A stretch of 63,993 nucleotides of DNA, counting the filler, from Catajapyx aquilonaris (taxonomy: Eukaryota): NCBI GenBank assembly GCA_000934665.2. It is 3 parts of 3 records of this genome, joined end to end, with 100 filler letters (N's around TTAATTAATTAA, not from the genome) between each part and the next. Parts side by side here need not be neighbours in the genome. Positions count along the whole stretch, not along the records: positions 21,595 to 43,422 come from KZ539462.1; 2 more parts are not named here. The stretch is one strand, 5' to 3'. A program made the position numbers and the translations under genes. Shown piece after piece: positions 1 to 63,993 of this stretch. Each line of letters opens with the position of its first letter. Positions within the stretch are counted from its first letter, which is position 1. The notes under the pieces were generated by a model. That model ran no database searches. It saw nothing but the letters and a program-made list of their open reading frames with translations, and was not told the DNA's origin.

Positions 1-665
1 ACACTTGGGGGGACAAATGACCAGGGCTTTTTGCTGGAATTGGTTTCGCAATTTGGGAGGGTAATAGTCTCTAATGAATTAATGGCCGGCATTTAGCTTG
101 CTGAAATACAGTTTTGGCCAAAAATGCACGCATGCCAATCGATTAGTAGTTGGTGTCATCAGGTGTGAAGGTCGAATGGTAGGGGGTTGAGGTGAGGGAT
201 TTAAAAAAAAAATCAAAAAAATCAGAGCTATCCATGTCACTGATTGGATTTGGATCTAATCTGCTTAATTAACCTGCCGATGTATCATTTACCTGCGTTT
301 TACGGCCCCTAACCGGTATGTAAATGCAGATACATTAGTAACCATAGACTCAAACTATACTTGTAAATAGGTGGCCAGTGATGGTGACTCAATTATGCAG
401 AGAGCAGAGTGTATATAGGCTCAACGGCAAGAATGAACAAGGCTGCACTTAAATGTGCTACAGAACGTAAACCTATCTTGCTGATAAATACGGAATCATT
501 AAAATCGCTCTAGTCTATCCATGGTCCTGCCAACCAACGTTCAAAATTCCCTCCAGGAAAAGGACGTTTCGCCACATGCCGTCGGGGGCGCAGGCTGTTT
601 CCTCGCATCAGACCACGGTCATATAAGTAAGGTCTGGTCACTCCCACCCACCCCCTGCAGACGTG

Positions 666-933
666 TTTTGCAGAAGTTGCTCACCTGAGAGCGCCATGAG
701 ACATTTCGGAGGCCAGGATAAGTGGCGACCCTACCGGACTAGGCTGAACTTTATAGGTACGAAAGGGGAGGGCTACATTGGGGGGCCCAACATGGCCGCC
801 GGCGGCCATGTTGGGCCAGCATGTAGCCCTCCCCTTTCGTACTTATAAAGTTCAGCCTAATCCGGTAGGGTCGCCACTTATCCTGGCCTCCGAAATGTCT
901 CATGGCGGTCTCAGGTGAGCACCTGCTGCAAAA
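666..933. mobile_element. Spacer-less fold-back palindrome (about 130-bp arms), probable MITE
   Basis: Arms are near-perfect reverse complements about the centre ggcccaacatggccgcc|ggcggccatgttgggcc at about 800. Confidence 0.75.
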
Positions 934-1361
934 TTCCTCGGCAGGTGATAACGCCAGAACGTAGTATAAGTGTCTGTGGGCTGCATCAGACGATGCATTA
1001 ATTTTTTTCTCTCCAAATTTTAATCTCTTATCCTGGTGTTACCGTGCACTTTTGTAACAAACGAAATGCACTCCCGGAATCAATATTTTGTTTCCTTATA
1101 TCGAGAGCTCAACTTTTACTGTAGAAAAGAGTACGTAAGGACTTTAGTATACAGCAGGTCTGCTGTATAACTTATCCTTGAGACTGAATTCAGATTTAAA
1201 AAGGCATGACTGTTTACATAATGTTCTGCGGCCAAGTAACCAAACTGAAAAAGATTTGTTGGAATCATGCTCTCTGTCAGTATTTATCAAAAAATTCAAT
1301 ATAATTTATATGTCCAAAGAAAGGTGGCAGTCTTATTCCAGAGCAATATTTACCAAATTTT

Positions 1362-1391
<30 letters not shown>
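1362..1391. repeat. (CAA)n microsatellite
   Basis: About 10 units. Confidence 0.95.
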
Positions 1392-1392
<1 letters not shown>

Positions 1393-1407
1393 AAATCAAC
1401 AATAGTA

Positions 1408-1696
1408 CCTAAGCAGTTTGGAGTAGGGGATATGGTGTCCGACTGCTAATCGAGAGGTCCTGGGATCAAATCCCGCGGCCGGCAACTCTGACCGTGGTTT
1501 TCTGTGGTTTCCCACGGTCCTTCCTGGAAAATTCCGGAGTTGTTTCCGTAATTAATAGGCCACAGCCGCTTCCTTCCGTCCCTATCATATCCCAAAAAGC
1601 GCAGTAAAATGAAAGCAAAGAGTTCCAGGCAAAACAAAACTTCCCCCCTAAAGAGCCGATAGGCTGATAACGGGGTATGAATTATTAATTATTAAG
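1408..1696 (+). mobile_element. tRNA-derived SINE, family C (tRNA-Ser-like head, Lm1/Talua-like core)
   Basis: gactgctaatc anticodon-like loop, B-box-like gggatcaaatccc, core tggttttctgtggtttccc...ggccacagccgcttccttcc, TSD tcaacaatag. Related copies at 29.97, 41.4 and 53.9 kb. Confidence 0.85.
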
Positions 1697-2630
1697 TCAA
1701 CAATAGCCTCGAGTGGTTTGTAGCAATCATCAAAACTGGAGGGAAATTAGTTACTATTAAATAATCCAGCTCTATACTTTCAATTAACTATCATCGTTGA
1801 GGTGTTTGACCGAGCCCTCTGATTGCTCCGCCGCATATTGTTACCGCCACCTCCCCATTGGCCCGGCCCGCGTTCTACTTATGCGCAATGGGGTGTAAAC
1901 AACTCCTCTGTTGGGTTGCCGGGGAAACTGTCCATTCCTTCTCTGTATTGTTGCCCAGTTGGCACTACTGTGAAGTTGTTTACAGAGTCAGTTCCCTTTA
2001 TGGAACGACAGACACAGGACAGACATGTTCTCAGTTCTCACTAATCGGGCCGTTCGAACACTGCTGGAGGGCTAACCAAGGGGGTAATCACTCGACTGAA
2101 AAGTGTACACTGGAGTACCAAATTCAAGGAGTACCAAGGAGTAATAAAGAGGAGTACCTGGGAGTACCATTCGCAGGTGTACACCGGAGTACTGAAGTGG
2201 TTACCCCCTTAGGGCTAACGTTATACCTTGCGTTATACCCTCCCCCGGCGATATGGTGCGCCGAATAGGTACCCCAGGCCGCAGGCCTAGAAAAGAGCGA
2301 GCGAAGCGAGTGGTTTTCTAGGCCTGCGCCCTAGGAAAATGCGAGCGGAGCGAGGGTTTTCCTAGTAGGATTGCATGAAAGCAAATTATAGGGAAAATCT
2401 CCGATTAATATATGTGCGTATTCACAATGCATAACGATCGGACATAATTTTCTTCTGAAATTGTGTTGATACAACCGGTCATAAGGTACAGAAATATAAT
2501 ATACTGTACGTATGTCTTTTGACATAATATTATAAAGCTGGGTTACTCATACACTGATGCCTGTCATACTGTTATAGAAGCGGTTTCATTCCCTATATTT
2601 TCTTGACGGAGGTGACTGACCAGTGGCATA

Positions 2631-2983
2631 ATAATAATTTTTATTTATTTTACCCCGTGATACAACTGTAAGTCGTTATAGGGGGGTGGCCTACCACCAT
2701 CGGTTTTCTAGTATTCTCATACTTTTTCTTCGTTCTCGTTGCAGGGAAGCAGGGAAATGGGGGTAAGGATAGGGATTTTTGTGGAGGGGACACAGGTGCA
2801 AGTGCAATGTCGGATATGGGTCATGTGCAGTCCCCCAGAAGGCTATAGGTTGCCAAGACGCCTTCTTAGGCGCGGGCAGAGACCCACTGACGTAGGTGAA
2901 AGGGAAATCCCTGGCGGGGATCGAACCCGGGACCTTCTGCTCAGCAAGCCGAGACGTTACCATCTCGGCCACCGCGCCTTCCC
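2631..2983 (-). mobile_element. tRNA-derived SINE, family A
   Basis: Minus strand A box ggtggccgagatgg and B box gggttcgatccc; A/T-rich tail; TSD cagtggcata; copies at 10637 and 24145. Confidence 0.88.
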
Positions 2984-5894
2984 CAGTGGCATATAATTAT
3001 GCTGATGGACGCACGTTCCCTTTCGAACACAACCAGCGAATTAGGTGTTCCCATCACCTAATTTTCGAATTCAAAAATAGCTCATAACACCAATATTTCC
3101 AGATGTCCTTGAAATAAAATATACTCTGATTTAACCAGAACTCGTGCATCGACTCACTGGTCACAGCATTATAACCCCTCTATTTTTAACCCTCATTTGA
3201 TATGACAAATCTTGCAATAGTGCTCCACTAGCCTATATGAGGCCGGCTGGTTGAGATTGGCTACCTCATTTGTCTGCAAGTTCCATGCTTGCCAAGGGGA
3301 TGAGGAAATCCCCGCTGGAGAATACTAATGTGGGTGGGATTGGAATAAGGAATACTAAAAAAAAATAGACCACCACTGAAAGTGAGGGAGGAATAAGAGC
3401 TCTATTCTATCCGCAAGTGAGAGTTATACTGTAATTGGGTATCCCAAACTGGACTGGAGGTAATTTTGAACCACTAATGAATGCTGGTGCGTCATCTCTT
3501 GAAGGTTAAGCGAGATATCAAGATCAGTGCGTTGGAGCTTATGTGGTATTACATTTGCTTCAAGGGAGTAAGGGTTTTCGTAACCGTGGAGTTATTAGGT
3601 AATCTATTCTTACGGAACAGGTGTGAGAAAAGTGCAAAAAAAAAAATAATTAGACCTACTCCGGGGCAGTGTGGATTCTAGCCAGATGAGGTGTATAATT
3701 GTATCGGAATAATACAGCACAAGGGGCTGGGCAAGGTGAAAGCTCAGAAGGAAACGAATCTTCCGGTGAGACAACCAGTAAACAAGGTGACCTGGTTTAG
3801 GAAAATTTTATACGGTAGCATGTATATGAAACCGCCCATTTCCTCTAATTCATAAATGACGTACATCTTAAATTACTCTTTCACGCCTCTGATTGTTTAA
3901 CCACTATTGTTCTCAAAGCCCTCCTTTTCGCATCATTCAATTCAGGACGTGGAGCATATATATCCACATTTCTTGTGTGCAACGTCTGATGGTTAACGTA
4001 TAACGTCGGTATGACTTTGCCCTCCAACGGTGCCGCACCCTGAACTGTGACTGACAGGTTAAATAGCATAAATTATAAGTTGCCAATACGTGTCACCGAC
4101 CTTTTCCAATAATAATAAAAAAAAGAAGTTTTTCACTTTGAAGCCCTGAAGCGACTCATCTTTCCAAGAAGGTGACTTATTCAACAGGTTCGAATCAGCA
4201 ACGCTGAGCTATAATATATTAGGACATGATAAACCTACTAAACCTGTAGTGCCTGAGGAGTAGACGGTGATGACATAGTATAGAGACGCCAAACGGTCGA
4301 TTTGTGGGTGTAAAGAAGACACAAAGCGCATACATGGCGCCATCTGAATGTTAGCACACAAGGAAGACGAAAAAAAAGAACAACTAAAAAAACCAACGAA
4401 TGATTATTGCCCAGAAGTGCTCAAGGTTTCCGACTGTTCCTTTCGAGTGATTATAATAAGATGGGGGTATGGGGGAGGGGGGTTAGAGAGAATCTCCTTA
4501 GAAACTATGCTAGTTACGAGTCAGATAAGTATTCTTCGCATGGCCGGCACCGTTTTATTACCTAATTGCCGCATCCATTTTCCACAAACATTATTACGAC
4601 TGTAAAATTCTTATGACGCACATATATCACTTATATAATGATATGCAGTAACCTCCTTGCGTACATGATGAATTTGTGTTTAATTCACATGCACGTGGTG
4701 AGAATATGAGTGTTTTAGAACTTATTTTTAGATCAGTATTCAGTACATACACGTATGCAACATTCTGTTCGTGAAGTGGGAAGATAACCACTGCCTAAGG
4801 GCATTATAAGTCTGGGAAGTGGAGGTAACTTACCCACGGGGTAACCTGTTGTTTACTCCGTAACATTTTAGATAGGTTGCCATGATGGTGTAGTTACCCT
4901 AGGATATGTTGCCTCTACGCTCCACCCTCCAGACAATTCTAAATGGACAGGACAGATGCTGATTTTCAGTGTGGCAGTGAGACATTACCAGAGACTGAAA
5001 TCCTTTGCATTAAGATGTACCAGGTGCCAAAAAAGTTCCTTGTTGAAGGTATTTTGGTCATTAAAACTGTTAGAAAGTGTTTTTTTTTCCATTGTCACAT
5101 TTATTTTAAAACAAAATGACGTGTTTTAAAATTTGTAATTTTTAAAACGTCGTCTTTTCATGGGGGATCACTCCGCCACAGACCAGCATCGTACCTGTAG
5201 CATATGTTACCGTCTTGAGAAGCTTCGTCCAGTTGTATTTGCAGCCTGAAGACTGAGCACCAACAAGTGGTCATTTTGTTTGTTGAAAAGTAATTCAATG
5301 GTGAAGGGCGACTCGTCAGAAAATAGTAGCCTACTATATTCGATGAGAGTTGTTTTAGACGTGCATCATGCTGACCCTCCCGGCTTCGAACCGGCCACTT
5401 GGCCTTCTTACCGTTATCGAGGAAATGTGTAAATTTTGAAACTAGTGTACTAGTTTCAAAATACACATTTCCTCGAAAAAAAAGTGTTCGGAACACTTTT
5501 TTTTCTCTCGGACACTTGAGGTTCGCAAGATGTCTCCCTGGATGATGTCTCGGGGATCGTGGCCGGTCATCAGGTGCACCAAGGTCACACCTTTCAATTT
5601 TTGGGCCGATGTGTAGTTTTCTGTACGATGTCAGCCAGACAATTATTTTGCCGATATTAGACCACTGTCCATATTATTATTATTTGAAAAGGAAATTAAA
5701 TGATGAAATGAATAACAAATGAATAAGCATAATATCTGATCTTAAAAGTGACACCAAATCTGAGGAATTAATCATATATAAACAATGAGTAGTAATATTA
5801 TATCCTAAGAATATAACTTTGCCGCATCCCTATATATACAAGAACGAGAACTTTTATGCTTCACAGAAAATATGGCAAAATCTTGGCCAAAATA

Positions 5895-6634
5895 CAGGGT
5901 CATCGAAAAAGATTGCTTGGATTTTAAAATCCTATAACTGACTCGAAAACTTGTAGACATATCTGAATGATTCAAATTTTTAAACGCTAAGAAAATAACT
6001 TTGTCAAACATTTTGGTCTCACCTTAGTTTGTTTCGATACGAGCTTTATTTGTCGCTCAGTAGATAAAAAAAGATGGTATTCGGTCTCGTGCCACACCCA
6101 ATCAATCATATCTGGTGTTACCGTTATTGCAATCCTATCCCGTAGGAGCTGGATATGATGGGTCTTTACACCACACACATTGTTCTTGATGATGCACATA
6201 AAAAGTCGCCTCATCCACGAAACAAATCTGCCGTAGGAAAGTTTCATTTGTTCAGCCTCCCAGTGTGCGAAGTCTTGAATGAGAAGTTTCCCAATGCCTA
6301 TAGCACCCCCAGAAGCCCAGATCTTACCCCGATTGACTTTTTTGTGGAGATACATGTATGGTGAAAAGATCCTGCATCTCCAGCACCTACGAGATAGGAT
6401 CACAATGCAATGGTGACTCCAGACACGTCTGACCGGGTTAGGCACGACACCGATTACCGTGTTTACATTTGTTGAGCGACAAATGGAACTCATATCGAAA
6501 CAAACTATGGTAATACCAAAACTTTAGACACTTCGTAGCATTTCAAAACTTAAATCAGTAAGGCATTAAGCTATGTCTACAAGTTGTCCGGTTATCGGGT
6601 ATCAAAATCCAAGCATTCTTTTTCGATGACCATG
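5895..6634. mobile_element. Internally deleted Tc1/mariner element with long inverted arms
   Basis: TA-cagggtcatcgaaaaaga...tctttttcgatgaccatg-TA termini; internal transposase relic HLFSLPVCEVLNEKFP...PRSPDLTPIDFF. Confidence 0.85.
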
Positions 6635-9389
6635 TACAGCAGTATATTAATTAGTAGAACATGGTTGGGTATACAGTTAATAAATAACACTGTAAGTTGG
6701 CAATTGACTCATTTTACTCACGTATGCGTGATTAGAGAAAGAAAAACACCACATTAATAAGAGTCAAGCGAAAAGAGTGTCTTGCTGAATAATTTGCACC
6801 ACGTATTTTCTGAACACATGTTGCGTTAAATTAGTCTTGTAGTATTTCTCGAATGCGTGTTAGGACAGTCATTATTGAATACTACACTCCATATAATTAG
6901 TTCTCAACGCATGCATAATATTACTTATGAGCAATGAGCAGGTTTTGTTTTCGAAATAATCGTGTATCAACTGTTTTATTTTTTTTATATAAATAGAACC
7001 ACCTTGCATGTGGCGTGTAAACCATTCTTTGCAGCACTTCAGCTGTTCAACTTTTGGAATAAATTATGCGATACAAGATCCGATAGCAGCCGCATTATTT
7101 TCGGGCGGAAAATGTAATGCTCTGTGTAACAACCCAACCATTCCCTCCTTTATGGTGCAAAAATGTCCCTCCAAAAAAAACGCACTTCTGAGTAATCGCA
7201 GCAGGAGAAAACATTTGCAACAGTTAGACAGCAGTGATTAGTGCAGTGCCAAACCATCCCCTTCGGCTAGGAAAACCTGACTTTAAAAATGAACCTTCAT
7301 CAACCCCCCACTAGATGCCCCCACCAAAAAAATGGCCTCAGGTCTAAGCGGAGATCCTATCTTGTTAAGAAATGACCCGCTTCTGTCTTTACAGCTTGAT
7401 TCATGTACTGCTCATCAGCAAATCTATTTAATTAGTTCCTACCGGAATTACTGAAGGTATAAGCTGAGATGAGGCTTGGAAAGAATGTAAATAGAGTAAT
7501 GTGTTTTGTGAGGGGTTGGTGGTGGTGGTGGAGGAGGATGGGGAGGCATATTACGGCCTTCTTTCGTGCTGGATGCGCCTGCAATTAGCCTAACCTTGTG
7601 CAAGAAGCTCCCGGGATAATTAAAACAGATTGTTTCGTAAGGGTGACTTATTATCTTGCTGCTGTGTAAAGCCGGAAAGTTCTCGTCGACGGTTCCCAAT
7701 GCCGTGACATCCTTTCAGAGACCAGGGAAAAAAATTAACTATGGGACAAACCGGGAAAGTGGACTATGAGGCTAAGTGGAATATGACAGGGTGTTAATAA
7801 AGTTGTGGGATAAGAAAAATATTAGGCGATTTGGCTTCCAACCACCACCATGTCTTTCAATAGCAATTCACATCACTAGGTACATTGTTAATATTGTCGC
7901 GAGTCATTGTTTCTCATTGTGACGTCGTTACTATTACTGAATACAGTACTTACAGGAGGAATTTCCCTCCCATAATACCAGATAATACCCATGCTACCTG
8001 GTGGGGCCGGAAGATGCCATCAGGTAAGTACGGATTATACAATCTGCAGAGAAATATACTGCGCAGACCTTACAGTACACAGACTAGTGGAAAATAGTTA
8101 AAAGCAATGAGAACTATTACAGTGGTGCACAAAATAGCTTTAAAAAATCACCCATATTTGCTCTCTATAGAAGTTTTCTATTAGCAATATCTTTTCATGC
8201 TTGCAATCCGAAATTCAGTGTCTCCAAATGCGGGTACGGGTTGAATAGAGACACTTTGCCACCTGCTCGAAATTATTGGCAAAAGCAACCCCGTTTTTGA
8301 AGTGGGGGTAGAAATTAGCGGCGCCCTTTCAAGCTGCACGAAAGAGCCTCATTTGTAAGTAATGACTGCAGGCGTTTTTCACAAAATAGGTTGTGCCTAC
8401 ACCTGCACTAGACACTTCCCCTTATATAGAATCAAAGCAAGGGGGGGGGGGGACCCCAACCGTTGGCGGGATCGATGATTCGGCCAAGTTATGGCAATAA
8501 TAAAGCTGGCGTCATTAGAAGATTAATCACAACCCCTTGTCTTTGGCTCCAACACGAAGTGAAAGTGCCTATTAACCTTTTTTTGGAGACGGCTCTCTTG
8601 ATGTTGTCGCCCGATGGAATTAATCACCTGGCCACAACTTGGGATTGTTTTGAACGATAGAAGGTGCTACCGCGTACAGACTGTCGATAATAAATTGCAT
8701 TTAGTATTGCTGGGAAAATGTTCATGACTACACAAAATTGTGGAGTAAATTGCATGCAACTCAGTCATTATTATCGTGCAATTGGGAAAATTTTCTGTTC
8801 TGTGTATAAAATGATAGGATTTCTCAAATTTCCGTTCATACAACAATCCTCAACTCATTATTAATTAAACAGGTATTTCAAGGCGAATGTATGACGTTTA
8901 TATAACATTTGCAGGCCGCATTCGTGGTCAAAATGCGCCATTTTGTAAAAAAAGGAATGAGTCACTCTGTACGTTGCACCAGGCACGGAGAGTGAAATAT
9001 CGAGTATAATAATGGAGGCCTTCACATTTGTGAAACACCATATCCGTATGGCAATGAATTAATTTAATCACGACTTCTAGAATGACATGCCGGCGAAAAT
9101 AACGCTGAGAGCCGCAGTAAATATCTATTAATAGTGTTTATCATGTAATACGCAAGGGCAAACCAATTTTTTCCTCCCCCATAAGCCCCACTTAGGTTTT
9201 CATGCACAGCTATAATCACTTGCTCTTTTCCACAGGTAATCACAGCTGCGTAGTAGCGAGAATCACGAATAACAAGTTACATGTAACTTCAAACGTGCAA
9301 ATGGCAATCCCCCAAAGGTAAAATCAACTGAACCATATGAATAGACACAATGAAGATTTTGAGCATATACGGGTTAGTTATCGTACTGA

Positions 9390-9492
9390 TCAGCGGTGCT
9401 ACAAGGCTAAACACCGACGCCAGGGGGTGGTCCTCCTCCTGGAAATTTGCCCACTCTGGGGATCTTTAACGTGCACTCGCGCAATGTCACAA
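9390..9492 (-). mobile_element. 5'-truncated SINE, family E
   Basis: Matches the 40970-41055 part of the family E copy; 15-bp TSD tagttatcgtactga at 9375 and 9493. Confidence 0.8.
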
Positions 9493-10636
9493 TAGTTATC
9501 GTACTGAACCACCTCCAACCCCACTCCCAAGACATTCTATATCATAGAAACTCCGGGTCCCGGCTTATTAGTTCCGACTTCCTTGTATTCCCGTACCACT
9601 TCGCAGCTATGAATCCTTGATGAGGGAGACATTATCGAGCTTCGTCGCATAACAAGTCATTTCGTCTCCTCACCCCCCCCCCCCNCCCCCCCCCCCCTTT
9701 TCTCCCCTGGTCCGTTGGGAAGTGGGTGGTAGCATAAGGAGGGGGGCGAAAAATATTCCGGAGGAGGAGGGGGTGGGGTGTCAAATTTTTTTCAAGGGAT
9801 CCAGAAATGATTGCGAACCTCTTTTGACTCCTGCTGCACGCTAACTTGTGTCTCAGCGGGCGACAATCTCATTCCATATTTCTAGAGCCTTTTTTGATTT
9901 TCTGCTCAGCCGTGGCCCTGTAAAAGGCGCACGACCTGCGGTATAAGTGAAATTGTGACATCGAAGCGAGACCAATAATGGCGCCGGGGATGTGCGCGGG
10001 GGGTTGGCAATAATGATAATAAAAATGGAAGAAGGAGGGAGGGATGGGGGGAGGAAAACCTTTGAGGATATGCAAAGTTTGAGACCACTTGTGCATTCTT
10101 ATTTACGAAGTATAAAGTGACATGTGACCCCACCCTCGGCATGGTCCGTTAACGGTTTGGGAGGGTGCGGGAGGTATATTTGCTTTTACGCTACGGAGAG
10201 TTTCTAATTTAATGCGGCGTAACATGCTCTGCGGAGAGGGTAAAAGAAGGAAAATCTTCCTCGAATGAATATGCTGGCTACGTCCCTGGTTTATGCGACT
10301 GGAGCCTCTTGCGCAAACGGGGCGTAGAACCACTTTTGTCAGTTTTTGCTTAGGAGACATAAATAAAGCCGGCTGTAAAAGTTGGGCACAACAGTTCCTG
10401 CGGGAAATGTGAAACCATTCAGGATTGTACGAGGAAAGGGAGGAAAGATTGCCTTTTATAGGCTTAGAAAATAATAAAAAAAGAAATAGGATGATCCACT
10501 TCAGGTGCAATTTACATATTTGTATAGTTTCGTGAATGACAAGTCAGAATGCCAATAAAGAGGGGAGCCTCATTTCTTTTCTGCCTCGTACTAAAAACGA
10601 CCACTTCTATTATGTAATTCACATATGAACACGGCC

Positions 10637-11009
10637 GGGGAGGTGTAGATGGCCGAGATGGTAACGTCTCGGCTTGCTGAGTGAAAGACCCCAGGTTCTA
10701 TCCCCGCCTGGGGAACTTTCCTTTCACCTGCGTCAGGAAGGTCTCTGATCTGCACCAAGGAGGAGTCTGGCAACCTAACCTCCTGGGGAACAGCACATGA
10801 CCCATTAGCTACGACATTGCACCTTGCACCCATGTTCCCTCCCCAAAAATCCCTATCCTTTCCCATTGTCCCTGTTTCCTTGCACCGGTGAATGAAGCAG
10901 AAAATATATACAGAAAACTGATGGTGGTATGCCACCCCGCTATAGCACCCGTAAGGATCATCACGGGGTAAACTAAATAAATAAATAATAATAATAATAA
11001 TAATAATAA
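10637..11009 (+). mobile_element. tRNA-derived SINE, family A
   Basis: Homologous to 2631-2983; (TAA)n tail; TSD atg.acacggcc. Confidence 0.88.
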
Positions 11010-12034
11010 ATGCACACGGCCCTGAATGTTGTCAGTGGCAGTCTCAGTATGACACTGTCAACAGCCTGATTTTATGAGGAATGTATTCTCTCAATGGGTC
11101 CATTGTTCGAGGTATGTTAAGGTATTACGAAACACGCATTCTTCAAGGTAGCTCAACATAAAAGGTATCAGGAGGGGTGGGAAATTCTTGGAAATCACTC
11201 GTTCCTCTACAATCATTGTACCTTACAGGGCGTAGTGTTCGAGGAATTTTCCTCTTGAATTTCGTTTGCGTCACATGAAAACATCACTAAAAACGATCCT
11301 GTAACATGTACAGCGCTTAAAGCAACAATGACTCAAGTTTAGGATATGAAAAACACCTCACCTTCCACTTTATACTTGGACGGGGCACCTGAACAGGAAA
11401 CAACTTGGAATGAAGAGCTCCTTAGAGAAAGAAATTTTTGCTCTATTTTTCTTGATATGCAGCCAATTCAGTGGATTGGATTTTAAAAAGCTGGCCCTGT
11501 ATAGAAGGTAAAATAAATATTTAGGAGCTTCCCTCTCGTTTCTTAGTGATTACAAAATGTGACAGAAATTGACGGAATAATTTTCATTGATTTTCCGAAA
11601 ACGCGGGGAGAGGAAATGTTTTAAAAAATGCACGGGATAAGGGGATTATTATTATTATGACATGAGGTACCGTTTTTTAAAACTTCGATGCTGAAGCGCT
11701 ACACATTGAGCCAGTGTATATGGCAAAGGTATTATAACTTACATAGTTACATTGCTGAGGTAGAGGTCTATACCGCATTGTATCGCGCTGATGCCAAATC
11801 CCCCCAAAAATAATAATGTATAGCGTATATTGTAACAATAGGCATCACATCTCCTGAAGATATGAATTTATGCAAATTAAACAAGCTCCTGGGTAAACAA
11901 CATAATTATATGAACCGATTTTTTATTTCAAACAAATCACTTTTTGTTGTACAAAGGTTAGAAATGTTATCAACTTTTAACAGGAAACACGTTGTCTTAT
12001 TTGTACTTTCGACGAAGACAGCCGTCACTGCATC

Positions 12035-12465
12035 CACCTCGTCCTCAAGGCTCATCGTTAGGTCGAAGACATCTTCTTCTGCAGGATCTACAGGTCATTA
12101 TGTGGTGATCGATTGTCTACAACTACTGATTCAGATGGTATGGAGATGTGATCGCAGATCTCTGGCTAGTTGACTCTTGGGTCAGCTCTGCTGGATGATA
12201 CGATTAGTATAAGAGATGTCCGAATTAAGTTACAATCACCTACAGTTGTCTAGGGCCTCGTCCTCAAGCCCCATCGTGAGGTCGAAGGCATCCTCTTCTG
12301 CAGGGTCTGGCTGCAGTTCCTCGTCATGCTGTGGTGTTTGAGAGTCTACAGCTTCTTCAGAGGGTGGAGATGCAGTCACAGATCCCTGACCAGTTGACTC
12401 TTGGGTCAGCTCTGCTGGACGAAACAATTAGTATAAGAGATGTCCGAATTAAGTTAAAATCATTC
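12035..12465 (-). repeat. Tandem duplication (about 230-bp unit) of an intron plus exon
   Basis: cctcgtcctcaag..c.catcgt.aggtcgaag and agttgactcttgggtcagctctgctgga..attagtataagagatgtccgaattaagtta each occur twice. Confidence 0.85.
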
Positions 12466-12852
12466 ATAATCACCTTGTGTCTGGGTAGATGAGGAATGGC
12501 TCATCGATGCCTGAGGGATCTCAGGGGCGGTGCTTGGGTCAAAGTATCCTGTGGGGTTTTGGATCTCTACTTGATAGAGATTGTATGCTGGGATCATCAG
12601 CACCCCATTGTTGCTTACTTCACCGGACAGGTTTTGGCCCAAGGTATTCCCGATTATTTGGAATAACTCCACTTGCTGACTCTGAGGCATGGAAGCAGCA
12701 ACATGAGCAGCAGCCCTCGTGTCCATACGGCGGCGGGGACGCCCAACTTTGAAGGCGGGACCTTTACGCTCGCACTGACCCAGGTGGTGATCTTTTCGAC
12801 GACGTGCAGCATGTTTCAGCCTCCTGGGGTAAGCGAATGATGGGGGTTTCAT
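12236..12852 (-). CDS. Candidate orphan two-exon gene (about 185 aa; basic N-terminus, acidic C-terminus)
   Basis: ORF 12852-12474 joins in phase through a 59-nt GT..TACTAAT..CAG intron to ORF 12414-12236. Minus-strand AATAAA near 11921-11926. No recognisable domain. Confidence 0.4.
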
Positions 12853-13339
12853 CACGGAAGTGTTATACGGAACACTTCACACACAGCTGTGGTGCTAATG
12901 AATCGCTACAATGAAAATTATTTACTTGGAAACAGTAATATGTCGTAAGGTAACAACATGTTGATATGACGCTGCACGGCAACAGCGTCATATCAACATT
13001 ACGTTACGACATATTACTGTTCAAAGTTAACAATGATATAATTCAGGCTGCCAACTAGATCATTTTGTACTCCTCATATCTTTGCTAATATTAATTGGTG
13101 GTCACACTTATTTTTACTGCAATTGAAGTTGTAATATTGACGTAAGAATCCCAATTAATCTCAATTAATACTTCAGAATTAGGTTAGTTAATAATAGAGC
13201 GCACTATAAAGGGGAGTTTATACAGTCTTGTTTGAGTTTGGTTCACAAGGGACACAATTGAGCAATATTACTCAATTACGTAATGTCCTTTAAAATGCAG
13301 AGTGCTCCTTACCTGTGAGTCATTACCATCTTTCTCATC

Positions 13340-13385
13340 ACTGTGTCAGAGTTACGGCGACCCGACCATAAAGGCCCCGCGCCAA
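13340..13385 (-). mobile_element. 46-bp micro-insertion, copy 1
   Basis: Identical to 50366-50411; flanked by tctcatcac repeats. Confidence 0.7.
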
Positions 13386-14490
13386 AAACTCTCTCATCAC
13401 TTCTCATCACTATCGTTTAAATAATGCAGCGAATAATTATTGCCGTGGAGGCTGTCGCAACAGTTGCTTACAGGTGGAGGATAAATATTCCACGTTTTGA
13501 TGGATAATAATTAGGCTAATGTGACATCACAATCAGGCTCATTGATCTCTGTAACCTACCTGCATGTTAATAGCCTAAGCATGAAAATTATTAACCTGTC
13601 TCCGCCCTCTTCGCCTCCATCAATATTACCACCTCTGCAAATTCTAGCCACCTCCATTGATTTACGCCACTCGAAATGCATACTCATTACAGGCCCTGGA
13701 CTTAGACTCACAGTATATCCTACCCATATATGCCAGAACCAACAGCAACTGAAGTGGGAAGGTGGTAAATAATGGAGACTGTTGGCGTCTCCTGATTGGC
13801 GCCTCCAAATGCAATTCTAGCCTACGTGCCCTCTGTCATAACACCAGTATGTATATACCTCCATCACAGCATATATCCCACGCACCATATATACATGGGC
13901 TGCTTTCTGCCTGACCCCTTAACCCTGTCGGGCCACGGCTCGGCACTCTCCAAAACATAAAAGTATATTTCTCCAGGCGCTCTTGGCACAAGATGCTCTG
14001 CATTATGAAGCCCATGAAATATGCAGGCCTATAAAAAGCCCGAGTGGCGGGCCCATCATCACTTTCCTCTCCCAATTCTCTCGCTCACTTCTATGCCCGG
14101 GACCCCTTTATTCCGTTTGTATCAGTGCCGACGGTGTTTGCATCCCTCCCTGCTCCTCCCTCCCCTACCCATTTCTCCCCCTTCTCCATGGCACACACAC
14201 ACAAGCTCAGTTCTGGATTTTTGCATCTATCCACCTACCCACCCACCAAAAATGGGCGAAAAGCAGGGATTTTAAGTCCGGGTCTCCCTAGGGAACTCTC
14301 ACCACAGAAGGAACAATAAGGGCTAGGCACATTGTTGAATTAATGCCCAGGATTTTGTATTCAGCTTCACAGTACAGGGTTTCATTTATTTAACAGGCTT
14401 TTCGAGCGTGATTTCTTAGTGTAGAGGGGTACTTGTACGTGAGCCAGGGGGGGGGGGGGNGGGGGGGGGGGGGGGGGGGGTGGTACTGTA

Positions 14491-14890
14491 CAGTGCTGGA
14501 CATAATAGCCGTCGCTGAATGTTTTTTTCCGGCGGAGGCGGCGGCGGCGTTACCTGGCAACTTCGTCCGGCGGGCCAATTCAAACATCAGCCCATGGAGA
14601 GCGCTTCCATTGTTGCCACTGTTTACAAATCGAGGGAGTGACCCTAAAATGACTTATTGCTTCTAACATCATTATTTTCCCCGTTTTTTCCTGCGTATAT
14701 CCCTGCAGGCAGAAGAGACCCGTCGCTGGGTCGTCCGCGTCACTCACTCGATTTGTAAACAGTGGCAACAATGGAAGCGCTCTCCATGGGCTGATGTTTG
14801 AATTGGCCCGCCGGACGAAGTTGCCAGGTAACGCCGCCGCCGTCGCCGCCGAAAAAAAACATTCAGCGCCGGCTAATTTGTCCAGCACTG
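14491..14890. mobile_element. Tc1/mariner-type MITE with about 150-bp TIRs
   Basis: TA-cagtgctggac...gtccagcactg-TA; arms nearly identical. Confidence 0.9.
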
Positions 14891-16393
14891 TACACTGACG
14901 CTTGTGGATTGTGGTCGAGGCGAGCTAGATCTGTTCAGGTGAAAGGTGTGCATTGTTGTACAGAAAAACGGTAGTTGCTATGTAGCTCTTACAACAAAAA
15001 TAAGGTGGTGAGATACACACTTATATAGAGAGTATTGAGAGTGAAGGCAGTCGTAATTAGAGAGTTAGATGGGGGAATGGATGCAATTTTTGATCAAGTC
15101 AGGCACACACTTATTAACTTAATTCATTGCATGGGGCCGAGTTTCCTATATTATATATTTTCTGACCATGCGTTTGGATGGTATGAATAATTGAATCGTG
15201 TTTTTCTCTCTGATATATAGAATTAGCTATCAAGTCGATGGTGTTGTGTATGAAGCTTTATTTCGACCACCTGGTGGAGGGTTCACACAAAAAAGTAGGA
15301 TGGCCATGTGTAATTTTCCCACGCCCGTGCCAATCTGAACATGATTATGAATGTAACGTCACATTAGAGTGAAAAGGGTGATTTTTTTCCGAGATACTGA
15401 ACCAAGCGATTTATTGGTGGGTTAGGTTTCGGTGGCTAAAATTATTGTAATAATATTCAGATGAAGGAGAAAAAAACATGACTATCGAGGCAATCCTAAT
15501 GATACGTGGTCTGGGACGTATTTGGTAAAGCACACAAGTGGTTCTGAAAATGATGGGTTCACGTGCATATGGCACCTGTTTTGCTGGTGATAAGTAGCTC
15601 TTTTCATTGAAAAATAGCAGCACTTGTTGTTTGGCTTCAGCCAGCAGCTGTTACCATATTTCAAAACACAACATTACTTCACTTGCAGAATAAGTTAGAA
15701 TAACCTTCTAATTTTCAACACCGCGTGGTGAAACAAAAAACCCACAAAAAATTATGTTTACCGACACCAACACGAAATGGGTATAAGGAACTGCTTTTCA
15801 CGGCTGCAAGGGCCAGCAGAAAAATTATGCATACGAAGTGATGCCAATAGGCATTTAGTTCGCTGATGGGAAGATATTTACTCCAAGAAACAACACATTT
15901 GATATACAGATCAGCCCAATATAAATTTTATATTGGGCTGATCTCAAGAGCTCAATTGCTTTGAAATGCAGCCTATTTCATAGCAATATTACATTACAAT
16001 ATCATACAATAATATAATGATACACAACAATACTGTACCAAACAATATTACACCAGCAGCTATTCGATTTGTATACCTATAACCACTTGTGGAATAATTG
16101 CCTTGCAGCTAGGAATTGTAACTTGGATACTGAAGTCACTGTCGTTTACTGTGTTGAAAGTCATTGTTACCATTGTGATGTATGTATCAAGTTCTAATTC
16201 CGCTGTGCCGTGTAGTGTCAATTAATTTGTTTCCTTAGGCCAAACGTACCCTGGCTTTATTTAACTATAAGTAATCGAATGTTTTGTTTTCCCAAGGACT
16301 TCAGCTTGGGCGAGTGATGATGGCTAAACTTTTCACGGTCTCGCGAACTTGTATAGGCATAAAATATGTATAGCCAAGGTTATGGCCACTATA

Positions 16394-16967
16394 CAGGGTG
16401 TTTATTGTAACTCTGCAAAGACTTTCAGGGGTAATAGAGGGGACCAAGACAAGTATTTTTGACATAGGAACCCGTGTCCGGAAACGCCATCTAGAGGGGG
16501 TTCATAGACAAGGAACGGGTGCGCTCAGACGCGTCACGCGAGAGGCGCTATAGTCGAGCAGACTGTTTTGTTGATAGATGGCGCTCCGATAGTAACCAAC
16601 GATGCGATGTGCCATAACCTGACAACAGCAGAGCCATCTAGCAACTAAAGTCCGCCTCCTAGGTGACGCGCGGATAGTCAACAGCGGTTCTGCTGTTGCC
16701 AGGTTATGGCGTATCGCGTTGCTGTTTGCTTACAACGAGTCAACGACCCGATACGCCATAACCTGGCAACAACTGTGCGCCATCTATCAACAAAACAGTC
16801 CGCTCGCCTAGCGCCTCTCGCGTGACGCGTCTGAGCGCACCCGTTTCTTGTCTATGAACCCCCTCTAGATGGCGTTTCAGGACACGGGTTCCAGTATGTC
16901 AAAAATACTTGTCTTGGTCTCCTCTATTACCCCTGAAAGTCTTTGCAGAGTTACAATAAACACCCTG
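16394..16967. mobile_element. Mariner-type MITE (CAGGGTG ends), about 190-bp TIRs with an internal hairpin
   Basis: TA-cagggtgtttattg...caataaacaccctg-TA; a second partial copy at 43523-43763. Confidence 0.9.
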
Positions 16968-17193
16968 TATAGGGGCCGGTTGCATCAATGCAGGTTTCTG
17001 CACGGGTCATCTAAAATAAAGTACTAATGTGTGTTTGTAAGAAAATTTTCTTTGAAAAATAAAACAGAAGTGAAACTACCACTTCCTGCATCCAGAGTAG
17101 TCTTGTCTGACCATTAGGTATGATCGCAAAGTAATGAACATAAATCTTAGGTGACAAAATAATCAAAGGGAATATTAATTTGATGCATATCTA

Positions 17194-17524
17194 CAGGGTG
17201 TTTCAACTTTTTTGTCCGAACAGTTATCGGAAAATTGCGCGTAGCTGCTACTTTGTAAGCAGTGACTTGCAAACGGTGATTTTTCGGAGGAACGGGGAAT
17301 ATTCCCTGCGAATCGTAGGTTGAAGTGGCATACGTGCTTCCCGCTGAAAATTGAGGGTCAAGCCTGGAAAAAAGAGGGTAACACATGCCATAGGATGTGT
17401 GACCCTCTTCTTCCCCATTCCCCATTCGTCCGACAAATCACCGTATTCAAGTCACTTGCTTACAAAGTAGCAGCTACGTTCAATTTTCCGATAACTGTTC
17501 GGACAAAAAAGTTGAAACACCCTG
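17194..17524. mobile_element. Mariner-type MITE (CAGGGTG ends), about 105-bp TIRs
   Basis: TA-cagggtgtttcaac...gttgaaacaccctg-TA. Confidence 0.9.
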
Positions 17525-20267
17525 TATATCTTTCTTGATTTCAAACATCCACTTTTGTATACAGTATGAGAAATATCACAACTGGCCGTTTTTTCCCTCA
17601 GCTACTTATATGAATGAGAAACTCTAAAAATACAATATAAAAATCGAATATTAATATTACAGGGGTACTTCATCAGCGCAGGTTAGCAGCATGCTTATTA
17701 AGCACACACAAATCCATCCATAAAATGCATAATATTTCCTAGAATACATAAGCCTATACATCATCCTGCACCTAACAACCCAATATAACTTAATATTAAC
17801 TTAATCGTTCTTCCTCTCCCATCTCACACCTCTTCTCATTCTAATTCACTGAATTTGTCAAGAGAGAACAAATCTATGCAGGAACTCGGCTAGAACATTC
17901 CAAAATCTGAGGATATATAACGCCGTACTTTCTGTTACACAAATAAAAATATTGTGCATGTAACGCGTGAGAAAGAACGTTGGCCAGCATGCAATGGTGT
18001 CAAATTAGGCAAGTCTCGCGGAAGAGTATCGACGTGAACTCCATTACCCACGACGTGTAAGGTTGGCATGAGGTCTCACAATGACTTATTGGAGAGAAGG
18101 GTGGAAGGGGGCAGGGGTGTTACTGTAAGGTGGGGAAGTGAGGAGTTGGGGAGGCGGGGGAGGGGGTCCTTTCTAGCCCCCACTTTGAAGTCACCTGCTT
18201 GGGTTCTCACTGGCCCGCTCAATACTGCCTATTAAGACGCTTTGGGCCTTAAAGGCTATTGAAATCGCCGCTCCTAATAGAAGCGATGAAAATTAGATGA
18301 GGCGCTGTCAGGCGCCTGTTGATACAATTTGCATGGCGCGGCTCGGCAACAGGGAAAAGAGGAATTGCAACAGCGAGAGACTGAGGACCAGGCACTGCCT
18401 TACACTTTTTTTCAACCCCCCCCCCTCCCCCTATCTCCCCTCCCCACCCATTTTCAGTCTATTCCGGACCTCTTTTTGTGCACTTTTCTTTTCTTTCATC
18501 CCGCGCCCGTACTTAGCGCTTTTAATCCGACGCAACGCCAGCGCACGGCCTGATCAATTTGGGCTCATTTTAGGACGAATCCTAGCAGGTGAGACATGAA
18601 AAATATAGCACGATTTCTTGGAAATCTCGGATTCGTAACAAGCGGCCATCAATGTTGGATAAGCATCGGCCGGGAATTCCAATAAATCGTATTGTTCCCG
18701 AAAAAGGTGCACGCAGCGCTGCCTGATTCTGTCTTCGATTTTTTGGTGTTGGCCCGGGTCCCTCCTTCCTGATAGGTATGCTGCACCCTTGACAAAGTTT
18801 CCAAACGAGTGGCCGTCCTTTTCAATCTTGCAAACCCCGGATTGCCCTGGCAAGACTGGACGACACTCCTAATCTACTTGGCCATCCAGATACCAACTTT
18901 GAGCAAGGAAAGTGTGAGTGTTGTGGCCTATTTTTCTGCCGTGTTATAAACATCTAATGTGGGTAAAGCCTAATGCGAATTGGTCAGCTGGTGGTACTGA
19001 AAGATTTAGATCCCCTTGTGTTGAGAGCTTGAGCGCTAAGTGGCTGTTCTCTGTGGCTAGACATGTTTTCAAGGAAGAAATAGAGCGGTGAAGGACTTAA
19101 AGACCAAGTGAGTGCCAGCAATTAGCTAACCTTTAAAACATCCGTGAGCCGAATATCTGTCATGCCAATTCTAACTTTGTGTGGTTGGCANGGGGGGGGG
19201 GGCACCCTCACCTCCTTGTCCCAACTAGCCAGGCAGGAAGGCCAACGATAAATTTTGCAAAGGCGTCCGTCCCCATTCCGAACCTGGTCCATCCTCGATT
19301 CCCCTTACGTCCGTCCGGCCCTCGACTCTAAAATCTACTAAGTGGCTCTTCCGGATCGGAAATTCCGGAGGCTGGGCTTCAAACGGGCCGCGTTTCCCAG
19401 GAGACTTCGGCACGGTTCCGCAGATTGGCTGCCCGCCTCGGTATATATCAAGTCCCTGCACCATCCCTACCTCTCACCACCCACAAGGACGAAGAAGGAA
19501 AAAAAAAGCATTGCTTTTAGGCCCAGTTCAGATGGCCATTGCCAAGAAGTAGAGACGTCACACGAAAACTAAATCAGGGGAATAAAAATCCCAGCCGACG
19601 GTCGAGCTCCGTCAAGTTGTGATTAGGTTTATTGGTAGCATCGATTTCAAAGTGCTTCTTAATTTTTAGGACACGGGACTTGAATCACGGCGAATTGAAT
19701 GGCCTCATCGGAATTGGGGAGGCCTATGCTCTTTGAGTCTGCAAAAAAAAAAGAAGGCCAGAGGGGGATGTCTTAGGGAGGGTTCAAAATGAGTTTCACG
19801 TCAAAGTAAACATCAATAACAGGGAGGCCTCTAGAGCAAAATCATGGTGGGTTTCTTTACAGTACTCTTCCATTGTTTATTTCATGGTCTGACGCTTTTA
19901 TTCCGGTGTTTGCGGATTTAAGCCCGATTTCTATTGACTGAACTGTAAGGTTGAAAATGGAAGGGGTTAAATCAAAAACCTAGCGCTCGTTTTAATGTCA
20001 TTCTTGGCCATAATTATCTCGAAAGTTTTCAGTTCGATCCCCTGGTGGAAAAAGTTTCATTCGCGTGGTTTTTCCCTTAGGATTTACCCTGGCATGAAAA
20101 TATAACAGGTAATGAATGAAGTTGTGTATGCAAAATATCCCCTGTAATGTACATCACGGGGCCAGTTATACTGGCAATATATTGTCAAACTGAATCACCC
20201 TGCACCATATAAGTAACAAAAAAAGACATCTTGGCGGATATGCCGACAGTGCACAAGATGGAATGAA

Positions 20268-20601
20268 AGGTGAGCACTTCCTCTCGGATTTAGATTTCTT
20301 GATAATTTCTAAGACAAAATTACCATAGTTGCTTTTGGAGATTTCGACCTCAATTACGCAGAAAATTGCTTGTTTAAGTTTTGAACAGAAATACACGCTG
20401 GTGATAGGGCTTATCCTACACGCCCAGTGACCCATGTAGCAGGCATGTTTGGCGGCTTGTCTAGCGTGCAGGATGAGCTTTATCACCGATAGGCATTATG
20501 GTTCCAATCTGCGCAATAAGGTCGAAATCTCCAAATTCAACTGCAGTAATTTTGTCTCAGAAATCGCAAGAAACCTAAATCCGAGAGGAATTGCGCACTC
20601 T
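20268..20601. mobile_element. Diverged MITE with about 90-bp inverted repeats
   Basis: ttcctctcggatttag...ggagatttcgacct on the left pairs with aggtcgaaatctcc...ctaaatccgagaggaa on the right. Confidence 0.7.
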
Positions 20602-21376
20602 TAGTATCATACCACACTGTTTGCTTACATGGTGAGTCAAAACGTAGGTCATCTCTCCGCCCAATACAAGTAATGAAAAATGTAAGAGTGAGAAATGTCG
20701 CGACGCCAATCGTTAACCACATTGCAGCGAAGGTGAACATGTGAGTGTCCCTATAAATCTTATCTTGGAACGTATGCACTGAAAAGAGTATCGGAGCCTA
20801 GCCCGAGTCATGAGTTTCGGTCAGCGTCCACTACGTATTTACCTGTTGGTTTCACGACAGTGATCATCTGTATATTTTATTTGTTACCAATCTATAGCCA
20901 CTGAAAGCTGGATAACTCTTGTAGTTCTAACTCATCCCGTATGCACTCTCTGTATTGTGCAGTGTCTGATCAAAGGCAATTTTTTCCATTGCCTTACCTT
21001 AATGCAACTCACTCACAACCTATTTTAATAAATGAGCATCACCATATAACTTATGTTAACAGAGCCTAGATATTTGACATTAACTTGAATGTTGTTTCAA
21101 GCTTCAACCATGGTTGCTACAGAGGGTGCAAACTGCAAAGTGCTGGTGTTACATTGCAATATCATGGTCCGTTACTCTTCTTGATAACCTATAGGTGGTA
21201 GGTCCTACAGTAAGTTATATGTAAACTTGGTGGGACCATAATTCAGTTTCATCCGCCCAAAGCGGTTGTTTTCCGTCGTATTCAGGATATTTTGGGTCTT
21301 CCAAATTATAGCGCAAAAAATATAATCACTCTGTACGTGTATAAGCGTGCAGTGTATGGGGAGGTAATAGTAGGCC

Positions 21377-21377
<1 letters not shown>

Positions 21378-21429
<52 letters not shown>
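21378..21429. repeat. (GTA)n microsatellite
   Basis: About 17 units. Confidence 0.95.
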
Positions 21430-21494
21430 ATACGTGTGTTCGATATAAAAAGTAGCTGCATGCCAAAATCTTGCGGGCATATGACTGAACTCGC

Positions 21495-21594
21495 NNNNNN
21501 NNNNNNNNNNNNNNNNNNNNNNNNNNNNNNNNNNNNNNTTAATTAATTAANNNNNNNNNNNNNNNNNNNNNNNNNNNNNNNNNNNNNNNNNNNN
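21495..21594. other. Assembly gap with artificial TTAATTAATTAA linker
   Basis: 44 N + ttaattaattaa + 44 N; same structure at 43423-43522. Confidence 0.95.
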
Positions 21595-21862
21595 GTTCTG
21601 TTTTGAGACAAACGGATTTTTGCGTTGGAGTCAGGATTTTTTGCCTGATTTTTAGACATCAACTTGTCTTCAGACTGGAGTGTCCCTTTAAAAATGGCTG
21701 AAATTTGATATGTGCACATTGATAATTATGGGTAGAGGATAAATCCTGACATGTATTGCCAGTGCAGGCAACACTTTCAACGGGTCCATAAGGTTCTCAT
21801 CAAAAATCTTCATCTACATAAGAATCATGAGGATAGGAAAAACTTTCCTGAATATGGATGTA

Positions 21863-21941
21863 TTATCGGCGCGGAAATGATACGGACACTTGTCAATGTT
21901 CAGCTTACTCCCACGTGTCCATACCATTTCCGTGCCGATAG
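21863..21941. mobile_element. 79-bp hairpin mini-MITE
   Basis: TA-ttatcggcgcggaaatgatacggacac...gtgtccataccatttccgtgccgatag-TA. Confidence 0.6.
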
Positions 21942-22675
21942 TACAGCTGGTTTATGTGATGTCAATGGGAACGTTGCGTTTTGGGTAGGCTTTCCATTAC
22001 ATCCAATAAGGAAAATAATTGTTTATCAGTTCTAACCTTTTCAGTCCAGGTCACCTGGACAATACTGAATTACCCAACTACTTCCTGGCATAAGCAACAT
22101 TTGGACACCTCTGATAAGATAAACATGCTGGTTCCTCACACCAGAAGCGATAACCAGATGAGTCATAACTGGCATTTATTACCTGCAGAATTTATTTTCA
22201 TAAATAATGGAATTTTATGATTTCTGATGACATATTTGAATTCAACATAGTAGATAACATGGGTGTACATATGCGATTCATTGCAAATTGCTCGGTTATA
22301 ACATGCCAATGCCCCTGTATTTCTCCAGAGGGAATGGTGGGAATAGGTTCCACTAAAAACAATTCCATAGAAAAGTATTTGAAATATTTACATATAGGAG
22401 GTATGATGGACCAGCCCCACAATTCGAAATGTCCTCTTACAAAAAGTACATGCTTCGAGGCCATATGGAGTCATTTTGACCATGCAAGCTTGACTAGACT
22501 TACTACCTTGTCTAATCTTGCTGAATTAAATGATTCATCACCTGACTGAGTCATCGGTCTGTGATCCTTTCTGATCGTTGTAGGGATTGTAGGAGTAGAA
22601 TAACTGCAAAATAATGTCACAACTTCAAGAAACCAGAGTGTGCAGCCAAGTGGTACTTTAATGAGGTTAACAGCA

Positions 22676-22925
22676 GGGAGGTGGAGTGGTGCTGCGGATG
22701 TTAAGGTCCTGGGTTCGATCCCAGCCCGGGGGCACCCCCTTCATCTCGTGCAGAGTTGGGTCGTCTCTGGCTTCGTCTCGGGTGGAATTTCCGCTAGACA
22801 TATCCACCCGAGGGGAGTTCACAAATTATGTGCCATCTTGGAAACTTTGCACTGCACATTGCACATAACCTCCTGTCATCCTGGCTGTGGGCCCGGGCGA
22901 TTCAAATAAATAGGCACCAAAATGT
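22676..22925 (+). mobile_element. tRNA-derived SINE, family B
   Basis: B box gggttcgatccc; body cttcatctcgtgcagagtt shared with copies at 27516 and 32678. Confidence 0.85.
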
Positions 22926-22998
22926 AACATCGATCAATTTTTTAAAAAAGAAAAAAGGTCAAGAGCTTGTACCCAAGGGGTCAGAAGCACTACCCACA

Positions 22999-23058
<60 letters not shown>

Positions 23059-23068
23059 AATAATAATG
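22999..23068. repeat. (ATT)n/(AAT)n microsatellite just upstream of the first Ago2 coding exon
   Basis: Direct reading. Confidence 0.95.
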
Positions 23069-23176
23069 AGTTTAACATCTGGGAAATAATCACATATGAT
23101 GAGTAATTTAACAATGATGTTATTAATTTTCTTTTCTTTCTGGCAGGAAAAACTGAAAAGTGGCTGAGACAAGACC

Positions 23177-26100
23177 ATGGGGAAGAAGAAGCCTAAGAAG
23201 GGTGATCCATACTTTCACTTTAATCAGATGCATTTTTATGAGGAAATATTTGCCATATGTGCATGTGCTGTTATGATCATTCTTTTCAGCTTTTTGTAAG
23301 ATATTGTCTCAACTTCCAACTTCGGCCCATGATTTTAATGGCATGTGCATGTGCTGTTATGCTCATTCTTTTCAGCTTTTTGTATGATAATGTCTCAGCA
23401 TCTTCAGCAGACTATTTTAATGGCTCGTATACTTGTGTGCTATTCTCTTGTGCATGTCCATTAGTATTGTACCAGTTCCTTCAGCTTTTATGTGATTTGC
23501 TGTCTCTGTGCTTCATGGTCTTTCTAATTGATACTACACTTTCATCCTTATGCACAACTTGATGTATGTACTCGCAGATTTTTTAGCTTTTTGCTAACAT
23601 GAAACTTTAGGGTGATGATTGTTTAGATGTGGTACTAATTGCTTCCATTCATGTTGTATAGATGGAGTTTCTAAGAAAATTTATGACTTGACAGGCCCAG
23701 CTGGAGGTCAGCCTGCCCAAGAGCAACAAGCTGAAGCACCTCCGCAAGCACAGGCACCGCCACAGCCCCAGGCACCGCCACAGCCCCAGGCACCGCCACA
23801 GCCCCAGGCACCGCCACAGCCCCAGGCACCTCCTCAGGCCCAAGCACCTCCTCAGCCCCAACAGCGACCAATGGAGCAAGTCCGAGGAGCTGCATACATG
23901 GGTAGTGAGACAAGTGACAGGGGTGGGAGGGGAAGAGGTTCGCGTGGAGGAAGAGGTGGTACAAGAGGAGTAGGACATCGAAGGGGTCCACTGTTTGAGA
24001 TTGGTGGACCTACTCAGCAACAACAAGCTGCACCTGTACCACCTACAACATTAATGGTATTTGAATTTTTTAAGAGTACACTTTGGAATACCGTAAAAAT
24101 TATGAGAATTTTCAAAGGTCAGCAATTTTAAGTGTCGGGATCTCGGGGAAGGTGTGGTGGCCGACATGGTAATGTGTCGGCTTGCTGTGCGGAAGGTCCC
24201 GGGTTCGATCCCCACCCGGGAGTTCTCTTTCACCTGTGCCAGTGGGTCCCTGACCTGTGCCTTAGGAGGCATCTTGGCAACCTAGCCTCCTGGGGGACTG
24301 CACATGACCCTTTTCAGACATAGCACTTGCACCTGCGTCGCCTCCCTAAAAATCCCCATCCTTACCATACATCCTTAAAAGTCCTTGCATGGAGTTCGAA
24401 GAAAATAAGAAAAATCGATTCAAATGGGTGGGTGGGGGTGGGGGGGGGGGGNNNNNNNNNNNNNNNNNNNNNNNNNNNNNNNNNNNNNNNNNNNNNNNNN
24501 NNNNNNNNNNNNNNNNNNNNNNNNNNNNNNNNNNNNNCCCCCCCCCCCCCAATTAAATAAATAAATAACATAAATTGCCCTGCGGCAGGCTTCCTCCCCG
24601 CCCTTTGCGGCTTGTTCATCTAGAGTTCTAGGGCTTATGAAATGGGCCCCTCCCCGACATTTTTTTTTGCTGTGTGCCTGATTCCACTGTACGTTGTCAA
24701 TATATTACATTTACAAAAGCTTGTGTGACCTTGAACCCCCCCAAAAATTCCTCCTGCGGTGGGCTTCATGCTGCGTCCCTCATTTGCCTCATTGTGACAA
24801 GTTCGTCATGGCTTTCGTGCATCTCTAAAATCTCAAGTGAATCAGCTCTGTGCAGGGAGTGGGTGGGTATCCCCTCCAGTGTTTTGCCATACCTTTCTAA
24901 ATAGAGATCAGCGCCACTGGTCACCATACACATTGATGCACTAATTCCACCAGGGCACTAGTTTTTCCATGACATTGCAGAAAAAGCATCCGGCTGGCTG
25001 TAGAGCCAGTGACAGATGGCCTGTTTCTCTTCCTGATTTTCACTGAAGTGTGGAGTAGCCAAATGCTTCTTCATTGGTCCGAAAAGATTGGGTACTCACT
25101 TGGGGCCAAGTCACGGCTGTAAGGTGGGTGATGCAGGATATGCCATTCCCAGGCCCAAATCTTGCGTCACTGCATGCTGCGCATGCATGAGGAGGAGCAT
25201 TGTTTTGGAGGAGAACAACATCAGTCAAGTTCATTAATTTATGGTTATTTATGGCGAATTCCTGCACAGAGGTGAGTAAAGGTGCCACGACTGTGCTCAG
25301 CCTCATTGATGTTTTCCCTACAAAAGGAGTTAAAGAGGACCCGTTGACAGTCCCAAAAAACTGTGACCATGACTTCTGCTGCTGATGCTGCAGACATTAA
25401 TCTTTCCGGAGGATGGGTATCTGCAGGCTTTCACACCTGTCCTTCATGATGATATCGCATCAGGTAGTGCTTCAGGTTGCATGCCATTCGTGATGCCTTA
25501 TGTTCAGAAGTCTGCTTTTCAGCCTGCCTGATGATTTTTCCTGCAGTGTCGTGGGAAAACTAAGTGTCCTTGTGGGATAAGTGTATACTGTATGTATGGT
25601 GACTATGTCAGAAAGGAGAGAAAAACTTGCCCCTTTGTGTATGTCAGTTTCTGTTTATGTAGTGAGGCTTCAGAATTTAAGACATTTGTCATTTACTTTT
25701 TGATTCACCCTTGTGGATATACATTTTTGTAACATTTTGTCCCAGTTCACCTAGGGAAAATGTTGAGGGTGGTGGTGGTGATATAAAGATGTAATTGACA
25801 GAAAGAGAGAGGACAATGTCTTGACATGAATTCCCCGCCAAAGAGAGTAGCAAATACTCAACTTTGCACCTACTCATTGTCAGTGCAACCCAGATGGAGA
25901 TGTCTTGCTTAGAGGCTGCATTGAGGTAGCAGGGTGCATAAGAATAAGTTGGCGTAGTTGGCCCTTGTCATGAGGAATTAAATACCCAAATACAAAAATT
26001 TAAATTACTCATTATTCAGTGCTGTGAAGTAGTAAATTATTGTGACACTTTGATTTTTAGGAGGGTCTGAGTATGGCTGATGCTTCTAGTGGACGAGGAC

Positions 26101-29100
26101 GAGGAATAGGACGGACAAGAGGCAGAGCTACTCCTATGCCCTCCTCTGGTTTCACCATGATGCCACCAGGAATGACGGCACCAGGAATTACCCAACCAGG
26201 AATGACCCCACCAGGAATGACCCCACCAGAAATGACCCCACCAGGAATGACCCCACCTGGGGTAACACATCCTGGAATGGAGAGTACAGGAATGCCACAG
26301 GCAATGATGTCGCCACCAAAAAAAATGCAAAGTGCCACCCCACCTCCTGCAAGTCCCACCCCATCTCCTTCACCTCATGCCCCTGGCAGGGGTCCCCCTC
26401 GTTCTTCCCAGCCGCCATCATCTCCAACCCCATTCATTCCCAAGCGCTGCTGCCCGCCGAAGCGTACGGGAATTGGCAAATTGGGTCGTCCCATTACATT
26501 GGATATCAACTTCTTCCGAGTGAATATAAAACCACCAGATGTGATCTACCATTATGATGTTGACATGGTACCAGACTTACCAAAGAGGATGCTGAGATAT
26601 GCCATGAAGCAGGTGGTGGATACGAAGGCTCCATTTAGAGGAATTGCTTTTGCATTTGATGGAAGGAAGAATGGATACACTGCTAAGCCAATCCCAATAG
26701 ATGCTGCTGTAAGTGTTACTCAGCTTCACATTCATTCAGGTGTCACATTTGAGAAAGTTAGTTGGTGTGGTAAGTTGTATGCTCTTTTGTGGTAGTAGAA
26801 AGACAGATTAACAAAATAGGTGTTCTAGTTAAATTGCACAACATGGGTCGACAGCACTGCAATGCCAAGAGGGGAAAAAACCCTATATACAAAACTGATA
26901 GGGACGAAAGTCATGTGCAGACCCAGCATCCATCCTCGTGGTCAGTGAATTTTCTCTCAGAGCAGACCATGATCGTGCCCTTGTTTTTCTTTAATATGTT
27001 GCTGAAAATTAGTAATAATAACTTAGTGTAAATCTGAGTTTCTACAAATGTCTATCTGATTACTGATGGGGGAAAACTGCTTTTCACTTTTGCGTCAGAT
27101 ATAATTAGCTATGATTGCAACAGAAAATCTTGGCCCACAGTCGATCTTGGAGTAGATGTTCGTACCTGGTACCATAATTGGGAGTTACTTAATTTTTGTT
27201 ATGAGTTTGTGTCATGTCTTCTCATAACTGCCTCCTCTTCCCTTGCTCCCCCTTTCTCCCACTAATGTAAAGGTCTGAAAGAGAGTGGTGGGGGATCAGT
27301 GGGGTGGGGGCTGAGGAACTCTTCTCTCTCAGGTCCCTGTTACTTGCAGACCTGCGGTACAGTACAAGGATGTTGGTTTGTCACAGGATTTATTTTTTTG
27401 CATACAGAGAGAAAGGGGGGGAGAGGGAGAGGGAGGGAGAGAGAGAGAGAAGCATAAAACACTTACAGTACTCACAAAATATTTTCATCCTGCATCTAAT
27501 ATTCTAATGAATTGAGGGAGACGGAGTGGCGCCACGGTAACGTGGCCCACGGATGTTAAGGTCCCTGGTTCCATCCCAGCCCGGGGACACCCCCTTCATC
27601 TCGTGCAGAGTTCATTGGGTCACCTCTGGCTTCGTCTCGGGTGGTATTTCCTACAGACTAAACCACCCGGGGGAGTTCACTAAAAATGGCCACCGCGTCA
27701 GATGCACTGCACTTTGCGCATCCCCTCCTGTCATCCTGCCCGTGGACCCGGGCGCTTCAAAAATAGGATTCCCAAAATTGTATACCATCACAATAAAGGT
27801 CTGGCAGAAGACCCCTTTGGGGTTAGCCTAATACCCAATCAATTATCAATTATTATTATTATATTCTAATAAATTAATGAAGCATAGTGTATGATCTTAA
27901 TTTTAAAGCTTCTCAATGTGTGAAAAAATGTGCAGTGTATCTCACAATGTAGTGGGGTCATTCATTCCAGGTCAATTCACTGAGCCTTTAAGTTGAATTG
28001 GCCCTTGGGTTGTCAGACCAAGACGAAAAAACAGCGGATCACTTTCATTACGTCCTCCAAGAGTACTATATGCGTGGTTTTGCGATTTACCCCCAGTTTT
28101 TGGACTTACACCCACTGAAAAAAAAACAGCCTTTTCGGAAGGCAGGGTGTCAAAAATTGGCCATATCTCGTGAACCAAATCAGCTACAGACTTCGTTGAC
28201 CACTATTTGAATGGGAGTGTTGTGGCTCTTGGGTTTCATGAATGATTAACTGTGACATGGCATAACACCCTCTTTTTCCCTCTACAGTTTTCTGATACGG
28301 TGCCAGTTTATGATGAAGAACGAGAACATGATATGAACTTTAAGGTGACGGTGAAGCTGGTGAGCAGACTCAACTTCAAGGACGCCTTGAATTACATGGT
28401 TACTGCTCAGGATGGAGGAACAGGCAGCACTGCATCCCCACCACAGGATGTGGTGCAGGCGATGGATGTCGTTCTTCGGCATGCCAGGGGATTCCAATTT
28501 ACACCAGTTGGACGGTCCTTTTTCTCGCCACCAGAAGGCAGGGTCATTGACCTTGGAGATGGGATGGAGCTCTGGCATGGGCATTTCCAGAGCTTGCGCC
28601 TGGAGTGGAAGCCTTTCCTCAATGTAGATGGTGAGGTGTTCTCTTACTCTGAGCCAGAAAGGAAAAGCCCAGAGGAGATTTTACCCCCATGAACTTGGAT
28701 CACCCTGTATATAAACTTAATGGGATGATAAGGATATGCCCCTGCATGTTCACAGTTTTGATATTGACCAGAAGTCTCATGCAGTCAGAATACTGGTGTT
28801 GTAGTGACTGTTTTTATGTAATCGCTCTATTCTGTGTTGCATACTTCACAATGCAAATGTACTAAATGACAATTTTTTCTTCAGTGGCCCACAAAGGATT
28901 CCCCAAAGGAGTGCCAGCACTTCAATACATGTGTGAAGTGCTTGGGATGCCAAATTGTCCTACATATCTGGAGGGTAGGGATAGAGACAAATTCCAGAAA
29001 AACATCACAGGTCAGTAACTTCCAAGTACGTGGTGTTCAGTCCTTAAAGGAAGGGTTCAGTGATTTTGTATGTTGGGCTTCAGAAATCAAGCAAAACTCT

Positions 29101-32100
29101 CTGATTCTGAATATCTCGTCCATTGTGGTAGCAAATGCACCTTAAGAGTCAAATGCTAAGTCAAAGTTGATTTTTTTTAAATCAGCGCCGAATCGGCGTT
29201 CCCTGTAGCGGTGAGTAGGGAAGCTCCGAAGACAAATAAAGATGGCCGCCCCCATAGCGACAAACCACGTGCATGTCAGGTTTTTGTGTTTTCGACCCGA
29301 GCAGAACGGATGGTGTGGTTGGTTAGGTTAGGTTAGGTGCCTTCTGCCTGGGTGCCAAGGGCCATGGGAATGTAGGGGAGGGTGAGAAGGGGAGGACAGA
29401 GGGAGGGCGAGTGATTGGACCATGCGGCCGAGTGATGCCTATGGCAGGATACTTTCGTACCAGTTCGAGACTTACCCAGATGGGTAGTGTCGCGAGGTAT
29501 AATCCAGAGGGAGACGAGGAATACATTGCCCACATCTAGGCCACATGTGATAGCATCGGAGGAAGGGCTAAGTGATCCATCCACTTCCTAGTTCAAAAAT
29601 TGACTTCACGGCTAAGCCAATCTCATTGGGTTGTCGGCCGGCCCAATGCAGGTTACCGGGATCTTTGCTGGCAGCACTATCTACTTGATATTACTGTAGC
29701 GGATTTTGACTTTCACCTGTTGGGATTTGCTTACGTGGTGTCAGATTCAAAAACCGACCACATTTTTGGAATCAGGGAGGCTTCCTTGATCTTTGAAGCC
29801 CAACATGCAAAATGACTGCACCCTTCCTTTAAGTACTTTTTAACAAGTGTGGTGTAACCAGCAACAAAAACTCGCATGCTTTTATCGAGAATGTGGTGTT
29901 GGAAACTGTGCTACAGGTCAATTTCATTAGGTTTGTTCTGTGAAATTATTGTAATGTAACTTTTTAATACTGAAGCAGTTTGGAGGAGGGGATATGGTGT
30001 CCGACTACTAATCGGGAGGTCCTGGGATTAAATCCTGGGGCCAGCAACTCTGACTGTGGTTTTCTGTGGTTTCCCACAGTCCTTCCAGGAAAATTTCAGA
30101 GTTGCTTCCGAAATTAATAGGCCACAGCCGCTTCCTTCCATCCCTATGCTATCCCAAAGAGCACAGTAAAATGAAAGCAAAGAGTTCCAGGCAAAACAAA
30201 CTTCCCCCCTAAAGAGCCGATGGCTGATAACGGGGTATGAATTTGAATTTTTTAAATTGAACTTTTTAACGTTATTAAGACGGGAGTATCATATGCTGAT
30301 ACGCTGGCTTAAAAACTCGAGCGTTTTCCCACTATGTAACGTGGTCTCGTGGCTTTTTTATTTTCTCTCGGTTAAAAATTCATCAAGAATTTTTGACTAC
30401 AAAATCTTATATAAATAAACCAGATTAACTAGAATGACATCTTTTTGCGGCCGCTGAAAAAAGCACTTCCCCTTGCTTCCCTCCCAAAAAAATTATGACC
30501 TTGGCCGGCAAATTTTGGCATACATAGTTGACCCTAAACCTCAAGAGATTCCACCCAAAAATTAGTGCTAAATATTATTAGGTTTAAAAAATAAATAGCT
30601 AATACAATGGTGTTATGCTTAGCACCGCAGCCTTCCACCTCTGAGGTCCCGAGTTTGATCCCCAGGTCGGAGGAAGGACACTTACGTGGATAGAGTTTTG
30701 ATGGGTTCTCTCCGTATTCGCGTGGGTTTTCTCGCGGTTCTCCTGTTTCCTCCCACTATCAAAATCCATCATAGAGCAGGCAATGATTAAAGTCGGGTAT
30801 TTAAAAGATGATCCCCTAAGAGGCCCAAGGAGGCCTATCACGGGGTATCCATTATTATTATTATTTAAAAAACTGCCCGTCTAATTAGGGTTAACATTTG
30901 AAATAGCTAATGCCATCAATGGGTGGTTCAATCCTCCTAGAACGCTCATTCAACAACCCTATTCCAACGTGGCTACTTGCCCATATTTTTAAATTAAAAA
31001 ACGGTAACACATGTAGAGATGAACTTTGCTGAGTTTTGAAGCTTCAGCAATTACAATTTGATCTCACTTGGAGATGGACAACACTGGAGCTTGCTTTCGA
31101 GTGTGGGACAAGTCAGAGAACTATGGCCAGAGCCATGTGTCATCCATATCCACAATCTGTTTTAAAAAACCATCGCCCTCAATGCGATCAAGTTCCAAGC
31201 GAAGGCAAAATGGTGGCACTTTTGCCCCTCCAAGAGATGGTGAGGTACCAGTCAGGATGCCAACTTCCTCTTTCAGTGTCCTAAGCATAGTGCTCTGACT
31301 TGTCCCACACTCCAAAGCAATCTCCTGTGTTGTCCATCTCCGAGTGTCCAGGATGCATCGTCCAACAGCTCCAAGCGTGTCAGGCTGGAGCTGTGTTAGG
31401 ATAATGGTGCAGTCTGGGGGTCATGATCCCCTTATGTTTTCCTGCCTCCCCTGCGATATGGGCGACATCTATATGCCAGATGAAATATTGTAATCGCTGG
31501 AGCTTCAAAACTCAGGGAAGTTTATCTCTGTATGTGTTACCGGTTTTGAATAAAAAATTATGTGCAATGTCTTATGAAACATGTGCAGCAAGACAATCAC
31601 ATGACAACTCTTCATTCCAAAGATTCCCAAAACACTACATACATTGGTTACATAGAAATCATTATCATTCTATCAGACAACAGTAAACTGTCTTATAGGA
31701 CCCTACACATTCATGTTGAATAATTTATATTCAGGTCGTCCCAAAATAATTGCAAAATTTGATTGAATACTACTTGGTTTTTGACCCAATAACTGAAGGC
31801 ATCTATAGAAATCTTCTGTTGCAGTGGTTGGATCCTTGAATGTACATATTGTTTCGCTCAAAAAGATATAGACGATTTTGCATTTGCTTTCAATGCAAAA
31901 TTATCTCCCATCATTTTGAACGATATATAGTACCTATGTCATTCAGGGGATTTCCTATTAAACTAGATAATTATGACCAACAAGGATAAAGCTTATTTGT
32001 GAAATTTTCGGTTGTGTGTTAAATGATTTGCAGTTATTTAAACTGGCCAAGTCAGTGGTAACTTGATGATGGAAATGAAAACCCATAGAATTATTGGAAA

Positions 32101-32175
32101 TGAAATTACTAGAGAACTTCAACAATTTGCATGGAAAATTTATTTTCTCTCCTTTTAAAAAATATTGAAAAGGGT

Positions 32176-32209
<34 letters not shown>

Positions 32210-35200
32210 GAATAATAATAATGGTGATTTCTTCCAATTTTTACTCCTGCACCTTGGCATAGGTCTGAAAGTGGAATATGAACGAGGTGGTTCTAAGCGC
32301 TCCTACCGTGTGGTTGGTGTTGGTAGGGATCCTGCAGCCCAACATAAATTCAAATGTGAGAACAAGGACACAACTGTGGGCGAATTCTTTTCCAAGTCCT
32401 ATGGCATTACCCTGCGTTACGCAGGTCTTCCTTGCTTGCAAGTTGGTTCCAAGGATAAGAACATCTACATCCCTCCAGAACTTTGCAAGATTAAAGCAGG
32501 CCAGGTAAGAACCAGATGGCAGAGCAGCTTTTTATTAACTACATTTTTATTTTTGGATTCTCATGTTGACTAGATATTTCTCAGATAACAGTGTGTAGTC
32601 TTTTGAAATAACTATGTACTAAGTACTGTAGTTTATTTTTCCCAGCTTGACATGTAGCCATTGAGTGGTTCTTTGGAGGGAAGCGGAGTGGCGCTGCGGT
32701 AACGTATGCGCCCAGGGATGTAAGGGTCCCGGGTTTGATCCCAAGCCCGGGCTTTCCCCCCTTCATCTCGTGCAGAGTTCGGTCGTCTCTGGCTTCATTG
32801 CACTTGCACTTTGCACATCCCCTCCTAGTCACCCTGCCCGTGGGGCCGGGCGCTTTGTAAAAGGTTCCAAAAATGTACAAGAACATAATAGTGGTTCCCC
32901 CCCCCCCAAGCCCGAAAGGGTAACTTGGGGCAAACAAATAATAGTAATAATAATTGAGTAGTTCACAGAAACAATATGTTGAGAGGCTGGGTGCAAGAAG
33001 GGATCATCCCACACAAAGTGCATTTTGAGAAATGAAGCTGTACCACATGAAGTACTCCTTACATCCTGGTAGGAATTATTTTTTTTGATGGCTCCAGGAG
33101 CCATCCAATCTCGCAGAGGTTGTGCATGCCACTAACAGAAGGTAGTAGCTACTCAATAGTGGAAAAATATAATTTGTGATCTTTGTGGGAGGGGCTCTTC
33201 TTACACGCAGCCCGTAAATTATATTGGTGAACATTAAAACATAACTAATAAAAGACAGTTCTACAATAAAAGTTGACATGGGCAAGGATGTAAGTCGGTG
33301 GAAATATCCATCGACATAAAACCTTTCCCATGTCAATGCCACAACTGTCCTTGATTAGATGAGGCTATGCAGGGCAGGGGAGCCTTTGGCAGATGTAAAT
33401 CTGGCCTAGAGCAATATTCTTATTCAGTTACTTTTTGGAAATATGACCTGGATGAATTTTTTTCTGACCCTGTGGATTTGAAGCATTTTGTGGAGTTGTT
33501 TAATTTTTAGAGCCATGACTTTGATTTCCATCATGAGGTCATATTTTATGGCTCTGCTACAGGTCACTTTGATCAAGTGTGAAACATTGGCATTGTGAGT
33601 AGTGAGCATAACGAATCTTTTAACTAATAACCTCTCTATTTATTTATTTTTGCCTATACTGTGATCAGAGTTGTGTAAGTAAGAAAGGGTGTATACTGTT
33701 GGTTATTTTGCATGTGTGCAATTTTGAGTTGCAGAGAGATGTTAACCTGAAAACTTCCAAGAACATTTTCCCACTGGTAGTCAAGGTACAGTGCTGGCCA
33801 TATATGGAGGCAACGACTAGCGACATTTTCCCGAAGCGGCAGAAGAAGGAATCGAAGATAAGCATGCTACAAGCCGGGCGAGCAAGATTCCTTCTTCTGC
33901 CACTTCGGAAAAATGTCGCTAGTCTTTGCCTCCATATATGGCCGGCACTGTACTGCCAGCATAGCTCAGAATCATTGGAGCACACAAGCCCCAACTTGAT
34001 AAAGTGGAGATACTATTGGAATGGATCATACTGTGTACACAATTTCACTCCCTATTCTGCCTAGGGCCAATAGAATAGATTTAAGAATTTAATTAAAAAT
34101 TTGACCCTATACCAGCTGGGTGACATTCAATACTATAATTATACTGCCAAGTCTTTAAAAATTTCATATTCATTTTTATCACGTTCCTCACATCTTTGTC
34201 ACCATATCCTTGTGAAATGTCGGACGTTTCAGTGTTCATGAGTGTCTACAGGCTACAGTCTACACAGTACATTTTTTTTATTTGTTAAGAAGAAAAGATT
34301 TAAGTACTAGTCAAAGTGGCTTAAAAATTACGTGGGGTATTTTGATTCAGATAAATTTAAGGGGAACTCCTGGGCTCCCAGCATGTTTCTCGCTCATGTG
34401 GTAGTTGTCTTCATTGTGTTATGTTGTCTGATTATTTAGTGGCTGGATATTTCTGACGAGATGAAGTTTTTCCAAAATGGTTTTCCTAGAAATTCAACAA
34501 TTTTCTTCTAATATGATGCGCATGTACACAGTAATGAAATAGTGCATTTTTCCCTATTGATCAGGTATAAAAACCAAGGTTGTGTGAGCTCCCATATTTT
34601 AAAAGATCATCTCTGGAAAAGAATTACTGCTTGAGTCCATTTTAATTAATTTGATCCAAGTGACATGAATGTACAATTCATGACAGAAGTGACTGAAAGT
34701 CTCTCATGTATCCTGAAATTGCATAGGATTAGCTCATAATGGGGAACTAGCCTTGGTCTGGGATTTGGGATTTTTGTTTATAACTAGCTAGCCCATGCCT
34801 GTAAACACACATTCCATCACTCTGTTGCATCAAAATGACATTACTGGATAAATTACGGCATATTTAAAAGTGCCTTCAAAATTGGCGGGAAAAACGGGGC
34901 AGCTGGGTGGTGCCAATCGAAAGGGTACACTGAAATGCCTGGTTGACTGCGAGATATGAGGAATTTGACTTTGAATTAACCGCGGACACGACGGAAAGCA
35001 TTCGCAAGGCGGCTGTAGGCCATCGAGGTGGAGTAAGGGGGCCTTTATGTGCCGAATTCGGGTGACAGATAATTCCGAGCTGCTGGCATCACTGCCACAT
35101 ACAAAGCGGTTTGAGCGGCCTGGAATAAATACGCTATCTTGCTCACGGAATAGGACGGTTGCTAACAACAGCGAAGCATTTTACGACGATGACGGGGTGC

Positions 35201-38200
35201 GTTCTATAACATCATTTTTGCGTTCATTTCACTTCGACACTTCAACACTTCAACATTTTCGAGGGAAACAGTGACGTCACCATTTCCCTATGAAAAAACG
35301 CCAATATCTCCGGAACTGAAACTGATATCTTAAAATGGAATACGCCAAAAAAATCCAAAAATTAGGGGCGAATTTATTATGTAGTTTCCAAAATGAAGGC
35401 TAGTTCCCCATTCTTCATATTTTTTTTCTTGAAAGCTTTTTTTTTTTTTCTTGGTCGACCTGTGGAAAAGGCCACTTGGCCGATCAACTGTACATGCACA
35501 TCAGTACATAGGAAACAATAATAGCACACAACTGTCTGGAAATAAATGTTAGCATCCCAACACCTGTAAATGTAACCCACCAGCCATCACCGATCCCATC
35601 CCCAATCCAACACCAAATGCACAACCCAGTAGCTAAAACCGAGCACCACCATAACGTAACAATCACAGCATGAGAACCACAAATATCAATGTTGACAGTT
35701 TAATTCGAAAAATTATTCCATTGTGCACGTTGAAAATCTCCTTTTATGTATCGTATTCACAATGTAAATGTGTGTGTTATGCCCTTCAGTACAATTCCCT
35801 CTTACAAGCACAACCATGCTGAACTTCTCTTGGCAGCCAGTGAACCGTAAGATGACTGAGAATCAGACTGCAAGCATGATCAGGCATGCAGCCACTCGGC
35901 CAGATATCCGCAAGCAAAAGATCCTGGAGAAGGTTCGGGCCTGCAAATTTGATCAGGACAGCGTGTGTCGTCAATTTGGAGTGTCAGTGAGTGATCAGAT
36001 GGAGCGGTTGCAAGGAAGGGTCCTCCCCCCACCAACATTGGCCTATGGTGCTCTCCAGAAAAATAACCAGTACAGCGAATCTGAGGTCCCTCGTGATGGA
36101 GTATGGAACATGCGCAGTCATACTTTCATCACTCCCATGAAACTCCATGATTGGGCAGTGTATGACACTGCACGCACATATGATGACGCCCTTAAGTGAG
36201 TTTCCATTGTTTCATGAATTATAGAAAATAGTGGAATTGAGAGCTGGTTTATCACATATTAATCCTTTTGATACCATCGGAAGAAAAAGGCCCATTCATG
36301 AAAGGTTTTCTTAATGTGTGGGGACATGCTCAATCCTAGTTAATGCCTAAGGACTTTTTACTTGGCAAACCACTGCAGTGTAGGCAAAATATTTTGTCAC
36401 TTGCATAAGTGATGTCTACAATATCGTTTTTGGCTCAACTCGCAATAATATAACACATGCATATAACAATTCATATAACAATTTTTAACGCAATATTTTC
36501 CTCTCTGATGTGGAATGAACATGCACTGGCTGGAAGAGCAACTTTCGACGATTCAAACAGTATTTTAAAGTCGAAGATTTTTTATATTATTCCCCTGGAA
36601 AGAGTCTCCGAGGTGAATTTTTTTCCTTAACATGGAGATCACTAGTACACTTATCTTATGTGATGGCAAATTTCTCCTGAGATGGACAGTGTCTGGAGGA
36701 TTAATAATATGCCTTCATTACATAATACTTCACTCGTAGTTTTTTATTGTAGTAGGGTCTTCTTATGCATGCAAGTTAATTCTGCTGTTGGAATGTTTCA
36801 GTAAATTTGTGGGCCAGCTGCGGTCGATAGCCAGAGGCTGTGGCATGGATGTAGCTCCACCAAGGACGGTCATTAAGGGAAACTATGTGGGTAAGGACCT
36901 GCAGCCCATGAAAGGACTTCAAATGGTTCTGGTTGTTCTGAATGATTTTGATAAGGATAAGTATCCAGAAGTGAAGCACGTGGCTGAGATTCAGCTGGGC
37001 CTGTTGACTCAATGTGTCAAGAGGAAAAATGTTATGAAGTGCGACTCTGCCACCATCTCCAACATTTGCCTGAAAATAAACTCCAAGTTGGGTGGAACAA
37101 ACAACTGCTTAATGCCACAAATGCGTCCTGTGGTAAGTTGGGGCATGCAACGAAATAGTAGAGCAATGCATGCTGCTGGGAAATTTTCTCCTCTGAGTTA
37201 GTTTTGCAACTGTTGATGCATTCTCAAAGCAACACAGTACAGTGGACCCTCTGCATCTGCAGGGATTGGTTCCCGGATCTCTTACAGATGCTCTCAAGGC
37301 TTGTATAAAAAGGCTGCATACAATCGACACACAGCCTCCTGGATATTTTAAATCTTATTTGTAGATTACTTATAATACCTAATACAATGCAACTGGTATG
37401 TAAAAAGTAATGTGGTATTATTTATGGAATAATGACAAGGAAAAAAGCCACACTTGTTCAGTACAGATTCAAGCATTGTATGTCTAACTACATAGTACAT
37501 GTCAGTGAACAATGCTGAAACAAGGATTGCTGGAGAGAGACTGAGGATCTCTGATGGGAAATGATGGGACGCTACAGTTCACCCAACAACTTAGACGAAT
37601 ATCTTGCAGCAGTAAGAGACTGGGCAAGACATGGAGTTTTTATCCCATGTGTATGATAATTGCAGAGGTACTATCGGGTTCAAATACTTTTGGCCTCTTG
37701 AGGGGTTCTTTGGAAAAAGGGCAGATATCACTAAAGGTGAATTTCCCAGGAAAGACATAAATGTGTCTGTCTCGGCCATTGCTCACAATGTTAATTTGAG
37801 AATTAGATTTTGATTTGCGACTAGTAGAACTGCCCTTTTGGCTTGAGAATTTTTCCACGTGAGCGTCAGGGTTGCCAGATGAATACTGACGTGGTAGTTT
37901 GAAATTTGGAATTTCTTGACATCTGCCCTTTTTCTAAAGAACCCCTCACTTTATCCTGGTCTTGAAGCAACCCTTCACACACACACGCACACACACACAC
38001 CTCCTGACCTCCACCTCCTTAACGTGGTGTTTGTGTGAAGGGTTGCTTCAAGACCAGGATAAAGTGAGGGGTTCTTTAGAAAAAGACCAGGATAAAGTGG
38101 CCGAAAGTATTTGAACCTGATAGTACAGTGCGTTGTGTCACATGCTTGACATACGACAACTCCTTTTTCTCATTCTGAGTTATTGCATTGAGTCCTCTGT

Positions 38201-40206
38201 AACTGATGACATTCAGATAAGGATGTAGGTTGGACCTGCTTTTTAACAAAAATTGGGTAATGAGTGCATCTAAAATAACACTTTAGTTTAAATGTACAAA
38301 TGAGCTGATCCTCCAGAATTGCAGTCCTGTATTTTCCATTTCCTCAACGATGATTTCATATAGCTAACCTTTAACATTGAGCTAAATGTGTGCAAATTGT
38401 CAGAAAGGAAGGCTGTGGGAACCTGCAGAATCTCACATTGTACTTGGATATCAATAGATTGCAATTTTCTCCCTGGCAGGTATTCAACATACCAGTGATA
38501 GTTTTTGGAGCCGATGTAACTCACCCATCTCCCGAAAGAAGGAGTGAATGTCCATCTGTGGCAGCTGTGTGCGCTTCTCTGGACCCAAAAGTGTCTTTGT
38601 TCACAACATGCATCAGGCTGCAGCCTGCAGGGCATGAGATTATTGCAGACCTTCAAGCAATTGTCAAGAGTATGCTCATGAAATTTTATAAGTGAGTAAT
38701 ACAATGATTGCAGGCTATACACATGTTAGAGAAGGTAGGAAATCAAGGTGCGTTTACTTGTCAGCGATTTAATTGCACGATGTCATCACTGGCGATAACA
38801 ACACGAGTAACCAGTATTGTTTGAGGCGAAAATCGATTGTTACTTTCAACTCAAACAATATTGGTTACACGACTCGGCAATGACTTTGCTCTGTTTCGCT
38901 TGTCAAATCACTCACTTGTAAACGGGGCTTTATTCTCTGAGGTGTGTGTGTGTGTGTGTTGTGTCTAGTGTAGATTTGATCCAATGCACATATGAAAAAT
39001 CTTACCGTGCAACATTACTGTATTTCAGCAATCAGAAATTTTCTACAGCATATTATTGGTAGCAATTGAATTTTACATGTTGAACTCACCCCAGGGAGGG
39101 GGTGGGATGGATAGTTTATAATTTTATTTTGATACGTTTTAATTTAGTTCAAATGTGGAGTTAACTTGCATCACCCTCATCGCTGACTACCCCTTATAGG
39201 GATATGTCGTGATGGTGTTGGTGTTGTTGTTGTTGAACTCACCACCCTCCCCCTCCCCCCTGTCCAGGAAAACTACCCAGCAACCACAGAAACTACTTTT
39301 TTTTCGTGATGGGGTCAGTGAAGGCCAGTTTGCTGAGGTGCTGAACAGTGAGCTGTCAGCAATCCGCAGCGCCTGCATCTCCCTTTCACAAACGTACCAG
39401 CCACACATCACATTTGTAGTGGTGCAAAAGAGGCATCACACACGCTTCTTCCCCGTGGATTCAAGGGATGCGGGGAGATCAGGAAATGTTCCACCTGGTA
39501 CAATTGTGGACCACACCATTACTCATCCCACTGAGCTGGACTTCTACCTTGTCAGCCATCAGGGAATTCAGGTTAGTGGGAGTTTGTAATCATACCTGAT
39601 ATATATTTGGTCAAGGCAAGTGGCTGCTGTGATTTCGTAAACCTCACGCACTCTGCATTAGTTGGGCTACATGTGAATTAAAATATAGTCCAGATGCACT
39701 CATATTTGGATGGGGTGTGCTGGGAATGTTGAAGTTGTAGTTGTGTTGAGGGGCATTTAGAGTTTAATCATGCATTAAATTATGCACATGCTGGCATAAG
39801 TGGCTTTACCATCCATAGGGTACGTCAAGGCCAACGAAGTATCACATCTTGTGGGATGACAGCAACCTGACTCCCGACGAGATTGAGAAGATTTCGTACT
39901 ACCTGTGCCACACATTTGTGCGATGCACCCGTAGTGTGTCGTACCCTGCACCAACCTACTATGCTCACCTGGCTGCATACAGGGGCCGAATGTACATGGA
40001 CAGGTTAGTTGGTTTTCAAGGCATTTTTAAATTCCCTGTCCTGTCGTCTGCTGGATGAAAATTCTTGATTCTGTATGTCACTTATGTGCATTTGCAGTGT
40101 CTTGGCAAGAGGTACGAGGTACAATGAAGGTGACTTGGCACGCTTGGCAACTAGCATTGCCATCAAAGATGAACTCACTTCAGCAGCTCCCATGCACTAT
40201 GTGTAG
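23177..40206 (+). CDS. AGO2: Argonaute-2 (siRNA/antiviral-type Argonaute), 12 coding exons, about 1081 aa
   Basis: Hand-built exons with GT-AG boundaries and consistent phases: 23177-23201, 23695-24056, 26061-26708, 28288-28630, 28885-29010, 32263-32504, 35837-36195, 36802-37132, 38480-38691, 39268-39571, 39819-40003, 40098-40206 (3246 nt). Start MGKKKPKK. N domain ([27 protein letters not shown]), L1 (PVGRSFF, GHFQSLR), PAZ (LPCLQVG..YIPPELC), MID ([22 protein letters not shown]), PIWI ([44 protein letters not shown]), ending PMHYV*. Divergence from miRNA-type Ago1 and the Q-rich N-terminus indicate the Ago2 clade. Confidence 0.95.
23737..23862 (+). repeat. Coding 18-bp tandem repeat (QAPPQP) in Ago2 exon 2
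   Basis: caggcaccgccacagccc repeated; about 7 units including variants. Confidence 0.9.
24145..24365 (+). mobile_element. tRNA-derived SINE, family A, 3'-truncated, in an Ago2 intron
   Basis: Homologous to the 2631 and 10637 copies. Confidence 0.82.
24920..25235 (-). pseudogene. Mariner transposase relic (C-terminal part)
   Basis: Minus-strand translation [10 protein letters not shown]...[20 protein letters not shown]...[16 protein letters not shown], matching HDNARPH, HPPYSPDLAPSD and KLVxRWxKC motifs, with frameshifts and stops. Confidence 0.8.
26160..26295 (+). repeat. Coding 15-bp tandem repeat (PPGMT) in Ago2 exon 3
   Basis: ccaccaggaatgacc units encode [40 protein letters not shown]. 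Confidence 0.9.
27514..27860 (+). mobile_element. tRNA-derived SINE, family B
   Basis: Homologous to 22676; (ATT)n tail; TSD atattctaat.aatt. Confidence 0.85.
29048..29828. mobile_element. Kolobok/T2-type non-autonomous DNA transposon in an Ago2 intron
   Basis: TTAA-aggaagggttcagtgattttg...caaaatgactgcacccttcct-TTAA; about 60-bp imperfect TIR; contains (GGTTA)3. Confidence 0.8.
29968..30259 (+). mobile_element. tRNA-derived SINE, family C
   Basis: Colinear with 1408-1696; TSD aactttttaa. Confidence 0.88.
30605..30865 (+). mobile_element. tRNA-derived SINE with a V-SINE-like central domain (family D)
   Basis: tRNA-like head (tggtgttatgcttagcacc..gccttcca..gagtttgatccc); core gttctctccgtattcgcgtgggttttctcgcggttctcctgtttcctcccac; tail cacggggta then (ATT)n. 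Confidence 0.75.
31065..31500 (-). pseudogene. Mariner transposase relic (N-terminal to first D) with a local inverted duplication
   Basis: Minus translation [25 protein letters not shown], a frameshifted WVPHxL-like motif, then [12 protein letters not shown] (compare FLxRIVTGDETW). 31065-31125 is an inverted copy of 31287-31346. Confidence 0.7.
32672..32952 (+). mobile_element. tRNA-derived SINE, family B (internally deleted)
   Basis: Homologous to 22676 and 27516; TSD attgagt.gttc. Confidence 0.82.
33789..33950. mobile_element. Tc1/mariner-type MITE, about 65-bp TIRs
   Basis: TA-cagtgctggccatatatggaggcaa...ttgcctccatatatggccggcactg-TA. Confidence 0.88.
34738..35412. mobile_element. Probable non-autonomous DNA transposon
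   Basis: 17-bp inverted termini aatggggaactagcctt / aaggctagttccccatt around a CpG-richer interior. Confidence 0.5.
37240..37600 (+). mobile_element. Tigger/pogo-type element left end resembling MER2/Tigger3
   Basis: TA-cagtggaccctc...gggattggttcc; tagattacttataatacctaatacaatg; ggaataatgacaag.aaaaaag; gttcagtacaga; ctaactacat. The blocks are colinear with the mammalian MER2 consensus as I recall it. Confidence 0.65.
37671..38123. mobile_element. TA-flanked MITE with nested internal inverted repeats
   Basis: TA-ctatcgggttcaaatacttttggcc...ggccgaaagtatttgaacctgatag-TA; internal hairpin of about 55-bp arms at 37929-38083. Confidence 0.8.
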
Positions 40207-40699
40207 GGTGCGTGTTTACCTTTAGGTTAGGCACAATGAAGGCTCACAGGTGGTTGAAATAGATTTGATATGTGGTTGTTCTCATTCAAGAAAAGTTTCG
40301 TTTTTCAGGCTAATGCCTATTTTGGTTTATATTACGTTTTGAAGAATATTTTCAGGATTATTTTCTCCTCTCAGCTAATAATGGTTATTTCTCATTAATT
40401 TTGCTTGGTTTCAGTTCGCACAATTGCAGTTTTAGTAACATTTCTGTTGTCTCAGAGAAAAAGGGGGTTAGTTCTTTCAGCAATGGAAATGCTTGTTCAT
40501 GTGCTAGAACTTTGGCCCAATCCCTACTCACTTGTGCACAGTTTCAGATAAATCTGAAGTAGACTATTGTAATTCTTTTCAACACATATGTAGTTTCATG
40601 GCTTCTTCATGGTTGAGTTAGTCTTTGTTAATACGTGTTAAACTGTGTAAAACTTTGTGGGGGTTTTCATATTTACAATTTGGAGCTTTGTAAAGTTCG

Positions 40700-40712
40700 A
40701 ATAAATAATAAA
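40700..40712 (+). terminator. Tandem AATAAA polyadenylation signals, probable Ago2 3' end
   Basis: AATAAA at 40700-40705 and 40707-40712, about 500 nt after the stop codon, followed by T/GT-rich sequence. Confidence 0.6.
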
Positions 40713-40932
40713 GATCAAAGAACTCGAATTGGTTTATGCATTTGTATGTGTATTTTCCCTTTCAGGATTTTAATGGGGTGATTTAATGCACCAAGGATTC
40801 AATTAGAGTGTGCCAGAGAAGATTACCTTTTAATTGGAAAGTAATTGAGGATGAAAAATCCTGAGGCTTCAGAATGTTGTCCATGTGCCGACTCATCTAC
40901 CCCTACCATTTTCAATCTGACCCCCACAGACT

Positions 40933-41207
40933 TTAATTTGGGGGCTTAACGTCTGCCTATTTCTGCCGCTAAGGCTAAACACCGACTCCAGGGGGTCCTC
41001 CTGGAAATTTGGCCACTCTGGGGATCTGTAATGTGCACTCGCGCAATGTCACAAGCTCACAGAACCGATGGCTTTACTTCCCCTCTGAAGGAAGGGTGAC
41101 TCGCACTTTTCTACCACCCAGAGAACATTCACCGACCTTGGCTGGGTTCGAACCCACAACTTGGGGACCAGAGGCGAGTGCGCTAACCACCAGTCCACCG
41201 GCGCCGG
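40933..41207 (-). mobile_element. tRNA-derived SINE, family E
   Basis: Minus-strand head ggtggactggtggttagcgcactcgcc...gggttcgaaccc; 15-bp TSD tgacccccacagact. Confidence 0.88.
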
Positions 41208-41393
41208 TGACCCCCACAGACTGGCGTGATGTCATTAAAGGACTGAGGTTCAGAAATAGGTCATGCTAAACTGGCTGATCTCTCTCCATAATAAAAGAGA
41301 AAGCCACTTACTCAGAGCAGTGGGCACCTGTAGTCAATAGTTCAATCAAATTTTAAACCCCTAGTTACTTTGCATTATTTGGCAATTGTATTT

Positions 41394-41804
41394 TTTTTTT
41401 TTTTTTTTTTAGATATACCCCGTGCTAGAGCCATGGGCTCTCTTAGGGGAGTGGAATACCACTATGTGCAGGGACAGGGTGGGGATAGGAGGGGGGGGGA
41501 CACTGGTGCATGTGCAATGTCATCAAGTTGGGGGTCGTGTGCAGTCCCTCAGGGGGCCCGTTCGCCAAGATGACCCCCTAGATGCGAGTTAGAAACCCCC
41601 GACTAACCCGCACCTCCTCCAGGACAGGGAGAGGAAGGAAGCGGCTGTGGCCTATTTTACGGTACGATCCCGGAAATTATTCCTGGGGCGACCTTGGAAA
41701 ACCACAGAAAACCAAGGTCAGGACCGCCGGCCTCCGGGACTCGAACCCAGGACCTCCCGATTAGCAGTCGGATACCAAATCCCCTCCGCCACTACTGCTT
41801 CGGT
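41394..41804 (-). mobile_element. Chimeric SINE (family C head, family A-like 3' body, poly-A tail)
   Basis: 16-bp TSD tttggcaattgtattt; head matches the 1408 copy; gggactgcaca.gaccc..acattgcac.tgcacc matches family A. Confidence 0.85.
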
Positions 41805-42174
41805 TTTGGCAATTGTATTTGCATCTGTACGATTGGCTGGCTGATTATTACAACTTCCACCCTTCTGTAGGTAGCGTATAACTTCATGATCAGCGCCTTT
41901 TTGGAAAACGGCCAATAAATGGAGCTAGTGTTAGAAGAATTCTGTGCATGATTTTAATGCTTGCCAGAATTTGGTATCAGGAAGGCCGTAATCAAAAATC
42001 TCCATCCCAGTTTAGTGTGGATCATGATACGCCCAACCTTGCTGAAATGAGGGAATTCCTGGTTATTAATAAAGTCATGAATTGGGTTCACACTATTGTT
42101 TATTTGCAGTTGGTGGTGGTGGTTGCAAGTAAATGATGAGTGTGGGAGTTGGCTTTGGCGATGACATTAGTTTC

Positions 42175-43422
42175 TTAGTAGGGGGTGGCGAAGGCGTTGA
42201 CGTGCTTGACGACGATGTCGACGAACTTCATGTTCTGGGTGAGGAAGGCCTGCTTGCCGTAGTAGTGGATGGGGCGGTCCAAGGGGTAGCCCATGCTCCT
42301 GGCGAAGGGGTAGGTGCCGTCGATGAGACCGCACTGGGCGTAGGTGGGCAGGTAGTGCTTGTCGGCCTTGACCACGACCTCCTTCTCGACCTGCTGTTCC
42401 TGCTGGAAGAAGCGGGTCTGCTGCTGGTACTGCTGCTTGTAGATTGGCTGCTGGTACAGGTACTGGTGGTGGAACTGCTCCAGGATCTCCCTCTCAGCGT
42501 CGGTGACCATGACCAGGAGGTTGAACTTCATGCCCTCGGGGGTTCCGCGGGGCAGCAGGAGGTGGTGGGGGATTCCGCAGCGGGGCTGGTTCTCCTGGAC
42601 GTAGAAGACGGTCTTTCCCTGCTTGGCGGCGACCACCTCCTCGATCAGCTGCCTGAAGCCCATGCTCTCGGGGACGGTCAGGCTGGAGTCCTGGGAGGAG
42701 CGGCGGATGACGGTCTCGCCCTGCTGGAGCTCGGTCACGAACTTGTCCAGCTCGACGTAGTGGTGGCGCTGCTGGCTCATGGGGATCTCGACGCCATAGT
42801 GGTCGTACATGGGAGCCATGAAGATGCGGACCAGGGCCTTCTTGGCCACTGCCGAGCGGACCTTGATCACGTACTGGAAGCTCTTGTGGTGCAGGCGCTG
42901 GACCTCCCACATGGGGCTCATCTGCTGCTGCTGCTGCTGCTCCTCCATGGAGTTGGCCAGGTCGACGTTGTACTTGTCCATGTAGGTGGTCAGCTCGTTG
43001 CGGGCCTCTCCCTCTCCGACAACCTCCACGGTCTCCACCTGGACACCGGGGAACTCGAGCTCCTCGCGGGTGTAGGGGGTCTGGTAGCTCTGGTAGCGGT
43101 GGAACAGGCGGTTGATGAGCTCGGCCACGCGGTAGTAGGCGGGGTTCCTCAGGTAGGTGTGGAAGTCGTTGGTCAGCATGCCGTTGAAGGGGTACTGCTG
43201 CTCCTCCTGGTTATTGTAGTAGTGCTGGTGTCCCATGGCCATCAGGGGTCCCTCCTGGTGGTTGAGGATCATGTGAAGGGCGTTGCGCAGGTTTCCGTAG
43301 AAGGTGGGGTTGGCGCTGTCCTCGCAGGCCTGGATCATCCTGCCCAGCACGTCCATGCCGTGGGTCTGGTTGAAGTAGATGGGCTGTCCGTAGACGTCGC
43401 GGGCGTATCCGGTGTCGATGGC
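42175..43422 (-). CDS. Hexamerin (hemocyanin-superfamily storage protein), 3' part only, truncated by an assembly gap
   Basis: Open frame from the gap edge (AIDTGYARD...GMDVLGRMI...FYGNLRNALH...LRNPAYY...PYTREELEFPGVQV...RLHHKSF...VELDKF...RCGIPHHLLLPRG...MGYPLDR) matches Hemocyanin_M/C domains. At the CuB site, HNxxH is RNALH and FxRLH is YYRVA, so two of three His are missing, as in hexamerins. Minus-strand AATAAA at 42104-42099. Confidence 0.9.
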   Translation of the reverse strand, partial: AIDTGYARDVYGQPIYFNQTHGMDVLGRMIQACEDSANPTFYGNLRNALHMILNHQEGPLMAMGHQHYYNNQEEQQYPFNGMLTNDFHTYLRNPAYYRVAELINRLFHRYQSYQTPYTREELEFPGVQVETVEVVGEGEARNELTTYMDKYNVDLANSMEEQQQQQQMSPMWEVQRLHHKSFQYVIKVRSAVAKKALVRIFMAPMYDHYGVEIPMSQQRHHYVELDKFVTELQQGETVIRRSSQDSSLTVPESMGFRQLIEEVVAAKQGKTVFYVQENQPRCGIPHHLLLPRGTPEGMKFNLLVMVTDAEREILEQFHHQYLYQQPIYKQQYQQQTRFFQQEQQVEKEVVVKADKHYLPTYAQCGLIDGTYPFARSMGYPLDRPIHYYGKQAFLTQNMKFVDIVVKHVNAFATPY

Positions 43423-43522
43423 NNNNNNNNNNNNNNNNNNNNNNNNNNNNNNNNNNNNNNNNNNNNTTAATTAATTAANNNNNNNNNNNNNNNNNNNNNN
43501 NNNNNNNNNNNNNNNNNNNNNN
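43423..43522. other. Assembly gap with artificial TTAATTAATTAA linker
   Basis: 44 N + 12-mer + 44 N; truncates the hexamerin on one side and a MITE on the other. Confidence 0.95.
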
Positions 43523-43763
43523 TGTTGTTGTTTACTTACAACGACGCGATGCGCCATAACCTGGCAACACCTGCGCGCCATCTATCAACAAAACAGTCCG
43601 CTCGACTAGCGCCTCTCGCGTGGCACGTCTGAGCGCACCCGTTCCTTGTCTATGAACCCCCTCTAGATGGCGTTTCCGGACACGGGTTCCTATGTCAAAA
43701 ATGCTTGTCTTGGTCCCCTCTATTACCCCTACAAGTTTGTCGATTGAATTCATTTACACCCTG
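43523..43763. mobile_element. Right arm of the 16394-16967 MITE family
   Basis: High identity to 16750-16935; ends caccctg-TA. Confidence 0.88.
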
Positions 43764-45240
43764 TATAGGGGGTCTTTCAGTTTGCCAGTCAGAGTCCGGC
43801 ATACTTTAACTATACCTAGGTACACTGATATTGGCTCATGACTCCTGTGGTCATACACTCAAGAGGGTCTATTTGTGTACTACCTATTTCCAATTTATTA
43901 TAACTATATGACATTAAACAACAATGTAACCTTCCCTTATTGAAACCTACGATCTATTGTTTTGAAAGAAATAAATAGGATGCGAATTGATAGACTAATG
44001 GTCAATTCACAAAGTTTTACTTCATTTGACGTTTTTCAAGCTAATGAGAATAAGCTTAAAGCTTCCTGAATTGTCCTAACATATCGGCTCATATTCCTAT
44101 TTCTCCCCTGTTCCAGCTTGTTGCTGGAAAATAATATCAAATGGATCGGTTTATTAAAATCCATCATTTACTTACATGACTATCCCCCCCCCCCCCNTAT
44201 CCCCCCCCCCCCCCTTGCACGTCTTTATATTTGTCCTTTTTGCATTCTCAAATCAAAGATGAGAATGATATGACTTGGAATATCGCTTGCAGAATATGAA
44301 ATCAAACGTGAATATAATTGCATCTGTGTAACCTGTTGAAACGCGGACTTATTTTGTCACAATCACACCGTGTAATGGGGCATCCAGGTCTTATTTACAA
44401 TCAAAAATAGACGCTTGAGCATATGCACATTCTTACTAACTAATAATGTGTGACGTACCTGATGAGTGTTGAACTGGAATTGAACAGGATTAAAACACAC
44501 GCGATGAAAAAATGTATACACTTGCTTTCGACCTGAAATTCGTCCAGGTCACGCGCCTCTCATTGAAACATTATTGCCTACTCTTTCTTGCCAACTTTAA
44601 AGATATCATGCTTTTTGCTTATATTTCTCAGTTTCGAGTACGTAAAGACTAAAAATGTTGGCTAGTTACGTCTAACGTAATGTTTTTGATGAGATTCCTA
44701 ATACTGTATTAATGAAAGTTCCTATATTATATCTTGACATCGCTATCCTGATGTTTCGAGACCGCCTGATTTTCTTTACCGCCTCGCAACAGCAGTTAGT
44801 AAGTCTTACGGCTCAAAATAACACCTAACTATTGCAATTATCAGCGGTACACTGCAGTCATTCCGCAGTGTCCACCACATGGTCTGAATTCTATATATCG
44901 CTCGGTCTTTCCGTGGTTTTATCCCATCAGTTGCTTTTCGATATCGTCGGTAGAATAAGCTCAAGTGGTCCACAAAGTTCGGGTTGAAAAAGACAACCTG
45001 GGCAACAATGTTCGGGGTCATCTTACATAACCTCTGAATCCCCCTCGCATCGCCACCGTATATCCGGATGCTTTTTCAGGGCCCTTCTCACCTTTTGACC
45101 TTCGAAGCATCGATAATCATGTGGCACGATGATGAGGCTAATGACACGTGAGGTGTATAGGCACACGCGACATATACCGTCATATCATAACCACATGATC
45201 AGAGTAATGTAGTCTTCTGTCCAGCGGTGGTCGTGCGGTA

Positions 45241-45351
45241 CAGGGTGTGCCTACTCAGGTTCCGGTCAAAGCCATCCCAATGAGAAGCCAAAAACACTAG
45301 TTTCGAAAACCCATACAGGACTACTTCCACGGTCCTTTTCGGCACACCCTG
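45241..45351. mobile_element. 111-bp mariner-type mini-MITE
   Basis: TA-cagggtgtgcc...ggcacaccctg-TA. Confidence 0.65.
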
Positions 45352-46820
45352 TACACTGGTGCCCTCGACGATTATGATAGTCAGGTTTGGTGTTGGCAGC
45401 CAATCAAAGTCCTCCATCCACGAATGAAGCACTGCACTGACTCTACATCTACAGGGGTCAACATGACCCCGGGGCAGAAAGGCCCCGACAAAAGGCAACA
45501 CTGTCTCGACTGACACCGTCTGGAGTGTCTGCAAATTGTCTATTGTCCACCGTCGTCGTTCAGGAGAGGAATGGGAAATGCATGTATCCAATAGAACAAA
45601 CTTGTTTCAAATGAGTTCAATGAAATTCACTGCAAAATATTCATGACAATATTATGAGGCTAACAGACGTATCGTTGATGAAAGAAGAAAATGTGGTAAA
45701 AGATGAGCTATGAGCTAAATAATTTAGCTCCTCTGCTCATGTGCTATCTTATTCTCACAAAGAAAACGTTTCAAAAGGTAGATGAAACTATAGCACTGAA
45801 GTGACTTATTATAGTTTGAAACATTCCTGGCAACTTAAAACATTCGCATTTCTGAACAAGTATAATATATAACCACCACTGAGAGTAGTAAGGTTGTGCC
45901 AGCCTTGAATCTTTTCTACCCACGGCCATCCAAAAAATTTCTGACTCCCTAGATACCAACTCACATTATCGCGACCTGCGTCCTCCTCACATCCCTGTCT
46001 ACTATTTTGATTTCCTCACCCCGATTAAAATCACTCGTTTACTGATCAACATTCGCCATAGTTCACCTAGTCTATCCTTGTTAGGACATAGAATTTATTT
46101 CGACAGTAAGTAAGTCTGTTCGTGGTGTCATTTTAAAAAAAAGAGCCCTTCTCACTATATGTCATTATTTACTAACATAATTATATGCCAACCATTCCTT
46201 TCGCGCACTCTCAGACACTCTTTTTGTCATCTGGACTCAGACTCTCCAGAGTTCCATCAATCATACTACAGAACTGATTATGGAAAGTATGATCTTTAAA
46301 AAATTAAATACATACATAAATAAATAAGGCCAGTTGTGATAGTATATACAGGGTGTATCTGAACTCAGTGCCCCGACGTATATGACTGCCTTCCTAGCCA
46401 CCAGAGGATCGATTTAAGTATAGGAGTCATATGTCTGGGCAGCCTCATTACTGAGATACACTCTTTAGCGATTTTTGCCTAATCGCTCCTTCTGACTTTT
46501 AAATAGAATTTTCTGGTGTAACTAGCCAAAGAGGCCTTACCACCTGTGGGCAACAAACCAACAAAGTCCGGCCCCCAGACCTTCCAGAGCCTTCTGACTG
46601 GGGGAGGGTTCGATGGGTGGCCTAACCGACAGGATATTTTGTACTACATGTGACACGGGCTGCATGACTATTGTAATTTACAAGACGGATTTACTCGGTT
46701 AGTCCTACCAAGAGCAGGTCCTACACACAAAAGAGGCAATGTAATTATGTCCTCCAAGTTGATTCTAGGCCATCATGCTCAATTTTAAATGCTGAATTTG
46801 CAAGTTTTCCTTTGTCCCGT

Positions 46821-46858
<38 letters not shown>

Positions 46859-47026
46859 CAGCAGCAGCAGCAGCAGCAGCTCATTGGGGGTAATGATGCC
46901 CTGCTTTGGAAGAACTTATATTGTCCGTGCGCTACCTGAATTTTAACATCGATTCCCATATTTCACTATACAATCAAATGCGCCTGATATATAACTAGCA
47001 GTGGCGGCTCCTGGTTCAATGATCAG

Positions 47027-47388
47027 GTCTTGACTAAGGTCTGGGGACGGAAGTCTGTGGTTTTACTGTAGCTGTGGGGACCAGTTCCAATTGTGGGGAC
47101 ATTTGTCGGTCCCCACAGTCTCACACACGCGAAGTGTACCATTACAGTGGGGACATGTGTAAATTAGTGGGGACATGTCCCCACTATTTTCATTTGTAGG
47201 GTTTCACAAAAGTCCATTTTTCTCAGCCTAGGTTACTTTGGGTAGGGTAGGTTAGGTAGGGTAGGGTAGGTTAGGTTAGGTTAGGTTAGGTTATGTTAGG
47301 TTATGTTAGGTTATGTTAGGTTAGGTTAGATCAGTTTACACTCGCAGTGAAAAGTGATCAATGTCCGTCCCCACGCCTTAGTCAAGAC
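47027..47388. mobile_element. Non-autonomous element with 25-bp inverted termini carrying a (TTAGG)n array
   Basis: gtcttgactaaggtctggggacgga / tccgtccccacgccttagtcaagac; TTAGG, GTAGG and TTATG units at about 47240-47329; repeated gtggggac motifs. Confidence 0.75.
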
Positions 47389-49365
47389 AAGAGTGTGTGG
47401 TGTAGTTGTGTGTTGTTGTTTTTTTAATCGGCATAACATGGACTAGGAGGGCCGACCTTGAATGCTGGCTTTGGTTTGCGAGGGCAGCTGCACTCACAAG
47501 TTTCAACCTGACTATACTTTTATCCCATCATTTTACCACGTTTTCCAAGCAGCCTTTATCCAGTGCAATGCAGCAAGGATAAATGGCACAAAACCTCTCC
47601 CATCTGCACATCTCTTAGAACCCATTTCGCAAGTCTGCCATTGGACACAATTGGTAAGGTCAAAGGTGTTAAAATTATTGGGTTAAAAGTTAAAACCAGA
47701 CATATTAGATCAGCATCCGAATAAAAGAGCGTGCACATCTCGGGAGGTGGCCCATCTGAAATAGCAAAAAAGATAGAACTTGGGTAACTACCGGTCTATA
47801 TGATGACCTGTTGACCCCGACTCGGGGCACACTGCAACACTATATCCCTAACCTGATCAACCAAGAACTAGCGTAAAAATCTGGGTTGCACTTCGTTTGA
47901 AGTCGAGTGTGCCATGCGTTTCAAAATTAGCTCAATTAATATCGGGTTAAATCCCGCTGCTTGTTCTTCGTCATCTTGGTACAGTATTTCTACCCTCATA
48001 ACCCCAAATTTTAATATGCCAGAAGGACCTTATTTATCTCCTTCTCCTCCTTCACTACATTTCATCAACTGACCTTTGCAAATGCGAGATAAGTTATGAA
48101 ACACACGATAAGAGCTCGTCTAATGAGCCGTTGTGGCACAAAATTAAGCGTGTGCACTCTGAGTAAACCAAATCTTGAGTTCACTTTGGTTAACCCCATG
48201 GGCCGCCCCGGGGCCAAACTATAAACCCGGGGGGTGTACTCGTCTCTTCCGCCTCTTCCTCCATCTTGTAATTCGGAATCAAGATGGCGTCCTTTCTTAG
48301 CCTCCTCCTCACCTCGATGATGCTTCAATGATGTCATCTTTTTATTGTCATGCGAGACTATAATAATATTATAGCCTCGCACACCAGTCCCTATCGCACC
48401 TGCCATAATTTCCAACCAAGCCAGAATGATCTCGCCCTCAGCTCGGCCCCGAGCTCAACGATTCTCCTCTAGCCTCTAACGCCATGTCCGCCCCCCAGCA
48501 AAAGCCTGAATTGGGTAATACTTACCAGGGTTGTCCGTCAGTGAAATCCTCAACGGACGGCCTGCTGCCCGGGGCAGAGTTGACCGAGGGCGACCAGGGT
48601 CTGTGACCCCGGCCTTCGTGAAGGATCACTGACCTACAAGATCAACGTTCATGACGTGCGTCTGATCCGCAGGAAGCCCCCGGTGACAATAAGAAAAGGG
48701 CGCCAAGGAGCTCTCCCAAGTGATGGCCGCTGATTGGCTGGAACTAGCCAATCACACGCGCTAATCGGCAGACAATAGCATTTTTATTAATTAAATCAAT
48801 TAAACTAGTTATTTTTAATCGGTTACTTTGGGAGCAGTAATTTTTGAGTGCCTGCTAATAATATTAGGCTGATGGAGCTTTTTTTGACATTTTGGCCCTC
48901 AGATTGATTTTAGCATGCGAAAATTAGGTGCAATCATTGCCGTTACGCCATTAAAAATAACCAGATTAGTTACAATAAAAATTGCGGCTGATCTTTGAAT
49001 ATTGCGCCCAAATTGCGCCTCTCACAGCTAGTTCTGATCCGGAATAACAGATGGCGCCGTAATCGACTATTGGCAATGAATGTCCTTTTCTTTAAAGTAG
49101 CAAGAGCTTACTTTTATAATTAATATTGTTTATAAAGAGTGTGCGATTTTAAATGTGCTAAGCGCAGTTTATATTAATTAACTGATCACCTTGAACTAAC
49201 TGTGTGCAGTCTCTTTCAGTTGGCATTCTGTCCGGTTCGCCTAACGAGCAAGAAGCGACGTGCGTTCGTTCTATTTTCTACTAATTAACTTTTTTTTGTA
49301 CTAATTACGACTAGTTTTTGGTGTGTTCCTGGATGCCCGCATCTAGCTGAAGATCCGGTTAAGAA

Positions 49366-52300
49366 ATGCTGGCCAAACTCATATTCGTAAGTGGCACCTT
49401 TATAATAGTGTTGAGGACAAACGAACAAACACACAAAACGGACAAACAAACAGACTGATTGTTTTTTTTTCTTCTTCTTCAGAACGAGGATGACCTCCCT
49501 TACGAGGAGGAGATCCTGCGTAACCCTTACTCGGTCAAGCACTGGCTGCGGTACATTGACCACAAGAAGGAGGCCCATCGGGACGTCATCAACATGATAT
49601 ACGAGCGGGCCTTGAAGGAGCTTCCGGGGAGCTACAAGCTGTGGTACCACTACCTGAAGCTACGTCGCAGGCAGGTCAGAGGACGCTGCATCGTGGACCC
49701 GGTGTACGAGGACGTCAACAATGCTTTCGAACGCTCCTTGGTCTTCATGCACAAGGTAAAATATTAATGTAGCAGCGGAGCTAGTTCTTCCCACGGCCCG
49801 TTGCCATGGACAAACAAACAAAGAGACCATCTTTCCCTTATGGAGTTGAATCTTATGTGCCACGGAGATCCGTTGCCATGGACAAACCAACAGACTCCCT
49901 TGTACAGCTGAATGCCGTGGAGATCCGTTTCCATGGAGAGATCCGTTGCCATGGACAAACCAACAAACTTTCCTTTATGCAGTTGAGTCTGGATACATGC
50001 CGTGGAGAGATCCGTTGCCACGGACAAACAAATAGACTTTGATACAGTTGAGTCCAGATACATGCCATGGAGATCTGTTGCCATGGACAAACAGACTCCC
50101 TTTAATAGTTGAATGCCATGGAGATCTGTTGCCATGGCAATGGCCATGGTCAAACAAACAAACAGACTTTCCCTTGTAGAGTTGAATTTGGATATGATCC
50201 ATTGATATGGTGACATGATTGCCATGGACAAACAGACCTTTCCCTTGTAGAGTTGAATCCGGATATTATGCCATGGATATCCGTTGCCATGGACAAACTA
50301 ACTAACTAACTTTCCCTCATACAGTTGAATCTAGATGTATACCAGGGAGATCAGTTGCCATGATGACTGTGTCAGAGTTACGGCGACCCGACCATAAAGG
50401 CCCCGCGCCAATTGCCATGATGACAGTGTTGCCATGGACAGACAGACAACCTTTGCCTCGTATAATATGTAAAGATAGCCTTGACAATGAAAGATTATTT
50501 GTGATGGCAAAAAAGAATGTTTAAAAGCTTTACTTTAATGTGGTTATGCACGTTGTAACTGGTTTTTTGTTTGTTTTTGGTTGCAGATGCCTAGGATCTG
50601 GCTGGATTATTGCCAGTTTCTTATAGACCAGGAGAAGATCATCAGGACCAGGAAGGTGTTTGACAGGGCGCTTCGGGCACTGCCGATCACGCAGCATCAT
50701 CGCATCTGGCCTCTGTACCTGACGTTCGTCAAGTCTCATGACATACCCGAGACGGCCGTGCGGGTGTTTCGGCGCTACCTGAAGCTCTGTCCGGAGGACA
50801 CTGAGGATTATATTGAGTACTTGACAAACGTCGGCCGTCTGGATGAAGCGGCTCAGAAGTTGGCGTTTATCGTGAACAAAGATGAGTTTGTGTCGAAACA
50901 TGGGAAGTCGAATCACCAGCTGTGGAATGAGCTGTGTGAGCTGATTTCAAAGAAGCCAGACCAAGTACGATCCTTGAACGTAGACGCAATTATTCGAGGC
51001 GGATTGCGGCGTTACACTGACCAGTTGGGTCACTTGTGGAACTCGCTTGCTGATTACTACGTTCGGAGCGGACTGTTTGAAAGGGCGAGAGACATTTACG
51101 AGGAAGCGATCCAAACTGTGACGACAGTACGGGACTTCACGCAGGTGTTTGATGCTTACTCGCAATTTGAGGAACTGAGCCTGAAGAAGAAGATGGAGGA
51201 GGTGTCAAAGAGGCCTGCACTGTCCGAAGAGGAGGACGTGGAGCTGGAGTTGCGTTTGGCCAGATTCGAAGCCCTGATGGATCGCCGTCCGCTTCTCCTT
51301 AACTCCGTCCTATTGCGACAAAATCCCCACAATGTTCACGAATGGCACAAGCGCGTCAAACTATTCGAGGGACACCCTGTCGAGATAATTGATACTTACA
51401 CCGAAGCGGTTCAGACTGTTGATCCCAAGCTGGCCGTCGGAAAATTGCATACTTTGTGGGTGGCATTTGCTAAGTTCTATGAAACAAACAAGCAGATGGA
51501 AGATGCACGGATAATATTCGAGAAGGCAACTCAGGTTCAGTACATCAAGGTGGATGATCTGGCCACCATATGGTGTGAATGGGCCGAAATGGAAATTAGA
51601 CATGAGAACCACTCCGAAGCTCTGCAGCTTATGCATCGTGCTACAACACCTCCGAGGCAGAAGGTGGCCTATCACGACGAGAGCGAGCCAGTGCAGATGA
51701 GACTCCACAAGTCGCTGAAAGTATGGTCGATGTATGCTGATCTCGAAGAAAGTTTTGGGTCGTTCAAGTCGTGCAAGGCAGTGTACGACAGGATTATCGA
51801 CTTGCGCATTGTGACTCCACAGATTATTATCAATTACGGGCTATTTCTGGAGGAGAACAACTATTACGAGGAGGCATTCAAGATGTATGAACGTGGCATT
51901 GCGCTGTTCAAGTGGCCGAATGTGTTCGACATCTGGAACACTTACATGAGCAAGTTTCTGCAGCGGTATAAGGGTGCGAAGCTTGAGAGAGCTCGAGACT
52001 TATTCGAACAGTGTCTGGAGAATTGTCCGGCGAAGTACTGTAAAAGTAAGTATTACCATCGTGCGTTCACGAGACAAAATTATAACTTTGTTTGTCCCGC
52101 AGACTTCTACCTGCTGTATGCGAAATTGGAGGAAGAGTACGGATTGGCCAGGCACGCAATGACCGTGTACGATCGTGCGACTCGTGCGGTTGCACCCGAG
52201 GAGCAGTTTGAAATGTTCAACATTTACATCAAGAAAGCGGCCGAGATGTACGGTGTGACCAAGACGAGGCAGATCTACGAAAAGGCTATTGAAGTGCTTC

Positions 52301-53245
52301 CCAACGAACATGCCCGAGAGATGTGCTGCCGTTTCGCAGAGTTGGAGACGAAGCTTGGAGAGATCGATCGTGCGAGGGCTATCTATGCACATTGTAGCCA
52401 GATTTGCGATCCGAGGGTGAGTAGGGCGGAATAATGAATTCGTTAGTCTTCCTAATTATGCAATCGAACCTTGAAGTGTGTGCTAGTAGCCAGAATATGC
52501 CATTAAGTTAGAGTTGCGCACAAATGATGAGTGAAAGGCGAAGATGATGCCTTGAGTCTCCTCGAGTGAGTTGAGATTTGTCTCCTCACGTGAGTCGAGA
52601 TTCGTCATATGATAAAAAAATCTTAAACTGATTGTGCGTTTAATAGAATTCGTTGCGAATTTCCTGTCAAGGGTACAAAAGCTACAATGTTGTGTTTTTC
52701 AGGTGACAACTCCATTCTGGCAGACCTGGAAGGAGTTTGAGATTCGTCACGGCAATGAGGACACTATGAGAGAGATGTTGCGAATTAAGCGTAGCGTTCA
52801 GGCCACGTACAACACGCAAGTGAACATGATGTCCGCTCAGATGCTGTCGGCTGCCAGCAATGTGTCTGGTACGATTGCGGATCTGGCTCCTGGCGCCAAG
52901 GATGGAATGCGGATGCTGGAAGCCAAAGCAGCACAGATGGCCCACATAGAGCGGCCAAGTAAGTACACTTTCATTGCTTATGCAGTGTGTTGCGTAAGGA
53001 TTGTTCCCATTTTGTTTCTGTCTTTAGGTACATCAGGCGGTGAAGGAATTATGTTCGTGCGAGGAGAGGCTCTGGTTCCAGAAGCGGTTCCAACGAAGGG
53101 GGCCAATCCTGATGAAATTGCAATTGATGACGACGACGACGACGACGACGAAGATGAAGAGATGGAAAATGATGTGGAGGTTGAAAAGCAAGTGATACCA
53201 TCGGAGGTGTTCGGCCAGCTGAAACCAGCTGAGGACGACGAGTGA
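49366..53245 (+). CDS. SYF1: Pre-mRNA splicing factor SYF1/XAB2 (HAT/TPR repeats), 6 exons, about 846 aa
   Basis: Exons 49366-49386, 49483-49755, 50587-52045, 52103-52416, 52703-52958, 53028-53245. Hallmarks: DLPYEEEILRNPYSVKHWLRYI, YERALKELPGSYKLW, FMHKMPRIW, SVLLRQNPHNVHEW, GEIDRARAIY, HGNEDTMREMLRIKRSVQA, acidic tail NPDEIAID. Confidence 0.96.
49790..50445. repeat. Intronic minisatellite (about 60-70-bp unit) in SYF1 intron 2
   Basis: gccatggagatccgttgccatggacaaac...agttgaat recurs about 9 times. Confidence 0.9.
50366..50411 (-). mobile_element. 46-bp micro-insertion, copy 2
   Basis: Identical to 13340-13385; direct repeat ttgccatgatgac on both sides. Confidence 0.75.
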
Positions 53246-53897
53246 TTCATACACAAGCATTTAATGATTGTGAACACATGCTCCTTTTTCAGAAGCAGTT
53301 TTACAGTAACATTTAAACCTGTGGGGAGTTGTAGAAAGCCAATGAGCTGAATGCCAAACATGCTTGCTTGTTTGCACCTTCACGTTTCTCGGAACATGGG
53401 TTCACAAGAATATGGCTGGTCTTGCTTTGTGATACGACAGAGCAAGACCTTCCATTCATTGGATTGGCCGCTGTGGTCATCAGCAATTTTCAGTGACATA
53501 GGTAATGACACGAGAAGCAAAAGTGAAACTGAATTTCTTCCTGTCTCTTTATCCAAGTTGTAAACCTGGGTTTGAAATTCACGGATTTGCTATTTTTCAA
53601 CTTTCAAATGGTGTGGTAGTTGGAAGGTGCATGAATTTATATTTTAAATACAGCAGCAATGGCAGCAAGTAGTTTCAGTTCAATCGCAACATTTTCCCCT
53701 TGAACTGTAAGGATAGGCAGTGATGAAGGAGGAGAGAGCCTATTATGCAGGGATGCATTTGGAGGATGGAATGAAAATAAATATTTTAAAAAATAGATGA
53801 AGGAGGAGACGTAACATGTGAATTGAACTGCTGATCGTGTCTCCTTTTGAATCGAGAGAGATTGACAAGGCTGATGCAATTAGTGTTCAATGACACT

Positions 53898-54129
53898 TCA
53901 TAATTGATATATTTAAGGAGGTTGGCCCAGCATTGCCTTTCAACCTCCAAGAATAGGGAAGGAAGGAAGCGGCTGTCACCTATTATACGGAAGCAACCCC
54001 GGAATTATCCTAGGAAGACCGTGGAAAACCGCAGAAAACCACGGTCAAGGTTGCCGCCCCCGGGATTCGAACCTAGGACCTCCCGATTAGCAGTCGGACG
54101 CCTTATCCACTATGCCAACCTGCTTCGGT
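53898..54129 (-). mobile_element. SINE with family C head
   Basis: Minus strand ccgactgctaatcgggaggtcc and cagccgcttccttcc; TSD tgttcaatgacact. Confidence 0.82.
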
Positions 54130-55716
54130 TGTTCAATGACACTAAAACACCTAGTTTTAATTAGTTTGATTAGGAAGAAGCCAAAGCAACTGTGGCTCTT
54201 CAATGAGACAAAGGTGGGACAGATGGAGACAGAAACGAAGAGAGGAAAAACTGGGATCTTTTGTCCTACCCGAAAGACCTGTCCGACTTGGGAGACCCTG
54301 GCAGTAGACGAAGCTACCACCGGCATAGTTGTTGGGGGTCACGGGAGAAACGCAAGCGCAATGCCAACCTTCTCTTCCATTTGAAAGTTGACGGTTGCAA
54401 ATGTGTGAAATTTTAACCTAGATTTTCACAATACGACCTGAGATCAAACTTGGGATCTCAGGTGGAAGGTTGTGATGTTAGCCACCACACCAACATGCCG
54501 CCCTCACCCGGTGTATATAATACAATCTTTATTGTAACAATAATGACAGTAATTGCTTGTTTCATTTCAGGGAACCAAGCCTATATGTGTTTTTTCTTTT
54601 TATTGTGATTTTATTTTGCTTGAATCAGAAGGAAATGACCATGACCTTGTAGATGTGAAACTGCCAAAGAAGGTTCCGCAGGAACCACGTTTGTTTGTGG
54701 GACTTCTTGAAGGACAGCCTAACCGCAAGTCTTGTGCTAACATTACCTACAGTCACCACCAAAATTGCTGGGGTCACGGAAAGACCAATCCTGAAGTGCA
54801 CCCTATTGACATCTCATCAATGGAAAATAGTTGAGAGGGAATCCGTCGAGGTGTAATGAAATTCAAGAGCTCCTCAGAACTTAATAAAAAAATAGCTCGC
54901 ATGTGTAATAGATATTTCTTTTTTCTGGATCATTTACATCATTGTCGAGGTTGGTGAAACATTTCATAAATGGGAAGTGCAGTTGATAATAAATATTGCT
55001 AATAAATCACCGGCTCCAAATAATTATGTTCGCAGTTTTTAAAGGATCCCCTTCCTTGAACCATATTTTTTCTCCTGAAATTGGCACAATTTTTGTGACA
55101 AGTTCTTCCTAATAATGTAAGATGAAAAATAAGTTTTCCTTTTTCATATTACATTATTCACCTTCACTAAAAATTGCGGCAGTTTGTGGAAAAAATTGAT
55201 CCTGGATGAGATCTTATTATGACGAAACCCATTTCCCGTAACTACCTTTGCTTCCAGGAGGTTTCCGCAGCATCGTATCCAATACACACGTTTCACGATA
55301 CGACATTACGAAACAAATGTGGGCAAAAAATTAACACAGGATTTATCTTAGCATAGTTTTCCGTATATTAGCAAACAGTCTTTACAAGTTATACAATGTT
55401 TGTACATAAATAAAAAGTGGAAAGAAAAATAGCAGCATCATAGTTACCATACTTATAAATGTGGTTATAAAAAAGATTAAATACTAAGGCTGGGTTTTCA
55501 TACGAGCAATTCAACAAAACCTGTTGTGGCGAAACGCAATTGTTACGTTTGCCCCGAACGGTTTCATCGCTCGTATGTAAACGCGGCCTAAAAGTGGGCC
55601 TGCAGACATGATCCATGTACATAAATGCAACAAAAAGAAGACGCCACAAATTCAGTGGACTTGTGATGGTCTGCATAATACTGGACTTTCTCTTCCGCAT
55701 AAGACACGCTGATGTT

Positions 55717-58700
55717 TCATGTCAACCTCGGCGGCACTGGAGGAAGAACCTCGACGTCTCCAACGATGGACCCGTTTGATTCGACGTTGACGTAAGCCGG
55801 AAATCCCGGTTTTGGCGGAAGAGGAGGCGCGAATGACGCTACCGGTTTCATACTGTTGTCTGGTCTTGGAGGTGGCACCGGCGCTTCGTCATCATCGCAA
55901 TCACGTTTTCCTTCATCTTGGCAATCCAGATATTCAGGGCTTGGAGTCCGTTCCTTCTCACCTGTCAATCGGCACTTATTAACACCTACATCCATCGTAT
56001 TATAACGTATTCTTACCTGTAAGTTCGTCGCTCTCGCATGAACCTTCAGGAATGCTGTGAGGACATGGCAGATCGATGTAGTAGGTGTCGATGCTGTCTG
56101 GGCGAGGTACAGGCACAGGCGGTCGGCTGAGGTTCGGAGATCCGTTCAGCATGGGAGGACGTAAGGATGGCAATGGCGGAGGTCTCATTGTGACAGGAAC
56201 AGGCGGAGGAGGAACCTCGTATGCTTGAAAAGTTGGTGGAGTTGGGCGGAAAGTAAAATCCTTCATTTGCAAGGGGGCCGTCTGCCAAAAGAAAATGCGT
56301 CAGATATTTTGATGGCATTGGCTACACGAGATAACTCACCTTCCGATCCTCTCCCGAGTCTGAGTGATTCCCACTGTCGGCCAAGCTCCCGTGACTGCAT
56401 ATGGACTGAATGCTCATTCTTTCCGACGATGAGGTGCTGATGGAACTGTTGGTGCTTAGGCTGCTGGCAGGTCTCTCCTTACCAAACCCAATCCCAGGTG
56501 TGCTCTCCTTATCGCCTTTCGCTGATTTGGATTTTCCGCGTTGGAAGAATCTGGCAATGCGGTCAAACGGAGTCTGCTTCTTCATCTTGTCCTTCATATC
56601 TCGCTGGATTCGCTCATACTCGCTCCTCATTTCATCCAGTTGCTGCTGCTTCTCGGCGTCGGACTTCTGAACGTCGATACGGGACTTCCAGTTCGCAAAG
56701 AGGCGCTCAGCTTCGGAGATAGTGAAACGGTTGTTCTTGTAGTCGTTAAGTATGTCCACCAGCTCACCTTGCACACTCTCGACCAGCGATGTTTCTAGGA
56801 AAGTCATAAAGTCAGTCAGGCCTCTTTGACTTACCGTATTCCAAAAAATCTGCTCACCTTTGGTTCCGCCCTGTGGCTCCTTGTCGCTATTATAGTTGGC
56901 CATGGCAGGCAACATCTCTAGATACATGCCGTCGTAATTGTCCGGAACCTGAATAACTGGCCTTGCAATCGGGGGCACCATGTACGTGTCCTGCATTGGT
57001 CTGGGGCGGTCATACACAGCTCCATCTTCTTCCTCGACTATAGTCTCGCCTTGGTGTTGCTGGACACTTGCGTCCTCGGGTTTCTCGCAAACCATCTTGA
57101 TATACTGATACATGTGGGAGAGCTCAGACATTTCCAGGTATCCCCTGAGGGCGTTGGCCAGTTGCTGGTGGCCTCCGCTGTCAGCCATCTCGGCAGGGGT
57201 CAGATCGGAGGAATTGGTCATCAGACAGGCCTCCTCGCCTCCAGCATGCTCCAACAGATGCCATGCCAGCTTATGCAGGCCAAATCGGGCAGCGAAGTGG
57301 AGAAGTGTAGGGTACTCATCCATGCCTGAAATTAATTGCACATGAAGCCGCATGTTGCTTTCGTACTACCCAAGTCGCATACCTCGTTTGTTGTCGCTGT
57401 TCTTTGCATTTGTAACAAATGAAAATCCCTGCGGTGGTGAATTACGCTGGAACTCAGCAGCCAGGAACTCGTCCAGTTGATCCAGCGCATTCGGTGCGAA
57501 TCCCAATGTCTAACAAGAAATATCGGTTAATGAACAGTCCGGTTCAATTAATGTACAAATCTCACCTGGCAAAGGAATTCCAGTGGCGTGTTCACCGATC
57601 TGAGCAAAAAGTCCAGCTCCCTCATCTTGCTCTCGCATTTAACCTTTCTTTCTCCGAGAGATGTGCCATTAATCTCCACGCTGACTGTAACCAGCATCGA
57701 AACAGACAAGCACGACTCTGGTATCGTGGCCTGCAGTGTGTACGGGTTTCGGCGTGAAACCTGCTCCAGTTCCAGCACGTGCCCAGCCTTATCAACCGTA
57801 GCCCTTATGTTGTCGTCCGGGGAAAGCGGACTGGCCAGCTGAAGCAGGACCTTGTTGTAACCCTGTAACGAGATCAGTACATAGAAATTGCTACGTATTG
57901 TACGTAACCAAAACTTGTGTCACTTTAGTTACACACTCGGATTAAATGTTCTTTCACTTTAAAAAGAGCAAAAATACCTCCCACGCTTTAGTAGGAAAGA
58001 TTATTTTGAATCAGTACTTGAGGTACAACCGACACGTGCAGAACAGCTGCCGAGTCTAGTTGCCAATACGGACTTGGGTACCTTCCAGTAACATAACCGT
58101 GATTTCACTCAACCTAGACCTCAACCCGGCACCCTCGATCAAACTCGAGCCGACTCAACACTATTCAGATACTATTTTGGGAGACCTGCGGCCACTGACC
58201 GTTTTGACCTTCTTAGGAAACACTGTGAACTTGGCCTTCTGGTTGTGGTTCAGCTCCATGCTGTCGTACTTCTTCAGGATCCTGGAGGCCTCGCAAAACA
58301 CGCTCCCGATGAAGTCAATGTCTTGATCCACAGCCTGCATGCGGGTCCATTGTTGATACGAGAACATAACTGCAAGTGAAGTTAATGTTAGCCGCATCGT
58401 ACAATGAGCCGCAGTAATTAAAACGGACCTGCTCGGTGATGTTCCGTGACGCTGTCTTCTCCGATTCCCAGCAGAACGGCCAAGACCCGATTGGGATGCA
58501 ACCACGGTCCAATTCCGCAGTCGGGATAGTTGTAGATGTAATCCAGAAAAGCAGGAGACACTATCAGCACTTGAAGCTTAGCACGGTTGAGGACTTCATA
58601 TGGATTTTGAGCTGCGTTTGGGTGTATGTCCTCAATCGGCTGGTGATGTATCCTGAAATTTTTAATGCGATTAGATCCAGCTAATTAAAATAAGTGTAGC

Positions 58701-58824
58701 CATTTTACCTCAGCGGACTCTGATTGTTTTGAGCCCTCATCTTCTGGAACGAGCTGTCCAGGTACGACACCCAAAGCTCCGTAGTGCTGCAATCCTTACT
58801 GTACAGGATGACAACATCGGCCAT
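55717..58824 (-). CDS. stumps: Dof/Stumps, BCAP(PIK3AP1)/BANK-family adaptor with TIR-like, DBB, ankyrin, coiled-coil and Pro-rich regions; 9 exons, about 788 aa
   Basis: Minus-strand exons 58824-58709, 58652-58429, 58369-58200, 57862-57566, 57509-57383, 57325-56858, 56794-56340, 56281-56017, 55961-55717, phases consistent. N-terminus DVVILYSKD...LWVSYL resembles the BCAP TIR. DBB region KFTVFPKKVK...NPYTLQATIP...KCESKMRELDFLL...PLEFLCQ; ankyrin EYPTLLHFAARFGL. An acceptor at 58842 implies a further upstream exon, so the start codon is uncertain. Confidence 0.85.
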
Positions 58825-59509
58825 CTCGCCTCCAGAAACACCTACAAAAATAAACCAGTCATTTACACGTCCAAAGCATGTTCACCACATGTACAGTTGC
58901 AATAAAAAGCGCATCATTTTTTTAAAAAGCCAGTATCGCAGAACCAAAAATAATTTTGCAACCTCTTGCAAATTTTTTCCTCTTCTCGTTCCGAGGTCCT
59001 TGTGCTTCAGGTGGCCTACTTCAAAATGTCTTTGGCAACGAGCCACTCTTTGATGAGCGTTGCCTTCCAATGACAGATGCGGCAAGAATATATTTCTGAC
59101 ATGGAACCAAACCCGCATTGAAATAGTAACCGCACTTGCAATACGATCACATTGCAGTTGAAGCCATATATAGAAAATTCACTGTTGTCGCTCACGACAA
59201 GGTACTTCGCCGGTTACTCTCCATCATACGTTGCATTATTTTCCTCATTTATTTTAATTTACTCCTTGTATTAAATTTATTTGTCTAATTTTTGGCTCAC
59301 TACCCAACCGGGCTTGGGGCCAAATTGATACCCGCAAAAAAGGCCAACCATTAGACCCCCTAAATCTCTGCCAATGTTTCTAAATAAACGTCCAATCATG
59401 TTTGTGTTTTCTTCCTTCGCTTTATGGCGACAGAGATAAGCCTGGAGGACTAATCGACGGTGCCTAAATAAACTTGAAACCTCATCCTCTGGATTCACTC
59501 TGCTCACTA

Positions 59510-60780
59510 AGGGTGGTCCTTTCTTACAAAAAAAAAATTAATTTAAAAAAAAATCTGGTCCTACTAAGGAAAAAGAACGTAACTGCAGTTGTCCGTAAAA
59601 AGACCCTATCTGCACGAGAAAAATGTATAACTTTTGATTGCAGATACATCCTTTATCTTTAGTAGGGAATACTGTGTGCATTCGTACTAAGGAAAAAGAC
59701 GTATCTGCATTAATGCATAGCAAAAAAGACGTAACTGCATGAAAAATGTCCAATGTGACATTTTCTTGCACATAGAGCTTTTTTTTCTTTAATAGGGCCT
59801 ACTGTGTGCATTCGTACTAAGGAAAAATGGCGTATCTGTATTAGTGCGTAAGAAATGGACGTAACTGCATGCAAAATGTCCAATGTGACATTTTATTGCA
59901 TATACGGCTTTTTTTTCTAAGCAAGATTGCTGATACGTCCCTTTCCTTAGTAGGGCCTACTATGCATTAGAACTAAGGAAAAACGGCGTATCTGCATTAG
60001 TGCGTAGGAGAAAGACATAACAGCATGAAAAAGGTACAATTTGACTTTTAATTGCAGATACGTCCTTTTCCTTTAGTAGGGCTTACTGTATGTATTCGTA
60101 CACTAAGGGAAAAAATTAAAATAATTACAAAATAAAATTTAAAGAAAATTATCTTGTCCTACTAAAGAAAAAGGACGTATCTGCATTAGTGCCTAGGAAA
60201 AGGACGTAACTGCATGAAGAATGTCGAATTTGACATTTTATTGCAGATACGGTTTTTTTTCTTTGCAGGATAGGCTGCGATTCGAGCAGATACGTCATTT
60301 TTCCTTAGTAGGGCCTACTATATGCATCAGTACCAGATCAGTACTCAGAAGGGGGAAACGTATCTGCAATCGTACTAAGGAAAAACACATATCTCCATTG
60401 GACTAACGAAAAACGTCATAATTATCTCCATTGGACTAAAGGAAAACGACATATCTAAATTGGACTAAGGAAAAAAGAGGTAACTATTATGTTCTGATCT
60501 TACTAAGGGAAAACGCCATATCTGAAATCGTTCCAATGCAATGGAATGATTTAAATGCACATTAGTAAGTTTCTAAGGAAAAACGCCGTATTTGCAATCG
60601 TGTCACGGAAAAAAAGCCGGAACTTCATTATACTAAGGAAAAAAGACGTATCTGCAATCGTACCGCGGAAAAAAGCCACAACTTCATTGGTACGAAGGAA
60701 AAACGCCGTATCTGTATTTTGCCCATGAAAAATGTCGCGTACATGCAATGAAGTCAAAATCCGGGCCATTTTTTTTCTCC
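59510..60780. repeat. Complex minisatellite of ctaaggaaaaa..cgtatctgca units in both orientations
   Basis: Many roughly 28-30-bp subunits with higher-order blocks of about 120-140 bp. Confidence 0.85.
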
Positions 60781-61439
60781 ATATCTGACTAAAATATGAC
60801 CCTACAATGGTCTGTATGACAGCTCATACATCCCTGGTATGCCTTCCATGTGACATAACTATCCATCGCCCGGCACTTCCTCCTTACATGCCTCATTATA
60901 CATGATTTGTGAGCAAATCCGCCCTGCATTCTTTTTCCTCCTTCCAACATTTCAACGCCCCCGGTTTATTTCGAGCCGCCCCTAGCAACCCGGCAGCAAT
61001 AAATTCCTCTCCCGTCAATCGTCGTATCATTTGCCTCCACGGGCCGCCCCGGGGTCCCTTTAAAGTTCTAAAACCGTCAACAGTTACCTTTTTCTCTCTC
61101 TCTCTCACGCTCTGGAGCTAGCAGTTTTCCGAAGAAGAAGAAGTCGCCATGATCACACCAAAGTGAAAACTGTTTCCCACCAATGGCATTTGTGAATCGT
61201 CACTGGGGAAAACAGCTCTTTTCCTTGCGGTCGCCCGGAAGACAGATTAGATTTGACTTTGTTCTTTTATTGAACGTATACTGGGAAGAGGGCGGTAAAT
61301 CCCAAGAGTGACGCTCAAAATGCTGGAGGGGGATTATGCAACAATGTGTGCACATCCATGGGGATATCCCCAGAGGATCAGCTGGCAATGGTTGCTGGCA
61401 CCCAATATTGGCAACATGTCAACTTGTGGAGGTTGACAA

Positions 61440-62470
61440 TTGCCGTTACGCTGTGTAAACAATGCTATATGAAGTCAACGATGCATGTAAACGATTTGCC
61501 ATCATTTGAAATTCAAAGTTGAAAAAACTCGCTTCGCACACATTTCACTCGCTTCGCACACATTTCTTGCTGTTACACTGTGTAAACAATTCTAGGCCCT
61601 ATAATGAAGCCCACGATCCATGTAAATCATTCGCCATCATTTAAAATTCAGTGTTGAAAACACTCGCTTCGCACACATTCCTGGTATTTCTTGCTGTCAC
61701 ACTGCATAAACAATGCTATAAGAAGTAAACGATGCACGTAAACCATTGGTGATCATTTCAAATTCATTGTTGAAAGACACTCGCTTCGCACACATTCTTA
61801 CATTATCTTCTCTCGCATTTTCCGAATTTCGATTGTTTTACTAGCGTGTTCCAAAAGTTTTTCCGTACCGGTATTTAGCTTTCGTAATAATTTCCCTCGT
61901 TTCGCTCACATTTCACTCGTTTCGCACACATTTTTCGATATTATTCGCTTCGCACACATTCGTTGTCTTTCATTCTCTTCGCTCACATTCCAGATTTTTA
62001 CACGTTTCGCGCACACTCTTTTGTATTTCATTCTCTTCACTCACATTGTCGATTGTTTTACTTGCTTCGCCCACATTTTCGCGAGAGGTTATTCACAGAT
62101 CGGCTTACATTTTTTGCGTACACGGACTACCGGACTACTCGGCGGACTACCCAAGGAGTCCAGGCTGGACTACCCGGACTACCCTATATCTCGCATTTTC
62201 GTATTTCCCTCGCCTCGCTCCCATTTTACTCGCTTCGCACATTTTCGACTATTATTCCTTTCGCACACATTCGTTGTCTTTAATTCTATTCGCTCACATT
62301 TTAGATTATTTTACTCGCCTCGCTCACATTTTACTCGCTTCGTGCACATTTTCGTTTTTTTTTTTACTCATTTCACATACATGATTTGTCTTTCATTCCG
62401 CTCACATTTTCCACTTATTTTACTCCCTTCGCACATACTTTCGTATTTCCCTCGCTTCGCTCACATTTTT
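61440..62470. repeat. Three roughly 120-bp tandem units followed by a degenerate tcgcttcgcacacattt array
   Basis: ctgtgtaaacaat...catcattt.aaattca...actcgcttcgcacacatt three times, then many short variants. Confidence 0.85.
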
Positions 62471-63993
62471 GTACTTTTAAATTCAGGTGCGTGCGTTATA
62501 CACGATTTTTAAACTCCTGCTAAGGAAGTAGGACGCAGACACTTGTTTCTCGGTAGCGTCACACATTTTTTCCCCCCCTTGTCCCCAAAGCTCGGTGACA
62601 GCATCAGTGCGCACCAGTCAGTCGCCGGGATACCTCGAAGGGACAAACCGCGAACAACATCCGCAAGAAGTAACCAGAGACTGGTCCCCCCAGCATCTGG
62701 TCTGCAGAATGGCGACTTAATGGGATTCCTTTTTCCGTTTTTCGTTAGAGCGGGGGTGGGTGGGGAGGACCTGGAAAACTTTTGGAAGAAACCAGAAGTC
62801 AAACACCCCTGTTGGAAGTGTGTATAACAAACACGAATTTCCTGTGCGCGCCATTTTTATTTTCACACCCGTACAAATATACGCAGTTTTGTTTTGACAG
62901 TGTTCCGTATAAGGCCGCACGTGTGGCATGACTGTGCAGATAGCCAGTAATTAGACGTGTCATACCCCCTCTACATCTGTGTCCTCAAGGACATCTGCGG
63001 AGACCAACATCAGATAAACCAGAAGCATATGACCGTTTCAGAGATTGTATAAATCCGGTCTTATTTTAGGTCGGGCTATTTATGATGGCTTGGGGGAGGA
63101 AAAAGCTTTTGTCTTGAGCCCTAAATTAATTACCACCTTCTAGCACTTGTCACTTGAGAAATACGAATAGCCGCGGCCTGCTGGGTTTTGGGTCCCCCTC
63201 TTCGGGTACCCCCAACCGGTACACGTGCGGCACAGGCTTGACTGATTGGAGTCCGATGTCCCCAACCAAGGTTGACGCTACAACAAAAGACACTAGTTCC
63301 ACCCGAGAAACGGCTAGTAAAATGGGTGCAATGGCACGCAATGCGACGCACCGTGCCTGGCGGGGCCACACGTATAGTGCGTCATCTGCTGGCGACAATT
63401 TCCGATGCGGCAGGTGTGCGGGCGGCGGGCTGTGCGAGTAAGAATTGATAGCCCTTGGGTGACGTCACTAGCTGGGGGACAAGCCTTTTTCTCCATTCCC
63501 CCCCATCCGGTGACGTCACTCAAGGCCTACCTCTTCTTACTCGCACGGCTTCGATTTGCACTTCCGCCGCATCAGCAAATGTCGCACAATGTATATGACG
63601 AGATTAATGTCCAACACTGTACCGATGCTGTCACCCACAACTAGGCCAACAGATGACATTGACCATGATACGAGCGTGTGCCTAAAGCCATATGTATAGC
63701 CAACCCGCATCTGTCTCGAAGGGAGAAAAATGTCGCCATTTCCTCTCACAAGAGCGCCAACTGACAGGACATGTTGGGGCTTAACCTCTTAACATGTGAC
63801 AAGGACACGTGCGCGTCTTCAGCTGCCATCGAACCATGAAAATGTCATTGCCATCGAAAGTTTTTAAAAAGAGCTAGCTAGAGAGAGAAAAAAAACAACT
63901 CTCTCTTTCGATGCATATCATTAAAAGAAAGCGGCCCTAATAATTACCAATCGGGGTCAAACTGTGGGGTCGCCCTCTTCCCACACAAATAGT

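Follow-up and report, generated by a model that had tools for sequence, protein, structure and literature searches.

A Tigger-type DNA transposon has very likely passed horizontally between an arthropod lineage, represented here by Catajapyx aquilonaris, and the lineage of placental mammals, because non-coding DNA cannot remain so alike by descent alone. The starting point was a decayed copy in an Argonaute intron of the window, by which we mean the whole stretch of 63,993 nucleotides of C. aquilonaris DNA that was analysed. This copy belongs to a native multi-copy family, and the same element appears, from comparison at the codon level, to be present with a near-identical consensus in placental mammals (pig and a primate). 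We take the mammalian element to be MER2, which would have both its left end and its far end in common with the arthropod family.

To place the copy in the window, we used a profile of 86 aligned rows from other loci, with the rows of the window copy left out and with columns derived from a seed alignment in which that copy was included. This profile matched the window at positions 37239-37577 with 200 bits (E 6.7e-61), against a best score of 2 bits in 200 shuffles of the intron. Of the 567 positions of the model, the match spans 1-375, and the copy has lost its other end along with the terminal repeat there. The initial annotation had described a TA followed by CAGTGG and then a series of blocks likened to the human MER2 consensus, in an element placed at 37240..37600. 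The TA is present, CAGTGG follows from 37240, and all of the named blocks were found in the order given (37262-37273, 37362-37389, 37426-37447, 37456-37467 and 37484-37493); the start of the element is thus as described, but its end lies earlier, at about 37577, and there is a single terminal repeat. Compared with its own family consensus the copy shows 16.8% non-CpG difference over 244 columns, plus deletions, so that the near base-for-base likeness to mammals originally claimed does not hold for this copy and does hold for the family consensus. The copy in the window is an ordinary fossil, one-ended and decayed. An Rfam search of positions 36000-39000 gave six sub-threshold matches, none of them inside the element.

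Table 1. Position of the element, its parts and its host gene in the window
Feature	Position	Strand	Basis
Non-autonomous Tigger/pogo element of the long form, decayed (putatively MER2-like)	37240..37577	- (putative sense of the parent transposase)	Profile alignment
TA target site adjoining the surviving end	37238..37239	+	Sequence; TA enrichment across the family
Surviving terminal inverted repeat, ~23 bases, begins CAGTG	37240..37262	+	Family alignment
Segment whose family consensus, in one reverse frame, was set against the hit peptides	37240..37408	-	Codon comparison
Block restricted to long forms; the hit peptides P0225, P0260 and P0311 match it in other frames	37409..37499	-	
Internal stretch common to L002, L008, L049 and L096	37500..37577	-	
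Host intron (GT..AG) of the Argonaute gene, 1,347 bases	37133..38479	+	
Argonaute coding frame upstream of the intron, start approximate	36824..37132	+	Piwi profile 2-69
Argonaute exon downstream of the intron	38480..38692	+	Piwi profile 76-141
Host repeats, nested in one another, elsewhere in this intron; unrelated to the Tigger-type element	37668..38126	.	

The host intron splits a Piwi domain, with consecutive parts of the Piwi profile matched before and after it, and the element sits inside this Argonaute intron. Argonaute-2 chains are the best solved relatives of the encoded protein, and the gene is probably of the siRNA-type Ago2 kind. Its N-terminal exons, at 23619-26795, carry Gln/Pro and Gly/Met/Thr/Pro repeats. 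The nested repeats further along the intron comprise a small element whose inverted ends are 32 bases long (37668-37699 and 38095-38126). This element is also seen next to the family copies L002 and L007, as well as on several further contigs, and in the intron it is broken up by a young element, present there as two copies or parts. The latter is ~250 bases in length (37697-37948), has inverted ends and is represented by 10 other near-full copies with 95-98% identity. A hairpin at 37923-38090, with 64-base arms that are 95% complementary, gave sub-threshold Rfam microRNA matches.

The Tigger-type family occupies no fewer than 54 sites, each on a different contig of the genome (47 aligned, with 6 and 1 on further contigs), a figure that is a lower bound, as one DNA search scored 40 of 79 candidates; the matches numbered 11, 29 and 41 in the three DNA searches. 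After removal of repeated listings of one place, 47 loci on 47 contigs were aligned. The genome-wide consensus proposed in the initial annotation was built from these, and over the 45 loci that cover a minimum of 100 columns the median non-CpG divergence was 18.4% (range 7.7-26.6%), values that are biased low, as the copies were picked by likeness and each also counts in the consensus. CpG decay is visible at 17 consensus positions. Both ends, with short terminal inverted repeats starting CAG, are kept in 17 of the 47 loci, and a TA adjoined the left end in 20 of 29 cases and the right end in 20 of 27, compared with a background of 6.7%. These terminal repeats and TA flanks, together with ends like those of Tigger7-clade transposase loci, bear out the pogo/Tigger-type identity that had been assigned to the element.

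Most copies belong to a short form measuring about 340-355 bases. The block characteristic of the long form was listed in 11 loci, two of which (L006 and L010) are possibly misaligned, and L048, L057 and L213 carry an alternative internal stretch; these three run into other sequence within the region corresponding to 37500..37577 of the window, which would therefore contain a deletion junction. Because several internal-deletion forms exist, a full-length parent was probably once active in this arthropod genome. No transposase frame was detected in the copies themselves by tblastn of 120 Tigger proteins against the 47 loci. Family copies are broken up or flanked by the genome's own repeats, and one of them (L006, on G000 C757) forms part of a large inverted duplication whose arms are separated by a short spacer.

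The comparison with mammals was made with peptides that arise from the mistaken translation of repeats by gene callers, and not with mammalian DNA. A profile (A1) made from six natural stop-free translations of arthropod copies found 33 proteins, of which 28 were true, and gave 1305 matches at E<=0.001 when run against the full protein library. Five of the 33 first matches and nine of the 146 new best matches were dropped before counting, as long repetitive proteins in which short matches were numerous. The majority sequence of the 28 true proteins has the same codon as the arthropod consensus at 29 of 41 positions, with five more explained by CpG decay. For the majority of the 137 retained new matches, set against the arthropod consensus with CpG sites restored, 54 of 65 codons were identical, an identity that covers about 200 of the 567 model positions, in which silent changes are invisible and for which the matches were selected by likeness to the arthropod profile. 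Six of the remaining 11 codons are CpG products, and the other five consist of a stop codon, an ambiguous column at which the alignment splits 18:13, a 52:48 tie and two true differences in the terminal repeat. Codons 2-21, which lie outside the query, agree at 20 of 20 positions. This agreement of the peptide majority with the arthropod consensus upholds the claim that the likeness to mammals goes beyond what descent allows.

Single peptides have a median identity of 67%, and in a simulation this value corresponded to ~13-14% total change plus CpG decay. As human MER2 copies already lie at a median of 18.5% from their own consensus, little distance would seem to remain between the arthropod and mammal consensus sequences. 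Species were named in two of the 20 clusters looked up; the named holders are a pig DCAF6 isoform (A0A8D2C0Z0), in which the element forms an inserted stretch, and the titi monkey Plecturocebus cupreus (KAL0616128.1). The other matched clusters we take to be mammalian, given members on contigs of chromosome size (98-271 Mb) or tails that look like Alu-type and ruminant-type repeat translations. Pig DCAF6 isoform models hold the element in frame (P0140, residues 55-94), as either a gene-model artefact or a real exon. When residues 15-78 of P0121 were searched against longer proteins, one candidate was returned, with no match and no further named holder. Read in other frames, some hit peptides match the block of the long form as well as the far end, and P0121, P0136 and P0225 join the two ends at points that differ from those of the arthropod forms.

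As a host control, we compared the product of the SYF1/XAB2 splicing factor gene (49459-53245, + strand), a protein that evolves under strong selection, with PDB chain 5mqf_M, presumably the human chain, and counted by hand a match at about 340 of 487 residues (~70%). At the codon level, the element thus appears to be more alike in the two groups than host genes are.

The ends of the element were also compared with those of full transposons, for which 80 metagenome loci were collected with an alignment of Tigger7-clade transposases. Transposon ends matched those of the element in 57 of these 80 loci and all 70 of the matches had one polarity, whereas the reversed control gave none. Because this polarity is shared by all 70 matches, the surviving terminal repeat of the window copy is equivalent to the one that, in full-length relatives, follows the transposase on its downstream side. 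Identity between the ends was 70-78% and the likeness was gone within about 140 bases of the end, so the metagenome elements are sister families; as candidates for the parent they were rejected, being no more than 70-78% alike. On many of the metagenome contigs (L131-L210) there is a distinct Tigger7-clade family, rich in short deletion forms. The Tigger3 label initially attached to the element finds no support: the ends of the element, in a comparison confined to the Tigger7 clade, resemble those of its members, and the ends of Tigger3 probably differ from those of the arthropod element. Repbase lists MER2, MER2B and MER8 apart from GOLEM/Tigger3 (PMC5753468). The name Tigger7 itself derives from a TIGGER7 fragment printed in the supplement of PMC9219625, with which P0001 and L018 are in agreement when compared by eye.

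An autonomous parent was sought in the C. aquilonaris genome, where none of the 30 loci examined, out of 54 DDE_1 loci, carries the ends of the element; searches of the genome with PF03184, P0020 and three internal stretches, all yielding lower bounds, found no parent either. A protein search of the same genome recovered a single member of the Tigger7 clade, L018 (again a lower bound), which was rejected as the parent because its ends do not match and which is a separate element. L018 (positions 829-2445, G000 C1465) is a single open 539-aa transposase frame of the Tigger7 clade with CENP-B_N, HTH_Tnp_Tc5 and DDE_1 domains, and no terminal repeats were seen around it. Its best named matches are from elephant (69%), dugong, opossum and lizards (range 62-69%), ahead of arthropods, and in a quick, preliminary tree the proteins of mammals, lizards, a shrimp, a bee and C. 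aquilonaris fall into one clade without internal resolution. L018 is possibly domesticated and possibly the product of a second exchange with land vertebrates.

Contamination with mammalian DNA, or a mis-join during assembly, would account for a mammal-like repeat in this genome, and the element is indeed abundant in mammals (8,377 human MER2 entries, if the name is right, in PMC1914374) and the assembly fragmented, with 20,583 contigs. However, the at least 54 TA-flanked copies on separate contigs form a native family, and they are interrupted or flanked by the genome's own repeats. The contig of the window copy carries not only the flanking Argonaute exons, the setting from which the initial annotation had argued against simple contamination, but also a hemocyanin-family gene, the nearest clusters of which are mostly from Arthropoda. 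Within the terminal repeat, the arthropod consensus and the peptide majority disagree at two codons, and all words of copy L002 are present in four runs of one sample, which are not independent of each other; ten rows from four other organisms, with 0.04 of these words, were left out of account. Contamination is, on these observations, virtually excluded. The hemocyanin/hexamerin-family gene (42133-43422, - strand) is a GC-rich uninterrupted frame with glutamine-rich inserts, cut by a gap.

Vertical descent from an ancestor that arthropods share with vertebrates, in which selection for transposition would have preserved the ends, is scarcely more probable than contamination. Tigger elements occur in most animal groups, according to PMC9219625, and the ends of the sister families are still 70-78% alike, but the match to mammals runs about 200-270 bases inside the terminal repeat, whereas the matches to sister families stop by model position ~140. 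The arthropod copies have, moreover, already lost 18% since insertion, and the agreement at 20 of 20 unselected non-coding codons exceeds that in SYF1/XAB2, a conserved host protein. It is also improbable, if a little less so, that the arthropod element belongs to a close sister family and is not MER2 itself, a case that would still amount to horizontal transfer within the same clade, either older or from a different member. The two terminal-repeat differences and the other deletion junctions fit such a relationship, and the name MER2 is provisional and silent changes are unseen; set against this, 60 of 64 codons are identical or CpG-explained, leaving little room for distance, and the simulated change of ~13-14% is no greater than that which mammalian copies show from their own consensus (PMC1914374).

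In the horizontal transfer that we propose, an autonomous Tigger element of the pogo superfamily, or two nearly identical variants of it, would have entered both germ lines, that of the arthropod lineage and that of early placental mammals, directly or via other hosts. Within each host, the autonomous element would have given rise to its own internally deleted miniature copies, whose terminal repeats would be recognized by the transposase and which would be cut and pasted into TA sites; PMC9219625 describes pogo/Tigger elements as having a DDD transposase that cuts and pastes in trans via the terminal repeats, with TA duplication. The parent would then have become extinct in the arthropod genome, and the window copy, once inserted in the Argonaute intron, would have lost one end and decayed neutrally while being spliced out. 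Transfer, mobilization in trans, independent origins of the miniatures and absence of function are all steps that we infer from the data. It was probably the parent and not a miniature form that crossed over, because some of the junctions in the hit peptides differ from the arthropod junctions. No vector is suggested, as exact scans of viral, prokaryote-genome and metagenome contigs for motifs of the element gave none and blastn of copy L002 against phages and plasmids gave nothing. The similar divergence in the two hosts is no more than suggestive, since rates differ.

Transfers between mammals and insects are known for other DNA transposons, namely SPIN, OC1 and Mariner_Tbel. For Tigger elements, transfer between Eutheria and 31 arthropod species has been reported (Diaby et al. 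2022, PMC9219625), involving the same superfamily and the same pair of host groups as the arthropod MER2-like family; that survey used transposase-bearing copies and states that short old ones were omitted. Mammal-arthropod Tigger transfer is thus already published, and no report was found for the MER2-like family. Nor did we find a report of MER2 outside mammals in the mostly open-access literature searched; subscription papers or Repbase and Dfam notes may record the link. Five family motifs were absent from the supplement of PMC9219625 (where line breaks could mask a match) and from the text of the papers searched, and family motifs were likewise absent from the supplements of PMC7386202 and PMC7070016 and from the searched part of PMC10162687.

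Human MER2 has 345 bases and a median divergence of 18.5%, and was active near the split of the placental orders (PMC1914374). Compared by length, the arthropod short form is close to it, and its divergence is similar (18.4% non-CpG in the arthropod and 18.5% in human). In contrast with MER2, MER2B and MER8 (human, Mariner/Tc1-class, TcMar-Tigger, non-autonomous), the arthropod forms seem to have other junctions and extra internal sequence, and the mammal peptide majority has two terminal-repeat differences from the arthropod consensus. The Tigger7 (MER44) clade shares with the element only ends that are 70-78% alike and of fixed polarity, as expected of sister families, and Tigger3 (Golem) belongs to the same superfamily and is of similar age in humans (PMC1914374). 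That the transposon behind human MER2 swept this arthropod lineage too, at a roughly similar date, and that the arthropod long forms keep parts of the parent which the mammal miniatures lost, is a tentative reading that we consider plausible while stopping just short of favouring it.

If it were true, the arthropod long deletion forms would serve as bait for the parent and its route, and L018, with mammals and lizards as its best named relatives, would mark this lineage as a repeated exchange partner of land vertebrates. Through this family, computed evidence links a repeat common in mammals to the genome of a non-vertebrate, and the family offers a cross-phylum case drawn from fossils of the kind that transposase-based surveys skip. 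It may thereby provide a handle on the origin of the Tigger invasions in early placental mammals and on the age of the arthropod burst, and it cautions against taking every mammal-like repeat in an invertebrate assembly for contamination.
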